Part shown: positions 1 through 64,000 of the stretch, piece after piece | Layout: every line of letters starts with the position of its first letter | Numbering within the stretch: the first letter of the stretch is position 1 | IMG/VR virus record: IMGVR_UViG_3300037297_000066 | Coordinates: 248,001-312,000 of that record | Length of the DNA: 64,000 bases | Direction: 5' to 3' (one strand) | The notes under the pieces: model-generated | What the model saw: only the letters and a program-made list of their open reading frames with translations | What the model was told of the DNA's origin: nothing | Databases searched by the model: none | Translations under genes and position numbers: made by a program

Positions 1-310
1 TCTTTAGACTTGTACCACTCAAGGTAGCTCTGGCTGACCTCGTGGGGATCAAACTCGTTGCATTGCAACAAACTTTGAGCCAAGGCCCGAGCCATCTTGG
101 TATCATCGGTCCACTGGCCAGCTTTCAAGTTAGCGTTGATGGGGCTGACGCTGTCTCGGAATCGCCCATCCCAGTTCATCAGGTTTTTGCCCGTGAAGTG
201 GTGAGTCTCGAAGGGCATTCCGAGAGCATCCCCAATGGCTAGTCCGAGTACGCTCATGGAAGACTCCTCAAAGTCGATCTCCAATTTTGTCAAACGGTGT
301 ACAGTAAGGC

Positions 311-724
311 GTGGCTCTAGGCAAGTACGGTACTCACGGGATTCAGTGTGTTTGTGGAGCGGTAGAACAACTAGCAACACTCGGCAAACACCGGTACGAC
401 AGACAGCCCCAACAATACCTTCCCAAAGGCTGGTCTCGATGGGGCTGGAAGTACTTTCTCTGTGACAAGTGTTCCGAAAACAAGGACCTCCTGGAAGAAC
501 TGCATCACTCCTACGTATCCCTCAGTATCAAATCAAACTCAGGGTCCTGGTGTGTAGATCTGGTCGAAGGCGGAGTGAACCTCTGCAAAGAGGAGACCGT
601 TGTGCTTCGAGTGGAGCCTCGGGAGCCTGTGGTTTACCTTCTGGGGGAACCTTTCGACGGAGGCGTGGAGGAAGCTTTAGCGTCTTCCTTGGCCAAGAGC
701 TGGTTGGCTGAGAACGGAGGCTGA
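311..724 (+). CDS. hypothetical protein
   Basis: 137-aa ORF, stop TGA 2 nt before next ATG. Confidence 0.55.
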   Translation: MALGKYGTHGIQCVCGAVEQLATLGKHRYDRQPQQYLPKGWSRWGWKYFLCDKCSENKDLLEELHHSYVSLSIKSNSGSWCVDLVEGGVNLCKEETVVLRVEPREPVVYLLGEPFDGGVEEALASSLAKSWLAENGG

Positions 725-726
725 CC

Positions 727-1767
727 ATGGGCCCTGAAGAGCTCCGAAAACTCCGGGAGAAAGCAGCCGACTTGCAAGAAGAGATGCTCTCTCATTTACC
801 TCCAGCTCAGCGAGTGTGCCCTCCCAAACGTGATCTTGTCGAGATGGGGAAGGCTCTTTGGACGCAGAGTTACCGTCATAGTCAGGATGATGGAGAAGCT
901 TTCGGCCACCTTTTCTGGTGGTTCCGAGAGATGGCTAAACTGAAGCCCGAGATAGTGCCTTTGGCCTCGGCTTTCATTTTCCTGCCTCAAGAGCAGATCC
1001 TGCAGTGGTGGTCAGCTCGATGGGCAGACCAAGGGTTTCCCACCTTTCAGCTCGGTCACAAGTACGCTGCTGCCCTCATGGCCACTATGGTGCGGCCCCA
1101 GGATGTGCAGGACATCAGACCTCCCTTCAAGGCGTTCTTAATCGAGGTACCCAAAGGGTTGTTGAGCGTCTGTCACACTGAACAGGACAAGCAGTACCCC
1201 ATCATCAAAGTTGCCGTGCACTACAATCTCCGGCCAGATGGTGAAGCGTCTTGGAACTACTCAGCCTTGACCGAAGGCCCAGTCACTACTTGGAAGCATG
1301 GGCTTCCCACAAAGGTTTTGGCAGGCGAAGAGTTTGAAGGAGCTATGGAGGACTGGGAAAGCTACTCTTTCGCTTTCGAATGGGGCGATCAGGACGAAAG
1401 GGTCAACGCTCTAATTTCTCGTCTCATTGTGGGCGTTTGCTTGACGGCTTCCTCTCCGGACGAATCCAAGCCCGTAGGCAAGGGCCACCAGAAGTCTGCG
1501 GGCCAGCTTCGAGAGGGCCCGGAGCCTGAGGTACGTACCTACGTGTTGGGGAAGCCTATCAAGCTAGACGTGCGGCAGGCCATCAAGGACTACGTGGCCG
1601 GAGGTATCAGGAAGAGCCCGAGTGTCCAGACGCTCGTGAGAGGGCACTGGAAGAGGCAACCCCACGGACCTCGCTCATCCCTTCGGAAGTGGATATGGAG
1701 AGAGCCTTTCTGGCGAGGACTTGAGAACGCTCCTATCCTGTGTCGCCCCCACCAGATTGGGGAGTGA
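727..1767 (+). CDS. hypothetical phage protein
   Basis: 346-aa ORF; C-terminal VRGHWKRQPHGP..LRKWIWREPFWRG is a type of motif common in phage hypothetical proteins. Confidence 0.75.
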   Translation: MGPEELRKLREKAADLQEEMLSHLPPAQRVCPPKRDLVEMGKALWTQSYRHSQDDGEAFGHLFWWFREMAKLKPEIVPLASAFIFLPQEQILQWWSARWADQGFPTFQLGHKYAAALMATMVRPQDVQDIRPPFKAFLIEVPKGLLSVCHTEQDKQYPIIKVAVHYNLRPDGEASWNYSALTEGPVTTWKHGLPTKVLAGEEFEGAMEDWESYSFAFEWGDQDERVNALISRLIVGVCLTASSPDESKPVGKGHQKSAGQLREGPEPEVRTYVLGKPIKLDVRQAIKDYVAGGIRKSPSVQTLVRGHWKRQPHGPRSSLRKWIWREPFWRGLENAPILCRPHQIGE

Positions 1768-1773
1768 TTCCTG

Positions 1774-2235
1774 GTGCTGCACAAGACTAAAAGAGACTCA
1801 CCCTCCCGAACTCTTTGTGGGGTATCCATCGACCATCTTGAGGGAGATGACACGTATACCTGCCTGTCCCTTTCTATGGGAGAGGACACCTGTCCCTTGT
1901 GTCACAGTCTCCAGGGATTTGAGGAAGATCTGGAAACTCTTTCGGACCAACAGGCTACTTGTGAAGAGAGATGCAACATTCTGGAAAGAGAAGTAGGCTT
2001 CCTTCGAGAGAGGGCCGATGTCTTGAGCACGGCCTTGGCTTTGATGGTCCTGGGCGACGACTCCCGGGACCGTCGCAGACTTCACGCTATCTCGAAACAG
2101 AACATCAACCTTCGTCTCCGGATCTTTCCGGTAGACGGTCCCCCATACTTCAGGGTAGAAATGCACCCTGGAAGGGAGCCTGACCTTGAGCCGGAATTTG
2201 TCACTGCCTGGGATCGAATCCGAGAAGATGGTTGA
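1774..2235 (+). CDS. hypothetical protein (Cys pairs, coiled coil, C-terminal TAWDRI motif)
   Basis: 153-aa ORF overlapping next start. Confidence 0.6.
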   Translation: MLHKTKRDSPSRTLCGVSIDHLEGDDTYTCLSLSMGEDTCPLCHSLQGFEEDLETLSDQQATCEERCNILEREVGFLRERADVLSTALALMVLGDDSRDRRRLHAISKQNINLRLRIFPVDGPPYFRVEMHPGREPDLEPEFVTAWDRIREDG

Positions 2236-2683
2236 GCGACCGAGCTTCGAGCAGATCTATATGCATCTGGCTTGGCTCATGTCCCAACGCTCGACCTGCA
2301 AACGCCTGAATGTCGGATGTGTGATCGTGAGCCCCGACTACCGCAAAGTCATTGCCGTGGGGTACAACGGCAACGCTACGGGGCTCAAGAACGAGTGTGA
2401 CTCCTCCGAGCCCGGGAAGTGTGGGTGCATCCACGCTGAAGAGAACGCCGTTATCAACTGCGACGTTCCTCGAACCACCCCCAAGGTTGTGTTCTGCAGC
2501 CACTTGCCTTGCAAGATGTGCGCTAAACGGTTGGTCAATCTTGGAGGGGTCCGGAAAGTCTACTACGACGAGGACTATCGCCTTCGAGAGGGCCTCGATG
2601 TCTTAAGAGATGCTGGAATCCGGTATCAGAGACTGTCAGTTCCGAAAACAATCTGTCTCGTGACCGAGAAGAACGGTGTATAG
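2228..2683 (+). CDS. dCMP deaminase family protein
   Basis: RSTCKRLNVGCVIV, GYNG, HAEENA and PCKMCAK zinc-deaminase motifs; ATG at 2228. Confidence 0.92.
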   Translation: MVERPSFEQIYMHLAWLMSQRSTCKRLNVGCVIVSPDYRKVIAVGYNGNATGLKNECDSSEPGKCGCIHAEENAVINCDVPRTTPKVVFCSHLPCKMCAKRLVNLGGVRKVYYDEDYRLREGLDVLRDAGIRYQRLSVPKTICLVTEKNGV

Positions 2684-2690
2684 GGGAGTT

Positions 2691-2972
2691 ATGCCCAGAA
2701 TCACATTAGAGTTCTCTGACTCGGCAATGCGTCGTCTGAACGACTTGGCAAAGGATCCCGCCCATGACAGCGTTCCCAAGGTGATCATGAACGCTCTTCG
2801 GGTATACGACTTCACCTACGATCGAACCTCCAAGGGAGCCAAGATCTTCATAGTCTCCCAAGACTCGACCCAGGAGCTTCAGATGCCTTCCCAAGAAGTT
2901 GGGAAGCAGAAGCAGCAGCCGGACCAGCCAAGGTCTGTGTGGGATCGGATTGGAGACGACGAGGACGATTAA
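2691..2972 (+). CDS. ribbon-helix-helix-like small DNA-binding protein
   Basis: MPRITLEFSDSAMRRLNDLAK..SVPKVIMNALRVY pattern; GGGGAG RBS. Confidence 0.5.
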   Translation: MPRITLEFSDSAMRRLNDLAKDPAHDSVPKVIMNALRVYDFTYDRTSKGAKIFIVSQDSTQELQMPSQEVGKQKQQPDQPRSVWDRIGDDEDD

Positions 2973-4132
2973 GCCCTCTTCGACTTCAGTCCACGTTTCC
3001 TGGGATTGACGGCCTTCCGTACCTCTTCCTTGACCAGCTCTTCTACCAAGGTTTTGAGGGAGGCTGTGAACTCTTCGATGAGGGGACGGGCAGCTCTTTT
3101 GACCCGGGTCTCGAACTTCATGCGGCCGAGTCTACCAACTGGGCTCCGAACTTTTCCACCACAATCTGGACCCCAAGTCGAAACTTGAGCAGGGCCTCTT
3201 GTTCAGAGTCAGTGGCGTCTTTGATGGGGATGGTACTCTCTCCTTCTACCACGGATGTCAGAGCCTGGATTCGGCCTTTCTCAACGGCCTGGAGACTCAC
3301 CCGGATCTTTCGGGGGCTTCCGTTGATTCCGCTTTCTAGAACCAGACGGTGTCCGGCTAGTACTCTTTCGAACGCTTTTTGTACGGCTTGTTGATGCATT
3401 GATCCTGTCCCAACATGTGGGGAACTTTAGGGGCTCCCCGAGAGGCTCGAAGACCTCCAGAAATTTGAACAACGGCCAGTTGACCTTGGTTCTCTGTATG
3501 ATTCCTCGGTCGGTCTGGACCGTCCCCCATCCGTTTTCGTGATGAAGATTCACTTGGAGGACCTCTACCTCGTAGCCGGTCTTTCGGTGTCTCCAGCGAC
3601 GGTAGGGGACCTTCAGGAGTTCAGACTCAAGCTTGTAGTTGGTCCTGAACTCTTCCCAGGTTTCCAAGTAGACTTCCTGGGTTCGCAGGTTGCAGAGGGA
3701 GACCTCTCGCTGCCTTTCCTGAAGGAGCTTCACAAGGTCTCCAGGGACTACGTCCATTTCCCGTAGCCCCTTTCTCGTGCACCTCCAGAGTCGCTTACTT
3801 GGGTCCACCCGTCGCCTCTCGGTAAAGGGCCACGCACTTAGGGCAGACGTTTGTATCCAGCTGTCGTTCGGAAATTTGGACCTCCAGATCCCAGCCTCCC
3901 CACCCCTGCTTTCCTTGGGCGTTGACTTGGTTCGTGGGGACCACGTGTCCACACAAGCTGGGAGTGTCGATTCCTCCCCCGTACTTGGACCCTGCTTCGG
4001 TGAGAGGACGGATGTGCCACAGAGAGGTGGATGAAGCCAAAGAGGACTCACAGAAGCGGTAGCGAGGCATAGGGGGGAGCTCCTTGTAAGGAGGCCGGTG
4101 GAAGAGTTGGAGAAGGGTCTCGCCGACCCAGA

Positions 4133-4420
4133 TCAGGATTCTGAGCATGGGGGATCCTGAATGGCTTCGGGGATGTCGTTGATGTCGCACTCGGACCAAT
4201 AGCCGCCGGCTCCGGCCCAGCACACCATGGGGGGGATGTTGACTCCCTCGTGGGTGTACCCGGAGATGAAATGGTCAACCCTGATTTTGTAGGTCCGTCT
4301 GGAGATGTTGGTCCCTTTGTTGACGTTCCGAACCAAGGTTCCCTTCGGGATGGTCACGGTATCCCCCTGCTTGATGGGTAACTCGTGATCGGGGACGTAA
4401 CCTTCGAATTTCCTAGCCAT
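4133..4420 (-). CDS. hypothetical protein (SH3-like beta)
   Basis: ORF from MARKFEGYVP; LPIKQGDTVTIPKG. Confidence 0.5.
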   Translation of the reverse strand: MARKFEGYVPDHELPIKQGDTVTIPKGTLVRNVNKGTNISRRTYKIRVDHFISGYTHEGVNIPPMVCWAGAGGYWSECDINDIPEAIQDPPCSES

Positions 4421-4676
4421 TGTTCTTCTCCCGGCAGTATTCGCACCACTCTTCTGGATGAGGGGCGTGGGCCTTAGCTCTACCCAAAGAGGAGTGGTTG
4501 AGTACGCTTCCGTGATCTTCACACACAGTTACCCAGGGAAGCTCCCCATCCTCATCGTCGAGATCGGATTGGTCCGCCCTGTAAATCCCCACGAAGGTGC
4601 CTGTGCTTCGGACCTTGTGTTTGTAGGCCAGTCCAGCAATTCCGTGTAGGTGGTACTGTTTGACTGGCCTTGCCAC
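4413..4676 (-). CDS. hypothetical protein
   Basis: 87-aa ORF directly downstream of a conserved promoter-like motif; CEDHG and WCEYC. Confidence 0.6.
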   Translation of the reverse strand: MARPVKQYHLHGIAGLAYKHKVRSTGTFVGIYRADQSDLDDEDGELPWVTVCEDHGSVLNHSSLGRAKAHAPHPEEWCEYCREKNNG

Positions 4677-4677
4677 A

Positions 4678-4712
4678 CCCCTACTACACGTGAGGGGCCC
4701 CGATCTTAACCC
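4678..4712 (-). promoter_or_regulatory. phage promoter-like motif GGGTTAAGATC-N8-TCACGTGTAGT
   Basis: same bipartite motif at 19262 and 20526, each directly upstream of a start codon. Confidence 0.7.
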
Positions 4713-4972
4713 GGGTCCCGAAGTTTCCAGTCCGAGCCGTCGGGGCTTCTCAACTCTGTGCCTGGTACTACCACTGCCTCTACCCTGCCGAAGGGGGTAT
4801 CTAGCTTCTCATCCAGGATCACGATGTAGGTGTGGACTACGTGGAAGGAAGCTATCCCGCCCACCCGTCCTGTAACCGGATCTGGTTGGTTGTGGTAGTT
4901 GTCGGGGATCACCACAGGGGCTCCCAAGGGGACGGACTTGTGCAGAGAGGGTTCTGGAAGGTTGGTGTTCAT
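4706..4972 (-). CDS. hypothetical protein
   Basis: 88-aa ORF. Confidence 0.55.
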   Translation of the reverse strand: MNTNLPEPSLHKSVPLGAPVVIPDNYHNQPDPVTGRVGGIASFHVVHTYIVILDEKLDTPFGRVEAVVVPGTELRSPDGSDWKLRDPG

Positions 4973-4975
4973 GCT

Positions 4976-5791
4976 CTACGATACACCTGGGAGGCTAGGA
5001 TCTTGATCAGAACTCTCGTCTAACAGACGATCCCAGACAGTTTTACGCACTAACCTCTTGTATTTACTTGGAAAACTCTCAAAAGAGGCGCTTACCGTCC
5101 TTTTGTGATCCAGGTCCTCCAGGAATACTCTGCGTCCCTGGATGTCGTACCTGAGGCCAATGAGGTAGGCCCCTTTCCCGTCAGTGTATTCGGCCCCGAC
5201 TTCAAACTTGGGAGGCTCAGGCTTCTCTCGGGCGTAGTGTTTCCAGAACCCTTCCAGAGGGAGGTTGTGACGTTTTTCGTCTGCCGTTTGGTACTGCACT
5301 GTCCGGCGTTGCTCGCTGTCACGATCGACCCCCAGGACCAGTACCGGAGCTTCCAGCTTCTTCCCGGTGACCTTCCACCATTTCTCTCGGGGTTTGGGCA
5401 TCCACTCCAGATCTTCCAGGCTGACTTGGAGTATCCTTTCAGGGGGCGCTCTGTTCGGGAGGTCTTCAGAAGGTAGCCATACCTGTGTGTTCCAGGGCCT
5501 GTGTCCTGAGCACACCTTCACGATGTTGCGTTCAGAAAGGGCTACCCGGAACCAGGCAGGATAAGCGCAGTCCTTGATGTGGCATTTCCAGGTCCAGTCG
5601 GCTGCTTGGACGAATTCCCAGCTCAGGACAAAACTCCTGAGGGACATGCTCTGAGGGTTTCCTAATCGCCCCTCGAAGTACAGACGATCGCCTTCCACAG
5701 AGGTGACGACTGCTTGAGAGAGTTTGTCTGGGCTACGGATTTGCCAGACCTCTCCTACCTGAGGATCATCTCGTGGCATGCTGGTGACCAT
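4976..5791 (-). CDS. hypothetical protein (repeated SH3-like units, C-terminal TVWDRLL)
   Basis: 271-aa ORF; PQVGEVWQ, PKPREKWW and FEVGAEY units. Confidence 0.7.
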   Translation of the reverse strand: MVTSMPRDDPQVGEVWQIRSPDKLSQAVVTSVEGDRLYFEGRLGNPQSMSLRSFVLSWEFVQAADWTWKCHIKDCAYPAWFRVALSERNIVKVCSGHRPWNTQVWLPSEDLPNRAPPERILQVSLEDLEWMPKPREKWWKVTGKKLEAPVLVLGVDRDSEQRRTVQYQTADEKRHNLPLEGFWKHYAREKPEPPKFEVGAEYTDGKGAYLIGLRYDIQGRRVFLEDLDHKRTVSASFESFPSKYKRLVRKTVWDRLLDESSDQDPSLPGVS

Positions 5792-5806
5792 ACACCAACA
5801 TGGTGT

Positions 5807-6205
5807 ATGGTGGTAGCTGTGAAGGTCTTGATCTTCGGGTCACGAGAGTGGTTGAGCCCCGGGCCCATCCGGACGGTTCTTCAGCAGCTGCCCCCGGATT
5901 CGATCGTGGTGGCTGGAGCCTGTCGAGGGGCAGACAACATCGCCGCTCACGAGGCTCGCAAGCTCGGTCTTCGTGTCAGGGAGTACCCCGCTGACTGGGA
6001 CAGGTTCAATCTGGACGCTGGTCCCATGCGCAATCAGCAGATGCTCGACGAAGAGCATCCTGACCAAGAGGGAGTCCACATTGACCGTGCCTACTGTTTC
6101 CACCGCCAGACTGGTCTAGGCAAAGGCAGTCGGGATATGGCAGAACGTGTCCGGAAAGCTACCCCCACAATCCTTCTCAACATCACCTGCAAGGTAAGAG
6201 GATGA
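5807..6205 (+). CDS. SLOG / DUF2493-like (YspA-related) protein
   Basis: VLIFGSR, VVAGACRGAD, YPADW and AGPMRNQQML motifs. Confidence 0.8.
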   Translation: MVVAVKVLIFGSREWLSPGPIRTVLQQLPPDSIVVAGACRGADNIAAHEARKLGLRVREYPADWDRFNLDAGPMRNQQMLDEEHPDQEGVHIDRAYCFHRQTGLGKGSRDMAERVRKATPTILLNITCKVRG

Positions 6206-6828
6206 GCACCAAGATCTACAACGCCTACAGAGTCAAGAAGTCCCGAGACCTGTGGCCTCTTCTACGGGACATCCGACGCATAGCTGAAGCGAACGTTCGT
6301 CGGATGATCAACGAGTTCTACGACGATGTCCACAAGGGTATCAGCACCAAGAGTCCCCTCTACAAAGCGGCCCGGAAAAGAGGTTTGAATCCCTACGAAG
6401 CTAGAGAATCGGTGACTCGTAAGGTGGTGCATCGGGGGTACCGTATCCAAAGCACCACCATGGAACGGACGCTCTTCAACTTCGACGCTTCGGTCACGGT
6501 GAGAGAACACAAAGGTCGCTACTACCTCATCACCTATGCCGACTGGTTCTCCCCAGTGGGCAAGTGCTTCGAGTTCCTCCGAGAAGATCCTCGGCTAGAG
6601 GATTACCACTACCAGAACCAGTGCGATCGTCCCAAAGAGATCAGCGCCCGAGCGTGGAAGGCTCGGGAGAAGGTTTGGGACGCCATTGACGAGGCTGGGT
6701 GGTGGGACTACCTGAGTCTGACTATCTGTGACTGGGACAACTTTCGCCGGATAAATCCTTGGCTGGATCGAGTCAGGGAGTACTACCAAGAAAAAGCTCG
6801 CAAGAAAACCCGGAGCAAGAAGAAATGA
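6202..6828 (+). CDS. hypothetical protein
   Basis: 208-aa ORF, ATGA coupling. Confidence 0.7.
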   Translation: MSTKIYNAYRVKKSRDLWPLLRDIRRIAEANVRRMINEFYDDVHKGISTKSPLYKAARKRGLNPYEARESVTRKVVHRGYRIQSTTMERTLFNFDASVTVREHKGRYYLITYADWFSPVGKCFEFLREDPRLEDYHYQNQCDRPKEISARAWKAREKVWDAIDEAGWWDYLSLTICDWDNFRRINPWLDRVREYYQEKARKKTRSKKK

Positions 6829-7145
6829 ACAAGCTGCAACTAGCCCAATACATTGTTGACCAACTAAACGAGATCTACTCCCATGACCCCGAGGCCCTCC
6901 ATGCCTTGTGTGAGAGCCGGGTCCCCTGCAACGAAGCACTTAGGAAGCACCCGACGGTCCAGGTTCTTGTGGAAGGGGGTGGAACCGAGTCCAGGGTGGG
7001 ACTTCTTGGAATCCTCAACGGGATCGTCGGCATCCAGGACGACGGGTGGGGGTACATATCTGCCATATACGACGAAGATACCATGAGATTACAAGGGTTT
7101 AGCGTCCTGGACAAGACCCCAAAGGTTGACAATACCGAGCTCTAA
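6825..7145 (+). CDS. hypothetical protein
   Basis: ORF from MNKLQLAQ; VGLLGILNGIVG. Confidence 0.65.
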   Translation: MNKLQLAQYIVDQLNEIYSHDPEALHALCESRVPCNEALRKHPTVQVLVEGGGTESRVGLLGILNGIVGIQDDGWGYISAIYDEDTMRLQGFSVLDKTPKVDNTEL

Positions 7146-7217
7146 GTTTACGGCCCGCTGGCCGAAGGTTGACAATACTAGAGTTGGGTTTCCGGACCAG
7201 AGTTCAGGTGTTGACAA
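7122..7217 (+). repeat. AAGGTTGACAATAC direct repeat (x2) plus partial GTTGACAA
   Basis: copies at 7122-7135, 7165-7178 and 7210-7217. Confidence 0.6.
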
Positions 7218-7343
7218 CCTAAAGCCTCGTGTGCACACTATTCCCGAAATGCACGAATCGTAGCTGCACCGCCCCCGATCACGATCCCCTCCTGTTTGGT
7301 CGTTTGGCCCAAAACCCACAACGACTGAAACAGGAGAAGTATC

Positions 7344-7709
7344 ATGAAAGCATATTCGGAAGCGATCGGGAACCTCAGAACGAGAATCAAGGACCTTACC
7401 GAGAAGGCTCGGGAGAACAGAGCGGAGATCGCTCAACTCAAGGAACAGCCAGACACAGGGGTGGAACGCTGTTCTCTGAGGAGCGACTACTGCACGTACA
7501 CAAGGTCGGAGGCTAGGCACGTGTTGTTAGCCTACGCCCTGCTTCGAGGACGCCCTTACCTAGCCCTCGAACGCAAGTGCGTGGAGGAACCCTCCCCCAA
7601 TCGGATCCTGAAGAAGATTCAGGAAGCCTTCGGAGAGGACTACCCGGACTTCTCCCTTCAGACCATTCTCGATTGGCTGAAGGGAAAAGTCGAACAGCGG
7701 GCGGCGTAA
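7344..7709 (+). CDS. hypothetical protein
   Basis: 121-aa ORF with AGGAG RBS; EARHVLLAYALLRGRPY. Confidence 0.75.
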   Translation: MKAYSEAIGNLRTRIKDLTEKARENRAEIAQLKEQPDTGVERCSLRSDYCTYTRSEARHVLLAYALLRGRPYLALERKCVEEPSPNRILKKIQEAFGEDYPDFSLQTILDWLKGKVEQRAA

Positions 7710-8727
7710 CCTGGAACCTGAAGCAGGCAAAAAAGTGGCCGGAGGCTCTCATCAAGGGAGTCTCCGGGTTACCAGGGCGCCCCCGCTACTTGTGGTCTTG
7801 CACACACTACGACGGAGCTCTTTCTGGCGTCTGTCTCCATGAGGGTCGAGAACACTGGTTCGAGTGTGTTTATGACCAGCAGTGGATTGACAGTAGTGAA
7901 GGCGAACCAGAGTTTTTCCAAGGAAGAATCTTCGTACTGATTGAGCTGACAGCAGACGACATCAAACACGAGTACTCCCTTCAAAAACGGTTCAGCTTCT
8001 TCCTGGGAGGGCCCGTGGTCATGTACGAAGAGGATGGGTCTCGAAAGCGTGGCAGGCTAGTCAAGGATGGTAGGTTTGCCAGGCTGAAGAGGCGCATTCT
8101 GAACGGACCTTGGCGTTGGAAGCTCTACAACTGGTCTGTTCGGAACAAACCTAAGAGGGACTACTCCACTCGCAAGGTGGTTGGTTGGTGGGGGACCAAA
8201 GGCTTCAGCTTTGACATGTGCCTGGCTTATGGCCTGCACAAGAGAGGGCTGCTCTGATGAAGAACGTAGCTACTCTGACAGTGGAGGATGTCTACATGAT
8301 CTCCTACCTAGTCATGCGAGGATGGAAGCATCAAGGGTATCCAGACTGCTGGATCAAGGAAGGTTTCTACCATACCAAAACACAGCGGGCCGAGAGGTGT
8401 AACTGCGGCGGGTGTTGGGAAGATGTGGAGACCAATGAATTTGATTTGGAAGAGGCATACTATGTCCAAGAAGAAATTGACGCTAATCCAGACGGCGCTT
8501 CAGCCCCTCAAGCAACAGATTGAGGGTAAGGGTCTCCCTTGGGAGGAACCCTACGTCCTGGAAGAGGCTCCAGACTTTGCCGAGTGGGTCAAGGCCGATT
8601 GCCGGCTCGGGGCCGATGTGAGTTCTGGGAAGCTATGCATGTGGTTCATCACCAAGGATGACCTGAAATGGCAGCATCCCGACTTCGATCTAGAGCACCA
8701 CCTAGGGCTCTATGAGAGCTATGTCCG

Positions 8728-9051
8728 ATGGCCAGAAAACTTTACCTCGTGACCCGTAGCGACCTGCCCTTTGAGCAACAGGCCGTGCAGGCCGCTCACA
8801 GCCTCCACAGCTTCGAGAAGGAGCACCGGGAGGTCTATGTGACCTGGAGGGATGAAAGCCAAACCCTGGCCTTTCTGGCGGCTCCCAATGAGGGAGCTCT
8901 CCAGAGGCTCTTGGAGAAAGCTGAGTGGGCTGGGGTCCCTGCTGCTGGATTTCTGGAACCAGACTTGGGGAACTCCTTGACAGCAGTGGCTGTCGGGCCG
9001 GCCGGAAAGAAACTTTGCAGGCGTTTTCCATTGGCTATCTCTGGTGTATAG
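8728..9051 (+). CDS. peptidyl-tRNA hydrolase PTH2-like protein
   Basis: KLYLVTRSDL..QAVQAAH N-terminus and EPDLGNSLTAVAVGP C-terminus. Confidence 0.75.
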   Translation: MARKLYLVTRSDLPFEQQAVQAAHSLHSFEKEHREVYVTWRDESQTLAFLAAPNEGALQRLLEKAEWAGVPAAGFLEPDLGNSLTAVAVGPAGKKLCRRFPLAISGV

Positions 9052-9058
9052 TCTCTAG

Positions 9059-9334
9059 GTGCCTCCCCGGAATCCTCTCTACAAGGTGGGCTCGGTCATC
9101 GAGACCAGTGATGGCCTGATGGAGGTTCGTCCGGAACGCTACGACTATGAGAACGCCAAACACACCTGCCCTGTCTGCGGGGGCATTGGTTGGGTTTGGC
9201 AAGGAACTTTCACCTGTGATGGGAACATCAACTGTCAGGCCAGAGCTCTCGTAGCCTGCGGTACTGTGTTTGTTCCTGCTCACAATACGTGGCAACAGAG
9301 AGTGCTAGATCAGAAGCATTTGGAAGGAAGGTGA
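9059..9334 (+). CDS. hypothetical zinc-binding protein
   Basis: CPVCGG and FTCDG..C. Confidence 0.5.
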   Translation: MPPRNPLYKVGSVIETSDGLMEVRPERYDYENAKHTCPVCGGIGWVWQGTFTCDGNINCQARALVACGTVFVPAHNTWQQRVLDQKHLEGR

Positions 9335-9351
9335 TCCTGATGTTTTGAACT

Positions 9352-9555
9352 ATGCACATCAATCATCGACGTAAGAACGTCCATCGGGCCAAACACCACA
9401 ACTGTCGGGTCATGCCATTGATGAACTCATCGAGTCCGTTTCGTCAGGTCAAGAATCGAGAGGCTAGACGAAACGCTCGTAATCTCATCAAGGGCGGCCT
9501 CTTCGACAACATTCCTGCGAAGTACCCCAGGAACGTTCGCTGGGAATACTGGTAA
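9352..9555 (+). CDS. small basic hypothetical protein
   Basis: 67-aa ORF. Confidence 0.55.
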   Translation: MHINHRRKNVHRAKHHNCRVMPLMNSSSPFRQVKNREARRNARNLIKGGLFDNIPAKYPRNVRWEYW

Positions 9556-9556
9556 T

Positions 9557-9634
9557 GCTCTCGGACCCCGTGGAAGGGGCGACGGATTCTAACCCCGTGT
9601 CAGAGTGAGGGTTCAACTCCCTCCGAGAGCGCCA
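9557..9634 (+). tRNA. tRNA-Sup(CUA), amber anticodon
   Basis: GCTCTCG/CGAGAGC acceptor, loop TT-CTA-AC, GAGGG-TTCAACT-CCCTC, ends GCCA. Confidence 0.75.
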
Positions 9635-9635
9635 T

Positions 9636-9714
9636 GGGGACGTAGCTCAGTGGTTGAGAGCGGCGAGCTCTAAACTCGTGTCTGTCGGGGGTTCGAGTCC
9701 CTCCGTCCTCACCA
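9636..9714 (+). tRNA. tRNA-Sup(CUA), amber anticodon
   Basis: GGGGACG/CGTCCTC, D-arm GCTC-AGTGGTTGA-GAGC, GCGAG-CT-CTA-AA-CTCGT, ends ACCA. Confidence 0.85.
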
Positions 9715-10218
9715 GGCCACGATGATCCGTTGACCCTTCAGGGACTGGACGTCGGTGTGCAGGAAGTTCTTCATGATCTCAGGAACGTAGCTGTAGAGCT
9801 TTCGGTTCTCTTTCCACACACCTTCTACGATTCGTCCTTTTCCTGTACGGTCCCCCTCATCCACAGTGAAGTAGGCCACAAGAGCGTAGCTGGCTACTTC
9901 AATGACTTCCTCACGTTCTTCGGACTCCCAGAGCTGGTCCAACACGTTTGACACAGTGGCCGTTTCGGCTCCTTGAGCAAGAAACTTCAGGACAGCCTCG
10001 TTGTGGGTAGGGGAGCAGTGTTGGGGGTCGTACACTAGGTTATCCACCCCGAGCGTACGTAGAAAGTCGGCTGTCTTGTCGCAACGTCCTCCCCCAACAT
10101 CGACATTGATCATCCCCCGTTTCCACACTCTCGCCTCAGCCAACACTCTGTACAAAAGTGGGACTTCCTCGCAACAGCAAGACGTTTGTGGGGCCACTCC
10201 GCCTAAGTGACCCCACAA
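9709..10218 (-). CDS. SAM-dependent methyltransferase-like protein
   Basis: NVDVGGG, VYDP and TVSNVLDQL motifs. Confidence 0.65.
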   Translation of the reverse strand: MWGHLGGVAPQTSCCCEEVPLLYRVLAEARVWKRGMINVDVGGGRCDKTADFLRTLGVDNLVYDPQHCSPTHNEAVLKFLAQGAETATVSNVLDQLWESEEREEVIEVASYALVAYFTVDEGDRTGKGRIVEGVWKENRKLYSYVPEIMKNFLHTDVQSLKGQRIIVAW

Positions 10219-10223
10219 ATAGT

Positions 10224-11165
10224 TCAGGCTTGGACCACTTTCAGGTGCTGTAACCGTTCCAGATCAACGTCGTGAGCCGTGTTGTCAGTATCGGTCCACT
10301 TCATGCGTTTCCCGGACTTCTGGATACGTGTCACTCCCACGATCTTCTGCACTCGGTGGCAACCCTTACGCCCTGGGATAGGTTCACTTTCAGATAATTC
10401 TACCAGGTCTCCCACTCGCAAATGGTCGGGGGGAATGTAGACCACCTTAGAAGAGTTTCCTTGGTGCCGGTTAGCCAAGGCTCGGGCAACCCTTTCCTGG
10501 AGCTCCTTTTCGGTGATGAGAAGGTCATTGACCTGAGTAGGATCCGAACTAGCTTTCGTGACGAAAGAGTCTCCAGGTAACTGGGAGGCTTTCGTAGCTA
10601 GTCCTGATTGGATCTCTTCATCCATGTCTTCTAGCTGTGTCCGTGTAGGAGGCATCCGAATGTTGGGGCTGACTCCTCGTTCCCTAGCGTTGGCGTGAAT
10701 GCGTTCGACGTGGTTGAAAGGTAGAGGAGCTCCCCGAGCTGGGACCACGAAGGGAATGTCTAGATGACCACTCTCCTGCCCTTCAACCAAAGACTTCAAA
10801 GTGAAAGGTTTCACCTGAAGTAATAGGAGTTGGTTGGTCCAGAAAGACTCTTCGGCTTCCGGGGTCCTCTCAACGGAGATCCCCAAGCTTCTAGCTTGAT
10901 CGAAGAACCCGCTACCTGGCTTTTCAGTCTCGGCATTGACCACTACCGCCGTCGAGAGGGGGCGTTTATCCTGGTGGTCTTCTTCGGCAATGATGGCCAG
11001 AATCTCGGCCAAACCTCGTCCTCGAATGGCGTGTTTGACCGTATCGGCTACGGCTCCGTAGCTCACGAGAAGGTGTAGATGGTGGGCATAATGGGAGAGG
11101 ATGCCTCGGACACAAGCTACGTGTAGGGCGTCCACTACCCGCTTCTCAGCGTGATTTAGCGTCAT
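10224..11165 (-). CDS. hypothetical protein
   Basis: 313-aa ORF; RPLSTAVVVNAETEKPGSGFF. Confidence 0.65.
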   Translation of the reverse strand: MTLNHAEKRVVDALHVACVRGILSHYAHHLHLLVSYGAVADTVKHAIRGRGLAEILAIIAEEDHQDKRPLSTAVVVNAETEKPGSGFFDQARSLGISVERTPEAEESFWTNQLLLLQVKPFTLKSLVEGQESGHLDIPFVVPARGAPLPFNHVERIHANARERGVSPNIRMPPTRTQLEDMDEEIQSGLATKASQLPGDSFVTKASSDPTQVNDLLITEKELQERVARALANRHQGNSSKVVYIPPDHLRVGDLVELSESEPIPGRKGCHRVQKIVGVTRIQKSGKRMKWTDTDNTAHDVDLERLQHLKVVQA

Positions 11166-11296
11166 GACTGACTCCGTTCGATTGTCGCTCGCCAGTTTGT
11201 GCGAGCCAGCGACAGACCATCCCGTCGCTACCTGGAGTCACCCTACAAGTAGAAGTTCAACCTGGCTTGGTAACTTACTTGTAGGCTTCCCAAAGC

Positions 11297-11596
11297 ATGA
11301 AGAACTACGACTACGATCGTACAAAGACGGCCGCCAAGGCCAAGGTACCCGTCTTCTCGAAGTTCGAGGTCAAGGTACCTGCCAAGAAGATCGAGTCAGA
11401 AGTAGCCAAGCACTACGACGTGGTACCCGGATCTTGCAAGTTGCAAAGAGGGGTTGAGCAGAAGCACAACGGTGCTTACGTCAACTTCACCTGCCAAAGC
11501 AAGGATGGGGAAACCCTGACAGGCTCCGTGACCACCTCTTTGGAAAACCACGGGAACGCCATCAGGGCCATGGCCTTCATCAACGTGGACGGCTAG
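11297..11596 (+). CDS. hypothetical protein with N-terminal YDYDR motif
   Basis: MKNYDYDRTKTAA. Confidence 0.7.
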   Translation: MKNYDYDRTKTAAKAKVPVFSKFEVKVPAKKIESEVAKHYDVVPGSCKLQRGVEQKHNGAYVNFTCQSKDGETLTGSVTTSLENHGNAIRAMAFINVDG

Positions 11597-11883
11597 TCTG
11601 ACTCGATGACACAGAGGATGGTGTCCTCTGACTGGACCACTACCTCTTCTCCGTCGAGGATGGTTTCGTTGCTGGCGTAGGACTGGAACACCACGTGGTC
11701 CCCGACTTTGACCTCCATTGGAAGTCGCCCGCCGTTCTTCAGGAACTTGCCGGGGCCCACGGCCAGGACCTCTCCCTCGTAGGGAGTTTCTTTGGCGGTC
11801 GGGGGGATGTAGATCCCTCCGGCACTCATCTCTTCAGCTTCTTTTCGCCGAATCACTACCTGGTTGTGAAGAGGTCGTAGCAT
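11593..11883 (-). CDS. groES: co-chaperonin GroES
   Basis: LRPLHNQVVIRR, SAGGIYIP, GEVLAVGPG and VKVGDHV motifs. Confidence 0.95.
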   Translation of the reverse strand: MLRPLHNQVVIRRKEAEEMSAGGIYIPPTAKETPYEGEVLAVGPGKFLKNGGRLPMEVKVGDHVVFQSYASNETILDGEEVVVQSEDTILCVIESD

Positions 11884-12110
11884 CTCTTGATCTCCATCTG
11901 AAGTAGAGCAACAGCAGGCCGATTGCTCCCCAGAGCCCTGTGACGGACCACATGAGGGGATGGTTAGCCATTAGGCTGAGCAGGACCAACCCTATCAAAG
12001 GTAGCCCGAAGGTTACAAGGTCCAAAACGGTTCTCTGGCTCATAACTCAACTCCTGAAAGGGGTCGCTAGTTAAGCCAGGGCATAAACAGGTGCGGGGAA
12101 CTGAACCCTT

Positions 12111-12731
12111 CTACTGGCAGTAGGAGCACGAACACCCAAGCCTTTCCAAGGTCATGCAGTCCACTTCCAGACCCGTACAGGAGTTGGAGTCTCCGCAAGC
12201 ACATCCGGATGCGTAGATGCAGGCGTCGTCACAGTAGAACACACAAGTGTCGTACACATCATAGTCAGGAGTGAGACACCTTTCCTCTAGCTCAGCTTGA
12301 GTGAGCAGGCAGTCGTCTCCTGAAGATCCCCCCGAAGAAGATCCGCCAGAGCCTCCCAGTATGTCTTCTTGGCAATCCCCGTCACAATCGAGGTAGGCAC
12401 TCTCATCCGCTTGAGCCTGCGCTTCGTCAACGAAGGTTCCTTGTTCTGCGTCCCACACACCCTGGTCTTGCACCGGGGCATTCCATCGCAAGGCGAGTCC
12501 TGCACAAGACACGTCTTCGATGCAGGCGACTCGACAAGCGACGTACTCCTCTGGGTAGTCAGCCCAATCATTAGCGTGACGGGCATCTAGCTCGCAGTCG
12601 TAAAGCCTCTGATTGTAGCGGGCTGTCAGATCAGGGTAACTGTTGTGTGAAGGCTCATCTTCTTCCACTTCTGGGAGAAGCCCACAAGCCGTGAAAAATG
12701 CCACAAAACCAAGAAGAGTTTTCGTTGTCAT
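12111..12731 (-). CDS. Cys-rich predicted lipoprotein
   Basis: signal peptide with FTAC lipobox; many Cys; GGSGGSSSGGSSG linker. Confidence 0.65.
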   Translation of the reverse strand: MTTKTLLGFVAFFTACGLLPEVEEDEPSHNSYPDLTARYNQRLYDCELDARHANDWADYPEEYVACRVACIEDVSCAGLALRWNAPVQDQGVWDAEQGTFVDEAQAQADESAYLDCDGDCQEDILGGSGGSSSGGSSGDDCLLTQAELEERCLTPDYDVYDTCVFYCDDACIYASGCACGDSNSCTGLEVDCMTLERLGCSCSYCQ

Positions 12732-13213
12732 GTCAGATCATACACCGTGACGGGGACTCGGACGACCTTCTGAATGATCTCTTCGATCCGACTCCAATCC
12801 CCTCCAGCCAAGCCAGCACCCATCCGGGGCATGTGGATGGTGGCGTTGTTGATCCTGGCCCGTACGTTGACCTGGAAAAGTCCTGAGTGGATAGCCTCGT
12901 AACGGATGGGGTGCTTGTTTTCCGTTCGTCGAACTCCGTGCTGGCCGATGACATTAGCCACCCAGAGCTGGGTCTCCACTTCGATGAACTGGACGCTTCC
13001 CAACCCGAACTTCCCCACGACCTGGACTCGGCCATCCAAACAACGTCCCGTCCGGTACCATAGACGATAGGCGTTCTCGACGTCCGGCCAACGACGGGTC
13101 AGAGCCTTGACGAAACCCGCACCCCACCGGCCTTCATCGTTGCAGCAGTGAGCGATGATTTTGGAGCCTTCTCCCCAGGGACGGGTGGCGTCACCTTTGA
13201 CGTACTGAATCAA
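12728..13213 (-). CDS. macro domain protein (Poa1p-like)
   Basis: YVKGDAT, IIAHCCN..WGAGF, VANVIGQ and IHMPRMGAGLAGGDW motifs. Confidence 0.9.
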   Translation of the reverse strand: MIQYVKGDATRPWGEGSKIIAHCCNDEGRWGAGFVKALTRRWPDVENAYRLWYRTGRCLDGRVQVVGKFGLGSVQFIEVETQLWVANVIGQHGVRRTENKHPIRYEAIHSGLFQVNVRARINNATIHMPRMGAGLAGGDWSRIEEIIQKVVRVPVTVYDLT

Positions 13214-13764
13214 TGTTCCCAGGACAAATAGGACGGTAGTAGTTGGCCAAACGGATGAACATGTGTGTTCTATAGGTGAAATGGTTGTGAAGGATGTTGT
13301 GAATGCCCACCTGGACGTTCATTCCTCCACCCCTTTTTACAAGATTAGCGGCTTCAAGCAGGCTAACCTTGCAGAATTTACAGCAGATTCCGTGACTTCC
13401 TGCTACCCACCTATGCTTTTTCAAGCATCTGAAGAGCCAGTCGAACATGACTCCGGAACGTACCACATTTCTTTGGGTTTTGCCTGGCATTCCGGGCAGA
13501 CCCAGATCCGGGGATCCTCGGCAGTGGGGCCTGGTCGGGTCACGTACCCAACTCCTCGGGCAGAGTCAGCCGCCTTTCCTGGGTCTACAGCGGGCCCTGT
13601 AGCGGCTTTCCCACACAGGTCACAACGACACACCCAGAATGGCCGAGGCTCTTCATAGAGGGGTGGCGGGGCGTCCACAAGGTACTCTTCTTTGGTTCGT
13701 TCAATCATGAGTCCAATCCCAGCCAGTGGGTCCTTTCTTGGGGGGAAACGGGTGTGGTTGCTTA

Positions 13765-15240
13765 CTACTCGTAAGTAGCCCGTTGAAAGAGTCGGGGTGT
13801 TGTCAAGGCCAGTCGAGTTACCCGAGCTCCCAGACGGGTGCACGCTCGGTGGTAGGCACTGGAAAGGTGGTCGCTTGAGTACTCGTGGGCGTACTCGTGA
13901 ATCAGCAGACTCAGAAGGTCCTCATCATCGAACTCTCTGTTGGGCCACTCCTTTCCAAGTCGCCCCAGGTTCAAGCAGAGCCAGCCGCCTTTTTCGTAGT
14001 TGGCCGTCCAAGTCACGTGAGGTTCTAGAACGTAGCGAACTGTCACCGTGTGGTTGTCGAACAAGTTGCTTCCCAAAGCTCCACAGAACCTACTCAGCCC
14101 TATCATCTCCTTGGTCCAAGACTCTTCGGGAATGACTTTCTCGGGGTGTCCGTTGGGATCGTAAGGCTTGGGGCTAGGGGTAACCTGGCCGGCGGGAAGG
14201 ATGGCTTCGGTTTCCTTGATTCGGCCCCATACTGCCTTGGAGTAGGCCCCACCGGGAACCACTGTGTATCCCTGGGAGTGAGCAAGCTTCGTTCCCTCTG
14301 AGTCACTGGGATCGAAGATCACAGCCTTGTTTCCGTGTTGGGTGATCACCACGTCTTTGACCGCCCTGGACTCAGTTCGAGGGTCCCCCAGGGCCTCTTG
14401 CAGGAGCCCCGAAGAGACCTCTTCTGCAGACAGCTTGTTGCTCAGGGCATTGAGGATAGCCACTCCCAAAGCCTTCCGATAACTCGGAGGGACATTGTTC
14501 CGTTCCCAGTTGACAGGGACCTTCTGCTGGACGTCTGCATGGTAGGTCAAGGACTCGTCGAGCTCAACGACGGGGATGCCCAGCTCGTAGATGTGGGCGG
14601 TCTCTCCCTCCCGAACTTCGTAGAGCTGGATTCTGGTGTTGCGAGTGGTGGTTCTGAGATTACCCTCGTCGTCTGCTCGGACCGTTTGGAGGGGCATCTC
14701 AACGCTGGCCACGGAGCTTCGGGACTTCAGCCGTTCTCCGTTGATGTAGGTTCCCACGTCCTCGGGGGGAGCCAACTTGTGAATGTCCTGCATCATAGTG
14801 GCGTACTGATCTCTGGTCATCCGGATGTGGGCCGTGATGAGGGATCCTGTTTCCCGTTTCCTCCTACTATGCTGTCGCTTACCATCTTGGATGGTGATGG
14901 TACCTTTCGTCGTCTTCAGTTCAATGAAGGTGGAGAGGGCAATCACCAGCTTCTCTCCGATCTCGAAGCGCCCTCTGAGCTCGGGGTTGCCTGCCTTCTT
15001 GGAATCCCGGTACATCGTGAAGAAGGACTCCAGAAAGGCAAAGCCTTCGGGGGAATCATCCTCGACCAGAATCTCACAGACAGGACGGCCGGGGAGCATT
15101 TCGGCGGACACCCTCACGTAGGTGACCCCGGGCTCGTCCCAGGCATTCTGGAGCAGCTCGTAGATGACGAACGCTTTGGGGCGATGCTCTAATTTGCGGG
15201 CCAGTCCCTTCAAATCGACGACAATTGCGGGCTCACTCAT
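13765..15240 (-). CDS. GHKL (HATPase_c) ATPase domain protein
   Basis: YELLQNAWDE, VEDDSPEGF and RGRFEIGEK motifs; C-terminal IHEYAHE (HExxH). Confidence 0.8.
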   Translation of the reverse strand: MSEPAIVVDLKGLARKLEHRPKAFVIYELLQNAWDEPGVTYVRVSAEMLPGRPVCEILVEDDSPEGFAFLESFFTMYRDSKKAGNPELRGRFEIGEKLVIALSTFIELKTTKGTITIQDGKRQHSRRKRETGSLITAHIRMTRDQYATMMQDIHKLAPPEDVGTYINGERLKSRSSVASVEMPLQTVRADDEGNLRTTTRNTRIQLYEVREGETAHIYELGIPVVELDESLTYHADVQQKVPVNWERNNVPPSYRKALGVAILNALSNKLSAEEVSSGLLQEALGDPRTESRAVKDVVITQHGNKAVIFDPSDSEGTKLAHSQGYTVVPGGAYSKAVWGRIKETEAILPAGQVTPSPKPYDPNGHPEKVIPEESWTKEMIGLSRFCGALGSNLFDNHTVTVRYVLEPHVTWTANYEKGGWLCLNLGRLGKEWPNREFDDEDLLSLLIHEYAHEYSSDHLSSAYHRACTRLGARVTRLALTTPRLFQRATYE

Positions 15241-15372
15241 GGGATCACACTCCACTGTACACCAGGAGACCTGGATCTAGAGATTTTCCAGTAGAACACC
15301 TGAGGGGCCTCAAATTTAACCCAGGGGTTTGGCCCGTTGGCCAGGAAACTCTTTCGATGCTCCCCCTAAAAC

Positions 15373-15888
15373 GTGAGCCTCAACGCTGATGAGATTGTGC
15401 CGGGACTATGGCAGGGAGCCGTACCTGACTTTGGACCTGCCGTAGCCCAGGCCGGATTCGATGTGCTGGTTCTGACCGCCTCAGAACACCAACGTTCTAC
15501 CGTCTACTACCCTGATGTGAAGGTCATCCAGGCCCCTAACGACGACAGTGTGGGGCGCCCCCTCACTCCCCACAAGCTTCGGACCGCTGTCAGGACAGCT
15601 GTGGAGGTGGCTCGGGATGTTCAGCAGGGGAAAAGAGTGTTGGTGACATGTGCCGCTGGCATGAACCGTTCAGGGTTCGTGGTAGCCCTAGCACTTCACC
15701 TGCTCTACGGGATGAGTGGAGAGATGGCGATCCAGTGGGTCCGCTTCAAGCGACGTAGAGGACATGATGGGTATCGCCCCCTGAGCAACAGGGAGTTCAA
15801 CGAGGTGTTGCGACGGTTGCCCACCGAACCTCCAAAGATCCCAGCCCCCAACATGCTGGTAGAGAGAGCTCCTAGATTCTTGCTCTAG
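15373..15888 (+). CDS. dual-specificity protein phosphatase
   Basis: EIVPGLWQG and VLVTCAAGMNRSG (CX5R). Confidence 0.88.
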   Translation: MSLNADEIVPGLWQGAVPDFGPAVAQAGFDVLVLTASEHQRSTVYYPDVKVIQAPNDDSVGRPLTPHKLRTAVRTAVEVARDVQQGKRVLVTCAAGMNRSGFVVALALHLLYGMSGEMAIQWVRFKRRRGHDGYRPLSNREFNEVLRRLPTEPPKIPAPNMLVERAPRFLL

Positions 15889-16244
15889 CCTTTTAGTTGC
15901 TGTTTGAAGTACTCCAACAGCTGCTGGTAGAGCTCGGGATTTTTCTCCTGCATCGAGTGAAAAGAGCTCGATTCGTAATGGAAGTATCCCCAACTATGCA
16001 AGTAGAGGTAGTTTCCGCAGATCTTCTTGCAGAGATGAACCTTGACGACAGGGAAGACATCTTGTTGCGTCTCTTCTAGTGAGATGTAGAAGGCATCACA
16101 GTCCTCAACTAGTAGACTTCGAGAGCACCACTTCTCATTTATCAAAACAGCATCAGGGTACTGTTCTTGGACCGCCTGTATGAACTCCAAACGGGTTTGC
16201 AAGTAGAGCTCTTCGTTTTGCAGGTGGGATGAAGGGGAGGGCAT
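15885..16244 (-). CDS. hypothetical protein
   Basis: 119-aa ORF. Confidence 0.55.
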   Translation of the reverse strand: MPSPSSHLQNEELYLQTRLEFIQAVQEQYPDAVLINEKWCSRSLLVEDCDAFYISLEETQQDVFPVVKVHLCKKICGNYLYLHSWGYFHYESSSFHSMQEKNPELYQQLLEYFKQQLKG

Positions 16245-16252
16245 TGTTTACC

Positions 16253-16738
16253 TCAGAACCACTTGAGAGCTAGACCGTTGATGATTAGGTGGAGGGTGTT
16301 GTCTGTGAAGATCATGAGCCAGACAGTTAGCCAAACTGGTCTGTTAGAGGGGTAGCCCGTGACCGAACAATCCTTCCAAGGGTAACTTCGGATCAGCTTG
16401 GTTTCACCGCAACGGGAACACTCAAAGTCATCTTCCTTGTGCTTGTCTTTCATTTTCTGGCAAGTACATACCGGTACTTCGATCCACTTGGGAGCTAGAA
16501 GGTTTTTGGCCCAACACAGATAGCGAGCCAACCGCCACCTGTCGATGATGAAATGGGTGGCTATGATGGTGGCCAGGGCCCACGGGGATTGCGTCAAGAA
16601 CAGGAAAGGAAGAGCGTAGGTGAAGGCGTGAGCCAAACACGGCCAGCTAGATTTTGTCTTGTTCGTGGCCATCCAATCCGACTGCAGGAGATAGTCTCCC
16701 ACTAGATGGCAGACCAACATGTCCCCTGTAATCAGCAT
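16253..16738 (-). CDS. DUF3307-like membrane protein
   Basis: HLVGDYLLQSDWMA, THFIIDRW and DNTLHL motifs. Confidence 0.8.
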   Translation of the reverse strand: MLITGDMLVCHLVGDYLLQSDWMATNKTKSSWPCLAHAFTYALPFLFLTQSPWALATIIATHFIIDRWRLARYLCWAKNLLAPKWIEVPVCTCQKMKDKHKEDDFECSRCGETKLIRSYPWKDCSVTGYPSNRPVWLTVWLMIFTDNTLHLIINGLALKWF

Positions 16739-16741
16739 GGC

Positions 16742-17053
16742 CTATTTCTGTACCATGTCTGACCTTCGTAGTACATGGATTTGGTTGACTACCGAGGCCA
16801 AGGCTTCCCCTCGAATGTCTTCATCCCAAGGTACTTCGGATTCGGAGAGCCACTCCCACTCCCCGTAGCCCCCTTCATCTCCCTCTGAGTCGTAGAACTT
16901 GGCTAGCTTGAACCCGTCGCTCTTTCTACGCCGCTTCTCGTAGTGGTAACGGTCCAAGAACAGCAAATTCCCTTCAAGAGAGAACACCCACCGGTGCCGA
17001 GACAGTCGGTTGGGAGATTCTCGGACAACCTGGAAGGGTCCCCGAGACATCAC
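16742..17053 (-). CDS. hypothetical protein
   Basis: 103-aa ORF. Confidence 0.55.
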   Translation of the reverse strand: MMSRGPFQVVRESPNRLSRHRWVFSLEGNLLFLDRYHYEKRRRKSDGFKLAKFYDSEGDEGGYGEWEWLSESEVPWDEDIRGEALASVVNQIHVLRRSDMVQK

Positions 17054-17415
17054 TTCTCACAGTCAGTCTCAGGGTTCCTGAGCCGGTACTCTTCGATTTG
17101 GTCGCAGCGAACGACCAGTCGGGTGCATTTGGGGTTGATGGCTGCCTTACGGTCTTGGAGCTCGTGGCACCAATCTACACAGCTCTGGTTGGGAGCCGTA
17201 GCCCCTCCGGCTCCCCCGGGAGGAAGATCCGAGTTGTAAACGGCGTTGCCCTCTTCACACCCCAGGGTCTGCCAGGTCTGGCAGGCTTCAGCACAATAGG
17301 TAGGGTCTGAGGCTGGTCCAGGGGGAGGCTCCGGAACTACAGGATCTTGAGGATCACAGGAGCTGCACCCACAAAGAAGGGAAGAAACCAGCAAAATAGC
17401 GAAATGCCTGATCAT
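17050..17415 (-). CDS. Cys-rich predicted lipoprotein
   Basis: LLCGC lipobox-like N-terminus. Confidence 0.6.
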   Translation of the reverse strand: MIRHFAILLVSSLLCGCSSCDPQDPVVPEPPPGPASDPTYCAEACQTWQTLGCEEGNAVYNSDLPPGGAGGATAPNQSCVDWCHELQDRKAAINPKCTRLVVRCDQIEEYRLRNPETDCEK

Positions 17416-17527
17416 ACCAACCTCACGCTATAGAGAAATTCTTCTTGTCACATTTCTGATGCGATGTGTCTGTCTAGTTCCCAGAGGGGTCTTTGAACCC
17501 AGGGATTCTACACACCAAAGGCTCCCC

Positions 17528-18376
17528 ATGCCAACGATCAAATCCGTAACCAAACCCCAAATCCGAATGGACTACCGTAAATTGCGGAAGTCTGGCTACC
17601 TACCTGACCCTCCCAAGAAGCGGGGAGAAACTCCAGATCGAGTTTTTGAGACTCAACTCCAACCCCGCCTAAAGACCTTTTTCCAGGGAGACGTGGATTT
17701 GTCTCCCTACACCACTGAAACCAACCAGCTCAACGCTTCTTCTTGCGCAGGCAACTCGACGGCCGACAGTGTGGAGATCCTCAATGCTGTCGAAGGGCGC
17801 CCCCGTGTCGAGTTGAGTCGTTTGTTCGTCTACAACTTAGCTCGGTCCATGATGGACATTGACCAAGATGGTTGCGGCGACATCAACTACGACGACGGTA
17901 CGTACATCCGTTTGGCCTTCTCGGTCCTGAGCAAGTTTGGGATCTGTGAAGAGTCAGACTGGCCCTATGACCTTCGTCGGAACCTTTACCGGCTTCCCAG
18001 CATCATTGCTATGCGTAGGGCCACTGGGCATCGCATCCACAGCTACTATCGAATCACGGCCAAAGGGGAGGAACGCTGTGACGAGATCATCAAGGCCCTG
18101 AGAGCTAGGCATCCTGTGGTTTTCGGAACCACGATTGCTGACGACTTCAGCAAGCTTCGCACCGAAGGCCCCGTCAGTCACCCCACGAAAAACCTGAACG
18201 GCGGCCATGCTATGGTCTGCGTTGGGTACCTTCGAGGGAAGGGTTTCATCATCAAGAACTCCTGGGGTCGCACTTGGGGCTCCGACGGATTCTGTATCTT
18301 CACCCCCGACTACATGAGTTGGTCGAAGACAAGGGATATCTGGGTTCCCACCCTCGGGACCACCTTCCGGAAGTAG
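17528..18376 (+). CDS. papain-like (C1A) cysteine peptidase
   Basis: NQLNASSCAG, LSRLFVYN, GGHAMVCVGY and IIKNSWGRTWG motifs. Confidence 0.9.
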   Translation: MPTIKSVTKPQIRMDYRKLRKSGYLPDPPKKRGETPDRVFETQLQPRLKTFFQGDVDLSPYTTETNQLNASSCAGNSTADSVEILNAVEGRPRVELSRLFVYNLARSMMDIDQDGCGDINYDDGTYIRLAFSVLSKFGICEESDWPYDLRRNLYRLPSIIAMRRATGHRIHSYYRITAKGEERCDEIIKALRARHPVVFGTTIADDFSKLRTEGPVSHPTKNLNGGHAMVCVGYLRGKGFIIKNSWGRTWGSDGFCIFTPDYMSWSKTRDIWVPTLGTTFRK

Positions 18377-18382
18377 TAGTGA

Positions 18383-19249
18383 ATGGCTGATCTTGTCGAA
18401 AGAGTGGCTGCTCGGCATTTCCGGGCAGCTTTCTTCAATGTGGGCGACATAATTTTGTACGGGAAGTACAAGAACAAGAAAGGCCGCATTGTCTCTTTCG
18501 GGGAGAACGACAAAGGGCAGCCTACAGTCGAAATCGAGCCCATCCCGAAGGGCCGCAAGAAGAACAAAGTGATGGGTCTCTTCAAGATCTGGAGATCTAC
18601 TGTCGAGAAAGAAGCCACCATGACGGATACCAAGACTCTTGCCCTCAAAGTTGCCGCTAGATACCTTCAAGCTGCTCTGGGACTAGGCAGAACCCTCGAC
18701 CACGGAACCGTTCGAATCCACCGCTATCGGGATCATCTGAGAGTCACGGATTTGACCAATGCGGGTAAGCGGGGAAAGAAGGTTCGGTCGTTCTCTCTCC
18801 AACCAACCTACGCCTACAAGGGCGACGATCAGAAATGGTTGGACAACATGGCCACGCAAATGATCCGGAGCTACAAAGACTACCAGCGGATGCTCTCCTT
18901 CGTGAAAGACGTGCAACACGACTATCCAACGGAGATCTCGATCGAGGAATATGAAGAGCGGGGAATCGATGTAACCCCCGCCGGAGGCAAGCTCAAGATC
19001 GTAGGGGTCGATTTCGAGGGCACGGCAGAACCCCATGAGTTCCTGCTCAAGCACCGTACCCAAATGACTCATCCCAAGACGGGGGAGCCCTCTCACATGC
19101 AGGACACGCTCTACAGCAACGTCGGACGGAAAGACGCTGCCAAGTTCTACGCCTGGGCCAAGGACAACCTGAACACGATCAAACGAATGAGCATCCTGCA
19201 ACTTCGAAAGCAGTGGGACGCCCTGGGCGTTCGGTACGACTACCACTGA
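18383..19249 (+). CDS. hypothetical protein with two RVAARH/KVAARY motifs and a KOW-like N-terminal domain
   Basis: 288-aa ORF; FNVGDIILYGKYKNKKGRIV. Confidence 0.75.
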   Translation: MADLVERVAARHFRAAFFNVGDIILYGKYKNKKGRIVSFGENDKGQPTVEIEPIPKGRKKNKVMGLFKIWRSTVEKEATMTDTKTLALKVAARYLQAALGLGRTLDHGTVRIHRYRDHLRVTDLTNAGKRGKKVRSFSLQPTYAYKGDDQKWLDNMATQMIRSYKDYQRMLSFVKDVQHDYPTEISIEEYEERGIDVTPAGGKLKIVGVDFEGTAEPHEFLLKHRTQMTHPKTGEPSHMQDTLYSNVGRKDAAKFYAWAKDNLNTIKRMSILQLRKQWDALGVRYDYH

Positions 19250-19261
19250 AATTCGGAGCGG

Positions 19262-19291
19262 GGGTTAAGATCTGGGGCTCTCACGTGTAAT
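19262..19291 (+). promoter_or_regulatory. phage promoter-like motif GGGTTAAGATC-N8-TCACGTGTAAT
   Basis: ATG 7 nt downstream; three copies in window. Confidence 0.7.
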
Positions 19292-19297
19292 GGGAGC

Positions 19298-19594
19298 ATG
19301 ACCCCCAAAGTCGAATCCCGAATTCAAGAACTGGGCGACCAGTTGCGAGATGACGGAAGGACTTTCGTCCAGTACGAAGAAGGGGCCGAGCTAGCAGCTG
19401 AGCTGAAGGTCCACCCAAGCGTGGTCCTGAAGGCTTTGAAGTTGGCCGGTTTTGAACTTCGTCGAGAGGTGCCTCGAAAGGTTCGGGGGTTTCGTACCAA
19501 CAACCATGACCGGTGGTATGGTCCTGGAGCTGAGTCCACCCACGGGGGCACCGGGTGGGAGGTCATCTCTGGGTTCGCCGGCAAGGAAGGGTGA
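19298..19594 (+). CDS. hypothetical protein, possible HTH
   Basis: ELAAELKVHPSVVLKALK. Confidence 0.6.
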   Translation: MTPKVESRIQELGDQLRDDGRTFVQYEEGAELAAELKVHPSVVLKALKLAGFELRREVPRKVRGFRTNNHDRWYGPGAESTHGGTGWEVISGFAGKEG

Positions 19595-19895
19595 AGAGAA
19601 TGTCCAAAGCGATTCCCGACACATACATGGTTGAGTTGGCCGGTGCCGAGAATAGGTACTTGCGAGCACGGGGATGGGTACCCACTCTGTACCAACACTC
19701 AGAAAAGGGTTCCATCCGAGTTTGGGTAAGGGGTGGTGCGACATACTACCACACCAAAGCTCTTCAGATCCAAAAGGCTGCAGATCAAGCCGAGTTGGAA
19801 GAGATGGATCGAGTTCACGGGGAGCTCCTGCCCGTGAAGTTCGGGCAGACTCACGTCGCCCCGGAGAAGTAATCTGCTTGTCGGTTCACTGAGGT

Positions 19896-20324
19896 GTGAC
19901 TCCTCAGGATTTCCTCCACGAGCTAGGAGTAACTCCAAGCGTAATAAACAAGCTTCGCCGGATGCCTTTTCAACAGGCTCAGGCGAAGCTTGAGGAGATC
20001 AAAACAGTCGCCCGAAGACAATACCGGCGACTTGCTCTCAAGTACCATCCGGATCGAAACTTGGAAGATCCTGAGGGAGCTCAACAGAGTTTCATCCTGT
20101 TGGGAAATGTGCTTCAGTACGTGGAGTCGTTGAAAGTTCAACCTCCCGTTCCCCCTCCCATGCGACGGCCCGTCATGCATGTGAGTTTTCCGTTCACATC
20201 CACTACCTCTACGAGCTCTACAACTACAGGTACGTATAGCACCTACAGTTACTTCGGAATGACGGGTAACCGGCCTCGTCCTGTGTACAATGCTCGTAGG
20301 GTAATCTTCGTGCGACCGCTATGA
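19896..20324 (+). CDS. DnaJ (J-domain) protein
   Basis: ARRQYRRLALKYHPDRN (HPD). Confidence 0.85.
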   Translation: MTPQDFLHELGVTPSVINKLRRMPFQQAQAKLEEIKTVARRQYRRLALKYHPDRNLEDPEGAQQSFILLGNVLQYVESLKVQPPVPPPMRRPVMHVSFPFTSTTSTSSTTTGTYSTYSYFGMTGNRPRPVYNARRVIFVRPL

Positions 20325-20525
20325 GACAGTCAGGATTTCAGGTCAAATCTTCCGACAGTAGTGACCTTCCTTACGAGGTGGTGAAGAAACCAGTCTTGAG
20401 GGGAGACGGGAAAGTGGAATTCTGCTCCGTAAGGGTTTACCCGCCGATCCACAGATGTGAAGTGGACCAGATGGTTCGGCCCATGAACTTCTGGAACGAC
20501 GAAATCGATTTCAGGTAGTTCAGCT

Positions 20526-20555
20526 GGGTTAAGATCGGGCCCCCTCACGTGTAAT
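20526..20555 (+). promoter_or_regulatory. phage promoter-like motif GGGTTAAGATC-N8-TCACGTGTAAT
   Basis: ATG 7 nt downstream. Confidence 0.7.
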
Positions 20556-20561
20556 AGGGGC

Positions 20562-21227
20562 ATGTTGCAATACACCCCAATGCACGAAGTTCTTTCCGAA
20601 GGCGACCACGGAAGAGCTTCTCTAAGATACCTTCACATCGGCCAGGAAGAGGCTTCCTACACTCGAATGCGAGCGGCTATCACAGGAGGTCGGGACTCTG
20701 CAATAGCAGAGGGCCACTACGTTCAGCTGAAGGTTGGTGGCTATCTGGTCATGAGTGACACCCCGATGGAGCGTGATACCAACGCCAATGCCGTCCAGTC
20801 GGCCACCGGAGACGTACTCATTGCTGGGCTCGGCCTGGGAATGATCATCATCCCGATGATCACCAAGCCCGAGGTCACGAGCATCACGGTCGTCGAGAAG
20901 GAGGCTGATGTGGTGGCTCTGGTGCAGCCCCAGCTCGTGAAGTACCTCACCGAGAAGCACGGGGATTCGGTGGCTGCCAAGCTCAAGGTCATCACGGCCG
21001 ACATCTTGGAATGGAAGCCTCCCAAGGGCCAGAAGTGGGACACCATCTACTTCGACATCTGGCCGGACATCTGCCTCGATGCCCTCCCCGAGATGAAGAC
21101 GCTTCACCGACGGTTCGGTCGCCGGAAGACCTCGCCGAACTCCTATATGGCGAGTTGGGAGAGAGGTAGGTTGGAGTACGAGAGTAGCCGACAGAAGAGA
21201 GCCCGGGGTCGGTACGGGTGGTACTGA
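20562..21227 (+). CDS. spermidine-synthase-like SAM methyltransferase
   Basis: VLIAGLGLG, ITVVEKE, VITADI and DTIYFDIW motifs. Confidence 0.8.
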   Translation: MLQYTPMHEVLSEGDHGRASLRYLHIGQEEASYTRMRAAITGGRDSAIAEGHYVQLKVGGYLVMSDTPMERDTNANAVQSATGDVLIAGLGLGMIIIPMITKPEVTSITVVEKEADVVALVQPQLVKYLTEKHGDSVAAKLKVITADILEWKPPKGQKWDTIYFDIWPDICLDALPEMKTLHRRFGRRKTSPNSYMASWERGRLEYESSRQKRARGRYGWY

Positions 21228-21631
21228 TGGCCTGGAGGATAGTACGTCAACCGAATGGTCGGCTGGCTAGGTGGAGCGACATCATCGACGGGTTCACTCA
21301 CTACAACATGACCAAAGAGATGGCTGTCAGCTTATGCATGACGGTTAGAGACATGCCCCTGGAACAAGCCGAAACCAAGGTCCAACGAGGTCTCGATGAC
21401 TCGGTTGAAGGGAGGGAGGGAGTGATCTCCAACCCCTCAGAAGGGCCACCCGGGTTCCGTAGGTGGAACGATTGCCTGAACATCATCGAGATAGTTCATG
21501 GTCGTGAAGAGGCGGACTCGTGCCGAAAATGGGGAACCGGGCCCCCTGCAAAGCAACCTGTCATGGAGCAGACGACTGACGAGTACCCCACCGTGTGGGA
21601 CCACATCCTGAACCCTGACAACAAGGACTGA
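21227..21631 (+). CDS. hypothetical protein (paralog of the next ORF; C-terminal TVWDHIL)
   Basis: MAWRIVRQPNGRLARWS versus MDWKLVKQPNGLYAWF. Confidence 0.7.
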   Translation: MAWRIVRQPNGRLARWSDIIDGFTHYNMTKEMAVSLCMTVRDMPLEQAETKVQRGLDDSVEGREGVISNPSEGPPGFRRWNDCLNIIEIVHGREEADSCRKWGTGPPAKQPVMEQTTDEYPTVWDHILNPDNKD

Positions 21632-21632
21632 C

Positions 21633-22013
21633 ATGGACTGGAAACTGGTCAAACAACCGAACGGCCTGTATGCCTGGTTCGTTCTGTCCTTCCAGGACTT
21701 CACGATTCTGTCCATGACCAACGACACTGCTTGGAGAGTGTACAACGGGGCCGGGGGCCAGTACTTCGAGTTCTGCGACCAGACCCTTTGGGCAAAAGAA
21801 GCCGAGCGTGATGTCTTCGAGACGTCCTGGATCTCCAAGCCTGGTACCAACCAGCGTTGGAATACCGCTCTTCTGCTCATCGAGGAGCATCACGGAAGAC
21901 ATGTCAGGGAGATCCGGGAGCAGATAGCTCAGCTGTGTAGCCTCGACGGGGCCCCCTTCAGGACCTCCAGAACGGTATGGGAACGTATCCTGGCTGCTAC
22001 CGGCGGCCCTTGA
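21633..22013 (+). CDS. hypothetical protein (C-terminal TVWERIL)
   Basis: 126-aa ORF. Confidence 0.7.
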   Translation: MDWKLVKQPNGLYAWFVLSFQDFTILSMTNDTAWRVYNGAGGQYFEFCDQTLWAKEAERDVFETSWISKPGTNQRWNTALLLIEEHHGRHVREIREQIAQLCSLDGAPFRTSRTVWERILAATGGP

Positions 22014-22181
22014 GCTGACCCAGAAGACGGGCTCGTTCCTTCTCTAGCCTCTTGTACTTCTCAGTGAAAAAGCAAGCATCCTTCATCTGCTGCTCTACGA
22101 CCCGTAGAAGGGCCTCTAGCTTCCGACGGTCAGCCATACCCCTGAAGGTTCAAAAGAGGCTCAGCGGGGCCCTCAGGGGCC

Positions 22182-22511
22182 TCAGATGGGTGTCTTGGGA
22201 AACTTCGTGGGACCCAGCACCCTCTGGTAAGGCTCTGTCTTCTTGACCGAATGCCAGGTCGGAGGTTTTCCATCGAGGGTCTCCACCACCACCAACTGAC
22301 GCAGGTCGTCTCGTCTGTCGATCCCAACGGCTGTCACCTTGAACCGATGATCCACCTCCAAGAGCTGGTCTCGGCCATCTTGGTTTTTCTGGATCTTGAA
22401 CCGGAGAGCAATCGGATCACCGATTCTCAGCAGAGAAGGGAGATCCTGCCTCACCTTCGGCCGGCCGTTCACATCAGCTAGTTCTACGATGGATGGGATC
22501 GTGATCGTCAT
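22182..22511 (-). CDS. hypothetical protein
   Basis: 109-aa ORF. Confidence 0.6.
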   Translation of the reverse strand: MTITIPSIVELADVNGRPKVRQDLPSLLRIGDPIALRFKIQKNQDGRDQLLEVDHRFKVTAVGIDRRDDLRQLVVVETLDGKPPTWHSVKKTEPYQRVLGPTKFPKTPI

Positions 22512-23309
22512 AGAGCTTGCCTACCGTAGCAGGATCCAGTAAGAGGGAACAAGCCCCCTTCCAGCTGAGGGGGGTGGTTCACAGGCACCACAGGAAACTG
22601 ATGCTACCACGAGCTCAGAAAAACAGCCTACTGCCCAGGGTGAGACTAGCTGGGATCTTCGGATCAGTCTCACGTAGCCAGCGAAGCAACCTCTACCTCG
22701 GGAGCGTGGTCCTTCCTAGGTATTGTGGTTGCTCGAAAAGGGATCCCCAGCTTCAGCGCAGCTTCGGATCCCCTATGGCCAACGGTAACACGTCAGGGAG
22801 GAGCCTGATCCTCTCTTTCCAAGAGAGCTACACATAGCTCTCTTGAATTTCCTTACCTGGGCCCCCAACAAAATTCCTACTCATACACACTCTCTTCTTT
22901 CTCATCCTCATCCAAATCATCCTCATCCAAGTACGAGTGAAACGAGTACTGAAACCCTTTCCCGAATGAATGAAGGTAGTAAAGAGACTGGTAACCGTAA
23001 GGAAGCAGGATCCCCGGAAGATGGAACCCTTGACGAAGATGGAACCCCTGGCAGTGAAGAAACCTCAGGTTCTACGTACAAACTGGTAAATCCTCTTGGT
23101 GATGATGATCTCGTAGGTAGTCGAAAATCTTCAGATCAGGATCCAGACCTCTGGGAGAAGGTAAATCCCAGAGGTCTTTCGCTTGACGGGGGTACCTTCT
23201 CGGCTATAGAGAAGGTTTCTGGTCTCTGAGAAAATGAAGGGCATCCCTGAAGCGGGTTAAGATCCTGGCTTCCCAATCGTTGTCCTTCTGAGACCCAAAA
23301 AATGGCCCG

Positions 23310-24470
23310 TTGGAGGGGCCTTCTATGGCACAAGGACTTCCCTGTCCTGTTGGTTTGCCTTCCAATGCTGAAGAAGTTCTTCAGCACTACTCGGAACTCT
23401 TGGGAGAACATGCTCCTGGTGATGACCCTCGGAAGGTAGTTGAGGAGCTAGTAGCCAACGGGCTCTTCAAGACCTTCGACTATCAGGAGGTTCTCACACC
23501 CCTGGTATCCTCGTTGACAGCGGCTTCCTTCTTGGGAGTCAGTTGGAACAACTGGTTGAATTTCCTGTACTCATCCAAGAAGGCTCGGGATCGAAATCCT
23601 GAGAATCCTTCTGGGAGATCCCGGTACTTCCCGGAGCCAAAGTCGGGCAGGCTTTGCTCGATCCATGCCACCTTCTCCAGGGAGGACATCCTTGACATCA
23701 GTGCGCATTGGGGGGAGGTCTTCCCTCGGCTGGAACGTCTCGGTCCTGAGCTCCTCGGGTTAGATGAGCTTTTCGAGGCCCACCTTCTGAAGTGCCTGGG
23801 AGCCAGGAGCTACACTTGGCCTGCCGGGCTTCCGACCGAAGTCAACGGATTCTACCGACAGTACGGGAAGTTCGTGACCAAGGTTCTCCGTTGTTCCAGG
23901 TTCCGGGGATCCCGGGAGCTCTTCGAAGAGCTTCAGCAGGACATCTGGGCTCGGCTCATGCAGTCCAACGTGTTGCACCAATTTGCTCGGATGTTCCTCC
24001 AGAACAACTCTTCTCGGGACCCTGAGTACGTAGCCAAGTGTTGCCGAGGCTACCTCAAGTGTGCCGTTCTACGGCACTTTGCCAACTGGGTTCGAGATCG
24101 GGTACGTCACACCAATTCGGAATTCGTTCTGCCTCCTAACGAGGACGGGACCGCTTGGGAGACCACCGTCCCTGAAACCTTCCCTGGGTCCCAGTCTGAG
24201 GAGTGTGGGGTGGAGGAAATCACGGACATGCTCCTGCTATTGGATCACCACGGAAAAACCCTCTCGGTTTCGTGTGACAAGGGGTCCAACGATGAGCGTG
24301 TTCGTCAGGAGGGGGAGGCTACCGAGACCTTTCTGAACAATGTCAACCGGGCGGTTGGCTTGGGGTACACACTTCCCCAAGCGGTCAAAGCGGCGGCCAA
24401 GTCGAACTCTCATCGGGAGATGACTTACCGGCTTTCCCGGATTCGGCGGCCTCGGCAGCGTACGGCCTGA
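23310..24470 (+). CDS. possible sigma-factor-like protein
   Basis: LFEELQQDIWARL..GYLKCAVLRHFANWVRDR resembles sigma region 2. Confidence 0.45.
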   Translation: MEGPSMAQGLPCPVGLPSNAEEVLQHYSELLGEHAPGDDPRKVVEELVANGLFKTFDYQEVLTPLVSSLTAASFLGVSWNNWLNFLYSSKKARDRNPENPSGRSRYFPEPKSGRLCSIHATFSREDILDISAHWGEVFPRLERLGPELLGLDELFEAHLLKCLGARSYTWPAGLPTEVNGFYRQYGKFVTKVLRCSRFRGSRELFEELQQDIWARLMQSNVLHQFARMFLQNNSSRDPEYVAKCCRGYLKCAVLRHFANWVRDRVRHTNSEFVLPPNEDGTAWETTVPETFPGSQSEECGVEEITDMLLLLDHHGKTLSVSCDKGSNDERVRQEGEATETFLNNVNRAVGLGYTLPQAVKAAAKSNSHREMTYRLSRIRRPRQRTA

Positions 24471-24900
24471 TGCTATCAGACGGGGTCATCGTCTGCGATC
24501 GGTGTGGTCAACGCAGCTGTCCGGTTGATCTGCTGACCTACGACCTACACGTCTACGACGAGAATGAGATCAAGCCTGGCCCAAGCGGCTGCCCTGAAGG
24601 GGATCGGGGAGACTTCGTGTTCTTGGACCCTACGGGTATTTTTGGGGGGACCCACCCGGGACACGAGCATTGGTGTATGCGTTGTTGGAACCAGGTCACC
24701 AAACCCTACATGACGGTTCCCCTTCGGTATCGGACGGCCACGGCTTGGGAACGCCTGATTTTGGATCGGGATGTGGTGATGGTTCCAGAGGGAGCCCCCG
24801 AGGTTCCGTGGCTCCAGCAGCCTTGTTGGAACCATCAAGCCCACCGGTTTTGGAAGGCTAGGCGGTCGGCCGGATAGTCTTTCGATGGATCGTCAGGGGC

Positions 24901-25686
24901 ATGAATCAGAAGTTGGCTTCTGAGGCGGCTGAGCTCCACCGCCAGATCTATGCCTCGCTACCGTTCACCGTCAGGTTGGCTCACCTGTGGCTCAAGCTGT
25001 CTTTTTCCGACGCTGAGCTGATTGGGAGGCTCTCCTACGCGATTTTCCTCTCCCTGGGGGTCCAAGGTATCCCGGACATCAAAGGGATGCCAGCGCTCGA
25101 ATTTGCGGCCAAGAAGGGTATCCGGGGTCCCCGGGACATGACTAAGGTTCCTACTGGTGTTGGCCAGCGATTTGGCCGGGTAGCCATAGGGAGCGTTATC
25201 AAGATCTTGCCTTCATATCTACGGAGCACGGACGCCAAGGACGAGATCGTAGGGAAGGTGGTAGAGAAGCTGCTCAAGGGGGAGTACAACAAGCCAGGGT
25301 TGTCAGGGGTCCCTCTCAAGCAGGCCGAGAATTACGTCATAATGGCGTTGAAAAACGAGACCAGGAACTACCTGCGTGGGCAAGCCTACCGGCAGACCAC
25401 CCCCATGGTCAACGAGGAGGGGGAGTTCCTGGATTTTCGAAACCCAGAGGAGTTCCTGGAGATAGCTCAGGATCTGACCCCTGGGGAGATCCGGCAAATG
25501 TTCCAGGAGCTGGACCAGGTGGGTAAGGGCTCTCGGGGATCAGATTACTTGAGGCTGCTCTTGGAGGGGTACAGCCAGACGGACATCTCTCGTCAGTTGG
25601 GAGTGTCGATCCCGGCTGTGACCAAGTGGCTTCGCAACAACAAGCAGACGATCAAAGGCATCATCCACAAGTATCTGGCCGCTTAG
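24901..25686 (+). CDS. sigma70-family-like transcription factor
   Basis: YVIMALKNETRNYLR (region 2) and LLLEGYSQTDISRQLGVSIPAVTKWL (region 4 HTH). Confidence 0.7.
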   Translation: MNQKLASEAAELHRQIYASLPFTVRLAHLWLKLSFSDAELIGRLSYAIFLSLGVQGIPDIKGMPALEFAAKKGIRGPRDMTKVPTGVGQRFGRVAIGSVIKILPSYLRSTDAKDEIVGKVVEKLLKGEYNKPGLSGVPLKQAENYVIMALKNETRNYLRGQAYRQTTPMVNEEGEFLDFRNPEEFLEIAQDLTPGEIRQMFQELDQVGKGSRGSDYLRLLLEGYSQTDISRQLGVSIPAVTKWLRNNKQTIKGIIHKYLAA

Positions 25687-25742
25687 TCGATTGACTCTCG
25701 GTGTATTGAGAGGGTAGTCTCAAACCCCTCTTGGGAGTTTCG

Positions 25743-27233
25743 ATGGACTACCGTAACCAGGTTCTATTGGGGGATTGTCTAACGTTGCTACGGCAGCTGC
25801 CAAGCGACACCTTTGACATTTGCATCACGGATCCTCCCTACGGATTGGGAAAGAAGGCTCCTCGTCCGGAAGAGATCCTAGCCTTCTTCATGGGGGCCAG
25901 CCTCGACACCGGGGGTGACTTCATGAACTCGGATTGGGAGATCCCCACCGTTGAGGTGTGGAAGGAGATCTACCGAGTCCTCAAGCCAGGTGCTCATGTG
26001 ATTTCGTTTGGGGGCACCAGGACGTGGGACTTGATCTCGATTGGACTCCGGTTGGCAGGTTTCTCTTACCGGGACACTATCGCCGATGAACACCCTGCTC
26101 TTCAGTGGCTCCAGAGCCAGGGGATGCCCAAGAGTCACAACGTCAGCAAAGCTTACGACAAGAAAAAGGGTATTGATGTCAAGGCAGAGGACTACAAGGG
26201 GCCCGTCACTGACGAGGCTGTTGAGTGGTCTGGGTACGGTACAGGGCTCAAACCCACGTGGGAGCCTATCCTCGTGTTCCGAAAGCCCTTCAAGGGAACG
26301 GTAGCGAAGAACGTTCAGAAGCACGGTACGGGGGCTCTCAACATCGACGCTTGCCGGGTCAAGCATGCTAGTCGAGAAGACTTCGAGCAGCACAAAGCCC
26401 AGGTTGAAGAGGTTCGTAAGAAGGGGGGCGTCCGAGGCGACTCCTGGAAGAACTCTTCAGACTTGAGTGGGGCGTCCGAGGTGACGGAGGCGGGGCGTTG
26501 GCCTCCCAACACAATCTTCGAGCACACTCCTGGTTGCCGGAAAGTGGGAGTGAAAGAGGTTGCCCCCCATCCCCAAGGTTCAGATCGGTTCCAAAAGACT
26601 TCTGGAGGAGATTTCTCTAGTGATTACCAGAACCAGAGGGCTCAGGAAGATCCTGACTATCTGTACGAATGGGAGTGTGCGCCTGGTTGTCCGGCAGCGG
26701 CCTTGAACAAGCAGACGGGAGATCGTCCTAGTACTCTGACAGGTCGAGCTGATCCTAGTAAAAGTCACGCCCACCCGGGAACCCAGACTAACCCTAACTC
26801 AACATTCTTGGGGGAGCGAACTTACCACAGTGCCGTCTATGCTGATTCAGGGGGAGCTTCCAGGTATTACCCTCAGTTTGAGCAGGAGCTGGAGGAACCT
26901 TTTCTGTACGTCGGTAAGGCCAGCAAGCGGGAAGCTTCTCTGAATGGCCGGGTTAAGAAGGTTCACAAGACCCGTAAACCCGTCAAGCTCATGCGGTGGC
27001 TTTGCAGGTTGTCGGGTCGTAAGGGAGCTCTGGTTTTGGACCCTTACTGTGGTTCGGGTTCAACGCTTGTAGCTGCTGATCTGGAAGACATGTTCTGGAC
27101 AGGGATCGAAAGAGATCCTGAGATGCAAGCAGCAGCCGAGCAGCGAGTAGGCATCGTTCACGAAGAGGAACAGAGGCGTAGGGAACAGAGAGAAACCTTT
27201 GCTATGTTCTTCGAGAGAGATGACAACGACTAG
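25743..27233 (+). CDS. N4/N6 DNA methyltransferase with large insertion
   Basis: GDCL, ITDPPYG, LKPTWEPI..RKP, GRWP, HKTRKPVKLM and VLDPYCGSGST motifs. Confidence 0.92.
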   Translation: MDYRNQVLLGDCLTLLRQLPSDTFDICITDPPYGLGKKAPRPEEILAFFMGASLDTGGDFMNSDWEIPTVEVWKEIYRVLKPGAHVISFGGTRTWDLISIGLRLAGFSYRDTIADEHPALQWLQSQGMPKSHNVSKAYDKKKGIDVKAEDYKGPVTDEAVEWSGYGTGLKPTWEPILVFRKPFKGTVAKNVQKHGTGALNIDACRVKHASREDFEQHKAQVEEVRKKGGVRGDSWKNSSDLSGASEVTEAGRWPPNTIFEHTPGCRKVGVKEVAPHPQGSDRFQKTSGGDFSSDYQNQRAQEDPDYLYEWECAPGCPAAALNKQTGDRPSTLTGRADPSKSHAHPGTQTNPNSTFLGERTYHSAVYADSGGASRYYPQFEQELEEPFLYVGKASKREASLNGRVKKVHKTRKPVKLMRWLCRLSGRKGALVLDPYCGSGSTLVAADLEDMFWTGIERDPEMQAAAEQRVGIVHEEEQRRREQRETFAMFFERDDND

Positions 27234-27514
27234 TTGGAAATATCGTCGAACTCTTTACTGAGCTTCTTGTCGTATTCGACTACTTTCCCGTTGACTCGGA
27301 TCTCGTTGATACGGTCGGCCCCATCTCCGTCGAACCCACCCACAGGCTTCTTACCGCAGTTCAATCCTCGGGAGGCTCCTACGTCTCCACACCACTGGAG
27401 GAACTGAAGAATTCGGATGACGGACTTCACACCGTCTGTGTCAGCCACCTCACATTCTATAGTCACGGTGGGGCGGTCGTCGGCGGCCATTCTTCGGTCG
27501 TAGTCGTAGCCCAT
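27230..27514 (-). CDS. hypothetical protein with YDYDR motif
   Basis: MGYDYDRRMAA. Confidence 0.7.
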   Translation of the reverse strand: MGYDYDRRMAADDRPTVTIECEVADTDGVKSVIRILQFLQWCGDVGASRGLNCGKKPVGGFDGDGADRINEIRVNGKVVEYDKKLSKEFDDISN

Positions 27515-27838
27515 CTAGACAGGGTCCTTGTCGGAAGTCGCCAACCGTTTTTGGTGGAGCATCTTCAGGTGTTTCTGAACGGCATCCGTTCGTAACACTC
27601 TGTCCACTGTGTGGTCCAACCCTCGGTTGATGTCCAAGACTTTTCCGTTTGCATCCTGTCTGAGAATAGCCTTGAAGGGTTTGATCTTGCCCCCCATCCC
27701 CAACTCTCCTTCTATGTCGGTGTAGGAGATCCCTCCCACACCTTTGGTAGAAAGATTCTTGGTGATAATCAGAGAGAAAGGAAGAACTCCTTTGATCAAG
27801 GATCCTGCAGTGCGGCGATCGTAGTCGTATTTGCTCAT
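27515..27838 (-). CDS. hypothetical protein with YDYDR motif
   Basis: MSKYDYDRRTAG. Confidence 0.7.
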   Translation of the reverse strand: MSKYDYDRRTAGSLIKGVLPFSLIITKNLSTKGVGGISYTDIEGELGMGGKIKPFKAILRQDANGKVLDINRGLDHTVDRVLRTDAVQKHLKMLHQKRLATSDKDPV

Positions 27839-27847
27839 GGTACTTGA

Positions 27848-28330
27848 TCATCCATAGGTGGTTTTAAGGTAGCTCTCGACTTCAGTACTCCAGAGAGCTC
27901 CTTTGGCCAAGTCACTTCCTTCGGACAAGGTCACTTTGTAGATCTTGCCCTTCTTGAGGATGATGGTGGCCTTGAATCTTTCGTAACCCTTGCCAATTCC
28001 AACACCGCCTTCTAGTACGATGAGCGTTCCGTAGGATTTCGGGGGGTCGGAATCCTCTCTTGAGATCTCTACCTTGAAGGGGGTTGATCCTTTGAGGGTC
28101 TTGGCGGCGGTTCGATCGTAGCTGTATGCGTTCATGGTGTTCTCTTTAGAGGTTTTGCCTAGGTCTCTGAGCAGAGCTTCTGCGTGGTCAAAGGAGGGTC
28201 TGCGGGACTTGATCTCGTGTGCTTTCCCATCCACGGTTAGGAACCACTTACGCCCTTCTTTCTTGAGCGTGGCCCTTCCGTTGAGGCCACTGTATCCTCC
28301 ACCGGGAAGTGGTTTCCAAGACCAGGTCAT
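27848..28330 (-). CDS. hypothetical protein; internal MNAYSYDRTAA (possible second start at 28135)
   Basis: 160-aa ORF. Confidence 0.65.
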   Translation of the reverse strand: MTWSWKPLPGGGYSGLNGRATLKKEGRKWFLTVDGKAHEIKSRRPSFDHAEALLRDLGKTSKENTMNAYSYDRTAAKTLKGSTPFKVEISREDSDPPKSYGTLIVLEGGVGIGKGYERFKATIILKKGKIYKVTLSEGSDLAKGALWSTEVESYLKTTYG

Positions 28331-28333
28331 ATC

Positions 28334-28951
28334 TCACCAGGTGAAGTTTCCTTCCAACTTCCTCATCTGTAATTTGCTGATGATCCAAGGGCCGTGCATG
28401 GTGCTGCAGAAGAGGCCCCCGGCCCACCGCTTTCGATCGTAGTCGCTCAAGTCTCGAAGAGCTCGATCCCTACGGCAGATTATGTTGTGGTTCGCCGCTT
28501 GGATCATGTCTTCTCGGAAGTCTCCCCAGATGGGAGCGTGAGCCAGCACCCAGACGCTGTAGTCTACGAAGCCTTCCTCGTAAAAAGGGTCACCTTCGGG
28601 GAACAGAGCCAAGCTGGCGTGACACAGTTCGTGTGTCAGCTTCTCCAGGGTGCGCCCTGGTTTGCCTTCGACGTAGGAGGGACAAAGGCTGATCTGTCCT
28701 GACCACGGAGCGTAGCTGGCGTTGGCTCCAGCTGAGTGAGCTCCGTCGCTGACAGTTCCGATCTCTACCGCAGGTTCCTTCCCCCACGGTCCCAAAGCTT
28801 CCCCCACCAAACCGTATGCAATTGAGGCCCACGTCTCGACGAATTGGTCCCACTGGGATCCGAAGATCTTGCACACGAACCGTTGAGAGGCGGTTTTGTG
28901 CCTTCTAGATGCTTGGTCTAGTTGTTGCGTTACTGCTTCGGGGAGTGTCAC
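28334..28951 (-). CDS. putative zinc metallopeptidase
   Basis: LTHELCH (HExxH) followed by YEEGF. Confidence 0.6.
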   Translation of the reverse strand: MTLPEAVTQQLDQASRRHKTASQRFVCKIFGSQWDQFVETWASIAYGLVGEALGPWGKEPAVEIGTVSDGAHSAGANASYAPWSGQISLCPSYVEGKPGRTLEKLTHELCHASLALFPEGDPFYEEGFVDYSVWVLAHAPIWGDFREDMIQAANHNIICRRDRALRDLSDYDRKRWAGGLFCSTMHGPWIISKLQMRKLEGNFTW

Positions 28952-29005
28952 TGTTACAGTGAACGCAAAAGAACTTCTTTTGAACTCCCTGATGGTGGAG
29001 GTTCT

Positions 29006-29674
29006 ATGCCCAACCAGCTCAACGTAGGCAACTACTTCATCACTCAGTCAGTGGCTACTCCGACGGTTCCGTTTGGAGGACACCCGACGTTGAAGGGTTT
29101 GGGAGTACCCCCTCAGGTTCGTCCCCTTCTGACGGATCTGGCTTTCGAGGCTTCTGGACGAGGTGTTTTCCCGCTCACTCAGCCGGGGAGGTTCCCTCGG
29201 GGCTCCAGGATGCCGGGTGTCCAGGGGACTATGAGGATCGACTTTACTCTTGCTGCCAATGGAACAGGTAGGACAATAGCCTACCTTGCCCCACAGGTGG
29301 TGAGTCCCACGCAGTACATAAAGGTCGGAATTGACACGTCAAATCGACCGACTTTGACCATCAAGGATGTCGCTGGGACTACGGTTGCCTTGGTGTCTAG
29401 CCCGAGCTACCCTGCTCTTCCTCAGTCAGGGTTGGCCACTATTCATCTGGTGTGGGACTCCAGGAACGTGGTAGTGGGTGCCCGTCACGCTTTGCTTCGG
29501 GTCGAGGTCCCGGGGCGTGACGTGACCACTCCGGACGCTAACTGGGCGACGGACCCCACCTCTGAATGGGTGCACTTCACTCCCGAGTACCTCGTGGTGG
29601 GGGCGTCCCTGGGGGACGCTGACTTCAATGGAGTAGTGAATCTGGTGCAGATGGCCTGCACCGTTCAGACGTGA
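29006..29674 (+). CDS. hypothetical protein, possible lectin/LamG-like fold
   Basis: beta-rich ORF; IHLVWDS. Confidence 0.55.
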   Translation: MPNQLNVGNYFITQSVATPTVPFGGHPTLKGLGVPPQVRPLLTDLAFEASGRGVFPLTQPGRFPRGSRMPGVQGTMRIDFTLAANGTGRTIAYLAPQVVSPTQYIKVGIDTSNRPTLTIKDVAGTTVALVSSPSYPALPQSGLATIHLVWDSRNVVVGARHALLRVEVPGRDVTTPDANWATDPTSEWVHFTPEYLVVGASLGDADFNGVVNLVQMACTVQT

Positions 29675-30077
29675 TCAACGATTTCGTGTACTTACGACGG
29701 GATGAAAAAACTGACTTTTTTCTGTTGCAGGCCCGTCCAAGCCGGTGTACAGTCCTAGAGTTCGAAGGCTTCTGGCCTTCACCCCCTCCCTCCGGAGGGT
29801 CTCTAGATAGAACGAGTTGAGCAGGACAATGACCGCCAGGAAACATACCACACTAAGAGGCTCACAGGGAGCCCAGTGGTCGTGTGTCCAAGGACAGGCG
29901 GCTGAAAAGCGCCCAGATAGCGCATATCTCCTGCCCGCCACCTCCATTCACATGTTCGCCAATTTGGAGGTGGGTACATAGGGCGGCCAGATTCACCACT
30001 AGAGGATGATGAGGCCGCCCTGGGAAACCACGGCGGCCTTAGTCGTTTCAGGAACAAGCATCGGAGGTACAAGAGAG

Positions 30078-30120
30078 CAACCGGACAACCGGACAACTGG
30101 ACAACTTGACAACTTGACAG
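30078..30120 (+). repeat. tandem 8-mer CAACYKGA x5
   Basis: CAACCGGA x2, CAACTGGA, CAACTTGA x2. Confidence 0.85.
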
Positions 30121-30192
30121 GTGTCCAAAGAAAAATCGAAGCCCGGGTTAATAATCGCTCTCCCCATTCGTTGTACTGATAGTTCGAAGATC

Positions 30193-30278
30193 GGGGTCGG
30201 AATAGTTGGCTGGTGCCAACAGCGGTCTGTAAAACCGTTGTCTCTGACGGGGTGGTTCGATTCCACACGGCCCCACCA
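30193..30278 (+). tRNA. tRNA-Tyr(GTA)
   Basis: CT-GTA-AA, long variable arm, ACCA. Confidence 0.85.
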
Positions 30279-30301
30279 CAGAAAGGAACACCAACGCCCA
30301 T

Positions 30302-30375
30302 GGGGGTGTAGCTCAATTAGGCAGAGCAGCGGGCTTTTAACCCGAAGGTTGTGGGTTCGATTCCCACCACTCCTA
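30302..30375 (+). tRNA. tRNA-Lys(TTT)
   Basis: cloverleaf, CT-TTT-AA. Confidence 0.9.
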
Positions 30376-30382
30376 CGAAGAC

Positions 30383-30460
30383 GCCTCAGTAGCTCAATTT
30401 GGTAGAGCAGCGGACTCTTAATCCGAAGGTTTGTGGGTTCAATTCCCTCCTGGGGCACCA
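30383..30460 (+). tRNA. tRNA-Lys(CTT)
   Basis: CT-CTT-AA, ACCA. Confidence 0.9.
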
Positions 30461-30465
30461 AGACA

Positions 30466-30618
30466 ATGGAGAGTGAAGATCTGAAGAAAGCTGATCCGGG
30501 AGCCTTGCGTAGGTTGGCTACTTTTCTCGGGCTCAAAGAGGTTGAAACCCTTACAAACAAGCAGGTGAAACGCTGGATCAAGCTAGCGACCAGACCCTTG
30601 AAGATCACTATGTACTGA
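30466..30618 (+). CDS. small hypothetical protein
   Basis: MESEDLKKAD ORF between tRNAs. Confidence 0.45.
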   Translation: MESEDLKKADPGALRRLATFLGLKEVETLTNKQVKRWIKLATRPLKITMY

Positions 30619-30622
30619 AAAT

Positions 30623-30696
30623 ACCGGGTTAGCCCAGTGGTAAGGCAGCAGGCTCTGATCCTGTGTACGAGGGTTCGACTCCTTCACCCGGTGCCA
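30623..30696 (+). tRNA. tRNA-Gln(CTG)
   Basis: CT-CTG-AT, GCCA. Confidence 0.88.
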
Positions 30697-30893
30697 GATA
30701 GTAGGGACTAGTTCCCTTCGATCCTTGACAACTTGACAGGACTTTGGATGTCCGCCTCGCCACCTCCTAAGGGTGGAAACGTGGACTCTCAGATCCCCCC
30801 GGTATGGAACCGGAAACGGCTGAGGTTCGCAGCGGTGGTTATCCTCTCCTGAAATTGCCCGTGGGGTTCGTCGGAAACGGTGACCCCACATTT

Positions 30894-30965
30894 GCCCCTG
30901 TAAGCATCTGGTGAGGCTACTAGCTTGTCACGCTAGCGAGGAGAGTTCGATTCTCTTCAGGGGCG
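30894..30965 (+). tRNA. tRNA-Asp(GTC)
   Basis: CTAGC-TT-GTC-AC-GCTAG. Confidence 0.85.
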
Positions 30966-30967
30966 CC

Positions 30968-31133
30968 GACTGACATCCCGCCGAGATGAGCCTACAAGCA
31001 ATCTGCTGGTTCGAATCCAGCCTCCGGCACCGGGGCTTAGCCCTATCCCTGCCGGAGTGGCCAAATTGGAAAAGGCAACAGTCTGAAGAAACTGTGTACA
31101 ACGCAATCCCGCTCTCACACTCGGATGTCAGTC
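30968..31133 (+). ncRNA. circularly permuted tRNA-like RNA with conserved terminal helix (Y-RNA-like), copy 1
   Basis: 11-bp terminal stem GACTGACATCC/GGATGTCAGTC; T-arm precedes acceptor hairpin, D-arm and anticodon-like arm. Confidence 0.8.
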
Positions 31134-31136
31134 TAT

Positions 31137-31209
31137 CCCAAAGTAGGCAAACTGGTACGCCGGACCGCTGTTAACGGTTTGATTGAGGGTTCGAATCCTT
31201 CCTTTGGGG
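31137..31209 (+). tRNA. tRNA-Asn(GTT)
   Basis: CT-GTT-AA. Confidence 0.85.
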
Positions 31210-31213
31210 CTAT

Positions 31214-31295
31214 GCTCAGGTGGCGGAATGGCAGACGCAGTCGGTTGAGGGCCGGCCGTCCTAGTGACGTGGGAGTTCGAGTCTCCCCCTGAGCA
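31214..31295 (+). tRNA. tRNA-Leu(GAG)
   Basis: TT-GAG-GG, long variable arm. Confidence 0.88.
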
Positions 31296-31301
31296 CCCTA
31301 T

Positions 31302-31377
31302 GGTGGCTGTACTCGTCTGGTGACGAGGGCTGACTGTGAATCAGCGGAGGCGGGTTCGATTCCCGTCAGTCACCCCA
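31302..31377 (+). tRNA. tRNA-His(GTG)
   Basis: CT-GTG-AA, G-1:C73, CCA. Confidence 0.85.
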
Positions 31378-31378
31378 A

Positions 31379-31462
31379 GCCTAAGTGGCGGAATGGCAGA
31401 CGCCCCGGTCTCAAAAACCGGTGTCCCTAGTGGGCGTGAGAGTTCGAGTCTCTCCTTAGGCA
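31379..31462 (+). tRNA. tRNA-Leu(CAA)
   Basis: CT-CAA-AA, long variable arm. Confidence 0.9.
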
Positions 31463-31566
31463 CTGACCCAGCGCAATTTCCTCCAACAGGTTGGCGTAGA
31501 CGTGGTTCGAGTCCACGAGGATACCGTTGGGTACGGCTTGTCGAGGGGCCCCTTGGCAAGTCTATT

Positions 31567-31651
31567 GCTACAGTGGCGGAATGGCAGACGCGCCAGCCTC
31601 AGAAGCTGGTATCCTTGAATGGGTGTGGGAGTTCGAGTCTCCCCTGTAGCA
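31567..31651 (+). tRNA. tRNA-Leu(CAG)
   Basis: CT-CAG-AA, long variable arm. Confidence 0.9.
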
Positions 31652-31658
31652 CTAGTTT

Positions 31659-31732
31659 GGGATCGTAGCTCAATTTGGGAGAGCACTGGCCTTGCAAGCC
31701 GGGGGTTAGGGGTTCGAGTCCCCTCGGTTCCA
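31659..31732 (+). tRNA. tRNA-Ala(TGC)
   Basis: CT-TGC-AA. Confidence 0.88.
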
Positions 31733-31740
31733 CTACGTTC

Positions 31741-31814
31741 GGGTCTAAGGCTGAGGTAGCCGGCTGGTTTCCAAGTCCAGTGACGATGGGGTTCGATTCC
31801 TCATAGACCCGCCA
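31741..31814 (+). tRNA. tRNA-Trp(CCA)
   Basis: loop TT-CCA-AG, G73, CCA. Confidence 0.7.
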
Positions 31815-31973
31815 GACGACATCCCGCCGGGATGAGCATACAAGCAAACGTTGGTTCGAATCCAACCTTCCCCACCAGGGCCTAGCCCAACCAATGGGGA
31901 AGTAGCCTAGTGGATAGGCAGCGGAAAGTAACTCCGTCGCAAGACTGAACCGCTCTCACACTCGGATGTCGTC
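31815..31973 (+). ncRNA. circularly permuted tRNA-like RNA (Y-RNA-like), copy 2
   Basis: 10-bp terminal stem GACGACATCC/GGATGTCGTC; acceptor CTTCCCC-ACCA...GGGGAAG. Confidence 0.8.
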
Positions 31974-31983
31974 AAACTTTCAT

Positions 31984-32057
31984 TGCGAGGATAGAGAAAG
32001 GGTGTCTCACGAGCTTCATGGGCTCGGGAACATCGGGTTCAACTCCCGACCTCGCTA
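31984..32057 (+). tRNA. tRNA-Met(CAT), 1:72 mismatch
   Basis: CGAGC-TT-CAT-GG-GCTCG. Confidence 0.7.
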
Positions 32058-32058
32058 C

Positions 32059-32133
32059 GGGACCGTAGTACAAGGGTAAGTGCGCACGCCTGATAAGCGT
32101 GAAACGAAGGTTCAACTCCTTCCGGTCCTACCA
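32059..32133 (+). tRNA. tRNA-Ile(GAT)
   Basis: CT-GAT-AA, ACCA. Confidence 0.88.
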
Positions 32134-32297
32134 ATCGAGCGTCCCGCCGAGATGAGCATACAAGCAATATGTTGGTTCGAATCCAACCTCCCCCCCTAGG
32201 GCCTAGCCCAACCAAACGGGGGAGTAGCCTAACGGTAAGGCAGCGGACTCTTAATCCGTGCGAAAGCATACCCCGCTCCCTCACTCGGACGCTCGAT
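32134..32297 (+). ncRNA. circularly permuted tRNA-like RNA (Y-RNA-like), copy 3; Lys(CTT)-type anticodon arm
   Basis: 11-bp terminal stem ATCGAGCGTCC/GGACGCTCGAT; GCGGA-CT-CTT-AA-TCCGT. Confidence 0.8.
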
Positions 32298-32301
32298 TTT
32301 T

Positions 32302-32378
32302 CAGGGTGTAGCTCAACCTGGTAGAGCACTGGTCTGGGGGACCAGGGGTTGTCGGTTCAAGTCCGGCCATCCTGACCA
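32302..32378 (+). tRNA. tRNA-Pro(GGG)
   Basis: CT-GGG-GG, ACCA. Confidence 0.9.
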
Positions 32379-32546
32379 AAGATGCGGGCTAGCATGCATC
32401 TTAGAACTGAGCAGTCCCAGTTAGGAGCCTGGAAGCAAGTGTGCCTCGGTCTGGTGACGCACCTGTCTCGTCGGTGGGTGTAACGGTTTGATTCCGTGGT
32501 AGAGGGGCGGCTACTTAGGTGTGCGCAACACGGCTCGGTTCGACTT

Positions 32547-32623
32547 CAGGGCGTAGCTCAACCTGGTAGAGCGCACGGTTCGGGACCGTGAGGTTGGAGG
32601 TTCAAGTCCTCTTGCCCTGACCA
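32547..32623 (+). tRNA. tRNA-Pro(CGG)
   Basis: TT-CGG-GA, ACCA. Confidence 0.9.
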
Positions 32624-32750
32624 CATCAACTGTCGGAATGGTTGTCTAGGGACGCCTAGCCGAAGGGTTCGACACCTTCCTGGGAGCGGCGGTAGGAGGT
32701 TGGTTCGATTCCAACCCCGGCAGTGTTCTCGACCAGGCGAGGATGTGGAT

Positions 32751-32826
32751 GCTTCAGAAGCTAACCTGGTGGAAGCGCCTGCCTGAAGAGCAGGAGGTGT
32801 TGGTTCGATTCCAACCTGAAGCACCA
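32751..32826 (+). tRNA. tRNA-Phe(GAA)
   Basis: CCTGC-CT-GAA-GA-GCAGG, ACCA. Confidence 0.8.
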
Positions 32827-32827
32827 T

Positions 32828-32899
32828 CGCAGCGTACCAAGGTGGTACCGGTCTTTCATACGGACTTGGGCTGAGGTTCGATTCCTCTCGCTGCGACCA
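32828..32899 (+). tRNA. tRNA-Met/Ile2(CAT), short D-arm
   Basis: TT-CAT-AC, ACCA. Confidence 0.65.
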
Positions 32900-32900
32900 T

Positions 32901-32973
32901 GCGAGACTTGCTACCGGGTGGTGGCACCTGCCTTACAAGCAGGAGAAGCAGGGTTCGAGTCCCTGGTCTCGTA
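32901..32973 (+). tRNA. tRNA-Val(TAC)
   Basis: CCTGC-CT-TAC-AA-GCAGG. Confidence 0.75.
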
Positions 32974-32975
32974 CC

Positions 32976-33065
32976 GGGCCGGCAATGCGGACTTCAAGGT
33001 TCGCCACGACTCACAGTGCCCTTATGGGCCCGGGTCGTGTCGTCTAAGTTGGAAGACACCGGCCC
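32976..33065 (+). ncRNA. tRNA-like RNA permuted at the anticodon loop (YrlA-type architecture)
   Basis: outer GGGCCGG/CCGGCCC; order T-like arm, closed acceptor stem, D-arm GTCT-AAGTTGGA-AGAC. Confidence 0.6.
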
Positions 33066-33073
33066 TAACTCAT

Positions 33074-33145
33074 TCCAGGGTAGCTCAGTGGTAGAGCGGT
33101 CGGCTGTTAACCGATTGGCCGGGGGTTCGAATCCCTCTCCTGGAG
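33074..33145 (+). tRNA. tRNA-Asn(GTT)
   Basis: CT-GTT-AA. Confidence 0.9.
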
Positions 33146-33244
33146 CCGGAGCTTGCCTCTCTAATAAACTAGCAGCCTGGGAGAGCGTACTGGGTTCGAA
33201 GTCCGGGCAACAGTCTTTGTTGTAAGCTGCAGCAAGTTCCATTT

Positions 33245-33320
33245 GCGGGTGTAACTCAATTGGTAGAGTGTCAGCCTTCCAAGCTGAACGTTGAGAGTTC
33301 GAGTCTCTTCACCCGCTCCA
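33245..33320 (+). tRNA. tRNA-Gly(TCC)
   Basis: CT-TCC-AA, TCCA. Confidence 0.92.
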
Positions 33321-33418
33321 CCCCGTCAAGCCCGAAAGGGAGACGGGCGTGGGGGTCCTCCTAGATGCGGCATTGTCCGTGTGTTGCCTAGGCGACATCC
33401 TAGGAGTCTCCCCTGTTT

Positions 33419-33493
<75 letters not shown>

Positions 33494-33495
33494 GT

Positions 33496-33569
33496 GTCAC
33501 CGTAGCTCAATCTGGTAGAGCAGAGCTTTCGTAAAGCTAAGGTTGGAGGTTCAATTCCTCTCGGTGGCT
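33496..33569 (+). tRNA. tRNA-Thr(CGT)
   Basis: TT-CGT-AA. Confidence 0.85.
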
Positions 33570-33576
33570 CCCGTAT

Positions 33577-33653
33577 GTCCCCATCTGCTAGTTGGCCTAG
33601 GCACCCGGACTCTCACTCCGGAAACACGAGTTCGAATCTCGTTGGGGACACCA
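33577..33653 (+). tRNA. tRNA-Glu(CTC)
   Basis: CT-CTC-AC, ACCA. Confidence 0.88.
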
Positions 33654-33713
33654 ACTTTCCTAAACCCCTCTGCTTTACCCTCGGGGAAAGTCCTCGGGTT
33701 TAGGCACAACCAA

Positions 33714-33786
33714 GGCCCCATCTTCTAATGGTTAGGAACCTCGGCTTTCACCCGAGAAATGGCGGGTTCAACTCCCCCTGGGGTCG
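33714..33786 (+). tRNA. tRNA-Glu(TTC)
   Basis: CT-TTC-AC. Confidence 0.85.
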
Positions 33787-33816
33787 CTATTGCTATTATA
33801 GGTCTCTTTAGAGGAG

Positions 33817-34104
33817 ATGACCATGTCTGACCAAGAATCGAGAATTGCTCGCAATGTTGCTCTTCGTTACCTACGAGCTAGGAGGAAGAGCTCCTACCCG
33901 GAGTTCTTGAAATTCTTGGGAGAAGTCTTTTCGAAGCTTCACGGGAAGGACAGTTACTCGGCTAGCGAGCTTCGGACTCAGGCTCAGAAGCATCCTGACT
34001 TTGGTACGTATGAGAAGGACTACCAAGCCTATCTAGAGAAGGCTTGGCACGATCCTGCTTCGAAGTTGGTTCGAGACGGATACAAGTACGTCTGGAAGTC
34101 CTGA
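33817..34104 (+). CDS. hypothetical protein with NVALRY motif
   Basis: 95-aa ORF, AGGAG RBS. Confidence 0.7.
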   Translation: MTMSDQESRIARNVALRYLRARRKSSYPEFLKFLGEVFSKLHGKDSYSASELRTQAQKHPDFGTYEKDYQAYLEKAWHDPASKLVRDGYKYVWKS

Positions 34105-34150
34105 GGGGACAAGTTTTTGCTCGTCTTCGTGACGAGTGGGGGGTCGCTAC

Positions 34151-34223
34151 GCTTCGGTAGCTCAGTCGGTAGAGCAGTAGACTGAAAATCTATGTGTCGA
34201 TGGTTCAATTCCGTCCCGAAGCA
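34151..34223 (+). tRNA. tRNA-Phe(GAA)
   Basis: CT-GAA-AA. Confidence 0.9.
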
Positions 34224-34733
34224 CTACCGTAGTTTGGCCAGTTCCTTCTCTCGAACAGACTTCTCGTTGGGGTTTTGGTAGGCGACGGCATTGGCCACAT
34301 CGATGATCCCCACGTTGACAAGAGCAGCTGCTCCAATCGTCTGGTTCCCCTGGTTGACCTTCACGTGGCTATTGGACTCGTTTGCGGCTGAAAGGTGCTG
34401 AGCCTCGTTGGACTTCCAGTCCTTCAGGTAAAGATCCAACATCTGTAGAGCAGGTTTGGAGGCTCCTGTGAGAGGAAGATTGGATCGCAGGATACGTTCT
34501 GCGACCTTGGCCCCGGCCTGTCCGATCTTGAGAGCCTTGTCGTAGGCCCGGTCGAGCTTGACCCGGTCTCTGTCGTCGAACATGGCTCCTCGACTCTCCA
34601 CGTAAGTGAAGACTTTCGCTAGTTTGCCCAGGTCATCGTTTCTTTTTTGAGCGGGGGCTATGGCAGCTACGAGTTGACCTTGGGGGCCTCTCTTGGCGGC
34701 GTACCTTGCAGCGATTCGTTCTTCGAGGGTCAT
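34224..34733 (-). CDS. hypothetical protein with RIAARY motif
   Basis: 169-aa ORF antisense to the tRNA array. Confidence 0.7.
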   Translation of the reverse strand: MTLEERIAARYAAKRGPQGQLVAAIAPAQKRNDDLGKLAKVFTYVESRGAMFDDRDRVKLDRAYDKALKIGQAGAKVAERILRSNLPLTGASKPALQMLDLYLKDWKSNEAQHLSAANESNSHVKVNQGNQTIGAAALVNVGIIDVANAVAYQNPNEKSVREKELAKLR

Positions 34734-34784
34734 AATTCAGTTCCAGTAGAGGGCCTCAGTGGAGCTGGTTGACAAATTCTTTTT

Positions 34785-34860
34785 CAGGGCGTGGTGCAAT
34801 CTGGTAGCACGCCGGCTTTGGGTGCCGGTGGTTGGAGGTTCAAATCCTCTCGCCCTGACC
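34785..34860 (+). tRNA. tRNA-Pro(TGG)
   Basis: TT-TGG-GT. Confidence 0.9.
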
Positions 34861-35042
34861 CGGTGGCATGGAGCCTCTGACCGAAAGGTCACGATGATCG
34901 GGAGATCGTGAATGGCGCAGGATCACTGCCCTTTTTCTAGAGTAGGGTAAGCCCTGACAGTCGTTCCGTGGACGTCGGTTACTGGGTTCGAGTCCCAGCA
35001 CTGTTCCAATTTCTACGCCAGTCATTCCGGCTGGTGTATTTA

Positions 35043-35091
35043 CCCCAGCAGACACACTTGGACGGTATGCCGTCCCGCCGTGTCGGGAGAG
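35043..35091 (+). promoter_or_regulatory. copy of the conserved RNA helix overlapping the RBS of the TROVE-like gene (putative autoregulatory operator)
   Basis: GACAC-ACTT-GGACGG-TATG-CCGTCC-CGCC-GTGTC directly before GGGAGAG-ATG. Confidence 0.6.
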
Positions 35092-37011
35092 ATGAAAATG
35101 GTAGACCAGGTACAGCGTGAGAACCTGGGTCCGGCAGAGCGTATCATCAACGTCCTGTTGACCTACGAGGACCACATGGTCCACAACCGGGTTGGGATCG
35201 TAGAGCCCGATCCAGACAGCCAGATCGGCCTTCGCTGGACCCAGGCAACTTGGGTCGAGAAGGACGGCAAGAAGGTTGTCTACAAGCTCCTCCCTGGGGC
35301 CCGGGGACGAAACGGAAAGACCACTCGGCGCAAGGTCGAAGTGGGCACTCTCTGGAACGACGGCACGGTTCGCAGTGCCGATCGTCGGAAGATCGGGGAG
35401 CTCCGTCAGCCTGGCCTCTTTCCCGAAGTGGCAGTCTGGATGTACCGACAGGTGGCTGAGATCTACAAGCTCGACAACGAGTTCTGTGCTCGTTGGGCCA
35501 GCTACGCTTACTCCCAGACCCACCGAGATCTGAAGGTGGTACTGGCGGCCTTCCTCCTGGTTCAGGCTCGCAAGGGTGACCCTGTGATGGACCAGGGCAA
35601 GGTAGCCTTCTTCGACGACGACTTCCGTGACGTGGGTGAGGCAATGTGCCTTCACTACGGTGGGAAGTCCGACAAGTCTGCTCTCGATGCGAAGCTTCTG
35701 CTCCGCATTCGGAAGATTCTGGAGGTCCCTGAGATCGCCCAGATCAACCGAGATCTTGGGTTCGGGAAGTCGGCTCGGAGGGCTTACCTGGGTCGTTGGC
35801 CCAGGGTCGTTCAGAAGTGGCTGAGATACCGGGAAGACAACCCGGTTCTGCTGCGGGGCTTGGTCAACAAGGGTGCTTTCCGAGCAACCGTACAGGACTT
35901 GGCTCAGCAGTCTCGGTACAGTCCGTCGAGCCCCCTCTTCTACCAGATCCTTCGGTGGCCTCAGAAGCAGGCTGACGGGGGACACCGGAAGATGGCTCTC
36001 GACCAGAAGGTGACCAAGCAGGAATCCTGGGCGGGTAAGACCGAACAGGAGATCTGCGAGATCATCACCAGTCAGAGGACTGGTTGGAAGCGTGTCACGA
36101 CTCTGGTTCCGTCAGAGATTGGGGTTACCCGAGCCATCATGGCAGCAGCTGTGGAGGCAGGGTCCCTCTCGGACAAGGACCTGATCAACCACACGCCACT
36201 TTTGGAAGAACTGGGCCTCTTGCAGGACCAGGACGTTCGGGGGCGTTGGGAGGCTGCGCTTCAGGCTGCCGAGGACCGTCGAGCTGCTAACGTGGCTCGT
36301 AACGTCAAGAGCCAGCAGACTCGTGAGCAACTCGAAGGGGCTGCTGACCAGTCTGTCCTGAAGGCTGTCGAAGAGGTGGCTACAGGGATTCGGGTCTTCT
36401 TCTGTGTGGACCGATCTTCCTCGATGGGTATCGCTATCGAGGCAGCCAAGGAGCACATCGAGAAGTTCTTGCCTGGGTTCCCGCCCGATCAGCTCTTCAT
36501 CTGTGCCTTCAACTCGTCTGCTCGGAAGGTGACTCTCAAGCAGCACTCGTCGGTTGGAGTTCGGGAAGCTTTCCGGGGCATGGTCGGCTCTGGAGGCACG
36601 GACTACGGTGCGGCTGTACGCTTCTTCTCGAAGCCCGAGTACATGCCAGCCGAGGAGGAGGTTTCGCTCTTCTTCTTCATCGGAGACGAAGCAGCGGACA
36701 CTCGTTCCTTGGTTCAGGCCGTTCGGAACTCGGATCTCAACATCGTGGCCTTCGCTCTGGTGAAGGTCGTGTCTCCCGGTTGGGACCCTGGACTCTGTGT
36801 TCAGGAAGCTGCAGCCCAGTTGGGTATCCCTGTGATCCCGATCGACGAGAAGGTGTTCTCGGACGTCTATGCGACCCCGAGGATCCTTCGTGACCTGATC
36901 GCAAATACGCCGGTAGCTCAGACCCCTGGTCACAGGGAGGTTCGGCGGGTGACCCTTCTGGACACCATTCTGGACACTGAGCTGCTCAAGAAGCCCCTGT
37001 GGGCTGCATGA
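35092..37011 (+). CDS. TROVE/Ro60-like RNA-binding protein with C-terminal vWA domain
   Basis: helical N-terminal region with TROVE-like pattern (LDAKLLLRI..YLGRWPRVVQKWL..FRATVQDLAQQSRYSP); MIDAS FCVDRSSSMG, GGTDYG and FIGDE. vWA is secure; TROVE is inferred. Confidence 0.7.
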   Translation: MKMVDQVQRENLGPAERIINVLLTYEDHMVHNRVGIVEPDPDSQIGLRWTQATWVEKDGKKVVYKLLPGARGRNGKTTRRKVEVGTLWNDGTVRSADRRKIGELRQPGLFPEVAVWMYRQVAEIYKLDNEFCARWASYAYSQTHRDLKVVLAAFLLVQARKGDPVMDQGKVAFFDDDFRDVGEAMCLHYGGKSDKSALDAKLLLRIRKILEVPEIAQINRDLGFGKSARRAYLGRWPRVVQKWLRYREDNPVLLRGLVNKGAFRATVQDLAQQSRYSPSSPLFYQILRWPQKQADGGHRKMALDQKVTKQESWAGKTEQEICEIITSQRTGWKRVTTLVPSEIGVTRAIMAAAVEAGSLSDKDLINHTPLLEELGLLQDQDVRGRWEAALQAAEDRRAANVARNVKSQQTREQLEGAADQSVLKAVEEVATGIRVFFCVDRSSSMGIAIEAAKEHIEKFLPGFPPDQLFICAFNSSARKVTLKQHSSVGVREAFRGMVGSGGTDYGAAVRFFSKPEYMPAEEEVSLFFFIGDEAADTRSLVQAVRNSDLNIVAFALVKVVSPGWDPGLCVQEAAAQLGIPVIPIDEKVFSDVYATPRILRDLIANTPVAQTPGHREVRRVTLLDTILDTELLKKPLWAA

Positions 37012-37019
37012 GGTGAAAC

Positions 37020-37958
37020 ATGGGTTGGAGAGATCTGCTTCAGACCGAGGATGAGACGTTCGTCTCCCCCTGGGTGGGAGGAAGGTCTCTCCGATCCTTC
37101 GATCGCTTCTGGCGTATCGAGGGAAAACTCCCTCAAGAGCATGGTTGGCATAGGTTCCGTCTGGCGGGCCGGAAGGCTTGTTGGACGGGGCCTGCTGATC
37201 AGTCTGGGGAGCTCAGGGATCGTCTGAGAGGCTACCTGGTAGCTGACCGACTCGTGCCAGATGAGGCTCGGGTCGAGACAGATCCAATCAAGCTGGCTCA
37301 GGGATTCGAGAGAGTTCACCTGATCGAGCCTGGTTTGGATCGGTTCGTTCGGGTAGTCGCTGGCCGGTCCTTCGAGGACGGCCCTCTCATCTACGACAGC
37401 CAGGAGTTCCCTCTTGGTCCCGAGGATGAGGTTCTTCAGGCATACTTCGACGAAGCCAAGTCTGTGGACCATGTCTCGGGGGTCGCCCCTGCTTTGGAGG
37501 CTGCGTTTCGTTTCGAATCGTGGCATCGGGAGGAGATCCGGCGGCGTCGAGAAGAGGAACGAAAGCGTCGGGAGGAAGAGGATCGGCAGCGTCAGTTGGA
37601 GGCTCGGAGACAGGAAATCATCGAGACTTTGGGGGATGCTGCTGGACGTCGGGAACTGGCTCGTTACGACTTTGCTGAGGCAGCCAGAGCTGCTTTGGCG
37701 GTAGGAGGAGCTCAGTACCTAGACTCTCGTCCCTCCTACAACAAGGGCGAGATGGTTGTTCGGTACCGGATGAACGGCCGGGGGTTGGAGTGCACTTGTG
37801 ACGCTCAGACCCTGAGGATCATCGATTCCGGCTGCTGTCTGACCAACCACGCCACTGGGGAGCAGACCGACACGAGGTTCACCCTGGAGTCACTTCCGGG
37901 GGTCATACAAGAAGCTGACCGTCGGCACATCTTGGTGGTGTATCGTCACGTAGACTGA
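37020..37958 (+). CDS. conserved hypothetical protein; C-terminal E2-like (UBC-fold) candidate
   Basis: coiled coil followed by IIDSGCCLT..FTLESLPGVIQEA, resembling the E2 GxICL..TLxxL pattern; operon context. Confidence 0.45.
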   Translation: MGWRDLLQTEDETFVSPWVGGRSLRSFDRFWRIEGKLPQEHGWHRFRLAGRKACWTGPADQSGELRDRLRGYLVADRLVPDEARVETDPIKLAQGFERVHLIEPGLDRFVRVVAGRSFEDGPLIYDSQEFPLGPEDEVLQAYFDEAKSVDHVSGVAPALEAAFRFESWHREEIRRRREEERKRREEEDRQRQLEARRQEIIETLGDAAGRRELARYDFAEAARAALAVGGAQYLDSRPSYNKGEMVVRYRMNGRGLECTCDAQTLRIIDSGCCLTNHATGEQTDTRFTLESLPGVIQEADRRHILVVYRHVD

Positions 37959-37966
37959 GAGGTACC

Positions 37967-38338
37967 ATGCAGGAATCAGGCGTTGTTTTGGATCTGAAGG
38001 AGCAGCCGATCTATTGGCACACCCCAGCGGATCGGACAACGGGGGCTATTCCTGACAGCCACACTCTGTGGGAGGTCCTCTGGGAGAATCGTGAAAACCT
38101 GTCTGGGTTTGCCCACAGTCATCCTGGCCGTGGGCTTCCCGGGCCATCCTACACGGATGTCACGACATTCTCCTCCATTGAGCGAGCTCTCGGAAAGAAG
38201 CTCAATTGGTGGATCACCAGCGAGGATCGGGTCGCCTTGGTCAGGTGGTTTGGTCCTGGGAAACACGACTACAAGGCACTTGCCGTAGAAGATGAACTGG
38301 TCTGGGTACCCAGACTGAGAGAACTTTCCTACCCTTAG
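37967..38338 (+). CDS. JAB/MPN metallo-isopeptidase
   Basis: N-terminal E and GFAHSHP..GPSYTDV (HxH-x7-S-x2-D). Confidence 0.85.
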   Translation: MQESGVVLDLKEQPIYWHTPADRTTGAIPDSHTLWEVLWENRENLSGFAHSHPGRGLPGPSYTDVTTFSSIERALGKKLNWWITSEDRVALVRWFGPGKHDYKALAVEDELVWVPRLRELSYP

Positions 38339-38366
38339 GGGTAGACACGAAGGAAGGTCAAATCAG

Positions 38367-38627
38367 ATGGCAATCGAAGAGCATGAAGCACGTGTGAACA
38401 TCACCTGGGCTCAGCAGAACGGCGATCTGCCGGACCCAGTGGCATTCGACGCAACGGATGCCAACATCCTGACCTGGGCCACCGAAGCCGTCCGTGGTGG
38501 AGATGTCCCTGGAATCGAAGCTGACCAGAACGCCGACTTCGACGGGTACGTTGTGGAGCGATTCGCCTCCAAGGAGGAAGTCCCCTACAACCGGCTCGTG
38601 GTTCGGCCGAAGGCAGAGTTTGGTTGA
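38367..38627 (+). CDS. ubiquitin-like (beta-grasp) protein candidate
   Basis: 86 aa, strand-strand-helix-strand pattern, ends LVVRPKAEFG; lies between JAB and ThiF. Confidence 0.65.
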   Translation: MAIEEHEARVNITWAQQNGDLPDPVAFDATDANILTWATEAVRGGDVPGIEADQNADFDGYVVERFASKEEVPYNRLVVRPKAEFG

Positions 38628-38669
38628 TAACCAGGTGGGTGGCCTTCGGGCCATCCGCTGTCACCCAAG

Positions 38670-39257
38670 ATGGAGATGAAGATGCAGACAGTGATGGTAG
38701 TGGGTGTGGGGGCCCTCGGATCCCACGCCATCCAATTCCTCCGAGGAGCAGCCCGGATTCGTGCCATCGACTTCGATCGGGTGGAGCAGAAGAATACCCT
38801 TTCTCAGTTTCACCCCAGGAATTCGGTGGGCAAGAACAAGGCCCAAGCCCTCCAGCAGGCGATGCAGTTCCTCTGGGGGATCAAGATCGAGGTCATTCCT
38901 CACAAGCTCGTTCAGGGCAACGCTCAGGTCGTTCTCAAGGGAGCGGACCTGGTTCTAGACTGCCTGGACAACGGGGCTTCCCGTGAGATCCTGCAGAAGG
39001 CTGTTCGGCAGGCCGGTATTCCGTGTCTTCATGGAGCTCTCTCTGCCGGGGGCATGTTCGGCCGGGTCATCTGGGACGATCTGTTCAATATCGACTACGA
39101 GTCTGGAGAAGGGATTGCCACTTGCGAGGATGGGGCTTTCCTGCCGTTCATCGGTCTGGTGAGCACCTACCTGGCTCGGAGCGCCCAAGCCTGGCTAGAA
39201 ACTGGGAAGCAGCTTAGCTTCCAGGTCTACCCTTCGGCCCCCGCCACCAGGATTTAG
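38670..39257 (+). CDS. ThiF/E1-like adenylyltransferase
   Basis: VVGVGALGS, IDFDRVEQKN, KNKAQAL and DLVLDCLDN motifs. Confidence 0.92.
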   Translation: MEMKMQTVMVVGVGALGSHAIQFLRGAARIRAIDFDRVEQKNTLSQFHPRNSVGKNKAQALQQAMQFLWGIKIEVIPHKLVQGNAQVVLKGADLVLDCLDNGASREILQKAVRQAGIPCLHGALSAGGMFGRVIWDDLFNIDYESGEGIATCEDGAFLPFIGLVSTYLARSAQAWLETGKQLSFQVYPSAPATRI

Positions 39258-39261
39258 GGGG

Positions 39262-39289
39262 TTGAAAACAAGCTCCAACGGTGTATAGT
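39262..39289 (+). promoter_or_regulatory. promoter-like TTGAAA-N16-TATAGT upstream of the tRNA-like RNA trio
   Basis: contains the GGTGTATAGT motif seen at 4 intergenic sites. Confidence 0.55.
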
Positions 39290-39361
39290 GCATCCGTTGG
39301 TTTCTGGAGAACATCGTGAGAAAGCTGGAATGAGACTTTGCCGGGTTTCGGCCCGGCTTCT

Positions 39362-39504
39362 GGGGCTTCACAGGGGATGTGGTTCCCCGCCTGTTTTTTG
39401 GAACAGGAGCATCAGCTCTACCCCGCCACCACACTCGGTTTCCTAGGAAACCCGCCGTAGTTGGCCTACAAGCATTACCGGTTCGACTCCGGGAAGCCCC
39501 GCCA
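39362..39504 (+). ncRNA. CCA-ended tRNA-like RNA with the conserved helix inserted in the variable region
   Basis: GGGGCTT/AAGCCCC-G-CCA; T-arm CCGG-TTCGACT-CCGG; ACTCGG-TTTCC-TA-GGAAA-CCCGCC. Confidence 0.75.
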
Positions 39505-39513
39505 CTCAAAAAC

Positions 39514-39649
39514 GCCGCTCTTGAGGCACGGTCGCCTCACTTTCCCTACAAGAAAGCTAAGCTAGCCCCGCATGTACACTCGGCCCTCTCGGGGGCCCGC
39601 CGTATGGTGCATACAAGCAATTCCGGTTCGACTCCGGAGAGCGGCGCCA
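39514..39649 (+). ncRNA. second CCA-ended tRNA-like RNA with the inserted conserved helix
   Basis: GCCGCTC/GAGCGGC-G-CCA; D-arm TGAGGC/GCCTCA; ACTCGG-CCC..GGG-CCCGCC. Confidence 0.75.
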
Positions 39650-39777
39650 GGACATCCCGCAGGAACGTGCCTACACGCATACAGCTCAATTGGTAGAGCA
39701 TCGGATTCCTATTCCGAGGGTTGGGGGTTCAAATCCCCCTATGTGACCTTCCTACCGCACCTCCACTCGGATGTCCT
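39649..39777 (+). ncRNA. conserved helix enclosing a tRNA-Arg(CCT) body (39676-39746)
   Basis: AGGACATCC/GGATGTCCT stem; inner TCGGA-TT-CCT-AT-TCCGA, no CCA. Confidence 0.7.
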
Positions 39778-39877
39778 AATCTCTTAATCCCAAGCCCCCA
39801 GGAGAAGATCTCCTGCGTGTGGCTAAGGGACACCTTCTAGGGGTTCATGATCAATCTACTTGTTGGGACTGTTGATC

Positions 39878-40264
39878 ATGGAATCCTACGACTATGATCG
39901 GAGCGTGGCAGCAGGAACTCTCAAGCCGTGGGGTGATAGCTTGGTTCAGTGGATGGAGTCTTTGTCCAAGCAGGTGATCGATGTGGTCGCCAAGAGCCGG
40001 AAGTTTCGTGGCCTCAAGCTAAACTCCAGATCCTACGAGGGGAGAGGCAGAGAAGACCTGATCATGGGGATGGACCCCAAGACGGGAAAGCCCGTCAGTG
40101 TGAAGTCTTACGTTTACTTCTCTCCCGAGGATGCTCAGGTACGGGCCCGAGTGGTTCATAGTAGGGACCGAGAGATGGATATTGTGGTAGACCGGACCAT
40201 CGGTTTCCGGGAGTCCTCAAATCCAGTGATCCAGGAAGTTTCAAAGTACTTCGCTGCAGCCTGA
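39878..40264 (+). CDS. hypothetical protein with YDYDR motif
   Basis: MESYDYDRSVAAG. Confidence 0.7.
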   Translation: MESYDYDRSVAAGTLKPWGDSLVQWMESLSKQVIDVVAKSRKFRGLKLNSRSYEGRGREDLIMGMDPKTGKPVSVKSYVYFSPEDAQVRARVVHSRDREMDIVVDRTIGFRESSNPVIQEVSKYFAAA

Positions 40265-40269
40265 TAGTG

Positions 40270-41067
40270 ATGGCCTACGATTACGACCGTCGAGAAGCAG
40301 CTCGTCCCATCCCCATCAACAAGGGGATGGTCCAGAACACGGCTGACAAGATCATCCGGGAGCTCCCGAAGCACATGAAGTTTCGGGATCTATCCAGCCC
40401 GTTGTACATGACCCGAGGCTGGACTCCCAAGTGGGGTTTTTACGTGGGCGTCTACGAGACGACTGATGTCCAGGGATACCCTGTCAACGTCCCGGTGGAA
40501 GTGGGTTCCAAGTCTACGGTGGTTTGGGACAGCCCCCGTAGGTGGGTGGACGGAGGAGCCGTTAAAAGCCGTTACCGAGCGGATGGGAAGGGTAAGGCCA
40601 AAGGGTACGGTTCCAAATGGGCTCTTCGGATCAACTTCAACTCGAATCGCTCTCCCCAGGACATTCTGGACAACCTTTCCGGGGTTAAGCGAGAGCTGAT
40701 CTCGGTCCTATCCCATGAGGTGACCCATCTCCGAGATCTTCTTCGGCACAAAGGGGATGCTCATGAGGATTCACCTGACGCTGTTGAGAGGTACTACAAT
40801 GAGCCTACCGAGCTCCGAGCTTTCATGCGGCAGGTGGTTGACGAGGTCCTCGCTCATGCTGACGAGGTTGGTCGGGACACCGAGGGTTTCGGACTCTACC
40901 TGAACAACAACTTCGTGGACCGAGCTCTAGAAAGTTCAGCTACTTGGGACCGGATTCGAAAGCACTTGTTTCCGAAGAATCGGAATCTACTCCTCAAGGC
41001 AGTAGTCAGGTCTTTGCAAGATGCTTGGCCTGGGCTACAACGCAAGTATCCTGTCGAGGAAATCTGA
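40270..41067 (+). CDS. YDYDR-motif protein with HExxH (putative metallopeptidase)
   Basis: MAYDYDRREAA; LSHEVTHL..YYNEPTELRAF. Confidence 0.65.
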   Translation: MAYDYDRREAARPIPINKGMVQNTADKIIRELPKHMKFRDLSSPLYMTRGWTPKWGFYVGVYETTDVQGYPVNVPVEVGSKSTVVWDSPRRWVDGGAVKSRYRADGKGKAKGYGSKWALRINFNSNRSPQDILDNLSGVKRELISVLSHEVTHLRDLLRHKGDAHEDSPDAVERYYNEPTELRAFMRQVVDEVLAHADEVGRDTEGFGLYLNNNFVDRALESSATWDRIRKHLFPKNRNLLLKAVVRSLQDAWPGLQRKYPVEEI

Positions 41068-41109
41068 TGTTCGCTTTTCGCAGATTGCAGGAAGTCATGC
41101 TCACGCCGG

Positions 41110-41310
41110 TTGCGCCGGCAGGAGGACTTCATGCATCACAAGAGAAGACGCCCCAAGAATCGACGTGCTGGTTGTCTGTTCTGTAAGCCGCACAAGATGA
41201 ACGGAATCAGTAAGCTGGGTCAAACCAAGCCTAGTCTGTGTAGGACCCTTCAAGAAGACTTTTCGGGTCGTGCGCCGCATGGGTACTACCTCACGAAGTT
41301 GGGCAAGTGA
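41110..41310 (+). CDS. small basic Cys-containing protein
   Basis: HHKRRRPKNRRAGCLFCKPHK. Confidence 0.5.
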   Translation: MRRQEDFMHHKRRRPKNRRAGCLFCKPHKMNGISKLGQTKPSLCRTLQEDFSGRAPHGYYLTKLGK

Positions 41311-41665
41311 AGTTGTTGGATTCTATTCTCGCCCTTTGGTCTGGGATCACTACCGAGCCGGTGACGCCGGCAGGAGGATCCCATGCACTTCAAGAGACGC
41401 AGACGTAAGCGAGGCGGTCACAAGGGTTGTTGTGGAATGTGTTGTCTCCGGACCACGGATGGGCGACGCAACGGACGACGGATGACCCTTCAAGAACAAG
41501 CATCAGTCTTCGACATGCTTCAGCAGATCGAGGATCTAGAGCTGGTTTGCCGGCCCCGGATCCCCGTCCTTCATGGCTACTACCTTGGTGGTCAGACCCC
41601 GGTCCACGTTCTGAAAGTCGTCAGAGAGATTGAAACTGGGGAGTGGGATGATAGAATCCTGACCC

Positions 41666-41953
41666 ATGGCAGTGACGACCTGCTTCTACATCGAGCCTCC
41701 GTTGAGACAGCGCATCCTGACCTACGTGGAGTACCACAGGTGGAGCAGCGCTTCTCAAGTGGCGAAGGCTCTGAAGGAAAAGACTAGCTCCGTCGCTTCG
41801 ATTCTGAAGAAGATGGCGGATCAGGGAACTCTGGTCCGAAAGGATGGGTATGGGCCCCGAGGTGGCTACGGTTACAGTCTTCCGGGACCCAGCTCTCAAC
41901 CTCTCACCTGTTGGGAGAGGGTCCTGGAGGATTGGGTACCGTTTGGAGAGTGA
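41666..41953 (+). CDS. winged-HTH protein (C-terminal TCWERVL)
   Basis: SASQVAKALKEKTSSVASILKKMADQGTLVR. Confidence 0.7.
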   Translation: MAVTTCFYIEPPLRQRILTYVEYHRWSSASQVAKALKEKTSSVASILKKMADQGTLVRKDGYGPRGGYGYSLPGPSSQPLTCWERVLEDWVPFGE

Positions 41954-42029
41954 ACCAGATAGGTTCTGGGCCTGCCTGGAAAGCAGAGTGCAGTCGCAAG
42001 GCTGTGGGGATCGAGACCTCCGCTCTCCG
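41945..42029 (+). tRNA. tRNA-Ser(GGA), atypical T-loop ATCGAGA
   Basis: CT-GGA-AA, long variable arm, G73. Confidence 0.8.
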
Positions 42030-42114
42030 CTAGGTTGGAGGATTGAGTCTTTCGTAAGTCTGGCTTTGGGGAGGGCCTTCGGACCCTCTTTCATGTCTGG
42101 TCCCCCAACCGTTT

Positions 42115-42392
42115 GTCCCGGTAGCTCAAACGGAAAGAGCGCAGGAAAAACGGAGCCTGTTCCAAAATCTGCTTCAGGGTGGAGGAGTAGCTGAACCTGC
42201 TTTGGTGAGGAGTCGGTGGGCGATGTTTGCCGAAACACCAGCCAGGGTGGGGTGTTCTCAAGGTTGCGGATGCACCGGGCCATGCCCTACTGGTAACAGC
42301 TAGGGGTGGGCGGGAGTCGCCATGGCAGGGAAGCGCGTTATCCTACACGAGAACTTTGCTGTTACATGTGGGTTCGAGTCCCATCCGGGACA
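42115..42392 (+). ncRNA. tRNA body with ~200-nt structured insertion in the anticodon arm
   Basis: GTCCCGG/CCGGGAC-A acceptor; canonical D-arm at 5' end and T-arm GTGGG-TTCGAGT-CCCAT at 3' end. Confidence 0.6.
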
Positions 42393-42396
42393 CTAT

Positions 42397-42482
42397 GGAA
42401 GGTGAAGGTCCAGTGGTGGGCCGCCGGCTTTGAACACCGGAGATGCGAGAGCATTGGAGTTCGACTCTCCCGCCTTCCTCCA
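42397..42482 (+). tRNA. tRNA-Ser(TGA)
   Basis: loop TT-TGA-AC, long variable arm, TCCA. Confidence 0.7.
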
Positions 42483-42575
42483 ACATGTTGATGGGTACCC
42501 GATCCCGAAAGCTGTTCACGGCCGTCAGGGTTGGGGTGGAGCGAGGACCTTGTACTCGTACTCAATTCAAGGCAA

Positions 42576-42660
42576 GGAAGACGAACCGAGTGGGACTCGG
42601 ACCTGTTTCGAAAGCAGAGTGCGGTGGCAACGCCGTGGGGATCGAGACCTCCGTCTTCCG
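42576..42660 (+). tRNA. tRNA-Ser(CGA), atypical T-loop ATCGAGA
   Basis: TT-CGA-AA, long variable arm. Confidence 0.8.
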
Positions 42661-42665
42661 CTATT

Positions 42666-42753
42666 GGAGGGTAAACCAGGTGGGACCTGGAGCTGACTGC
42701 TAATCAGTCTGCGGTGGCAACGCCGTGGGGATCGAGACCTCTGCCCTCCGCCA
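42666..42753 (+). tRNA. tRNA-Ser(GCT), atypical T-loop ATCGAGA
   Basis: CT-GCT-AA, GCCA. Confidence 0.82.
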
Positions 42754-42777
42754 CAACTTCTGGTGTATAGTGCTATC

Positions 42778-43359
42778 ATGAAGTTCGCTGACCTTCCTCG
42801 ACTGGCCCTGGGACACACCATTCAGCTGGCTGGAGCCATCTGGAGCGGTGAGGGCAAGAACTACCTTTGCTTCCTTCCGGATGAGGAGGAAGCTCTCCCC
42901 CTGGAGATCGTGACGCTCACCCAGGAGGAGTGGGAGGAGTTCCTGCTGCAGACGGACCTGCTCAACGTCGAGGCTCAGGTCCTGGACGAGGCTGGCAAGG
43001 TGGTCAAGGCCATCGTCCGGAAGAGCCAGCGGCAGATCTCTCAGAACGTCTCCTGGGAGGTGTTCCGTCGGGACGCCTACCACTGCCGTTACTGTGGCCG
43101 GGGGGACGTTCCCTTGACGGTGGACCACCTGGTTTTGTGGGAAGAGGGAGGCCCCTCGGTTCCAGCCAACTTGGTGAGTTCCTGCAAGAAGTGCAACAAG
43201 ACCCGGGGAAACACTCCTTACGCTGAGTGGTTGAACCACCCGTACTACAAGCGAGTTTCCCAAGACCTTTCCAGAGCCACAATCGCTCAGAACTTGGCTT
43301 TGGTTCCGACTCTGGCTACCATTCCCAGGCAGCCGCACAAGCCCGGGAAAAGGAGGTAG
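42778..43359 (+). CDS. HNH endonuclease domain protein
   Basis: VFRRDAYHCRYCG..LTVDHLV..GG..NLVSSCKKCNKTRG. Confidence 0.9.
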   Translation: MKFADLPRLALGHTIQLAGAIWSGEGKNYLCFLPDEEEALPLEIVTLTQEEWEEFLLQTDLLNVEAQVLDEAGKVVKAIVRKSQRQISQNVSWEVFRRDAYHCRYCGRGDVPLTVDHLVLWEEGGPSVPANLVSSCKKCNKTRGNTPYAEWLNHPYYKRVSQDLSRATIAQNLALVPTLATIPRQPHKPGKRR

Positions 43360-43432
43360 GGCCTCTAGCTCAATCGGTCAGAGCAACGGTCTCATAAATC
43401 GTTGGTTGTCGGTTCGAACCCGACGGGGCCCA
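43359..43432 (+). tRNA. tRNA-Ile2/Met(CAT)
   Basis: CT-CAT-AA, G1-C72, A73. Confidence 0.85.
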
Positions 43433-43820
43433 CAATGGGTGAAAGCCCAGCCTGTCGAAAGGCAGGACCTGCTTACTGCCAAAGCGCTTTTTGGGATGGT
43501 CTCCAGGAAGACGACGGTAAGCTAGGGAGGACCGAGGCTGGTCACAAGAGGTGAGCTAGTACCAGAAGGTTTGACTACAGTGACCTCCCCACCGGGGCCC
43601 AAGCTGTAGGATCGGCCGTCCTCATACTCATCAGGGTCTGTCAGGGTGATACCTGGCAGACCCACCAAGTGTTGGTTGTCTTGCCGTCGCCTTCTAAAGG
43701 TGATAGGCACACCGAGCGGCCGCCGGTGGTTCTGTTGAACCCGGTCCTAACGGATGTCGGGGTTCCCTAGGCTGTACTACTGGAGAAGAATAGGCAGCCA
43801 GCACTTGAACTTTTAGACTT

Positions 43821-43896
43821 TGGGATGTAGCTCAATTGGTAGAGCGACTGACTCTGGATCAGTAGGTTGAGGGTTCGATCCCTTCCATCCCAGCCA
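43821..43896 (+). tRNA. tRNA-Gln(CTG)
   Basis: CT-CTG-GA, GCCA. Confidence 0.9.
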
Positions 43897-43911
43897 ATCA
43901 CAGGTGACATC

Positions 43912-44073
43912 ATGACGGAACAAGAGAGAGTCAGGTTGAGGGGCATCCTTCTTGGGAAAGAAGGTGTGATTTCGGAGTTGCTTCGGGACTTGAAGCACTA
44001 CTCTTCTGAGGAACGAAAGCAGAGGGGGGAAGCGATCAACAGACTTACTGCGGAAGCCAAAAGACTCCTGTAG
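43912..44073 (+). CDS. stand-alone PheRS alpha N-terminal coiled-coil-like protein
   Basis: LRGILLGKEGVISELLRDLKHYSSEERKQRGEAINRL resembles the PheS N-terminal arm. Confidence 0.65.
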   Translation: MTEQERVRLRGILLGKEGVISELLRDLKHYSSEERKQRGEAINRLTAEAKRLL

Positions 44074-44079
44074 TCACTT

Positions 44080-44153
44080 TGGGGTGTCGTTCAACGGTAG
44101 GACGCCGGACTTTGAATCCGTGAATGGGGGTCCGATTCCCTCCACCCCAGCCA
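44080..44153 (+). tRNA. tRNA-Gln(TTG)
   Basis: CT-TTG-AA, GCCA; T-loop TCCGATT. Confidence 0.85.
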
Positions 44154-44311
44154 AGTAGGACAAAGGAAAGTCCTCTGAAAGCAGCCGTGAACCGTATCGC
44201 CTAACAACCGCAAATGCGTAAAAAACCGTGAGCTGGGGGAAGGGCCCAGACAGGGGCGGTACGTAGTAGGGGCTCCGAGTAGGAGGGTGAGTAGGTTGTC
44301 TGATGCCGACT

Positions 44312-44398
44312 ATTAGCGTAGCTCAAACGGGAGAGCATCCGGATCGCAGTTGCGGTTTTTCAAACCGGAGGTTGTGGGTTCGATTCCCGCCGTGAACG
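44312..44398 (+). pseudogene. tRNA-like element with hairpin inserted in the anticodon loop
   Basis: canonical D and T arms, TCCGG/CCGGA stem, 22-nt loop, weak acceptor. Confidence 0.4.
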
Positions 44399-44845
44399 TC
44401 GGATTTTTCTGAGGTAGCGAAGGGCTACTCTCTGGCTTAAAGAAGAGGTCTTCAAGAGGACTTCATTGAGGTTGCTTTGGATGGCTGCCTTGTGGCTACG
44501 TAGCAGGTTCGATACTTCTTGTTCTAGTTTGGTGAAGCTGTTGCTTAGGGAAGTCTTCTGAAGGGTCACTTTGAGCTTGGAAGCCACGGTTTCGATTTGG
44601 GCTTTGATGTCCTCGTGGGATTTCTGCTCCGCTCTCTCGTAGTCACTCTTTCCTTCTTCAAGGGGGTCCACTCCTGGGGTGCCTTTGATTGTCAGTTTCA
44701 GCATTCGGATGGTTTTGTTGGTGACATCATAGGCGGCTTGAAGGACATCTTTTTTGCGGGGGGTCTTGATCAGTATCCAGTTGGGGGTGTGGAACCCAGG
44801 AGAGGAGATCTTCACTGATCCGTCTCTTAACCATCTAGTGCCCAT
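44360..44845 (-). CDS. hypothetical protein with C-terminal RVALRY motif
   Basis: 161-aa ORF. Confidence 0.6.
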   Translation of the reverse strand: MGTRWLRDGSVKISSPGFHTPNWILIKTPRKKDVLQAAYDVTNKTIRMLKLTIKGTPGVDPLEEGKSDYERAEQKSHEDIKAQIETVASKLKVTLQKTSLSNSFTKLEQEVSNLLRSHKAAIQSNLNEVLLKTSSLSQRVALRYLRKIRRSRRESNPQPPV

Positions 44846-44876
44846 GCTTGAGGAGCCTCATAAGTTTTTTCGTTTT

Positions 44877-44960
44877 GCTCGGGTGGCGGAATGGCAGACG
44901 CCCCGGATTTAGATTCCGGTGCCCCTTGTGGGCGTGAGGGTTCGAGTCCCTCTCCGAGCA
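44877..44960 (+). tRNA. tRNA-Leu(TAG)
   Basis: TT-TAG-AT, long variable arm. Confidence 0.9.
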
Positions 44961-44962
44961 CT

Positions 44963-45038
44963 GTGGCCGATGCTCGTAAGGTAGAGCGCCTGGTTGTGGC
45001 CCAGGAAATAGCGGGTTCGAATCCCGTCGGTCACCCCA
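44963..45038 (+). tRNA. tRNA-His(GTG)
   Basis: TT-GTG-GC, CCCA. Confidence 0.8.
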
Positions 45039-45044
45039 CGAAAG

Positions 45045-45503
45045 TTGACGATCGACGGGGTGTTGTGGCATTGTTCGTTCGTGTCCCAACTCGGTGACAT
45101 TCTGAAGTCTCCGAATGCCGTGGAGACGTTGGCGGTCTTTCGGACCAGAACCTTCAGGTACGAAGACTTGTTCGAGTTGTTCGAGGACCTGAAGGGGTTG
45201 TTCGTTCTTGGGTATACCGCCTTATGGTCAGATAGGCCCCCTGATTACGGTATAATAGCGTACAAGGGGGAAGGTGACGAAGAGTCGTCTGTGGATCTGC
45301 AGATTTCATTTAAAGAGGTCAGAGCTCTTCGACTTCAGGACACGCCGGAACACACTACTCTTGTAAGGGCTTTTCAGACTTCCGAAGGTAAACGACTGTT
45401 GTTGGAAGCTCTTCGGGAGAAGGCTCTTTCCACTCCTAAGGAAGATCCTGTACCCTTACCTACTTGCTGGGAACGGCTCCTAGCACAAGACACGCCCTCG
45501 TAG
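45045..45503 (+). CDS. hypothetical protein (C-terminal TCWERLL); start uncertain
   Basis: 152-aa ORF. Confidence 0.6.
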   Translation: MTIDGVLWHCSFVSQLGDILKSPNAVETLAVFRTRTFRYEDLFELFEDLKGLFVLGYTALWSDRPPDYGIIAYKGEGDEESSVDLQISFKEVRALRLQDTPEHTTLVRAFQTSEGKRLLLEALREKALSTPKEDPVPLPTCWERLLAQDTPS

Positions 45504-45566
45504 CTCAGGGGATAGAGCAGCGGTTTCCTAAACCGAAGATCGGCCGTTCGAATCGGCCCGGGGGTA
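45494..45566 (+). tRNA. tRNA-Arg(CCT)
   Basis: TT-CCT-AA. Confidence 0.85.
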
Positions 45567-45569
45567 CCG

Positions 45570-45992
45570 ATGGACAGAGAGACAAGAGAGTGGCTCTCGG
45601 ACTTGCAACGCAGGTTGTGGGGGTACGGAGCCCTCCCGGTTCGGGACCTTCGTATGAAGGGAGAAGAGTTCCAGAGGGTGTTTGAGCTCATAGAGAGTGA
45701 ACCTTTGCTGACCCAGATGGGATCTTGCAGGTTTGGCTTCTCTTTGTGTATCTCTATCTACGACCATCCCGTCACTCCGGGGGTGCCTCCGATCTTCTTG
45801 TTGGCTATATCCGAAGACCACCTACCCTCCCCATCTAGCTTTGAGCGAATCAATAATGAGTGCGAAGAGTGGAATCGAACAGACTTTGCGTGGGAGCTCT
45901 TCTCACGACACACCCACTCAGACCGAAACCGCCAGTGGCTCGACTTCTACCAGTGGGAAGCCCCTAGGGAACGGTCGCACTACGAGTACTAG
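45570..45992 (+). CDS. hypothetical protein
   Basis: 140-aa ORF. Confidence 0.55.
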   Translation: MDRETREWLSDLQRRLWGYGALPVRDLRMKGEEFQRVFELIESEPLLTQMGSCRFGFSLCISIYDHPVTPGVPPIFLLAISEDHLPSPSSFERINNECEEWNRTDFAWELFSRHTHSDRNRQWLDFYQWEAPRERSHYEY

Positions 45993-46420
45993 GTTCGACT
46001 CAGCGGCCGAATTGTTCGAGGCTGTGAGGGCCTACTCCTTGAGGGGGAAGGAAACCCTGATTGCCTGTGCCAGCTATCACGGGGCTCTGGTGGGCTTCAC
46101 AGTGGCGGACACCAAAGGTCCGGCACCCAGGTGGCTCATCCTCCGAAAGGCTGTCAAAGTGGCAATGGGAGCCTCTACGGACGAAGATGAGCGGGGGTGG
46201 CTCAGGAAGTTGCTCAGCTACCAAGGTAGGAGGGAGTTGATCCCCTGGATCCTGGGTGAGGACGACAAGAAAAAACCGGCCAGAAGGTCTATTGGTAAGA
46301 CCATAGAAAAGGCACCCGATCCCCCAGTGAAAGCTGGACTGGAGATCGAGCCTGATGTAGATCTGAGTCTGGAAGAGATGTTCGACCTGCTTGATTCAGA
46401 TGATTGAGAGCAGGTGATTT

Positions 46421-46497
46421 CGCGGAGTGGAGCAGTCTGGTAGCTCGTTGGGCTCATAACCCAGAGGCCGTAGGTTCGAATCCTACCTCCGCAACCA
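46421..46497 (+). tRNA. initiator tRNA-fMet(CAT)
   Basis: C1-A72 mismatch, GGG/CCC anticodon stem, ACCA. Confidence 0.93.
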
Positions 46498-46679
46498 AAC
46501 CAGGGCAGAGGGTGACGCTGTCACGCTAGCAGCAGCCGCTCCCCCGAGGCCCTGGGAAGCTGTATTGAGAACCGCCGCTTGGTCAGACTTCCCCGTCAGG
46601 ACTTGGCCTAATAAGCGTAGCAACTCTCGGCGGCTTTCCTTTCTCACCTAGTTCGGGGAGGTGGGAGAGGTCACTATTT

Positions 46680-46756
46680 GGGATCGTAGCTCAATTTGGG
46701 AGAGCACTGCGTTCGCAATGCAGGAGTTAGGGGTTCAAGTCCCCTCGGTTCCACCA
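46680..46756 (+). tRNA. tRNA-Ala(CGC)
   Basis: TT-CGC-AA, ACCA. Confidence 0.88.
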
Positions 46757-46991
46757 TTGCTAGTTGGCCTGAGGTCTGCTTAACTAGGGCTATGCCTGCG
46801 AGGTACATACCCCCGTAAGGCGCCTCCTTCCAAGAAAGGAGGTGCCTAGTGCGGTACTGCAGGTTCTGCGAACTTGCTTCCCTGCTAGCTGGTCGGCCCT
46901 ACATGTGTCGGCCTTGTTGGCGGAAGCTGTTTCGCAACAAGAAAGGTTGATTTCCCTCGGGAGTGGGCTAAGGCTCGCTCCCGTTGTATTT

Positions 46992-47067
46992 GGGGTCATA
47001 GCTCAGCTGGGAGAGCGCCTGTCTGGCAGACAGGAGGTCGGGAGTTCGATCCTCCCTGGCTCCACCA
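46992..47067 (+). tRNA. tRNA-Ala(GGC)
   Basis: CT-GGC-AG, G3:U70, ACCA. Confidence 0.9.
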
Positions 47068-47254
47068 AACTTTCTATTGAAAGCCTCTGGTGCAATGCAC
47101 GAAGAATTCCCAATTGTTACCTGTGGGTCCTGTGATGCTTGGTGGCATCAAGGAGAAATACCCTGGCATTACCCGGGGTGCTCTGTGTCAGAGAACGTGG
47201 GCCCCACGGCTTCTGGGAGTGAGTACGAGGAAGGTATCGGGGTGAGGCAGGATC

Positions 47255-47707
47255 ATGAGTAGCGAAATCGCTAGACGAGTCGCTCTTCGATACAAGCAGA
47301 AGGGTGTTGCCAAGCGAAAGCGGAAGCAGCAGTACCGTCGTACCAAGATCAAATCCCGTCGTCAGAGCAAGAAGTGGCGGGCCACCCATCGAGGTGAGGT
47401 CAAGCGTTACCGTCGCAAGGTCAAGGTCAACCCGATGCAGCACCGGCTCCGGAAGCGAGCTGGTATCGACCTGACTCAAACCGAGCCCATCGAGTTCTGG
47501 GACTTGGAAACGAACCAAGGCGGAGAGGTCCAGGGCATCACTGAGGATGCTGTTGAGGCTGTAGTGGATGGGGAGACCCGCTACTACGATCCCATCGACT
47601 TTCTGGAATCTGTAGCCTTCCTGTTCGAAGATGACGAGGAAGAACTCTACGATCTTCTCGATCCTCTATTCGGGGAAGACTCCGAGGAGGATGACACGCC
47701 GCAGTAG
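47255..47707 (+). CDS. hypothetical protein with RVALRY motif; very basic N-half, very acidic C-half
   Basis: 150-aa ORF. Confidence 0.75.
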   Translation: MSSEIARRVALRYKQKGVAKRKRKQQYRRTKIKSRRQSKKWRATHRGEVKRYRRKVKVNPMQHRLRKRAGIDLTQTEPIEFWDLETNQGGEVQGITEDAVEAVVDGETRYYDPIDFLESVAFLFEDDEEELYDLLDPLFGEDSEEDDTPQ

Positions 47708-47770
47708 CTCAAATGGTAGAGCTCCGGTTTTGTAAACCGGTGGTTGGGGGTTCAAGTCCTCTCTGCGGCT
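47698..47770 (+). tRNA. tRNA-Thr(TGT)
   Basis: TT-TGT-AA. Confidence 0.9.
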
Positions 47771-47791
47771 CCGTTGGTGTATAGTGGTACC

Positions 47792-48118
47792 ATGACAATC
47801 CCCAGGAAGAGTTCGAGGAACATTCGGGTCGAGGGTAAGAAGTACCGGTGGATGGTTTCATCCCGTCGGCAGGGTTGTGACAAGCGCCTGACCGTGGAAT
47901 CGACCGACCGGAAGTTCCTTCAGGTGATCTTGCGAGCCAGGGAGATGTGCGACGAGACTGGGAAGATTTTGCCTTCTGTGGACGAGGTTCCCAAGACCAC
48001 TCTCACTCCCAAGGAAGTGGCAACCATCATCGTGGAGGCCCATCGACAAGGGTGGCCTGGGAGTGACCTGAAGGGGTTCAAACCGTCCGCCAGCTTGAGA
48101 GACTTCTTGGTCTTGTGA
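47792..48118 (+). CDS. hypothetical protein
   Basis: MTIPRKSSRNIRVEGKKYRW..TPKEVATII. Confidence 0.7.
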   Translation: MTIPRKSSRNIRVEGKKYRWMVSSRRQGCDKRLTVESTDRKFLQVILRAREMCDETGKILPSVDEVPKTTLTPKEVATIIVEAHRQGWPGSDLKGFKPSASLRDFLVL

Positions 48119-48387
48119 TTCGGCCCGTCTGTGACTCTTGCCACCAGGAGCTCAAGGTTCCTGGTGCGATCTTGCTGGGACCTGTAGTAGGTCTCCAGAA
48201 GCGCCGGAAGTATCATCTGTGTGTGGGGTGCTATGAGCGGCTCAGGAGCTGTCTCAAGCCATGCCACGCTTGTTTGGTCGAGGGTTCTGGAGCTCTGCTC
48301 ATCAGTCCCCCCGATGAGGCGGAGATGGTGAAGTTCCGGAACGTTTGCTTAGCTTGTTGCCATCGGTGCGTGGCTCCGATGGGTATT

Positions 48388-48459
48388 GCCGTCGTGGCTC
48401 AAAGGTAGAGCACGTCCTTGGTAAGGACGGGGTTGAGAGTTCGATTCTCTCCGACGGCT
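48388..48459 (+). tRNA. tRNA-Thr(GGT)
   Basis: TT-GGT-AA. Confidence 0.9.
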
Positions 48460-48509
48460 CTGGCTGAATTGTGAGAACATCTAGCCGAGCTGGGGTGAGG
48501 CCCAGCATT

Positions 48510-48581
48510 GCGGACGTAACTCAATGGTAGAGTCCCTGCTTCCCATGCAGGCGGTTGCGAGTTCGAATCTCGTCGTCCGCT
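48510..48581 (+). tRNA. tRNA-Gly(CCC)
   Basis: TT-CCC-AT. Confidence 0.88.
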
Positions 48582-48956
48582 CTACTTGGAGACGATAGCC
48601 CCACCTTGACCACAGTTGGGGCAAGGGAAGGTGGGGTCGTAGATGTTTCCTTCCTCATCCCCCACGAATCCACACTTGGGACATCCTCTGAGGGAGGCGG
48701 TCTTGGCCATGGCTAGGTCTAGAGAGCCCCGTGGGCCTACGATCTTCCCGTCCTCGATAGGCCACCCTTTCTGGATGGCCAAACGTACAACTTCCCGTCC
48801 TCGTACGATGGCATCAGCGATGTCTTCGGCGAGCCCTTTCCCTAGACCTGTAGCAGATCGGATCACCTCTTTGAGGCGTTCGACTTTGTGCTTCTTGGTC
48901 TCTTTCTTTTGGTATCGGAAAGCCACTCTCTGAGCTATGTTGGTGTAGTCCATCAT
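48582..48956 (-). CDS. hypothetical protein with RVAFRY motif and C-terminal zinc ribbon
   Basis: CPKCG..CPNCG. Confidence 0.7.
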   Translation of the reverse strand: MMDYTNIAQRVAFRYQKKETKKHKVERLKEVIRSATGLGKGLAEDIADAIVRGREVVRLAIQKGWPIEDGKIVGPRGSLDLAMAKTASLRGCPKCGFVGDEEGNIYDPTFPCPNCGQGGAIVSK

Positions 48957-48980
48957 GGGAGAATGGCTATAGGTAGATTT

Positions 48981-49052
48981 GACCTGGTTCGATGGCTCGG
49001 CGACGGGTCTGCAAAACCCGTTTCGAGGGTTCAATTCCCTCCCAGGTCTCCA
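48981..49052 (+). tRNA. tRNA-Cys(GCA)
   Basis: CT-GCA-AA, U73, CCA. Confidence 0.85.
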
Positions 49053-49053
49053 T

Positions 49054-49129
49054 GCCCTCGTAGCACAATGGATAGTGCATCAGCCTTCTAAGCTGCAGGT
49101 TGCAGGTTCGAGTCCTGCCGGGGGTGCCA
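49054..49129 (+). tRNA. tRNA-Arg(TCT)
   Basis: CT-TCT-AA, GCCA. Confidence 0.9.
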
Positions 49130-49141
49130 AGGAGAAGCGTC

Positions 49142-49609
49142 GTGGAAATCGAGAGAAAGTGGCGTCTGAAAACCCTACCCAGTCGTACCTTGTTCGAGTC
49201 TTGGGCCATGCTGGAGCAGGCTTACTTGATCTCTTCCGATGGGGAGCTTCGAGTCAGGCGTTTCGGAGACGACTTTTTCCTTACGATCAAAGGTCCAGGA
49301 TCTATTGTCCGTAGGGATTGGGAAAAACCGATCCCTGCGTGGGCATACCTTTTGGTCCAGAAACATTGTGTTGGCAGTCTGATCACAAAGACCCGCTACT
49401 TCTCTGAGAATTCTAAGATTGAAGTAGACGAATACCACGGACATCTTGAGGGTCTGGTGATCCTAGAATGTGAGTTTCCTAGCTTGGAAAAGGCAGAGGA
49501 GTTCGAGTTTCCTGGTTGGGCTGGAGAGGCTGTGGAGGTGACAGAGGAACCTGCCTACAAGAACAAGAACTTAGCTCTGCTGAAATCTGTTCCAGTTTGG
49601 CCCGAGTGA
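49142..49609 (+). CDS. CYTH (triphosphate tunnel) domain protein
   Basis: EIERKWRL, EQAYL, LRVRR, LTIKG, KTRY, EVDEY, ECEF and YKNKNL motifs. Confidence 0.9.
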   Translation: MEIERKWRLKTLPSRTLFESWAMLEQAYLISSDGELRVRRFGDDFFLTIKGPGSIVRRDWEKPIPAWAYLLVQKHCVGSLITKTRYFSENSKIEVDEYHGHLEGLVILECEFPSLEKAEEFEFPGWAGEAVEVTEEPAYKNKNLALLKSVPVWPE

Positions 49610-49625
49610 AGTTTCGGGCTTACAC

Positions 49626-49701
49626 GCCCCAGTAGCTCAAAGGATAGAGCACCGGCCTTCGAAGCCGTTGGTTGCAGGTTCGACTCCTGCCTGGGGTACC
49701 A
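49626..49701 (+). tRNA. tRNA-Arg(TCG)
   Basis: CT-TCG-AA, ACCA. Confidence 0.9.
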
Positions 49702-49706
49702 CACTT

Positions 49707-49779
49707 CCCCTCGTCCCGCCGGAATGCGGGCACAGGTCTACGAAATCTGTTGGTCTCGGTTCGACTCCGAGCGGGGGGT
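49707..49779 (+). tRNA. tRNA-Arg(ACG)
   Basis: CT-ACG-AA. Confidence 0.78.
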
Positions 49780-49993
49780 CTAGTATATTGGCCTGGATGA
49801 AATGCGTTACTTGCGGCGTCATCTACCTGCCTTGGAAAGGGGAGGACTTCGCTGGGTTCGCTGCCAGGTACCAGTGCCGTCCTTGCTTCAATCGGTCGTG
49901 GGAGAACTTCCTACGGTTGAGAGAAGAGTATCAGAGGTTGGTGACTTCAGGGATTCACCCTAAGGTTGCTGATCGAATGATGCAAAGAAGAAT

Positions 49994-50067
49994 CTCCTCG
50001 TCTCAGCGGAACTGAGCACGGGTTTCCGAAGCCCGTTGACTGGGTTCAACTCCCAGCGGGGAGGCCA
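49994..50067 (+). tRNA. tRNA-Arg(CCG)
   Basis: TT-CCG-AA, GCCA. Confidence 0.78.
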
Positions 50068-50331
50068 TTGACAGTCTCTGTGAGGCTGTGTAAGCTTTCT
50101 CAAAAGCGCAAGGTGGATGGCCGAGCGCTCCTGACTGAAAGGAGTGACTGATGCAAAACATCCACGTTCATCGCTATGATAGCCCCGCTTACTACACCGG
50201 ATGGATCATGCCCGAGGATCGTTCCTGGATCGTGTTCATAGATCAGGAAGGTCAAGCCACCTTCTGGAGGCGTGTAGAGAAGTCCCCTTCTGAGGGTAGG
50301 GTGGACCATTCGTACGTAAATGTGGAAGACT

Positions 50332-50784
50332 CTACTCTTCCCTCCTAGGGTCGCTGGGAGGAATAGAGTCTGGTCGGGGAGGCAGCGTTGCTACGTTGCA
50401 CCAGAAGAGTTGGATGACCTCAACGGTTTTTTGCAGAGCGTCGAATCCGAGAGGTTTTCGGATGTAGGCGTTGCAGCCGGTGGCGTATGCCTTCCTGACA
50501 TCCTCTTGAGAGTTTGAGTTCGTGAGGATTATCACGGGCAGAGCTCTGAGTCGGGGGTTTTTCCTGATTTCCTTCAGAACTTCCAAGCCATTGTACTTCG
50601 GGATGTTCAGATCCAAGAGGACCAAATCTGGTCTAGGAGAGTAGTCCTTAAGGTGGCGGAGGGCGGCTTCTCCGTCAGTTTCCACGTGAAGAGTGTGGTC
50701 GATAGCTGACTCTTCTAGGGCCAGCTGGACCAACTCCACATCACGGGAATTGTCTTCAATCAGGAGAATGCGGAAGTGACTCAT
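50332..50784 (-). CDS. single-domain response regulator (Rcp1-like)
   Basis: ILLIEDN, PDLVLLDLNIP, VIILTNS and AYIRKP motifs. Confidence 0.92.
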   Translation of the reverse strand: MSHFRILLIEDNSRDVELVQLALEESAIDHTLHVETDGEAALRHLKDYSPRPDLVLLDLNIPKYNGLEVLKEIRKNPRLRALPVIILTNSNSQEDVRKAYATGCNAYIRKPLGFDALQKTVEVIQLFWCNVATLPPRPDSIPPSDPRREE

Positions 50785-51823
50785 TTTGTGCCGGGAGGGT
50801 GAAGTGGAAAACAGTCCCTTGATTGGGCTCTGATTCGGTCCATATCTTACCCCCATGGTGTTCGACGACACGTTTGACTATGGCCAGTCCAATCCCCGTT
50901 CCTGGATACTGTTCAACAGTGTACAGACGGGTGAATACTCCGAAGATTCGGTTGGCATGCCTCATGTCGAAGCCGATTCCATTGTCCCTCACCGAAATGA
51001 GCCATTTGTGGTCATTGAAAGGCTTTGCGGTAACTTCGATTCTGGGGGGTCCCTTTCGATACTTGATGCTGTTGGAGAACAGATTCTGGAAGACTTGAGC
51101 CACCATGCTACGGTCGCCTTGGATGATGGGCAGGTCAGGGTCTAACTGGAACACTACGCCTGACTCTTTGACGTACCGTACTAAAGCCTTTTTGGCTTCC
51201 TCGATGGCTTGTCGGAGGGGGAAGGTCTTTTGGAGGTTGACTCGGCTGGCCCTTGAGAAGGAAAGCAAGTCTTCGATCTTCTGCGCCATGTGTTCGGTGC
51301 TGGAGATGATCTCGTCCAGGAAGTGTTTCTCTTCTTCCCCTAGGCTGTCGTAGACCCGTCGCTTGAGCAGGGTAGCAAATCCGGCTATGGCAGTGACAGG
51401 TTCTCGGAGGTCATGCGAGGTAATGTAGGCGAACTGATCTAGGTCGTCACTCTGTCGTTGCAGGTTGTTCTGCAGCGTTTTCAGGGTGTTTAGATCTTGC
51501 AGCTCTATGAGATAGTACCCTTGGTTGCTGGGGATCTTGGCTACTGTGACCAGAGCATGGAACGTGGATCCATCCCCTTTCACGTACTTTCTCTCCGCTG
51601 GCTCTCTCAAAGGCAGTGTGATGCTGTGCCCTTGTTTGGCGAACTGGTTGAGAGGTTTGCCTACCAGATACTCAGGCTTCTCTTTTAGGAGCACGCACAA
51701 CCGTCGGTTGGCAGCAATGATGGTGCCTTTCTGGTCGAGTACAGCTTGGGCTAGGTGAGATCCTTGGAAAGCCGCCCTACAAAGAAACTCGGCCGTGTTG
51801 TTCCTGCAGAAAGGCTCAGTCAT
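50756..51823 (-). CDS. PAS-domain sensor histidine kinase
   Basis: FAYITSHDLREP (H-box), QVFQNLFSNSIKY, VRDNGIGF and GTGIGLAIVK motifs. Confidence 0.95.
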   Translation of the reverse strand: MTEPFCRNNTAEFLCRAAFQGSHLAQAVLDQKGTIIAANRRLCVLLKEKPEYLVGKPLNQFAKQGHSITLPLREPAERKYVKGDGSTFHALVTVAKIPSNQGYYLIELQDLNTLKTLQNNLQRQSDDLDQFAYITSHDLREPVTAIAGFATLLKRRVYDSLGEEEKHFLDEIISSTEHMAQKIEDLLSFSRASRVNLQKTFPLRQAIEEAKKALVRYVKESGVVFQLDPDLPIIQGDRSMVAQVFQNLFSNSIKYRKGPPRIEVTAKPFNDHKWLISVRDNGIGFDMRHANRIFGVFTRLYTVEQYPGTGIGLAIVKRVVEHHGGKIWTESEPNQGTVFHFTLPAQNESLPHSPD

Positions 51824-52748
51824 GGGAGGAAGAGGGGCTCCAAAACTTCAACATGCTGGATTGGACGCTAGCATAATACGTGGCCCCGGCTCCTGCCAGC
51901 ACCCCCAGCAAAGTCAGGATTCCCAAGATGACTTTGGTACGGTTGTGCATCTTGGTGGTTTGAATCTGCGTTTGGTGGCCCGTCACGACTTCCTGCAGGT
52001 CCAGCATTGAAGGGCGATCGGCTTCGAGGTTGGTAACCCTTTCCTCTAGATTCTTGTGGTCGTTGACTAGTACATCTACCTGGGTACGCATCGAGGGCCG
52101 GTTGGAGTGTCCTTGAAGGATCTCCTTATCCAGCACTTGAAGCATCTTCATCATGATGTCTTGCTGAGTCTCGATCTTGACGACGGTTTTCCCCTGTTCT
52201 TGCATGTGCGTGTAGATGTTCCTGGACAGGTCGGCTACGGCTGCTGAGGTTTCGACCGTTCTGCTGGAGATGGCTTGATGTTCTCCACTTTGGTGAGCCA
52301 TTAGCAGAGCGGCTTTGGTTCGCTCCACCTTCTTGACCAACGTAGCTTCTGCAGGGGGTACCCGAATACTGGTTCGGCATTTTTCTATGGCGAACATGAT
52401 TCGACGGAAGATCTCTTCCGCTTCTGTGTAGTTCTTGACGATGTAGTCGGCCGCCCCGTCCTTGACCATGTTCAGGGCCAACTTACGGTCCTGGTTATGG
52501 GTCATGATGATGATCGGTACATCAGGAAACCTTTGGTGGAGGGTTTGGAAGGTTTCCTTGCCGGCCGAGTCAGGGAGGGAAAGGTCCAAGATCACCACAT
52601 CTATGGGCATCCTGGTCAATTGCTTGACAGCCTCTTCCAGATTGCAGGCTTCCAGGATCTCGGATCGATCGGTGGCGAACCGTTCTTCCAGCAGGTATCG
52701 CAGCAGCTCCCGGTCTGTCCGGGAATCTTCAACCATTAGCAGTCGCAT
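51816..52748 (-). CDS. response regulator receiver fused to coiled coil and C-terminal TM helix
   Basis: LLMVED, IILDLSLPD and DYIVK motifs; VILGILTLLGVLAGAGATYY. Confidence 0.85.
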   Translation of the reverse strand: MRLLMVEDSRTDRELLRYLLEERFATDRSEILEACNLEEAVKQLTRMPIDVVILDLSLPDSAGKETFQTLHQRFPDVPIIIMTHNQDRKLALNMVKDGAADYIVKNYTEAEEIFRRIMFAIEKCRTSIRVPPAEATLVKKVERTKAALLMAHQSGEHQAISSRTVETSAAVADLSRNIYTHMQEQGKTVVKIETQQDIMMKMLQVLDKEILQGHSNRPSMRTQVDVLVNDHKNLEERVTNLEADRPSMLDLQEVVTGHQTQIQTTKMHNRTKVILGILTLLGVLAGAGATYYASVQSSMLKFWSPSSSHD

Positions 52749-52942
52749 GTTCGCTAGTGAGGTTTTACAAGTGTTTTTCTCGGTGTACCAACATGGTACC
52801 TGGTCCTGTGGGTGTCCATATTTGACCACCGTTTGGTCGGATCTGACCGTAATCGGCTGGTCGGGCAATGCGAGGCGAGCGAGCTGGTGAACGCACCTCT
52901 CTCACACAGAGGATCCGCTGGGTTCGATCCCCAGGTCTCGCA

Positions 52943-53500
52943 CTACTCTTCTAGGAGGCGTTCCCAAGAGGTCTTGGGAGGGTTCCAGGACACGGGGTTC
53001 TTTAGTTTGGGGGGTGGCGGGGTTCCCATTTCAAACTCGCTTCTCACCTCGTTGTCTGCAGTTACGTGGATGCGTACGTCTCTCCCTAAGAAGACCTGTC
53101 TTGGGGGTCCTTGCCGTACCTGGATGATGTCATTCTCTTTGATCTGGAACAGGAAGGTCAGGCGTCCTTCTTCCAACACGTAGTCTTCTCCGGGCATCAT
53201 TAGCAGTCCGTTGACGTACACGTACGTTTCTTCGAGGATGGAGGAGGCGTCGATTTGGCAGAGGAACGCAAGATTTCCTTCCCCTCTTCTGGTGTAGTCT
53301 CTACCAGGAACCAACGGTCGTCCGTTGACGTATACCGACATACTTTGGAGTTCATCAGAACCTGAGGTTGAGGGGAGTCGTCGTCTTCTGCTGAGGGTTG
53401 TTCTCCAGAGGTTGAGAAGCCACATGAAGATGCGTCGGATCATTTCAGTCCTTCTTCCAGCAGTCTTTCGTGCCAGGTCTTTGGGCCTACGTAGGTGCAA
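52943..53500 (-). CDS. hypothetical protein with duplicated VYVNGxxLxPGxDY repeat (C-terminal TSWERLL)
   Basis: VYVNGRPLVPGRDY and VYVNGLLMMPGEDY. Confidence 0.65.
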   Translation of the reverse strand: MHLRRPKDLARKTAGRRTEMIRRIFMWLLNLWRTTLSRRRRLPSTSGSDELQSMSVYVNGRPLVPGRDYTRRGEGNLAFLCQIDASSILEETYVYVNGLLMMPGEDYVLEEGRLTFLFQIKENDIIQVRQGPPRQVFLGRDVRIHVTADNEVRSEFEMGTPPPPKLKNPVSWNPPKTSWERLLEE

Positions 53501-53637
53501 CGTACGTATCCGTCTTGAGCGGGCCCCTTGATGACCGTGTTCCAGTCTCGGATGGGTTCCTTGACCTCACCCACGATCTTGACAGGCGAGACACGGGTTG
53601 AAGTGTCCGTGGGATCGGATACCATAGTGCTCGACAT
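53440..53637 (-). CDS. small hypothetical protein (C-terminal TWHERLL)
   Basis: 65-aa ORF. Confidence 0.5.
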   Translation of the reverse strand: MSSTMVSDPTDTSTRVSPVKIVGEVKEPIRDWNTVIKGPAQDGYVRCTYVGPKTWHERLLEEGLK

Positions 53638-53650
53638 GCGGCGAGTATAC

Positions 53651-53726
53651 GCCGGGCTAGTCTTCTGGTGAAGACGCCACTCTTACAAGGTGGTTCAGCA
53701 GGGTTCGATCCCCTGGCCCGGTACCA
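53651..53726 (+). tRNA. tRNA-Val(TAC)
   Basis: CT-TAC-AA, ACCA. Confidence 0.8.
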
Positions 53727-53728
53727 AT

Positions 53729-53811
53729 GGCCTCTTGGCGGAATGGCAGACGCAGTGGATTTAAAATCCGCCGCTCGAAAGGGCGTCCCGGTTCGAGTCC
53801 GGGAGGGGCTA
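53729..53811 (+). tRNA. tRNA-Leu(TAA)
   Basis: TT-TAA-AA, long variable arm. Confidence 0.88.
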
Positions 53812-53815
53812 CTAA

Positions 53816-53899
53816 GGGCCACGGCCTAAGCCGGACGGTATGCCGGCGCCCGGCCTATTACCGGGTGGCGTAGGGGTTCAACTCCTCCGTGGCCTACCA
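53816..53899 (+). tRNA. atypical 8/4 (or 9/3) tRNA-like gene, loop CC-TAT-TA
   Basis: GGGCCACG/CGTGGCCT-ACCA; 5-bp D stem; 6-bp anticodon stem. Confidence 0.5.
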
Positions 53900-53969
53900 A
53901 AACACTTGTGAGATTTCTTGTCTGGAATCTTGTTGGGTGGTGTACGATACTATAGAACAACAGCCTTAA

Positions 53970-54042
53970 GCGAGGCGAGTGAGCTGGAGAACACGCCTGC
54001 TCGACACGCAGGTCCCGGTGGGTTCGATTCCCACGCCTCGCA
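53970..54042 (+). tRNA. tRNA-Val(GAC), C33
   Basis: CCTGC-TC-GAC-AC-GCAGG. Confidence 0.7.
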
Positions 54043-54150
54043 CAACACAGTCTTCACCGAGTTCTCTCGGGAAGTGGTGGAGGGCAAGTCGGGAAACCGC
54101 TCGCCCCTAGTGGCTGCTTGAGGAAACTCGGGCAGCCACTTCTCTATCGA

Positions 54151-54804
54151 CTATCGGCCGCCCCGAACCATCTCTTCGACGAGGTTTCGACCACTCTGCA
54201 GTGGGTACTTGAGGCTGCTGGCTGCTGACTCGGCTTCTCTGAAGGCTCGAATCAAAGATTCCGCATCGGCGATTGGGTCCTTGGTTTTGCCCACGAGTTG
54301 ATCGAGCTTTTTGAGGGCGCCTTCGGCTTTCGAGAGGGAGTCGTGAGCTTCTTTCAGCTCGTCCTTCAACCGGGTGACTTCTCGGTCTGAAGAGCCTGAT
54401 AGGAAGGCCGTGATGGCCTTCTTGGCTTGGGTGAATAGGAGCTGCCCAGCGTTTCTCTTGAGCTCGTTGAGGCTCTTGTCCTTGACGCTGTAGACTTCGA
54501 GCTGGCGTTGTCCCCCGTACACCTTGACGATGGCCAGGTAGGTGGAGTCAGGGTCATGGGAGGTGGTGCTGAAGTTCACTTCGCATCTGACGGTCCAGCG
54601 TTGCTCTGTGTTGGGGGCCCCGAAGAAACTGACCGTCGAGCCAATTCCAATGTAGTCGTAGGTGGATCCTGCTGACCAAACCAGGTCGGTGTTGGAGTTC
54701 AGCCACTTAATGACGTTGGTCTTGATCCCTCGAAGAGCTCGGTTGAGAGCCGTGATTAGGGGGTTCTTGGCAGCAGTGACGGAACGGTCGTAGTCGTAGG
54801 TCAT
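54151..54804 (-). CDS. hypothetical protein with YDYDR motif and C-terminal coiled coil
   Basis: MTYDYDRSVTAAK. Confidence 0.7.
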   Translation of the reverse strand: MTYDYDRSVTAAKNPLITALNRALRGIKTNVIKWLNSNTDLVWSAGSTYDYIGIGSTVSFFGAPNTEQRWTVRCEVNFSTTSHDPDSTYLAIVKVYGGQRQLEVYSVKDKSLNELKRNAGQLLFTQAKKAITAFLSGSSDREVTRLKDELKEAHDSLSKAEGALKKLDQLVGKTKDPIADAESLIRAFREAESAASSLKYPLQSGRNLVEEMVRGGR

Positions 54805-54877
54805 GTCATTTCGAGGGGTACAACAAATAGATTTTTGCCCAGGCCCTCCTCGTGGTGTATGGTCTGGGATAAGTATC

Positions 54878-55260
54878 GGGGCCGATTTGGTTTCGACAGA
54901 GGCATGGAGGTTGTAGTTGCGAGCAGAGGCGCTCGGCCCTTTCCAAAACCGAGCCGTAAATAGCTGCAAACGATAATGCAATCGCTGATCAGGCCATCGC
55001 AGCCTGAAAGCCGTCCGACCTTGAGATAGCCTTGGTAAAGGAAGGACGTCAGCACTAAGGCCACTGGACCACAAGGATTGCCTAACCACTTGTGATCGAC
55101 ATTGCAGAATGGCTTTGACGGGCGAGATTCCCGGAACCTCAGAAAGGCAGCCAGCGGCCTCCTGAGTTTTGAACATCCCCTTGGGGACTAGTTGGCTACG
55201 CTCGTGAATGAGGCTACAAGCAAAGGTTTCTGGAACCGGGTTCGAGTCCCGGCGGCTCCA
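54878..55260 (+). ncRNA. ssrA: tmRNA; tag peptide ANDNAIADQAIAA
   Basis: GGGGCCG..TTTCGAC 5' end, G3:U70 acceptor CGGCTCC-A, T-arm CCGGG-TTCGAGT-CCCGG; tag ORF 54966-55007. Confidence 0.92.
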
Positions 55261-55351
55261 CTAAGCAATTTCAAGTCCTGTCAAGGTGTCTGAGCGTCTC
55301 TGATGCTCACTTGTAGGAGTGCTATGAAAAAGCTGAAACGATAGGTGTACC

Positions 55352-55939
55352 ATGTTCACTCAAACGTTGATCCTCACGAACCACTACCGGGCACACGAAA
55401 TCATCGGGTGGCAGGATGCTGTGACTCGTATGTTCTGCGGCAAGATCGAGGTCTTGGCCCAGTACGATGAGATCCTAGCCGTTCTTGGACGGGAGACCCT
55501 CAAGTCTTTCCCAGATCTGAGACGAGCTCTGCGCCAGGTGATCGGGACCGATGCAGAGTCCTTGACCATCAAGGTGCCGGCCGTGGCCGTTCTTCGTCGG
55601 TCAATCGGGACCACGAAGAGCGGTATCAAGTTCAGCAAGATCAACGTCTGCCAGCGGGACGGGTTCACCTGCCAGTACTGCGGGAACAAGCTCCCGATGA
55701 GTCAGCTGAACTACGATCACGTCATTCCTCGGTCTCAGGGTGGTAAGACGGTGTGGACCAACATCGTGACCGCTTGCTACACCTGCAACTCGAAGAAGGC
55801 GAACCGGACGCCTGAGCAGGCCGGAATGGTTCTCTTGAGGGTTCCGGTCAAGCCGAAGACGCTGCCGATGACTCCTCCGATCATCAATCCGGAGCTGGCG
55901 CCCACAGAGTGGTTGCCGTATCTGGAAACGGCGGCATAA
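55352..55939 (+). CDS. HNH endonuclease
   Basis: NVCQRDGFTCQYCG, NYDHVIPRSQGG and NIVTACYTCNSKK motifs. Confidence 0.92.
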   Translation: MFTQTLILTNHYRAHEIIGWQDAVTRMFCGKIEVLAQYDEILAVLGRETLKSFPDLRRALRQVIGTDAESLTIKVPAVAVLRRSIGTTKSGIKFSKINVCQRDGFTCQYCGNKLPMSQLNYDHVIPRSQGGKTVWTNIVTACYTCNSKKANRTPEQAGMVLLRVPVKPKTLPMTPPIINPELAPTEWLPYLETAA

Positions 55940-55970
55940 TCAGAAGACCGTTAGAGGAATTGAGGGCCGA

Positions 55971-56363
55971 GTGGCGAAAGTTGCTCGGCCCTCTTTTTTT
56001 GTGTACCTTGTAGGTATGGTGGCTAGGCTCAGTCAGAAGGCTAAGAAGGCTGAGGCGCTCATCAGCCAGTTGGTCAAGGGAACGGGAGAGTCTTGCCTCA
56101 ACAAGCTTCGATCCTTGTACCCCGAGCTCTACTTGTTCTACGACTCGTACTGGGGGTTGAGGCTATACGCCAAACCAACCTGCTCAGGGGCCCTTCCGGC
56201 TTACCTGAGTCACATGGCATCTGAGGTAGAGAGGTTGTTACCAGGCGGGGGAGCTCGGGTAGTCAAAAGCCGAACCCGAGCTCCGGGGACTGTGTTGCCA
56301 GCCTCTACAATGCCCCCTGTGAAGCTTCCCCTAACGTGTTGGGAGAGGCTTCTCGCAACTTAG
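55971..56363 (+). CDS. hypothetical protein (C-terminal TCWERLL)
   Basis: 130-aa ORF; start uncertain. Confidence 0.55.
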   Translation: MAKVARPSFFVYLVGMVARLSQKAKKAEALISQLVKGTGESCLNKLRSLYPELYLFYDSYWGLRLYAKPTCSGALPAYLSHMASEVERLLPGGGARVVKSRTRAPGTVLPASTMPPVKLPLTCWERLLAT

Positions 56364-56604
56364 GGGTTGCTTCCCGTGTCCAGGGGGTGTATCAGTAAAG
56401 GGCCGCACCGATAGGTTTGGGCTTTTGGGGTGTGCCCACTCGTAAGAGCGCCCCTGCCTTGGGATACCAGGGAGGCACGTACAGTCGGCTGCACCGTCAG
56501 GTTTGAGCTGGCTGCGGACATCGAACCCGGAACGCTGCGAATTTGAGGGCCTGTCCAGCCCTACGTGACCAGCAATCCCCTCGACTGTTTTACGGAGGCT
56601 CCCA

Positions 56605-58032
56605 ATGGAGATCCAAGCACGTTTCGCACACACCAAGCTCAACAACTCTCAAGACAACGAGACCTTCCTCGTACTCACGCTCACGGCCCCCAAGATTGAC
56701 TGGCTGGAGAAGAGGCCGGACATTTCCGTGCTTCCGGTCATTGACGTCTCTGGATCCATGACCGGTCCCAAGCTGGAATATGCCCAGAAGTCGGCCCTCA
56801 AGTTGGTGGAGCATCTTAAGCCCGGGGATGTTTCTGGGCTAGTAGTGTTCTCCAACGGTGTGAATGTTCTAGTCCCCCCCGGGCCAGTCACGGCTGAACA
56901 GAAGGATCGACTTCGGAACGCTATTTCCAAGCTGAAGGCTTCTGGAGGCACCAACTTTGCCGAGGCCATGAGTCGATCTTTGGAGTTGGTCCAGAATCTG
57001 GACCTGCCTCCTAAGTACAACCCTCGGGTCATCATGTTCACTGATGGGGAGCCCACGGTTGGAATCACGGACAACAACGCCATCCTCAGGATACTGGCAG
57101 AGAGCCGGGCCCAGGTGACGGTGAGTGCCTTCGGGTATGGGGCCGGCGGAGTATGGGGTGGTTGTGACCAGGACTTCCTGACGGCGTTTGCCAAGCAAGG
57201 AGCTGGGAACTACGCTTATATCAAGGAGCCTGACGCCGCTCTGAGTGCTTTTGGGAAGGAACTAGGGGGGCTCCTCTCGACCTACGCCACAGACCTTTCG
57301 GTAGATGTGGAGCCCTTGGCTGGGCATCGGGTTGTGGAGGTGGTTTCCGACGTGGATGCACACGAGACTGATGTGACTGGTTTGCTAGAGGTCACGCTGC
57401 CGGACATTTTGGCTGAGGAGGCCCGGCACATCGTTCTCAAGGTTCAGACCAAGGCTGGGAAGGCCGGGCCCCGTGCAGTCAATCTGTTCGATGTCGAAGC
57501 TTCTTACCTGGTCATCACAGAGGAAGGGAAGAAAGTAGAGCAGAAGGTTTCTACCAAGGCCAAGCTTCGGTTCCATTCCGGGGACAACGAGAAGAACCCT
57601 GACAAGGTACTGTCCGAGGTTATTGGGTTGGCCCAGTTGGTTCAGGCCCAACTCAAGGCTGAGGAGAAAGCCAACGACGGGGATTACACGGGAGCGGCCG
57701 GGGTGATGCAGAATGCTCACCAACTGGAGTACATCAGCGAGAACTCCGGGCTTTCGGCCTTGGCAGGCAACATCCAGGACAGGGTTGCCTCTTCCCAAAT
57801 GTATGCTTCAAGTGCAGGTTACCGTCGGAGCACTCACATGGCGGGAACTCGGGCCTATGGAGTGGTTGGGATGGATGCCGGGGCTTCGGCTGATCTGGCG
57901 GGGTCTACCTGCTTCATGAGCTTCGACAATGAGGCGAGGGGAGCTCTGGCGGATTCCTTTCAGGCGGACTCGGGGGTAAAGGTGGAGGGTCTGGGGACCA
58001 TCCACAAGACGTCCAGCGGTAAGCGTTGGTGA
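56605..58032 (+). CDS. vWA domain protein (YfbK-like)
   Basis: VIDVSGSM, GGTNF, MFTDGEP and GAGNYAYI motifs. Confidence 0.9.
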   Translation: MEIQARFAHTKLNNSQDNETFLVLTLTAPKIDWLEKRPDISVLPVIDVSGSMTGPKLEYAQKSALKLVEHLKPGDVSGLVVFSNGVNVLVPPGPVTAEQKDRLRNAISKLKASGGTNFAEAMSRSLELVQNLDLPPKYNPRVIMFTDGEPTVGITDNNAILRILAESRAQVTVSAFGYGAGGVWGGCDQDFLTAFAKQGAGNYAYIKEPDAALSAFGKELGGLLSTYATDLSVDVEPLAGHRVVEVVSDVDAHETDVTGLLEVTLPDILAEEARHIVLKVQTKAGKAGPRAVNLFDVEASYLVITEEGKKVEQKVSTKAKLRFHSGDNEKNPDKVLSEVIGLAQLVQAQLKAEEKANDGDYTGAAGVMQNAHQLEYISENSGLSALAGNIQDRVASSQMYASSAGYRRSTHMAGTRAYGVVGMDAGASADLAGSTCFMSFDNEARGALADSFQADSGVKVEGLGTIHKTSSGKRW

Positions 58033-58239
58033 GTTCGTAGGGGGCGTGAGTTTTGGCTCTCGCCCCCTACCCTTTTGGTGTACTATCCTCGGGTATGAAG
58101 TGCCCGAAGTGTGGGAGTACCAACGTCAAGGGATTGATGGTGTTCGATCCTGACTGGCGTGCAGGTCACTCCAAGTGTCGGGATTGTTGCTTCATAGACC
58201 ATTGGACTTGTTTTTGCGAACCTCCTTGGAGGCTGACCG

Positions 58240-59646
58240 TTGTCCCTAAAGTACGCAGCCCAGAAGGTGAGTGACGGCCACTACGTGTTGCCCAAAGTGG
58301 CAACCATGAAGGTCGAAGTTCACGCCTTTCTTTCGGAAGCCCTCTATGAGGCTTCTGAGGAGCAGGTGTGGGATCAGGCTCGGAATGCCGCTTCCTATGA
58401 GGGAGTGGTGGGGGCCTATCTGATGCCGGATACCCACACTGGGTTTGGGGTACCCATCGGGGGTGTGGTGGTGACAGAAGACACCCTCATTCAAGCCGGA
58501 TCGGGATATGACATCTCGTGTGGGGTGCTCTACATGAAGGTATCGGGGCTTTCTGCCAAGGGTACTCGTGGTAGGTACAACCGAGAGCGTTGGATCACCG
58601 AGGTGGAGAAACGTGTGGCGTTGGGAGTGGGATCCAAGCGCCCCAAGCTGATGCCCCAGTTCTCCCCAGCGTTGTTGGAGAGTATCTTCCGATATGGGGC
58701 CAAACCTCTTGGGACGAAGCCTGATGTATGCGAAAGGCAGTACATTCCGGTTCCCGAAGGCACAGACTTCACCAAGATCGAGAAAGCCTATGAGAAAGCC
58801 CTGCCCCAGCTCGGATCTCTAGGGGGCGGCAACCATTTCATTGAGATGCAAGTGGACGAGGCCACCGGGGATGTTTGGGTCATGATCCATTGCGGGTCCC
58901 GGGGTTATGGTTGGCAGACAGCCAACCACTACTTCTACGAGGGAGCCCAGCTTCGAGGTCTCAGGAAGAACCAACGGGAATCTTCTTGGCTGAGAATCGA
59001 CGAGCCCTTGGGTAGGGAATATTGGGCCTACCACAATTCGGCAGCCAACTATGCCATCGCCAATCGCCACACCATCGTTTCCGGCGTCCAGGAGGCCCTA
59101 GGAGAGGTTTTTGGGGCTGAGGCGGAGGTCTACTACGAAATCAGTCACAACCTCGTACAAGAGGAAACTCTGGTCCTTCCCGACGGAACTACAAAGCGAG
59201 GGTTCGTGCATCGGAAAGGGGCCACCCGAGCCTTTCCGGCCGGGCATCCTGATTTGGTAGGTACCAAGTGGGAGCCGACGGGGCACCCGTGTTTGATTCC
59301 GGGGTCGATGTTCTCAGGGGCTGCCATTCTCTTTGCCGAACCTCAGGCCCATCAGTCGGCTTGTTCGGTCAACCATGGGTCTGGCCGGGTGCTCGCTCGG
59401 GGGCAGGCCAAAAGGAAGCTTCATCACAAGCAGCAACGAATCGACGACCAGATGCGGACGGTCAAACGTCGGTTGGGGGGCGTCGAAGTAGAGGGCATCG
59501 TAGGCAATAGCAAGCACACGCCTTTGGACGAATGTGGAGAGGTCTACAAGGATCTGGACGAGGTGCTTGTCGTTTTGCAGCAGACAGGTATTGCAAGAGT
59601 CGCTCATCGTCTTTACCCTGTGGCGAACCTCAAGGGAACGGACTGA
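58240..59646 (+). CDS. rtcB: RNA ligase RtcB
   Basis: MPDTHTGFGVPIGG, GYDISCG, LGSLGGGNHF, IHCGSRG, HNLV, HRKGATRA, PGSM and HGSGR motifs. Confidence 0.96.
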   Translation: MSLKYAAQKVSDGHYVLPKVATMKVEVHAFLSEALYEASEEQVWDQARNAASYEGVVGAYLMPDTHTGFGVPIGGVVVTEDTLIQAGSGYDISCGVLYMKVSGLSAKGTRGRYNRERWITEVEKRVALGVGSKRPKLMPQFSPALLESIFRYGAKPLGTKPDVCERQYIPVPEGTDFTKIEKAYEKALPQLGSLGGGNHFIEMQVDEATGDVWVMIHCGSRGYGWQTANHYFYEGAQLRGLRKNQRESSWLRIDEPLGREYWAYHNSAANYAIANRHTIVSGVQEALGEVFGAEAEVYYEISHNLVQEETLVLPDGTTKRGFVHRKGATRAFPAGHPDLVGTKWEPTGHPCLIPGSMFSGAAILFAEPQAHQSACSVNHGSGRVLARGQAKRKLHHKQQRIDDQMRTVKRRLGGVEVEGIVGNSKHTPLDECGEVYKDLDEVLVVLQQTGIARVAHRLYPVANLKGTD

Positions 59647-59658
59647 CTCGACTCAGGC

Positions 59659-61684
<2,026 letters not shown>

Positions 61685-62149
61685 GGCATAGTTGGACAGC
61701 TTTGAAGGGCTGGAGGAGACTCCGGCCCTTCTTCTATTTGTGTTCCAGCATTGGCGTGGACAATCGTTTGCGACGGCCTGGAGGTCTCCGAATCACCCAT
61801 CTCAGAAGACGAGACCTTCCGGAGCTTGCTAGAGCTATCGTTTCGGTTGTCTATAAGCAGGGGAAGATCAATTTTGTGGACAACGGGTCCCCTTACGTGA
61901 GGCTTCATGGGAACAGCTTTGATGTGTTCGTTTCGCTAGATGATTGGAAGCTGATCCAACCCTTTATCGATGACGGGACGTTCGATCCGCTTCGGTTCCC
62001 TGGTCCTACTGTGGTGACTTTGAGCCCCAACGACTTTTTGAGTCAGTCTGTTGTGGACTTGAACGCTGATACGTTCTACAAGAGAGTACTCGGAACTCTG
62101 CAGGGGGTCTTTACTGAAGAGTATCCGACGGCCAGTCTGTGAGGTTGCT

Positions 62150-62392
62150 ATGTCCGAAAAGGCAGAAGCTGTCGAGGCTGTTTTGCCTGCTTCAGAAGCT
62201 GTAGAGAAGGCTCCTAAAGACTTCGAACAACCCCCTCGAAAGACGGTGCAGATTCGTTGTCGAATGCCTAAGTGCGATTCGATGTTGCATTACGAACTTT
62301 TGGGAGCGGACGGAGTCCCACTACGAGCCTATGAGTGCGTGGAGTGTGGCAACGTTTGGAACTTGAACCTGGGTGGAGACCCTGGTTTTTAG
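62150..62392 (+). CDS. small zinc-ribbon protein
   Basis: CRMPKC..YECVECG. Confidence 0.55.
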   Translation: MSEKAEAVEAVLPASEAVEKAPKDFEQPPRKTVQIRCRMPKCDSMLHYELLGADGVPLRAYECVECGNVWNLNLGGDPGF

Positions 62393-62455
62393 GCTGTTTT
62401 CGTTGTCCAGCCCGCCGGTTAGCTACTTCGTTTATCAGACGTCCTAACTGCCCCT

Positions 62456-62668
62456 ATGCCTTCCTCTACGAAGCCTAATAGCTTGATGTTCTGCACGAGC
62501 TGCAGGGGCAGACTAGAAATGAGTGGGAGGGAGCCTTACCGCTACGTGTGCTCCGATTGTGGGCAGAACTTCATGGCTGTGATGCAGCTTGTGCCTGTGG
62601 CTTCGAATCAGGAGTCACCCCAACTTCCAGGAGAGTCTGTTGCTGGATCGGGTGAAGGAACAAGCTGA
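62456..62668 (+). CDS. small zinc-ribbon protein
   Basis: CTSC..YVCSDCG. Confidence 0.55.
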   Translation: MPSSTKPNSLMFCTSCRGRLEMSGREPYRYVCSDCGQNFMAVMQLVPVASNQESPQLPGESVAGSGEGTS

Positions 62669-63572
62669 AGGCGTTCGCTTCCTGCGTAGGGTAGTTGACG
62701 GTAACCTGACCACCCCTCTCATGCTAGTGGGGCCGGAGGGTACCGGCCGCAGGTTATCCGTTCTTGAAGCTGCTAGAGAGATGTTTGGAGGAGGCGAGCA
62801 TCACGATCTTTTGATCGACGAAGGGAAGCACCCTGATTTGAAGGTGCTGGTTCCAGAATCTGGCAAGGATCTGGGAGTGGATGCTGTTCGAGGGCTGTTG
62901 AGGGAGACGATCTTCTTTCCCGTTGACGCTCCCAAGAAGTTTTTCGTTATCGATGAGGCTGACCGAATGACTCCAGCAGCGTCCAACGCTTTGCTGAAGA
63001 CGTTGGAGGAGCCGCCAAGCACGTGTCGCTTCTTTCTTCTGGTGCAGTCTACTGACCGAGTTTTGCCAACGATTCGGTCTCGTTGCGGCGTTGTTCAGTA
63101 CCGTCAGTTGTCTGAGTCGTTGGTGATGAGTCACCTTAGTCGTTTCGAGAAGGACGGCACTAAAGCACTTGTCTACGCTCGCTTAGCAGAAGGCTCTATA
63201 GGAAGAGCCGTTTCCCTATGGGGCTCCGGTCGTCTCACTTTACGAGATCAAGTCTTGGGGCTCTTAAAAACAGGGTTATCAGGCGACACGTCTTCTCTCT
63301 TTTCGACTGTGGATGGGCTACAGTCAGAACTCCCGTTGGGTCTTCGTTTTCTAGAACACGTAGTTCAAGATCTGCTGATGCTTCCCTACTGTTCAGAGCG
63401 TTTGACCAACCTAGATGTCGTCGATTCTCTGACGGATCTAAGGGCTCAAATGGGGGACGCTCGTTTGAGGAAGCTTCGAGAGGGTTTGAAGTCTTTGTTG
63501 GGTAAGACCTACCTGACGACGTTGCCCTTTCATACCAAGACGTTTTTGGCTGACGTGTTGGAGGGCGGTTGA
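62640..63572 (+). CDS. holB: DNA polymerase III delta-prime-like clamp-loader subunit
   Basis: GPEGTGR, HPDL, IDEADRMT..ASNALLKTLEEPP and LPTIRSRC motifs. Confidence 0.92.
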   Translation: MLDRVKEQAEGVRFLRRVVDGNLTTPLMLVGPEGTGRRLSVLEAAREMFGGGEHHDLLIDEGKHPDLKVLVPESGKDLGVDAVRGLLRETIFFPVDAPKKFFVIDEADRMTPAASNALLKTLEEPPSTCRFFLLVQSTDRVLPTIRSRCGVVQYRQLSESLVMSHLSRFEKDGTKALVYARLAEGSIGRAVSLWGSGRLTLRDQVLGLLKTGLSGDTSSLFSTVDGLQSELPLGLRFLEHVVQDLLMLPYCSERLTNLDVVDSLTDLRAQMGDARLRKLREGLKSLLGKTYLTTLPFHTKTFLADVLEGG

Positions 63573-64000
63573 TGGCTAAGCCCTTCCCGTTCCACGTGGC
63601 CTATGGAGAAGACACCTTCATGTTGGGGCGTCACCTGGCATTCGGAAGGTCTTTCCGGAACCGAGACATAATTCAGCTGGACGGGGCTGTTGTTGGTGAA
63701 GAGGAACTGGTTTCTGCCTGTGAGTCCTTTTCGCTTGGGGGTCAAGATCGGGTAGTTGTTTTGGACAACGCCCAGAAGGTGAAAGGCAAGGAACTATCTC
63801 GGTACATCGAGGAGAAGGAGCGTAAGGATCTGGCTACGATTCTGGTGGCTGTGGTTCGAGCCAAGTCACTCCCTGATCCGTGGTCTAAGCTTGGCTCCAA
63901 AGGTCAAACGGTTTGTTTTCAGGAGTTGAAGCCGTGGTCGGAGGAGCCTGCCAAAAAACTGATGGCAGAGGAAGCAGAGCGTTTGGGGATCAAGTTGAGT
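63572..64000 (+). CDS. holA: DNA polymerase III delta-like subunit, truncated by window end
   Basis: YGEDTFML..FSLGGQDRVVVLDNAQK; follows holB; no stop before 64000. Confidence 0.65.
   Translation, partial: MAKPFPFHVAYGEDTFMLGRHLAFGRSFRNRDIIQLDGAVVGEEELVSACESFSLGGQDRVVVLDNAQKVKGKELSRYIEEKERKDLATILVAVVRAKSLPDPWSKLGSKGQTVCFQELKPWSEEPAKKLMAEEAERLGIKLS

What the first reader, a model, noticed from the sequence alone, without database searches (positions are those of the whole stretch)
35043..35094. The RNA helix also covers the start of the TROVE-like gene: probable translational autoregulation
Seen: GACAC-ACTT-GGACGG-TATG-CCGTCC-CGCC-GTGTC ends right at GGGAGAG-ATG, with a GGTGTA promoter-like motif at 35033. 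It keeps the ACU(U/C)/CGCC internal loop and the GG/CC pairs. Known: many RNA-binding proteins repress their own mRNA through a mimic of their target. Inference: this is independent evidence that the 35092 protein is the ligand of the helix, and free protein would shut down the whole Ubl operon until titrated by the RNAs.
Basis: partly seen in the sequence, partly recalled or inferred. Interest (0 to 1): 0.78.

Follow-up and report, generated by a model that had tools for sequence, protein, structure and literature searches.

The report
Small-RNA look-alike helix before Ro60-like gene
Just upstream of a giant phage's Ro60-like RNA-binding gene lies an RNA hairpin that copies the core of the phage's own tRNA-like small RNAs, so it may let a protein of this operon (most plausibly the Ro60-like one) throttle its own synthesis; this is untested.

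Summary
The hairpin is real: 35051-35084, with 5 + 6 base pairs around a 4x4 internal loop (ACUU/CGCC). It ends 7 nt before ATG 35092, next to the ribosome-binding site GGGAG.

It has the same geometry and 15-nt core as the helices of two tRNA-like small RNAs just after the operon (39424-39465, 39569-39610). That core occurs only three times in the 437-kb phage genome. The stems around it differ by compensatory changes.

The 639-aa gene product has no Pfam TROVE hit. Its predicted fold and its language-model neighbours are Ro60/TROVE plus vWA.

The five-gene operon (Ro60-like, unknown 312 aa, JAB, 86-aa putative Ubl, E1) is conserved in 36 related huge-phage loci. A CUC-loop helix of the small-RNA type sits 8-16 nt before the start codon in 5 of the other 33 non-redundant leaders, and farther upstream in a sixth. 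That is well above chance (6 vs 0.49 expected), but most leaders lack it.

Binding and repression are untested. The binding protein is inferred only by analogy. The helix does not cover the start codon. A covariance model of the small-RNA helices scores the leader no better than background.

The parts
35051..35084 (+). Two-tier leader helix. Outer stem 35051-55/35080-84; 4x4 internal loop ACUU (35056-59) / CGCC (35076-79); apical stem 35060-65/35070-75; tetraloop UAUG 35066-69.
   Evidence: Sequence. MFE fold -20.2 kcal/mol, z -2.58. Gapless 34-nt match to the two small-RNA helices. Covariation on alignment A9.
35044..35046 (+). CCC predicted to pair with GGG 35085-35087. This extends the helix into the Shine-Dalgarno sequence.
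   Evidence: RNAfold MFE and centroid structures. Prediction only.
35085..35089 (+). Shine-Dalgarno-like GGGAG immediately 3' of the helix.
   Evidence: Sequence. An analogous GGAG/GGGAG follows the helix directly in L036 and L018, and 3 nt later in L008.
35092..37011 (+). Gene for a 639-aa divergent Ro60-like protein: TROVE-like helical solenoid with an inserted beta subdomain, plus a C-terminal vWA domain. An alternative start at ATG 35098 has better spacing from the SD.
   Evidence: Pfam finds only VWA_2. Foldseek top 9 PDB hits are Ro60/Rsr/TROVE. For the N-terminal domain alone, the VIA-align top 7 are all Ro60/TROVE, Z 6.6-8.8. 58 of the 100 nearest ESM-Atlas clusters are TROVE.
35033..35038 (+). 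GGTGTA motif, a possible phage promoter element. It forms the 3' strand of a separate hairpin, 35014-35038.
   Evidence: Present in 10 of 34 homologous leaders vs 1.15 expected. GGTGTAYAGT occurs 32 times in the genome. No sigma-70 consensus site here. Promoter function is inferred.
34956..35008 (+). tRNA-like element upstream of the leader: T arm 34982-34998, a 6-bp acceptor-like stem, and an encoded CCA at 35006-35008. It may be a processing signal that defines the mRNA 5' end.
   Evidence: Sequence. Weak mascRNA-like hit, 17.8 bits, E 7.4. Not called by ARAGORN.
39424..39500 (+). Small RNA unit A: helix 39424-39465 with ACUC/CGCC loop, then YUACAAGC (ACAAGC 39468-73), T arm 39478-39492 and a tail.
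   Evidence: R1 47.3 bits.
39569..39645 (+). Small RNA unit B: helix 39569-39610 with ACUC/CGCC loop, ACAAGC 39613-18, T arm 39623-39637.
   Evidence: R1 49.4 bits.
37020..39257 (+). Rest of the operon: unknown 312-aa protein (37020-37958), JAB-like (37967-38338), 86-aa putative Ubl ending in Gly (38367-38627), E1/ThiF-like (38670-39257).
   Evidence: Pfam ThiF 1.7e-23; Prok-JAB 4.6e-4, below the curated cut-off. Gene order is conserved in the first six related loci. The 312-aa and 86-aa proteins have no family hit.

Best explanation
The helix is a selected cis-acting RNA element in the 5' leader of the operon mRNA. It is a paralogue of the protein-binding helix module of the phage's own tRNA-like small RNAs, but it lacks their ACAAGC/T-arm module. 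It most likely works as a translational operator.

Proposed mechanism: a protein that recognises the internal-loop core (5' N-CUY-G / 3' loop) binds the helix. By analogy with Ro60 and Y RNA, this would be the Ro60-like product of the first gene. Binding holds the helix closed against the adjacent ribosome-binding site and blocks the 30S subunit. The abundant small RNAs carry the invariant CUC version and compete for the same protein, so translation would follow the ratio of free protein to small RNA.

Shown:
- the structure;
- its identity of core and geometry with the small-RNA helices;
- compensatory stem changes;
- its position next to the SD;
- recurrence of the same motif at the same position in a minority of distant homologous operons;
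- the Ro60-like fold of the protein.

Inferred:
- that the helix is transcribed as part of the mRNA;
- that a protein binds it, and which one;
- that binding represses translation.
For: - The structure exists and is stable.
- The core ACACUYGG...CCCGCCGU is found only at 35054, 39431 and 39576 in 437 kb, against 0.005 expected per strand.
- In the gapless alignment of the leader with five small-RNA helices, 90.9% of cells pair, 10 of 11 pairs show changes on both sides, 0 of 500 shuffles reach this, and slid registers give 33-48% pairing.
- The small-RNA family has a conserved two-tier helix with invariant CUC across 29 units from 15 phages.
- Leaders of homologous operons: 6 of 34 carry the CUC helix against 0.49 expected (P about 1e-5). 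In five of these (L008, L013, L031, L032, L036) it ends 8-16 nt before the start codon, as does the window's CUU variant.
- The energy-based variant gives 7 of 34 against 1.24 expected.
- Among descriptor hits that are followed within 20 nt by a plausible gene start, 6 are the Ro60-like gene and about 7 belong to all other genes of the 34 loci.
- In L032 the leader's 5' loop (ACCUC) and its flanks match one of that phage's own small RNAs, while loops differ between phages.
- The protein is Ro60-like by fold.
- Ro60 proteins are known to bind a helix of adjacent Y/YrlA RNAs, mainly through conserved bases of one strand (PMC4201824).
Against: - About 70-80% of homologous leaders have no such helix, including Rctr197k and the L005/L017/L022 group. 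Any such control is therefore dispensable.
- The window's copy has CUU at a position that is CUC in every small RNA.
- Covariance model R1 gives the leader 13.4 bits (E 0.11 in 14 kb), the same as background hits.
- The small RNAs and the leader lack the known Ro60-binding motifs GNCGAA(N)G and GGUCCGA and match no Rfam Y RNA family.
- No transcript data exist, so the 5' end of the mRNA is unknown. In L008 and L004 the GGTGTA motif lies inside the helix.
- The start codon itself is not in the helix.
- Another operon protein, for example the unannotated 312-aa one, could be the ligand.
Confidence: 0.4

Rival explanations
1. The helix is a functional leader element with a different job or ligand. 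It could be a 5' stem-loop that stabilises the mRNA, or one that marks where the mRNA is cut from a tRNA/tRNA-like co-transcript. It could be recognised by the same processing or modifying factor that handles the small RNAs, or by another operon protein (the 312-aa one) or a host factor, rather than by the Ro60-like protein acting as a repressor.
For: - The operon lies inside a dense tRNA array, and a tRNA-like element with encoded CCA (34956-35008) ends 43 nt before the helix.
- The helix would sit at or near the 5' end of the mRNA if GGTGTA is a promoter element.
- The known Ro60-binding motifs are absent.
- The 312-aa protein is uncharacterised.
Against: - The leader lacks the T arm/ACAAGC part that tRNA-processing enzymes would need.
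- The motif sits before the Ro60-like gene specifically, not before other genes.
- It has a fixed position next to the SD.
Confidence: 0.27
2. The helix is a non-functional remnant. It could be a partial duplication or gene-conversion copy of a small-RNA unit, or a recombination scar flanking the operon cassette, that happens to lie before the gene.
For: - Copies of the same core flank the operon on both sides.
- In L032 the 5' half of the leader is near-identical to a small RNA of the same phage, as expected after duplication or conversion.
- The window's copy carries CUU at an otherwise invariant position.
- Most homologues do without it.
Against: - The stems have diverged completely yet stay paired through compensatory changes, while the loop core is kept.
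- The motif recurs at the same distance from the start codon in phages whose proteins are only about 50% identical.
Confidence: 0.17
3. The helix belongs to a third, separately processed small RNA, made of the upstream tRNA-like element, hairpin 35014-35038 and the helix. It would then not be part of the mRNA leader.
For: A T-arm element lies 50 nt upstream. Small RNAs of this family combine the helix with a T arm.
Against: - The order is reversed: T arm first here, helix first in all 29 units. The ACAAGC linker is missing.
- No terminator follows the helix.
- Only 7 nt separate it from the start codon, so the SD would have to be shared.
Confidence: 0.1
4. The helix is a chance hairpin in a GC-rich intergenic region.
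For: The folding z-score is only -2.58. R1 scores the helix like background.
Against: The 15-nt core is shared with two other sites, against 0.005 expected per strand. The geometry is identical and the pairs are compensated. The motif recurs in homologous leaders.
Confidence: 0.02

Closest known systems
Translational operators that mimic the regulator's RNA target, e.g. the E. coli thrS leader mimicking the tRNA-Thr anticodon arm, ribosomal-protein operon leaders, and the MS2 coat and T4 RegA operators (from general knowledge, not tested here)
   Same: A stem-loop next to the Shine-Dalgarno sequence of the regulator's own (first) gene copies the helix of an abundant RNA partner. The copy deviates at one conserved base, as lower-affinity operators often do.
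   Different: No binding or repression has been shown. The presumed regulator is a Ro60-like protein, for which no such control was found in three literature searches. The element is present in only a minority of homologous operons.
Ro60/Rsr with Y RNAs and YrlA tRNA-like Y RNAs (Chen et al. 2014, PMC4201824)
   Same: - A Ro60-like (TROVE-like + vWA) protein is encoded next to same-strand small RNAs.
- Those RNAs combine a protein-binding-type helix with a tRNA-like T arm.
- A YUAY element precedes the region before the T arm.
- The system occurs in phages.
   Different: - There is no GNCGAA(N)G or GGUCCGA motif and no Rfam hit.
- The helix is a closed hairpin, not a 5'/3'-end duplex.
- No D arm or acceptor-like stem-loop was recognised.
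- The protein is not detected by Pfam TROVE.
- The partner genes are JAB/Ubl/E1, not RtcB/RtcA.
rsr-yrlBA-rtcBA operon of Salmonella (PMC7790460)
   Same: Ro60, its small RNAs and effector enzymes are encoded as one unit.
   Different: That operon is controlled transcriptionally by RtcR/sigma-54. Here the candidate control is a leader helix acting on translation.
TROVE proteins noted in a subset of jumbo phages (Iyer et al. 2021, PMC7824862)
   Same: A TROVE-type RNA-binding protein with a tRNA-like partner in large phage genomes.
   Different: That survey places them with RNA-repair ligases. It does not mention Ubl/JAB genes (zero occurrences of these terms) or a leader mimic.

Membership tests
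Autoregulatory translational operator (target mimicry) | Lies in the 5' leader and overlaps or abuts the ribosome-binding site of the regulator's gene | tested here: met
   The helix ends at 35084, GGGAG is at 35085-35089, and the ATGs are at 35092/35098. The predicted CCC/GGG pairing takes in half of the SD. That the helix is transcribed is assumed.
Autoregulatory translational operator (target mimicry) | Resembles the regulator's primary RNA ligand | tested here: met
   The geometry is the same and the ACACUYGG/CCCGCCGU core is shared with the two adjacent small RNAs. Caveats: CUU replaces the invariant CUC, and R1 gives only 13.4 bits. That these small RNAs are the ligand is itself an inference.
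Autoregulatory translational operator (target mimicry) | Conserved in the leaders of homologous genes | tested here: inconclusive
   Present in 6-7 of 34 non-redundant leaders against 0.5-1.2 expected, and in about 10-12 by eye. Absent from the majority.
Autoregulatory translational operator (target mimicry) | The gene product binds the element and represses translation | not testable with these tools
   Needs gel-shift, toeprint and reporter assays. No RNA run was listed.
Y RNA / YrlA | Ro60-binding motif GNCGAA(N)G (bacterial) or GGUCCGA (metazoan) | tested here: not met
   Neither motif occurs in 34862-35091 or 39258-39680.
Y RNA / YrlA | Match to curated covariance models | tested here: not met
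   No Rfam family other than tRNA matched at gathering score. No Y-RNA-type family matched at E <= 10 in 34000-39800.
Y RNA / YrlA | Encoded within 4 kb of a Ro60 gene on the same strand, with a tRNA-like T stem-loop | tested here: met
   This holds for the two small RNAs. The leader helix itself has no T arm.
Ro60 / TROVE protein family (for the 35092 gene) | Sequence match to Pfam TROVE (PF05731) | tested here: not met
   None of the 31 family members hit TROVE even at E <= 1. All hit vWA models. A PDB sequence-profile search found only vWA chains.
Ro60 / TROVE protein family (for the 35092 gene) | Helical-repeat TROVE fold followed by a vWA domain | tested here: met
   - Full-length model: the top 9 Foldseek hits are Ro60/Rsr/TROVE over 540-580 columns, E 1e-7 to 4e-6.
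- N-terminal 430 aa alone: the top 7 VIA-align hits are all Ro60/TROVE, Z 6.6-8.8, against at most 5.8 for others, and Foldseek probability for 2nvo is 0.99.
- 58 of 100 Atlas neighbours are TROVE clusters.
- TM-scores are low (0.2-0.3) and rmsd is high, so this is a distant relative.
Intrinsic terminator | GC-rich hairpin followed by a U tract | tested here: not met
   No terminator-like site in 34200-35200. GGGAGAGAUG follows the helix.

The most novel reading that the evidence does not exclude
A distinct clade of Ro60-like proteins in huge phages measures its own free concentration through a leader copy of its Y-RNA-like partners. This would couple the load on the phage's tRNA-like small RNAs to the synthesis of the Ro60-like protein, and perhaps of the phage-encoded ubiquitin-like conjugation module (JAB/Ubl/E1) behind it. 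It would be the first autoregulatory Y-RNA mimic, and the first Ro60-Ubl functional link.
Probability: 0.3. Interest if true: 0.75.

Novelty: new variant of a known kind. Interest (0 to 1): 0.6.

Why it matters
Ro60 and its Y RNAs are conserved from bacteria to humans, but how Ro60 levels are matched to Y RNA levels is not known. A leader copy of the Y-like helix would give a simple, testable titration mechanism. It would also point to the helix, rather than the T arm, as the protein-binding module of a new family of phage small RNAs. The operon further links a Ro60-like protein to a ubiquitin-like conjugation set in 200-540 kb phages. I found no report of this association. A defined RNA-protein pair would give an experimental handle on that system.

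Tried and rejected
- **Rfam.** A gathering-score scan of the whole window and an E-value scan of 34000-39800 gave only tRNAs and the tmRNA, plus chance-level hits.
- **Covariance model R1.** Built from six same-geometry small-RNA helices, it was too narrow. It found few other units and scored the leader at 13.4 bits, like background.
- **Broader seed alignment.** A 20-helix alignment (A8) put the two loop-length classes out of register in the outer stem. No second model was built, and explicit descriptors with measured background were used instead.
- **First loose descriptor.** It gave 417 hits in the genome and was discarded.
- **Collection scans.** The few genuine units came from contigs or loci that also carry operon genes. 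This is not a real test of association.
- **Transcript evidence.** No RNA run was listed.
- **Strain variation.** A strain 1.2% diverged (run X3) shows no listed change between 34964 and 35213. About one change would be expected in the leader, so this says nothing.
- **The 312-aa protein.** Pfam and the Atlas gave no lead.
- **Sigma-70 promoter and terminator scan.** Nothing found.
- **Rejected readings.** Terminator: no U tract. Chance hairpin: the core is shared three times. Member of the YrlA family: the motifs are absent.
Full report
**Context**

The window is bases 248001-312000 of a 437-kb IMG/VR phage genome with direct terminal repeats. Wetland and sediment metagenomes hold it. It carries 52 tRNA genes and a tmRNA.

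The finding lies between tRNA-Pro (34784-34861) and a five-gene, same-strand operon:
- 35092-37011: 639 aa
- 37020-37958: 312 aa, no family hit
- 37967-38338: weak Prok-JAB hit
- 38367-38627: 86 aa, no family hit, ends in Gly
- 38670-39257: ThiF/E1, 1.7e-23

**The observation**

- The outer stem is 35051-55/35080-84.
- The internal loop is ACUU/CGCC.
- The apical stem is 35060-65/35070-75, closed by tetraloop UAUG.

It is the minimum-free-energy fold of the 61-nt stretch: -20.2 kcal/mol, z -2.58, with 3 of 200 shuffles as good. CCC 35044-46 additionally pairs with GGG 35085-87.

GGGAG (35085-89) follows directly, then ATG 35092 and ATG 35098. The helix therefore abuts and partly overlaps the ribosome-binding site. 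It does not cover the start codon. By SD spacing, 35098 is the likelier start.

**What it resembles**

Directly after the operon lie two small-RNA units (39424-39500 and 39569-39645). Each has a two-tier helix with an ACUC/CGCC loop, then YUACAAGC and a tRNA-type T arm.

The leader helix and these two helices align without gaps over 34 nt.
- ACACU(Y)GG and CCCGCCGU are identical in all three.
- Apical-stem pairs 3-6 and the distal outer pairs are all different but compensated.
- The composite core occurs three times in the 437-kb genome, at these three places, against 0.005 expected per strand.

I also aligned the leader, the two window helices and three same-geometry helices from other phages, six sequences in all.
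- 90.9% of cells pair.
- 10 of 11 pairs change on both sides.
- No shuffle out of 500 reaches this.
- Slid registers give 33-48% pairing.

So the leader helix is a genuine structural paralogue of the small-RNA helix.

**The small-RNA family**

I found 43 non-tRNA units with the ACAAG...T-arm signature in related phage loci. In the 29 aligned ones, CUC at the 3' end of the 5' loop is invariant. Nearly every unit folds on its own into the same shape:
- an outer stem;
- a 5' loop of 4-5 nt;
- an apical stem of 6-7 bp;
- a 3' loop of 4-7 nt.

The window's genome has only five ACAAGC units. The two CUC-helix ones lie next to the operon. Three short-hairpin ones lie at about 30994, 31840 and 32160, and their loops also contain CCCGCCG.

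These RNAs are not YrlA by the published criteria. They have no GNCGAA(N)G or GGUCCGA motif (PMC4201824) and no Rfam match. They do share the YUAY element and the T arm.

**The protein**

Pfam sees only the vWA domain in all 31 family members, and no TROVE hit even at E <= 1. A PDB sequence-profile search finds only vWA chains.

Fold-level and language-model evidence points to Ro60:
- The AlphaFold model has pLDDT 84. Its nine best Foldseek PDB matches are Ro60, Rsr, a TROVE domain and a Thermus-phage Ro60, each aligned over 540-580 columns.
- The N-terminal 430 residues folded alone have pLDDT 86. They give only weak Foldseek E-values, but probability 0.99 for D. radiodurans Rsr.
- The seven best VIA-align matches to that domain are all Ro60/TROVE (Z 6.6-8.8), above other helical repeats (at most 5.8).
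- 58 of the 100 nearest ESM-Atlas clusters are TROVE families.

I accept "TROVE-like" as a distant, fold-level relationship. The protein has an inserted beta subdomain at about residues 35-105.

**Conservation of the operon and its leader**

The operon is conserved in 36 loci from 200-540 kb phages, including Virus Rctr197k. Protein identity to the window is 44-56%. I fixed the start codons by alignment and examined 34 non-redundant leaders.

A strict descriptor was used, requiring:
- an outer stem of at least 4 bp;
- CUC directly before an apical stem of at least 5 bp;
- a 3' loop of 3-7 nt.

This descriptor recovers 14 of 27 true small-RNA helices. It hits 6 leaders against 0.49 expected from the rate in the same loci (P about 1e-5). 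The window adds a CUU variant. An energy-based version gives 7 of 34 against 1.24 expected (P 3e-4).

In L008, L013, L031, L032, L036 and the window, the helix ends 8-16 nt before the start codon. An SD-like GGAG/GGGAG/AAGGA usually follows directly. L013 and L031 are close relatives and count once.

By eye, L012, L018 and L027 also fit. L004, L024 and L033 have the motif farther upstream.

The motif is specific to this gene. Among descriptor hits followed within 20 nt by a plausible gene start, six are the Ro60-like gene. About seven belong to all the other genes of the 34 loci.

In L032 the leader's 5' loop and flanks match one of that phage's own small RNAs. Loop sequences differ between phages.

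Against this, most leaders have nothing of the kind. These include Rctr197k, L003/L014, L005/L017/L022, L006, L007, L011, L015, L019, L020, L023 and L028-L030.

**The upstream motif**

GGTGTA (35033-38) is not part of a sigma-70 consensus promoter. It does recur within 130 nt upstream of the gene in 10 of 34 loci, against 1.15 expected. GGTGTAYAGT occurs 32 times in this genome, including at 39280 ahead of the small RNAs. A phage-specific promoter element is a reasonable guess. It would put the transcript start a few bases before the helix. In L004 and L008, however, the motif lies inside the helix, so this remains open.

**Mechanism**

The best-supported reading is a translational operator. 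A protein recognises the internal-loop core and clamps the helix next to the SD. The small RNAs compete for that protein.

The Ro60-like protein is the most plausible ligand for three reasons:
- Ro60 proteins bind a helix of neighbouring Y RNAs, mainly through conserved bases of one strand (PMC4201824).
- The motif sits before this gene specifically.
- The leader keeps only the helix module, not the T arm.

All of this is inference. No binding, repression or transcript data exist.

Points against:
- the CUU deviation;
- the R1 score (13.4 bits, like background);
- the absence of known Ro60-binding motifs;
- the patchy conservation.

The genes do not overlap.

**Rivals**
- A leader element for mRNA stability or processing, or one bound by another protein (0.27).
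- A duplication or conversion remnant (0.17).
- Part of a third small RNA together with the upstream tRNA-like element 34956-35008 (0.10).
- Chance (0.02).

**Novelty**

Translational control by target mimicry is a known kind of mechanism. TROVE proteins with tRNA-like partners have been noted in some jumbo phages (PMC7824862). Three literature searches found no autoregulatory Y-RNA-like leader and no Ro60-like/JAB/Ubl/E1 operon. I rate the finding a new variant of a known kind, with interest 0.6.

Noticed in passing
window 34956-35008: A tRNA-like element that ARAGORN does not call. It has a T arm (34982-34998), a 6-bp acceptor-like stem and an encoded CCA (35006-35008). The only Rfam signal is a weak mascRNA-like hit (17.8 bits). 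L008 has a similar element, with a 7-bp acceptor stem ending in ACCA, just before its leader helix. It may serve as an RNase P/Z processing signal for the operon mRNA.
   Followed up: partly
window 35033-35038, 39280-39289 and 296, 2675, 9043, 29744, 42762, 47776: The GGTGTA(Y)AGT-type motif recurs in intergenic positions. GGTGTA lies upstream of the Ro60-like gene in 10 of 34 related loci (1.15 expected), and GGTGTAYAGT occurs 32 times in the genome. It is possibly a promoter element specific to this phage group.
   Followed up: partly
window about 30950-31040, 31795-31885, 32115-32205: Three further ACAAGC + T-arm units sit inside the tRNA array. They have a short hairpin instead of the CUC helix. 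The 7-nt loop of that hairpin holds CCGCC, preceded by a stem C, so that CCCGCCG reads through as in the 3' side of the CUC helices and the leader.
   Followed up: partly
window 9557-9634 and 9636-9714: Two adjacent tRNAs with anticodon CUA, which ARAGORN labels tRNA-Pyl. These are amber-suppressor-type tRNAs and may indicate UAG reassignment or late-gene recoding in this phage.
   Followed up: no
window 54878-55263: A phage-encoded tmRNA (116 bits) with tag peptide ANDNAIADQAIAA.
   Followed up: no
L001 (KX853510.1, Virus Rctr197k) 5977-7926 and 7929-8867: The public record annotates the Ro60-like gene only as a misc_feature. It also places a minus-strand CDS (8397-8849) where the plus strand encodes a clear homologue of the 312-aa protein (54% identity). 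This is probably an annotation error.
   Followed up: partly
L001, L005, L007 (between the 312-aa gene and JAB): In L001 and L005, about 3 kb of extra genes sit between the 312-aa gene and the JAB/Ubl genes. In L007 the extra DNA lies instead between the Ro60-like gene and the 312-aa gene (about 1.3 kb). The operon therefore tolerates insertions.
   Followed up: no
window 34860 / 39683 (run X3): One contig in a marine-sediment run joins the end of tRNA-Pro (34860) to the start of tRNA-Arg (39683), skipping the leader, the operon and the small RNAs (4822 nt). The matching side is only 25 nt at 80% likeness, so it may come from another organism's tRNAs rather than from a cassette-less relative.
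   Followed up: no

What the first reader, a model, noticed from the sequence alone, without database searches (positions are those of the whole stretch)
35092..39257. Phage-borne five-gene ubiquitin-like operon headed by a TROVE-vWA protein
Seen: tightly spaced same-strand ORFs, namely TROVE-like-vWA (640 aa), a 312-aa protein with IIDSGCCLT..TLESL, a JAB peptidase (HSHP..PSYTD), an 86-aa protein ending in ..RPKAEFG and a ThiF/E1 with a C-terminal TCEDG Cys. Known: E1/E2/JAB/Ubl sets in bacteria drive protein conjugation in antiphage systems (CBASS Cap2/Cap3, Bil) or sulfur transfer. Inference: this is a complete E1-E2-Ubl-DUB cascade carried by a phage. The Ubl ends directly in Gly, so JAB would act as deconjugase. 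An RNA-binding vWA protein as possible substrate adaptor is not a layout I recognise from characterised systems.
Basis: partly seen in the sequence, partly recalled or inferred. Interest (0 to 1): 0.88.

Follow-up and report, generated by a model that had tools for sequence, protein, structure and literature searches.

The report
Ubiquitin-like tagging module in huge phages
Giant bacteriophages, and some soil bacteria, carry a conserved five-gene set encoding a small ubiquitin-like protein, the enzyme that activates it, the protease that trims it and two partner proteins of unknown fold.

Summary
The five tightly spaced + strand ORFs are real and form an evolutionary unit. The same five genes, in the same order, occur in 55 non-redundant huge-phage loci and as compact operons in Myxococcota and actinomycete chromosomes.

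Three parts are well supported:
- A minimal MoeB/ThiF-type E1 with an invariant Cys.
- A JAMM peptidase with an intact catalytic motif.
- An 86-aa protein predicted as a beta-grasp, with a conserved RPK(T)PFG end (Pro, Lys and Gly invariant).

In relatives the terminal Gly is followed by unconserved tails of 0-61 aa. All 11 loci that lack JAB encode a tail-less Ubl. JAB is therefore mainly the maturase, not only a deconjugase.

Two labels fail:
- The 312-aa protein shows no UBC/E2 signal by sequence models or Foldseek. It does have one superfamily-invariant Cys (DxGxCL), so a non-canonical carrier role is possible.
- The 640-aa protein has a true vWA/MIDAS domain, but TROVE homology was not detected. 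hhalign against a TROVE profile scored no better than shuffled controls.

In phages the module sits inside same-strand tRNA arrays, which is unexplained. I found no published description.

Verdict: a new variant of prokaryotic Ubl systems. Conjugation versus sulfur transfer remains undecided.

The parts
35092..37011 (+). vWA protein (639 aa; alternative GTG start at 35080). About 430 aa of N-terminal region of unknown fold, then a C-terminal vWA domain with a complete MIDAS motif (DRSSS at 36409-36423, then GGTD and GDE).
   Evidence: ORF. VWA_2 at 4e-7, found in 52/52 family members. The family profile hits generic vWA structures in PDB. D440, S442, S444, T503 and D532 are invariant. No TROVE signal.
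37020..37958 (+). p312: a 312-aa protein of unknown fold. It has a beta-rich N-terminal domain, a long charged helix, and a C-terminal helix / four-strand sheet / helix domain. That domain carries the only superfamily-invariant Cys (Cys273, codon 37836-37838, in DSGCCL) and the TLESL motif.
   Evidence: AF2 pLDDT 84. No significant Foldseek hit in PDB or BFVD. No family-model hit. Cys273 is invariant in phage and cellular branches, whereas Cys258 and Cys260 are not.
37967..38338 (+). JAMM/JAB metallopeptidase, 123 aa. Motif HSHPGRGLPGPSYTD at 38114-38158.
   Evidence: Prok-JAB 4.6e-4; the LR756511 orthologue scores 8e-8, above the cut-off. H50, H52, S61, D64 are invariant and E3 nearly invariant. 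The PDB profile's weak best hits are Rpn11.
38367..38627 (+). Ubiquitin-like (beta-grasp) protein, 86 aa, ending in RPKAEFG. The terminal Gly codon is 38622-38624, directly followed by the stop.
   Evidence: AF2 pLDDT 92 with strand-strand-helix-strand-strand topology. Top Foldseek hits are ubiquitin-superfold domains, best E 0.045. The C-terminal RPK(T)PFG motif is conserved (Pro, Lys and Gly invariant), with unconserved tails of 0-61 aa in relatives. No Pfam Ubl family hit.
38670..39257 (+). Minimal MoeB/ThiF-type E1 adenylyltransferase, 195 aa. GVGALGS at 38703-38723, DCLDN at 38958-38972, and invariant Cys152 (in TCEDG, 39120-39134).
   Evidence: ThiF 1.7e-23. The family profile finds MoeB 1JW9 at 1.3e-16. 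Cys152 aligns with MoeB Cys187. Catalytic residues are invariant in 95 sequences.
34784..34861 (+). tRNA-Pro(UGG), the last tRNA of the upstream array, about 230 nt before the module.
   Evidence: The same arrangement is seen in most related phage loci.
39373..39388 (+). Terminator-like hairpin followed by a T run, 116 nt after the E1 stop. A consensus match only.
39675..39748 (+). tRNA-Arg(CCU), the first tRNA downstream of the module. The array then continues to 54043.

Best explanation
The block is a self-contained module that activates and conjugates a ubiquitin-like protein. It is built from three recognisable parts and two family-specific parts.

Proposed mechanism:
1. The small beta-grasp protein is made with, or in this window without, a short junk tail after an invariant C-terminal Gly. 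The JAMM peptidase removes the tail (inferred from comparative data).
2. The minimal MoeB-like E1 adenylates the exposed Gly and takes it onto its invariant Cys152 (inferred from conserved residues).
3. The Ubl is passed to the single invariant Cys273 of the 312-aa protein. That protein would be a carrier with a fold other than UBC. From there the Ubl goes to target lysines (speculative).
4. The vWA/MIDAS protein serves as scaffold, substrate receptor or target (speculative).

The five genes are one evolutionary unit. It is shared by a large clade of huge phages, probably of Myxococcota, and by chromosomes of Myxococcota and some actinomycetes. What is tagged is unknown.
For: **Unit.** The five genes keep the same order and strand in 55 non-redundant viral loci, despite variable inserts, and they are the only conserved ORF families in those neighbourhoods. 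They form compact five-gene operons in Virgisporangium, Spirillospora and a 2.3-Mb contig. In Myxococcus hansupus and Archangium minus they are split into [vWA-p312-JAB] and [Ubl-E1].

**E1.** ThiF at 1.7e-23. Closest to MoeB, with Cys152 aligned to MoeB Cys187. The P-loop, Asp, Lys and Arg residues and the Cys are invariant in 94-95 of 95 sequences.

**Ubl.** pLDDT 92 with a beta-grasp topology. The Foldseek top 50 is almost entirely ubiquitin-superfold domains. The terminal Gly is invariant, with unconserved tails.

**JAB.** The JAMM residues are invariant.
- All 11 JAB-less loci have a tail-less Ubl, against 16 of 81 distinct Ubl sequences in JAB-bearing loci. Fisher p = 2e-7, but the samples are not independent.
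- JAB presence changes at least 6 times on the p312 tree.

**p312.** Exactly one Cys is invariant across the phage and cellular branches. It sits in a loop just after the fourth strand of a helix / four-strand / helix domain. This is the position a catalytic Cys occupies in E2-like folds (my reading of the topology).

**C-terminus.** The penultimate residue is Phe, not Gly. Conjugated Ubls such as Atg8 and Atg12 end this way, whereas known sulfur carriers end in GG (established knowledge, not tested here).
Against: - No E2/UBC, RWD or UEV similarity for p312 in any sequence model or in Foldseek. Its carrier role rests on one invariant Cys and on topology.
- The E1 is nearest to the sulfur-carrier E1s MoeB, ThiF and Uba4.
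- Individual Foldseek hits for the Ubl are not significant (best E 0.045).
- No target, thioester or conjugate has been observed.
- JAB was lost repeatedly, so reversibility is not essential.
- The independent-pairs test of JAB loss against tail loss is underpowered (p 0.125-0.5).
Confidence: 0.5

Rival explanations
1. Sulfur-carrier pathway. The E1 adenylates the Ubl, which is converted to a C-terminal thiocarboxylate. p312 uses its invariant Cys as a persulfide relay or as part of a sulfur-inserting enzyme. In phages the acceptor could be the phage's own tRNAs (thiolated nucleosides), which would explain the position inside tRNA arrays. JAB matures the carrier, as in CysO/Mec+ or QbsE/QbsD.
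For: - The E1 is most similar to MoeB, ThiF, Uba4 and UbaA.
- Cys152 aligns with MoeB Cys187.
- JAB-dependent removal of residues after the C-terminal Gly is the known pattern of CysO/Mec+ and QbsE/QbsD (established knowledge; pattern seen).
- The module is embedded in same-strand tRNA arrays in 47 of 55 phage loci, and also in L001 and L109.
Against: - No rhodanese, cysteine desulfurase, PP-loop ATPase, ThiG, MoaE or CysM-type partner is among the conserved neighbours. Only the five genes are conserved.
- The Ubl ends in FG, not GG.
- Cellular copies have no tRNA context.
- A large vWA/MIDAS protein has no known place in sulfur transfer.
Confidence: 0.2
2. E2-independent conjugation, as in archaeal sampylation (SAMP/UbaA/HvJAMM1) or Thermus TtuB/TtuC. 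The E1 alone transfers the Ubl to targets. p312 and the vWA protein are the main targets, or regulators or receptors that read the tag, and are not catalytic carriers.
For: - The E1 is minimal and MoeB/UbaA-like. NCBIfam gives a sub-threshold match to the SAMP-activating E1 at 2.8e-15, and a faint desampylase match for JAB.
- No recognisable E2 is present.
- In Myxococcus and Archangium, Ubl-E1 forms a separate block from vWA-p312-JAB.
Against: A single Cys is invariant in p312 across very divergent branches (28-37% identity, 22% for the LR756511 copy), while neighbouring Cys residues are lost. That is hard to explain for a mere target.
Confidence: 0.15
3. Conflict system. The cellular operon is an antiphage defence of the Bil/CBASS/Bub kind, tagging phage proteins. 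The phage copy is a captured version used for counter-defence or for superinfection exclusion.
For: - All characterised bacterial E1/Ubl/JAB conjugation systems act in antiphage immunity (PMC11601596, PMC10097602).
- A vWA-linked Ubl system has been predicted in conflict systems of multicellular bacteria (PMC7159879).
- The hosts are Myxococcota and actinomycetes, as in that paper.
Against: - PADLOC recognises only the E1 domain.
- The phage copies behave like a core, vertically kept block: 50-60% identity, fixed order and fixed position.
- The cellular flanks seen are ordinary genes, not defence islands. Few loci were inspected.
Confidence: 0.1
4. Virion-assembly chaperone pair, like the lambda tail proteins I (Ubl) and K (JAB + NlpC), with no covalent chemistry by the E1.
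For: - The JAB gives weak PHROG hits to tail proteins (phrog_5556, 1.3e-3).
- A Ubl + JAB pair in tail gene clusters was described earlier (PMC1779556).
Against: - The module is present in bacterial chromosomes without phage genes.
- It sits among tRNAs, not among structural genes.
- The E1 has an invariant active site.
Confidence: 0.03

Closest known systems
Archaeal sampylation (SAMP1-3 / UbaA / HvJAMM1) and Thermus TtuB / TtuC with a JAMM protease
   Same: A small beta-grasp protein with a C-terminal Gly, a single-domain MoeB-like E1 with a conserved Cys, a JAMM peptidase, and no canonical E2 or E3.
   Different: - The Ubl ends in FG, not GG, and belongs to no known Ubl sequence family.
- Two extra obligatory partners are present: the vWA protein and p312 with its invariant Cys.
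- The E1 lacks the N-terminal helix and the zinc CxxC motifs.
- The carriers are phages, Myxococcota and actinomycetes.
CysO / Mec+ (Rv1334-1336) and QbsC / QbsD / QbsE sulfur-carrier systems
   Same: A JAB peptidase removes residues that follow the C-terminal Gly of a small carrier, which a MoeB-like E1 activates. The tail/JAB co-variation seen here fits this.
   Different: No rhodanese domain and no sulfur-accepting synthase is linked. The end is FG. The vWA protein and p312 have no counterpart.
Bil (BilABCD) antiphage system
   Same: Separate genes for a Ubl, a JAB peptidase, an E1 and a Cys-dependent carrier. No E3.
   Different: - BilD is a large IAD-AAD-CYS E1 and BilB is a UBC-fold E2 (PMC11601596).
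- Here the E1 is a 195-aa single domain, and the candidate carrier shows no UBC signal.
- No PADLOC match except the E1 domain.
- A vWA protein is added.
Bub (6E/DUF6527) operons and CBASS Cap2/Cap3
   Same: Prokaryotic E1 / JAB / Ubl-type chemistry. In Type I Bub, the JAB cleaves a precursor to release the Ubl.
   Different: - Bub uses oxyester (Ser) intermediates, its E1 lacks the catalytic Cys, and it carries a DUF6527 serine protease.
- Cap2 is an E1-E2 fusion that conjugates the cGAS-like enzyme.
- Here both candidate Cys residues are invariant, and there is no DUF6527 and no fusion.
FtsH ternary system (vWA-MoxR subsystem 3) of Kaur, Burroughs, Iyer and Aravind 2020
   Same: The only described prokaryotic system I found that couples a vWA protein to a JAB + E1 + Ubl set. 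It also occurs in bacteria with complex life styles (PMC7159879).
   Different: That system also has MoxR, FtsH, a RING E3, a Ubl-E2 fusion, EAD1 adaptors and a caspase-like effector. Its vWA protein carries a beta-propeller. None of these is present here.
Ro60/Rsr (TROVE + vWA) RNA-binding proteins, e.g. mycobacteriophage Bxz1 gp220
   Same: An N-terminal region of about 400 aa followed by a C-terminal MIDAS vWA domain. In phages it is encoded near tRNA genes.
   Different: - No TROVE hit (PF05731) and no recurrent Ro60-type vWA hit (PF25045) in 52 members, whereas gp220 hits both at about 1e-50.
- hhalign of the N-terminal regions scores 17.2. Controls score 18.5 (reversed) and 16.6 on average (shuffled).
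Eukaryotic BRISC / BRCA1-A core: MERIT40 (vWA), BRE (UEV), BRCC36 (JAMM)
   Same: An analogy from my own knowledge only: a vWA protein, an E2-like non-canonical protein and a JAMM peptidase act as one complex. This mirrors the [vWA-p312-JAB] sub-block of the myxobacterial loci.
   Different: No homology was shown. p312 is not detectably UEV/UBC. The eukaryotic complex only removes ubiquitin.

Membership tests
Prokaryotic Ubl + E1 + JAB triads (Iyer, Burroughs and Aravind 2006) | ThiF/MoeB-type adenylation domain with an intact nucleotide-binding site | tested here: met
   Pfam ThiF at 1.7e-23. MoeB 1JW9 at 1.3e-16. GxGxxG, D34, K57, D97/D100 and R105 are conserved in 94-95 of 95 sequences.
Prokaryotic Ubl + E1 + JAB triads (Iyer, Burroughs and Aravind 2006) | Small beta-grasp protein | tested here: met
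   AF2 pLDDT 92, pTM 0.79, with strand-strand-helix-strand-strand topology. The Foldseek top 50 is dominated by Ubl, RBD, RA, PB1 and SUMO domains, but the best E is 0.045. No sequence-family hit.
Prokaryotic Ubl + E1 + JAB triads (Iyer, Burroughs and Aravind 2006) | Conserved C-terminal Gly, at the very end or followed by a removable tail | tested here: met
   RPK(T)PFG is conserved (Pro, Lys and Gly invariant). Tails of 0-61 aa are unconserved.
Prokaryotic Ubl + E1 + JAB triads (Iyer, Burroughs and Aravind 2006) | JAMM motif E...HxHx(7-8)SxxD | tested here: met
   H50, H52, S61 and D64 are invariant and E3 is nearly invariant. Cellular copies have the canonical x7 spacing.
Canonical E1-E2-Ubl cascades (Bil, CBASS Cap2/Cap3, eukaryotic-like) | A UBC-fold E2 with a catalytic Cys | tested here: not met
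   No UQ_con, Prok-E2, RWD or UEV hit in 65 members at E up to 10. None in PADLOC or NCBIfam. The PDB profile gives noise only. Foldseek against PDB and BFVD gives no E2 among the listed top 50 and no hit at E <= 0.001. One invariant Cys does exist. The search used the whole model, not the cropped domain.
Canonical E1-E2-Ubl cascades (Bil, CBASS Cap2/Cap3, eukaryotic-like) | E1 architecture: IAD-AAD-CYS (Bil) or E1-E2 fusion (Cap2) | tested here: not met
   A 195-aa single adenylation domain. PADLOC E1-E2 models match only over their E1 part.
Bub (6E/DUF6527) | DUF6527 serine protease, E1 without catalytic Cys, Ubl-E2 or E2-E1 fusions | tested here: not met
   No DUF6527 hit in the five proteins. 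The E1 Cys is invariant. The genes are separate. Definition taken from PMC11601596.
Ro60/Rsr TROVE-vWA proteins | TROVE domain (PF05731) | tested here: not met
   0 of 52 members hit. The family profile finds no Ro60 or Rsr chain in PDB. hhalign of the N-terminal region against the TROVE profile gives score 17.2, P 0.28, no better than the reversed control (18.5) or the shuffled controls (mean 16.6, max 24).
Ro60/Rsr TROVE-vWA proteins | vWA domain with MIDAS | tested here: met
   VWA_2 in 52/52 members. DxSxS, T and D are invariant. PF25045 (vWA_Ro60) is not among the recurrent hits.
Sulfur-carrier systems (ThiS/ThiF, MoaD/MoeB, CysO, QbsE, TtuB) | C-terminal Gly-Gly on the carrier | tested here: not met
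   The penultimate residue is Phe in nearly all sequences, with one Tyr and one Leu.
Sulfur-carrier systems (ThiS/ThiF, MoaD/MoeB, CysO, QbsE, TtuB) | Linked sulfur donor (rhodanese, desulfurase) or acceptor enzyme | tested here: not met
   Only the five genes are conserved within +/-8 kb in phages. The Pfam calls for neighbours in eight annotated loci show none. Unlinked genes cannot be excluded.
Sulfur-carrier systems (ThiS/ThiF, MoaD/MoeB, CysO, QbsE, TtuB) | Formation of a thiocarboxylate | not testable with these tools
   Needs biochemistry or mass spectrometry.
Protein-conjugating Ubl systems in general | Thioester intermediates and isopeptide-linked conjugates | not testable with these tools
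   Only the conserved Cys residues (E1 C152, p312 C273) and the terminal Gly can be shown.

The most novel reading that the evidence does not exclude
This is a further, undescribed type of prokaryotic ubiquitin-like conjugation pathway. Its Ubl carrier, p312, has a fold unrelated to UBC. Its substrate receptor is a MIDAS vWA protein with a new 430-aa domain.

The pathway is a core function of a large clade of huge phages. Because it is the only conserved coding block inside their tRNA arrays, it may tag components of the translation apparatus during takeover.

Cultured myxobacteria carry the ancestral or sister version, which makes the pathway genetically testable.
Probability: 0.25. Interest if true: 0.88.

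Novelty: new variant of a known kind. Interest (0 to 1): 0.72.

Why it matters
All bacterial ubiquitin-like conjugation systems characterised so far (CBASS Cap2/3, Bil, Bub) belong to the host and act against phages.

Here a Ubl / E1 / JAMM set is a conserved, apparently core, block of huge phage genomes. It comes with two obligatory partners that match nothing known.

If it conjugates proteins, three things would follow:
- It would show phages running their own tagging system.
- It would add a carrier enzyme with a fold other than UBC to the history of ubiquitin-like chemistry.
- It would give a function to a gene set with more than a thousand unannotated homologues.

If it turns out to be a sulfur carrier for tRNA thiolation, it would be a new phage-encoded tRNA-modification route.

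Either way the system is tractable. Compact copies exist in cultured Myxococcus, Archangium, Cystobacter, Virgisporangium and Spirillospora.

Tried and rejected
**TROVE label**
- Pfam on the window protein and on 52 relatives gave nothing. Neither did the PDB profile.
- Weak PHROG hits, including phrog_850 'RNA-binding protein', cover only the MIDAS start of the vWA domain.
- I fetched Bxz1 gp220 as a bona fide TROVE-vWA protein and built a 34-sequence profile from its relatives.
- Full-length hhalign gave Prob 14%, E 0.002, but that score depends on the vWA junction.
- With the vWA domain removed, the score equals the reversed and shuffled controls.
- Rejected as unsupported.

**E2 label for p312**
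- No model hit, no PDB profile hit and no Foldseek hit.
- A metal-site reading of the CxC...C motif is rejected, because only Cys273 is conserved in the cellular branch.
- Recurrent very weak matches of p312 residues ~200-280 to the B subunit of a heat-labile enterotoxin family (E 0.01-2) are treated as noise and were not pursued.

**Other leads**
- A defence-system assignment by PADLOC fails. Only the E1 domain matches.
- An apparent vWA-p312 fusion in L103 looks like a frameshifted assembly: an Arg/Pro-rich linker, with the vWA domain missing.
- In the diverged copy of phage LR756511 I could not find the Ubl gene.
- Rfam at gathering thresholds found only tRNAs and the tmRNA, and no Y RNA.
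- The independent-pairs test for JAB loss against tail loss lacked power.
- Five literature searches found no description of this module. The library is incomplete.

Full report
**1.

- 35092-37011: 639 aa, or 643 aa from GTG at 35080.
- 37020-37958: 312 aa.
- 37967-38338: 123 aa.
- 38367-38627: 86 aa.
- 38670-39257: 195 aa.

They are separated by 8, 8, 28 and 42 nt. No promoter-like or terminator-like site lies inside the block, and a terminator-like hairpin follows at 39373-39388. The quoted motifs sit at the expected codons.

The window is part of a 437-kb IMG/VR contig. It holds 52 tRNA genes and a tmRNA. The block lies between tRNA-Pro (34784-34861) and tRNA-Arg (39675-39748).

**2. The five genes are one evolutionary unit**

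The 312-aa protein (p312) has 1086 homologues at E <= 0.001 in the 90%-clustered collection. All are about 300-330 aa, none has a Pfam domain, and they sit on contigs up to 659 kb. There are 487 clusters at 50% identity.

A profile scan of IMG/VR returned 59 loci. In the 55 non-redundant ones the order vWA protein, p312, JAB, Ubl, E1 is kept on one strand. Variable insertions occur between the genes, such as small ORFs and LAGLIDADG endonucleases. All-against-all clustering of the ORFs in those loci shows that these five families, plus their antisense shadow ORFs, are the only ones conserved across the neighbourhoods.

The only annotated relative is Virus Rctr197k, where the five genes are spread over 9.4 kb in the same order. 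A more diverged copy (vWA, the C-terminal domain of p312, JAB, E1) is in the 595-kb phage LR756511.

**3. The module is not phage-specific**

A scan of one genome per species found 42 loci.
- Most are tRNA-rich contigs binned with Myxococcota MAGs, which are likely phage contigs and hint at the host.
- A divergent branch (27-34% identity for p312) lies in isolate genomes of Virgisporangium ochraceum and Spirillospora, and in Mb-sized Myxococcota contigs.

A search seeded with that branch found homologues in finished genomes of Archangium, Myxococcus hansupus, Cystobacter fuscus and Pyxidicoccus. All are annotated as hypothetical.

There the module takes one of two forms, with ordinary and non-conserved flanking genes and no tRNA arrays:
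- A compact five-gene operon.
- Two blocks, [vWA-p312-JAB] and [Ubl-E1], 5.5-9.5 kb apart.

**4. What each part is**

*E1*
- Pfam ThiF at 1.7e-23. It is closest to MoeB, then Uba4, ThiF, TcdA, the SUMO E1, Uba5 and Cap2.
- The glycine loop, D34, K57, D97/D100, R105 and Cys152 are invariant in 94-95 of 95 sequences, cellular copies included.
- Cys152 aligns with MoeB Cys187.
- The protein starts at the Rossmann strand. It lacks the zinc CxxC motifs of MoeB.

*JAB*
- The Pfam match is weak (4.6e-4). However, H50, H52, S61 and D64 are invariant and E3 is nearly invariant.
- The LR756511 and cellular orthologues pass the Pfam threshold.

*Ubl*
- No sequence family matches.
- AlphaFold2 with 48 sequences gives pLDDT 92 and a strand-strand-helix-strand-strand fold with a free C-terminal tail.
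- The 50 best Foldseek hits are almost all ubiquitin-superfold domains: Ubl domains of ubiquilins, SUMO, and PI3K/RalGDS Ras-binding, PB1 and FERM F1 domains. No single hit is significant (best E 0.045).

*vWA protein*
- VWA_2 occurs in 52/52 members, with an invariant MIDAS motif.
- The 430-aa N-terminal region matches nothing.

*p312*
- AlphaFold2 gives pLDDT 84. The model has a beta-rich N-terminal domain (12-128), a long charged helix (157-205), then helices, a four-strand meander (232-269), a loop and a helix (292-301).
- Foldseek finds nothing significant in PDB or BFVD, and no E2.

**5. Comparative evidence for the chemistry**

The Ubl family ends in a conserved RPK(T)PFG motif (Pro, Lys and Gly invariant). 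What follows the Gly is unconserved and 0-61 aa long. This is the signature of a precursor whose Gly must be exposed.
- Eleven loci have no JAB gene between p312 and the Ubl, or anywhere within 8 kb. In all eleven the Ubl ORF stops right after the Gly.
- Among JAB-bearing loci, only 16 of 81 distinct Ubl sequences stop right after the Gly. Fisher p = 2e-7, but the samples are not independent.
- On a p312 tree, JAB presence changes at least 6 times. The independent-pairs test goes in the predicted direction every time the tail differs, but it has too few pairs to be significant (p 0.125-0.5).

I conclude that JAB is first of all the maturase, and that deconjugation, if it happens, is dispensable. 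That inference rested on the window's own Ubl, which happens to be tail-less.

For p312, an alignment across the phage and cellular branches leaves one invariant Cys, Cys273 in DxGxCL. The nearby CxC of the phage proteins is absent from the cellular ones. A metal site is therefore unlikely, and a nucleophile is plausible. Cys273 lies in the loop after the fourth strand of a helix / four-strand / helix domain, which is where E2-like folds carry their Cys. This is my reading of the secondary structure, not a detected homology.

**6. The two labels that fail**

*'E2'.* No UQ_con, Prok-E2, RWD or UEV hit in 65 members, even at E up to 10. None in PADLOC or NCBIfam, none in the PDB profile search and none in Foldseek.

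*'TROVE'.*
- No PF05731 hit in 52 members, and no Ro60 or Rsr chain found by the family profile.
- As a positive control I took Bxz1 gp220, which hits TROVE and vWA_Ro60 at about 1e-50, and built a 34-sequence profile from its relatives.
- Full-length hhalign gave Prob 14%, E 0.002, across the last helices and the MIDAS strand.
- With the vWA domain removed, the score fell to 17.2 (P 0.28). The reversed control scored 18.5 and the block-shuffled controls averaged 16.6.
- A fold-level resemblance is not excluded, but nothing supports it.

**7. Mechanism**

*Best explanation (confidence about 0.5).*
- JAB trims the pro-Ubl.
- The MoeB-like E1 adenylates Gly86 and forms a thioester on Cys152.
- The Ubl moves to Cys273 of p312, a carrier with a fold other than UBC, and from there to targets.
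- The vWA/MIDAS protein acts as scaffold, receptor or target.

What is shown: conservation of the parts, the catalytic residues, the Gly/tail pattern and the linkage. What is inferred: every chemical step and the roles of p312 and the vWA protein.

*Rivals.*
- A sulfur-carrier pathway (0.2). For it: the MoeB-like E1, the CysO/QbsE-like maturation and the tRNA context in phages. Against it: the FG end, no sulfur donor or acceptor enzyme among the conserved neighbours, and no tRNA context in cells.
- E2-independent conjugation like sampylation, with p312 and the vWA protein as targets or readers (0.15).
- A defence or counter-defence role (0.1). This is a statement about biology rather than chemistry.
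- A lambda I/K-like assembly chaperone (0.03).

**8. Comparison with known systems, and novelty**

The Ubl / E1 / JAB triad belongs to the class described by Iyer et al. 2006 (PMC1779556). In architecture it is closest to SAMP/UbaA/HvJAMM1 and to CysO/Mec+ or QbsCDE.

It fails the defining features of Bil, CBASS Cap2/3 and Bub.

The only published vWA-linked Ubl system I found, the FtsH ternary system (PMC7159879), has a different parts list.

Five full-text searches found no description of this module. The library lacks many subscription papers, so prior description cannot be excluded.

I rate it a new variant of a known kind. The unexplained points are the placement inside phage tRNA arrays (47 of 55 loci have tRNAs within 8 kb, and 30 have five or more) and the two orphan folds.

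Noticed in passing
window 9557-9634 and 9636-9714: Two tandem tRNAs with anticodon CUA (amber suppressors; ARAGORN labels them tRNA-Pyl). This hints at TAG read-through or recoding in part of this phage's genes. The JAB and E1 genes of the module end in TAG, but their ends align with those of relatives.
   Followed up: partly
window 30193-54043 and 54878-55261: Fifty further tRNA genes, all on the + strand, covering nearly all amino acids. Then a tmRNA with tag peptide ANDNAIADQAIAA. Related phage loci also carry tmRNAs (L027, L048, L052).
   Followed up: partly
window 59963-61684: An ORF of 573 aa, 49% identical to the GroL/Cpn60 chaperonin.
   Followed up: partly
window 39860-40264 and 40267-41067: Two adjacent ORFs just downstream of the module share an N-terminal YDYDR motif. 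The second contains HEVTH, a possible HExxH metalloprotease motif.
   Followed up: no
L044 7121-7420, L045 10185-10538, L051 12328-12627, L055 11494-11850: Some Ubl precursors carry 14-33-aa tails with a single CxxC after the terminal Gly. Others (L001, L043, L048, L052, L061) carry 45-61-aa tails that may be fused small proteins.
   Followed up: partly
L004 11674-13671: Two LAGLIDADG homing-endonuclease genes are inserted between the Ubl and E1 genes. The module tolerates insertions but keeps its gene order.
   Followed up: no
L110 8201-17704 and L111 8218-20921: In Myxococcus hansupus and Archangium minus the module is split into [vWA-p312-JAB] and [Ubl-E1], with unrelated chromosomal genes between them. 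This suggests two functional sub-complexes.
   Followed up: partly
L095 3275-6085 and L113 2198-4864: In both Virgisporangium genomes a long Hsp70-like protein (888-936 aa) and a PCMT-type methyltransferase lie directly upstream of the vWA gene. This may be genus-level synteny only.
   Followed up: no
L112 40245-41903: The Ro-like TROVE-vWA gene of mycobacteriophage Bxz1 (gp220) also lies about 3 kb from tRNA genes. This is a parallel in placement, without detectable homology of the N-terminal regions.
   Followed up: partly

What the first reader, a model, noticed from the sequence alone, without database searches (positions are those of the whole stretch)
39362..39649. Two CCA-ended tRNA mimics with the conserved helix grafted into the variable arm
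Seen: 39362-39504 and 39514-39649 have perfect 7-bp acceptors, G73, encoded CCA, a CCGG-TTCGACT-CCGG T-arm and TACAAGCA before it. The helix is closed as an internal hairpin (GGTTTCC-TA-GGAAACC; GGCCCT-CTCG-GGGGCC), which is the un-permuted isomer of the 31-32 kb elements. Anticodon loops are non-canonical (6-nt loop; CC-TAC-AA). They start about 100 nt after the E1 stop, behind their own promoter-like motif. Inference: aminoacylatable or CCA-bearing adaptor RNAs; having both topologies in one genome suggests the fold matters more than the ends.
Basis: partly seen in the sequence, partly recalled or inferred. Interest (0 to 1): 0.82.

Follow-up and report, generated by a model that had tools for sequence, protein, structure and literature searches.

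The report
tRNA-shaped partner RNAs of Ro60-like operon
The two elements are real, conserved tRNA-shaped non-coding RNAs whose oversized variable arm carries a conserved helix; they belong to an undescribed RNA family that comes in three "wiring" versions and always sits beside an operon for a Ro60-like protein plus a ubiquitin-like tagging set, in huge phages and in bacteria.

Summary
Windows 39362-39504 (D1) and 39514-39649 (D2) each have a 7-bp acceptor, G73, an encoded CCA and a CCGG-TTCGACT-CCGG T arm. Each also has TACAAGCA upstream of the T arm, and a roughly 40-nt variable arm whose hairpin is flanked by the invariant C-ACUC-GG / CC-CGCC-G loop.

A covariance model finds about 120 relatives in related huge phages and in Myxococcota-type bacteria. 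All six helices covary: 90.8% of cells are paired, against 55.8% in shuffles.

They are not decoders. The anticodon-like loops, the triplets and the discriminator are not conserved.

The same helix module occurs in three topologies:
- closed in the variable arm (D1, D2);
- formed by the RNA ends, with a closed acceptor (31-32 kb elements A-C);
- formed by the ends around a whole tRNA-like body (39650-39776, annotated "tRNA-Arg").

The RNAs lie next to a conserved operon. Its first protein is Ro60/TROVE-like by predicted fold. It is followed by an unknown protein, a JAB peptidase, a Gly-ended Ubl and a ThiF-type E1.

Best reading: these are Y-RNA-like tRNA mimics, processed like tRNAs, that serve this Ro60-like/Ubl system. 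Binding, expression and aminoacylation are untested. They form a new variant of the YrlA kind and are not members of Rfam YrlA.

The parts
39362..39504 (+). D1, a U-type tRNA mimic. Acceptor 39362-39368/39494-39500. D-like hairpin 39373-39388. Anticodon-like hairpin 39390-39407. Extra hairpin about 39407-39418. Variable arm 39425-39465, with CUCG at 39434-39437 and inner hairpin at 39437-39452. UACAAGCA 39467-39474. T arm 39478-39492. G73 at 39501. CCA 39502-39504.
   Evidence: covariance model R1 82.3 bits
39514..39649 (+). D2, a U-type tRNA mimic. Acceptor 39514-39520/39639-39645. D-like hairpin 39522-39539. Anticodon-like arm 39540-39556 (loop CCUACAA). Variable arm 39570-39610, with CUCG at 39579-39582 and inner hairpin at 39582-39597. 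UACAAGCA 39612-39619. T arm 39622-39638. G73 at 39646. CCA 39647-39649.
   Evidence: R1 101.6 bits
39650..39776 (+). E-type element. The terminal 8-bp helix GGACAUCC (39650-39657) / GGAUGUCC (39769-39776), with CUCG at 39766-39769 and UACACGCA, encloses the tRNA-like body annotated tRNA-Arg(CCU) at 39675-39748. That body has an A1-A72 mismatch and C8.
   Evidence: (z -3.2)
30968..31133 (+). Element A, P-type (permuted). The ends form the helix GACUGACAUCC/GGAUGUCAGUC. Internal order is UACAAGCA, T arm, acceptor closed by a hairpin, D arm, anticodon arm, CACACUCGG. It is flanked directly by tRNA-Asp and tRNA-Asn.
31815..31973 (+). Element B, P-type. The acceptor 3' strand CUUCCCC is followed by A-CCA inside the closing loop.
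32136..32295 (+). Element C, P-type. Its 3' half is called tRNA by Rfam at 32218-32283 (39.4 bits).
39262..39289 (+). Sigma-70-like promoter motif TTGAAA-16-TATAGT between the E1 stop and D1.
   Evidence: 1 found; 0.2 expected
39341..39358 (+). GC-rich leader hairpin GCCGGG-UUUCGG-CCCGGC followed by UUCU, directly 5' of D1. Its role is unknown.
   Evidence: weak SorX 3'-end match
35080..37011 (+). 643-aa Ro60-like protein with an N-terminal TROVE-like fold and a C-terminal vWA domain. It is the first gene of the conserved operon.
   Evidence: Pfam detects VWA_2 only. The AF2 model has pLDDT 82 and its top 9 Foldseek PDB hits are all Ro60/TROVE. ESM-feature neighbours of residues 1-435 are TROVE/DUF2828.
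37020..37958 (+). 312-aa conserved operon protein of unknown fold (beta domain, long helix, Cys-containing C-terminal domain).
37967..38338 (+). JAB/JAMM-type peptidase, a weak Pfam match below the curated cutoff.
   Evidence: Prok-JAB, E 4.6e-4, 20.5 bits against cutoff 25; synteny
38367..38627 (+). 86-aa ubiquitin-like-type protein ending ...AEFG, followed by TGA TAA. The bacterial homologue ends ...PFGAAP.
38670..39257 (+). ThiF/MoeB-type E1-like adenylyltransferase (195 aa).

Best explanation
D1 and D2 are members of a previously uncatalogued family of tRNA-derived non-coding RNAs.

Proposed maturation and fold:
- Each is probably cut out like a tRNA. RNase P would cut at G1, and the 3' end would be at or trimmed to CCA.
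- Each folds into the tRNA L-shape. The evidence is the invariant GG in the D loop and the invariant GGUUCGAnUCC T loop.
- The body carries a roughly 40-nt variable arm made of an outer helix, a conserved internal loop (5'-CUC / 3'-CAn, with G-C closing pairs) and an inner capped helix.
- An invariant single-stranded ACAAGC lies before the T arm.

Proposed function:
- This helix-plus-loop platform is the constant part of the family. I infer that it is the docking site for the Ro60-like (TROVE-fold plus vWA) protein encoded at the head of the adjacent operon, as the conserved helix of Y RNAs docks Ro60.
- The tRNA-shaped body would then be the effector-recruiting or tRNA-mimicking half, as in bacterial YrlA.
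- The RNP would work together with the co-encoded unknown 312-aa protein, JAB peptidase, Gly-ended Ubl and ThiF-type E1, in RNA surveillance or handling of tRNA-like substrates during infection or stress.

Shown here:
- the structure and its conservation;
- the three topologies;
- the operon linkage in phages and bacteria;
- the Ro60-like fold prediction.

Inferred, not shown:
- tRNA-type processing;
- Ro60-like binding to the helix;
- the biological role.
For: Structure:
- The MFE cloverleaves include the extra arm.
- Model R1 finds 127 matches at E<=1e-6, 121 of them with the CUCG-type motif.
- On 126 distinct sequences 90.8% of cells pair, against 55.8% in shuffles and at most 54.7% when slid. 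The covariation score is 0.842 against 0.21. All six helices have double-sided changes.

Not decoders:
- U33 is present in 55 of 95 seven-nucleotide loops.
- There are 30 different anticodon-position triplets, and the discriminator is not conserved.
- ARAGORN and Rfam call neither D1 nor D2.

tRNA-type ends:
- C74 is present in 114/121 and CCA in 32/121, against 350/903 for ordinary tRNA genes in the same loci.
- In P-type relatives, 9/21 have NCCA right after the acceptor 3' strand inside the closing loop. About 0.3 would be expected by chance.

Shared platform in three topologies.

Operon linkage:
- 89/122 elements lie within 3 kb after the E1 gene and 23 within 3 kb before the Ro60-like gene. 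The median gap is 193 nt in 39 loci.
- The same operon with two P-type RNAs, and no tRNA array, occurs in an 11.5-Mb Deltaproteobacteria assembly.
- A U-type RNA lies 160 nt after E1 in a Sandaracinaceae contig.
- An RNA-only pattern scan of all IMG/VR gave 83 stretches, 80 of them fetched. Of those 80, 44 hold operon genes or overlap operon loci.

Ro60-likeness:
- The nine best Foldseek hits are Ro60, Rsr and phage Ro60, spanning 546-630 columns at E 3e-8 to 1e-6. They rank ahead of all plain vWA domains.
- ESM neighbours of the N-terminal 435 residues are TROVE clusters.

Precedent:
- YrlA Y RNAs are tRNA mimics encoded next to Ro60.
- M. smegmatis YrlA is cut by RNase P and receives CCA (PMC4201824; bioRxiv 10.1101/312249).
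Against: - There is no expression, end-mapping or binding data, and no RNA runs were listed.
- TROVE similarity rests on a predicted structure with TM-scores below 0.5, and on an ESM score of 0.80 that the tool itself calls a lead only.
- Pfam TROVE and profile searches of PDB sequences see only the vWA domain.
- The Y-RNA Ro60-binding motif GNCGAAN0-1G is not conserved in the family. The invariant CUCG lies on the opposite strand.
- The Rfam YrlA model does not match any of the elements.
- The linkage is to the operon as a whole, so the direct partner could be another of its proteins.
- In phages the elements also lie in tRNA-rich regions.
Confidence: 0.6

Rival explanations
1. The RNAs serve the Ubl/E1/JAB half of the operon rather than the Ro60-like protein. 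For example, they could be a tRNA-shaped substrate, scaffold or acceptor for the ThiF-type E1 and its Gly-ended Ubl, in sulfur transfer or modification of the RNA, or in acyl transfer to the CCA end.
For: - U-type elements sit directly after the E1 gene in most loci.
- They expose a tRNA-like CCA end.
- ThiF/MoeB-type E1s with Ubl carriers act in tRNA thiolation pathways (TtuB/TtuC, Urm1/Uba4; established knowledge).
- The E1 gives weak matches to the tRNA-modifying TcdA family.
- The Ubl ends in Gly, and the bacterial form needs trimming.
Against: - No thiolase or PP-loop enzyme is present in the operon.
- The 312-aa protein has no recognisable fold.
- The constant feature of all three topologies is the helix platform, not the acceptor end. 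The acceptor is closed in many P-type copies and buried in the E-type.
- The best E1 matches are generic ThiF/MoeB.
Confidence: 0.15
2. They are working tRNAs or aminoacylated adaptors with an exotic variable arm, for example for recoding in this phage, or a tmRNA-like rescue function.
For: - They have a perfect acceptor stem, G73, an encoded CCA and a canonical T loop.
- The genome carries 53 tRNA genes, two CUA-anticodon tRNAs and a tmRNA.
- A long variable arm plus G73 recalls tRNA-Ser and tRNA-Sec (established knowledge).
Against: - The anticodon-like loops are 6 nt (D1) or have C33 (D2).
- Across 121 relatives U33 is present in only 58% of the 7-nt loops, 30 different triplets occur and the discriminator varies.
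- There is no G3-U70, no tag reading frame and no pseudoknots.
- There is no hit to the Rfam tRNA, tRNA-Sec or tmRNA models.
- The same family occurs with a closed acceptor (P-type).
Confidence: 0.07
3. They are phage tRNA decoys that soak up host anticodon nucleases or other tRNA-targeting defences, independently of the neighbouring operon.
For: - They lie in a huge phage with a large tRNA complement.
- They are tRNA-shaped but non-decoding.
- Phage tRNAs are known to counter tRNA-cleaving defences (established knowledge).
Against: - The same RNAs sit beside the same operon in bacterial chromosomal contexts without tRNA arrays.
- The anticodon loop, which is the usual nuclease target, is the least conserved part.
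- The conserved parts are the helix platform and ACAAGC.
Confidence: 0.08
4. They are non-functional tRNA-derived repeats or mere processing spacers of tRNA arrays.
For: - The elements occur in tandem copies.
- A-C are embedded between tRNA genes with 1-3-nt spacers.
Against: - There are compensatory changes in every helix, with invariant loop motifs, at 41-45% mean identity.
- Position next to the operon is conserved across phyla.
Confidence: 0.03

Closest known systems
YrlA-type bacterial Y RNAs (Rfam RF02553; Chen et al. 2014, PMC4201824; Wang et al. 2018, bioRxiv 10.1101/312249)
   Same: - Two-module design: a helix module plus a tRNA-like module with conserved D/T-loop core.
- Encoded next to a Ro60-type gene, in bacteria and phages.
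- Resembles a circularly permuted tRNA.
   Different: - In YrlA the ends lie at the anticodon stem, and YrlA lacks both an anticodon loop and a free CCA end.
- Here the helix sits in the variable-arm position and a full anticodon-like arm is kept.
- D1 and D2 have open acceptor ends with CCA.
- The GNCGAAN0-1G motif is not conserved, and CUCG and ACAAGC are invariant instead.
- The Rfam model gives no match.
- The partner protein is not a Pfam-recognisable TROVE protein, and it comes with Ubl, E1 and JAB genes.
Mycobacterium smegmatis YrlA after processing (PMC4201824)
   Same: - It has a seven-bp acceptor-like stem.
[quoted passage not shown]
- The P-type relatives here often encode NCCA in the closing loop (9/21).
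   Different: - That RNA is encoded permuted and becomes two pieces.
- D1 and D2 are encoded in normal tRNA order, with the helix closed as a hairpin.
One-piece versus two-piece (circularly permuted) tmRNA genes, and permuted tRNA genes
   Same: The same fold is encoded in both normal and permuted gene order, with the acceptor end regenerated by processing.
   Different: - There is no tag ORF, no pseudoknots and no G3-U70.
- Here different gene orders coexist in one genome, and there is a third order.
Thermus phage phiLo Ro60 with Yrl1/Yrl2 (PMC12135203; PDB 9KOP, 9L5Y)
   Same: - A phage-encoded Ro60 with phage-encoded partner RNAs next to the gene.
- It is the best structural match of the 643-aa protein.
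   Different: - The phiLo RNAs are stem-bulge-stem Y RNAs with a CGAA motif.
- They are not described as tRNA-shaped with a CCA end, and no Ubl/E1/JAB genes are described with them.
Class II tRNAs (Ser, Leu, Tyr, Sec) with long variable arms
   Same: - An extra arm between the anticodon and T arms.
- G73 in D1 and D2.
- D stems of 5-6 bp with short loops recall tRNA-Sec.
   Different: - The arm is about 40 nt with a conserved internal loop.
- The anticodons are not conserved.
- There are no Rfam tRNA or tRNA-Sec hits.

Membership tests
Canonical decoding tRNA | Recognised by tRNA detectors (ARAGORN, Rfam RF00005) | tested here: not met
   D1 and D2 are absent from the ARAGORN list and from Rfam even at E<=10.
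Canonical decoding tRNA | 7-nt anticodon loop with U33, and an anticodon conserved among orthologues | tested here: not met
   D1 has a 6-nt loop and D2 has C33. In relatives, 55/95 seven-nucleotide loops have U33 and 30 different triplets occur.
Canonical decoding tRNA | 7-bp acceptor, 5-bp T stem with a GTTCRANYC loop, and GG in the D loop | tested here: met
YrlA / bacterial Y RNA (RF02553) | Match to the Rfam covariance model at the gathering score | tested here: not met
   There is no YrlA hit on D1/D2. The only YrlA hit in 30.4-32.4 kb is 22.9 bits, spanning two ordinary tRNAs.
YrlA / bacterial Y RNA (RF02553) | GNCGAAN0-1G (CGAA) Ro60-binding motif on the 5' strand of the terminal stem | tested here: not met
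   The window copies have the near-matches GCCGAG and GCCGUA. The motif is not conserved in alignments A3 and A5, where the invariant CUCG lies on the other strand.
YrlA / bacterial Y RNA (RF02553) | Closed acceptor-like stem, with ends at the anticodon-stem position and no anticodon loop | tested here: not met
   D1 and D2 have an open acceptor with CCA and a complete anticodon-like arm. The P-type has a closed acceptor, but its ends are in the variable-arm position.
YrlA / bacterial Y RNA (RF02553) | tRNA-like D/T core | tested here: met
   GG and GGUUCGAnUCC are invariant.
YrlA / bacterial Y RNA (RF02553) | Encoded adjacent to a Ro60 (TROVE) gene | tested here: inconclusive
   Adjacency to the 643-aa gene's operon is strong. 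However, the protein is TROVE-like only by predicted fold and ESM features, not by Pfam.
YrlA / bacterial Y RNA (RF02553) | Physical binding to Ro60 | not testable with these tools
   Needs pull-down or EMSA.
tmRNA | G3-U70 alanine identity, tag reading frame, pseudoknots, no anticodon arm | tested here: not met
   D1 and D2 have G3-C70 and C3-G70, an anticodon-like arm and no ORF. There is no Rfam tmRNA hit. The window's real tmRNA is at 54878-55263.
Ro60/TROVE protein family (for the 643-aa partner) | Pfam TROVE (PF05731) match | tested here: not met
   Only VWA_2 is found, even at E<=10. The PDB profile search sees only vWA proteins.
Ro60/TROVE protein family (for the 643-aa partner) | Helical-repeat domain followed by a vWA domain, with a fold like solved Ro60 structures | tested here: met
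   The top 9 Foldseek hits are 9kop, 1yvp, 2nvo, 9nep, 9l5y, 2i91 and 1yvr, spanning 546-630 columns at E 3e-8 to 1e-6. TM-scores are only 0.21-0.48.

The most novel reading that the evidence does not exclude
The operon may be a new kind of RNP system in which a tRNA-shaped RNA with a free CCA end is the acceptor or adaptor of a ubiquitin-like conjugation step.

In this reading, the ThiF-type E1 adenylates the Gly-ended Ubl and passes it to, or is guided by, the RNA, which is held on the Ro60-like ring. This would be a protein-level analogue of aminoacylation.

The three RNA topologies would then be alternative ways of presenting or hiding that end. None of my evidence excludes this, and none of it tests it.
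Probability: 0.07. Interest if true: 0.95.

Novelty: new variant of a known kind. Interest (0 to 1): 0.78.

Why it matters
Y RNAs that mimic tRNA are known, but only as permuted molecules without a CCA end, next to recognisable Ro60 genes. This finding differs in several ways:
- The same helix platform is wired to a tRNA body in three different orders within one genome, including a normal-order form with a free CCA end.
- The RNA family is conserved across huge phages and several bacterial phyla.
- It points to a Ro60-like protein family that sequence models miss.
- That protein is joined in one operon to a ubiquitin-like protein, an E1 and a JAB peptidase.

This gives a concrete, testable handle on two open questions. 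One is what the tRNA-like half of bacterial Y RNAs is for. The other is how Ro60-type RNPs connect to protein-modification machinery.

It also means some "tRNA genes" in huge-phage annotations, such as tRNA-Arg at 39675-39748, are probably mimics.

Tried and rejected
- Rfam at permissive thresholds gave no family for D1/D2 or A-C.
- A loose DNA pattern (ACACTCGG..CCCGCCG) scanned over viral contigs returned only chance-like hits, because the window-specific loop sequence is not conserved. It was abandoned.
- A regex for the window's exact motifs found nothing in relatives. Profile and covariance-model searches were needed.
- Sequence searches of the 643-aa protein found no TROVE by phmmer or by profile against PDB, nor in Pfam, NCBIfam or PADLOC.
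- The 312-aa protein gave a confident model but no PDB fold match.
- No RNA-seq runs were listed.
- Two papers were not held: Burroughs & Aravind 2016, and Sim et al. 2020.
- I considered reading E1 through the upstream stop and rejected it. The upstream ORF is a separate Gly-ended small protein, and in relatives it is often separated from E1 by kilobases.
- I considered a link between the UACAAGCA in the window's tmRNA and this family. One extra occurrence is within chance, so it is left open.
Full report
**1. Where this is**

The window is part of IMGVR_UViG_3300037297_000066, a 437-kb huge-phage contig. DNA runs place it in wetland, marsh and marine-sediment metagenomes. The window holds 52 ARAGORN tRNA calls and a tmRNA, all on the + strand.

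**2.

- Both have a perfect 7-bp acceptor, G73 and an encoded CCA.
- Both have the CCGG-UUCGACU-CCGG T arm, with TACAAGCA a few bases upstream.
- Both have an internal hairpin flanked by ACACUCGG on the 5' side and CCGCCGUA on the 3' side.

The flank pair occurs twice against 0.00 expected. TACAAGCA occurs 8 times against 0.74 expected. Unconstrained MFE folding returns a cloverleaf plus a long extra arm for both, with z-scores of -2.64 and -2.11. The anticodon-position loops are abnormal. D1 has 6 nt, and D2 has CCUACAA with C33. Neither ARAGORN nor any Rfam model reports these elements, even at E<=10.

**3. It is a family with covariation**

The 643-aa protein encoded 2.3 kb upstream has more than 1,300 relatives. 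It anchors 72 loci in huge-phage contigs.
- An nhmmer profile of the shared segment found many homologous elements in those loci.
- 56 of them had a 7-bp acceptor whose 5' strand lies 100-131 nt before the T stem.
- A covariance model built from 54 of them (R1) finds 127 matches at E<=1e-6 in 1.27 Mb. Of these, 121 carry the CUCG-type motif.
- There are usually 2-6 tandem copies per locus.

Covariation on 126 distinct sequences is strong.
- 90.8% of cells pair, against 55.8% in shuffles and at most 54.7% when partners are slid.
- The covariation score is 0.842 against 0.21.
- 25 of 26 pairs show double-sided changes.
- The supported helices are the acceptor, the anticodon-like stem, the outer variable-arm helix, a closing G-C pair, the inner variable-arm helix and the T stem.

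Invariant or nearly invariant positions are GG in the D loop, CUCG on the 5' side of the inner helix, ACAAG(C) before the T arm, GGUUCGAnUCC, and C74. The window-specific CGCC side of the loop is not conserved in relatives, where the usual sequence is CAn.

**4. They are not decoders**

Among the 121 relatives:
- 95 have a 7-nt loop, and only 55 of those have U33.
- 30 different triplets occupy the anticodon position.
- The discriminator is A in 50, G in 39, U in 23 and C in 9.
- Positions 74-76 are CCA in 32, CUA in 21, CCG in 18 and CUG in 14.

Ordinary tRNA genes in the same loci encode CCA in 350 of 903 cases. The 3' ends therefore look like those of tRNA genes that rely partly on the CCA-adding enzyme. 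No aminoacylation identity set is conserved.

**5. Three topologies share one platform**

- **P-type.** The 31-32 kb elements A (30968-31133), B (31815-31973) and C (32136-32295) carry the same motifs in a different order. The order is: helix 5' strand, second-helix strand, UACAAGCA, T arm, acceptor closed by a hairpin, D arm, anticodon arm, CACACUCGG, helix 3' strand.
- **Rotation test.** I cut A-C in the acceptor loop and joined the ends in a script, then scored them against a profile of the un-permuted family. Rotated C matches profile positions 18-131 (39.7 bits) and rotated A matches 39-131 (32.9 bits). The native order scores 27.7 bits over positions 83-131 only. Rotated B barely changed, matching 81-131 at 29.2 bits against 27.7 native. 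Shuffles give no hit.
- **P-type relatives.** An alignment of 31 P-type elements shows the same invariants. In 9 of 21 P-type relatives, NCCA follows the acceptor 3' strand inside the closing loop. This fits RNase P cleavage and a regenerated CCA end, as shown experimentally for M. smegmatis YrlA (PMC4201824).
- **E-type.** Directly after D2, GGACAUCC (39650-39657) pairs with GGAUGUCC (39769-39776). The pairing is preceded by CACUCG and UACACGCA. It encloses the gene annotated tRNA-Arg(CCU) at 39675-39748, which has an A1-A72 mismatch and C8 (z -3.2).
- **E-type relatives.** Roughly 25 occur in related loci, often starting at the base after a U-type element. Their inner tRNA-like bodies carry assorted anticodons, including AAA, AAC, AUC, AAU and AUG, which bacteria do not normally use.

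The window holds exactly three P-type, two U-type and one E-type copies.

**6. Linkage to an operon**

The five-gene order is conserved in about 65 phage loci. The genes are: the 643-aa protein, a 312-aa protein, JAB, an 86-aa protein, and a ThiF-type E1.
- 89 of 122 U-type elements lie within 3 kb after E1, and 23 lie within 3 kb before the first gene. The median distance from E1 to the first element is 193 nt.
- The operon also occurs in bacteria, mostly Myxococcota, and also in Gemmatimonadota, Verrucomicrobiota, Leptospirales and others.
- In an 11.5-Mb Deltaproteobacteria assembly, the 443-nt spacer after ThiF holds two P-type elements. No tRNA gene lies in that 22-kb locus.
- A Sandaracinaceae contig has a U-type element 160 nt after E1.

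As a test that was not anchored on the protein, I scanned all IMG/VR contigs with an RNA-only pattern. This gave 83 stretches, of which 80 were fetched. Of those 80, 35 have operon genes in the fetched flank and 9 more overlap operon loci. By contig name, several others lie on operon-bearing contigs. The remainder is about the number expected by chance, by my own rough estimate.

**7. The proteins**

- **643-aa protein.** Sequence models see only a vWA domain. Its AlphaFold model has pLDDT 82. The nine best PDB matches are all Ro60/TROVE proteins, namely Thermus phage phiLo Ro60, Xenopus Ro60 and D. radiodurans Rsr. They span 546-630 columns and rank ahead of all plain vWA domains, although TM-scores are below 0.5.
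- **Its N-terminal part.** Language-model neighbours of residues 1-435 alone are mostly TROVE or DUF2828 clusters, with a score of 0.80. The tool rates this as a lead only.
- **86-aa protein.** It ends AEFG-stop in the phage and PFGAAP in a bacterium. This is the pattern of a ubiquitin-like protein whose terminal Gly is exposed by a JAB peptidase. That reading is an inference from established knowledge.
- **E1.** It is a short ThiF/MoeB adenylation domain.
- **312-aa protein.** It has no recognisable fold.

**8. Mechanism**

Shown:
- a conserved tRNA-shaped RNA with a conserved helix-and-loop platform;
- three topologies of it;
- tight linkage to the operon;
- a Ro60-like fold prediction.

Inferred:
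- The RNAs are released by tRNA-processing enzymes. A-C are flanked by tRNAs with 1-3-nt spacers. D2's CCA abuts the E-type helix.
- The platform docks the Ro60-like protein as Y-RNA helices dock Ro60.
- The tRNA body recruits, or imitates a substrate of, a tRNA-binding activity. The Ubl/E1/JAB set would act on the RNP or its targets.

I put 0.6 on this Y-RNA-like reading as a whole. That the RNA family is real is close to certain. The link to the operon is about 0.85. The Ro60-like protein being the direct binder is about 0.5.

**9. Comparison with known systems**

Canonical YrlA lacks a CCA end and an anticodon loop, and its Ro60 module extends from the anticodon stem (bioRxiv 10.1101/312249). 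Here the platform is in the variable-arm position, or at the acceptor end in the E-type. The anticodon arm is kept, and D1 and D2 have free CCA ends. The CGAA-type motif is not conserved, and the Rfam YrlA model does not match. This works like a YrlA-type Y RNA but is not a member of that Rfam family. I rate it a new variant of a known kind.

**10. Limits**

- There is no expression, end-mapping or binding evidence.
- The Ro60 assignment is structural and moderate in strength.
- The covariance-model alignment leans towards the model's structure, although the slid and shuffled controls are far lower.
- The P-type and E-type sets in relatives were collected by requiring a terminal helix, so that helix's covariation was not scored.

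Noticed in passing
window 39650-39776 (tRNA-Arg call 39675-39748): The annotated tRNA-Arg(CCU) is enclosed by the same conserved helix, CUCG and UACACGCA motifs. It has an A1-A72 mismatch and C8. It is probably a third-topology mimic rather than a decoder. A second tRNA-Arg(CCU) lies at 45494-45568.
   Followed up: yes
window 9557-9634 and 9636-9714: Two tandem tRNAs have a CUA anticodon (ARAGORN calls them 'Pyl'), which suggests amber suppression or recoding. Treating TAG as sense lengthens ORFs, but treating TGA as sense lengthens them more, so the genetic code was not settled.
   Followed up: partly
window 54878-55263 (8-mer at 55215-55222): The phage tmRNA also has UACAAGCA upstream of its T arm, and it gives a weak 23-bit match to model R1. 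One extra occurrence is within chance.
   Followed up: partly
window 31741-31811: A tRNA-like element with an encoded CCA lies directly 5' of element B. It scores 27.2 bits in Rfam, just below the tRNA cutoff, and ARAGORN does not call it.
   Followed up: no
window 30697-30893 and 31464-31566: These intergenic stretches inside the tRNA array carry hairpins, including a T-arm-like CGUGGUUCGAGUCCACG. They are not assigned to any family.
   Followed up: no
window 38367-38627; L193 13143-13409: The 86-aa protein ends AEFG followed by TGA TAA. The bacterial homologue carries three extra residues (AAP) after the Gly. This is the pattern of a Ubl precursor trimmed by the neighbouring JAB peptidase.
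   Followed up: partly
related loci, e.g. L150 15511-21873, L125 13561-18216, L158 16296-20343: In many related phages the Ubl-like gene and the E1 gene are separated by 0.2-5.6 kb of inserted DNA. They are adjacent in the window and in bacteria.
   Followed up: no
window 37020-37958: The conserved 312-aa operon protein gives a confident AF2 model (pLDDT 86) with a beta domain, a roughly 50-residue helix and a Cys-bearing C-terminal domain. It has no PDB fold match at E<0.2.
   Followed up: partly
L240 3323-4340 (contig IMGVR_UViG_3300032782_000001, 436 kb): Five pattern matches lie in tandem within 1 kb. They are on an operon-bearing phage genome but outside the operon-anchored locus, so this is a second cluster of such RNAs elsewhere in that genome.
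   Followed up: no
window 39341-39358: The GC-rich hairpin GCCGGG-UUUCGG-CCCGGC, followed by UUCU, ends three bases before D1's first nucleotide. It lies downstream of the promoter-like site. It could be the operon's terminator or a processing signal.
   Followed up: no
window 42763-43359: An HNH endonuclease ORF (Pfam E 6e-11) lies among the tRNA genes downstream of the locus.
   Followed up: no
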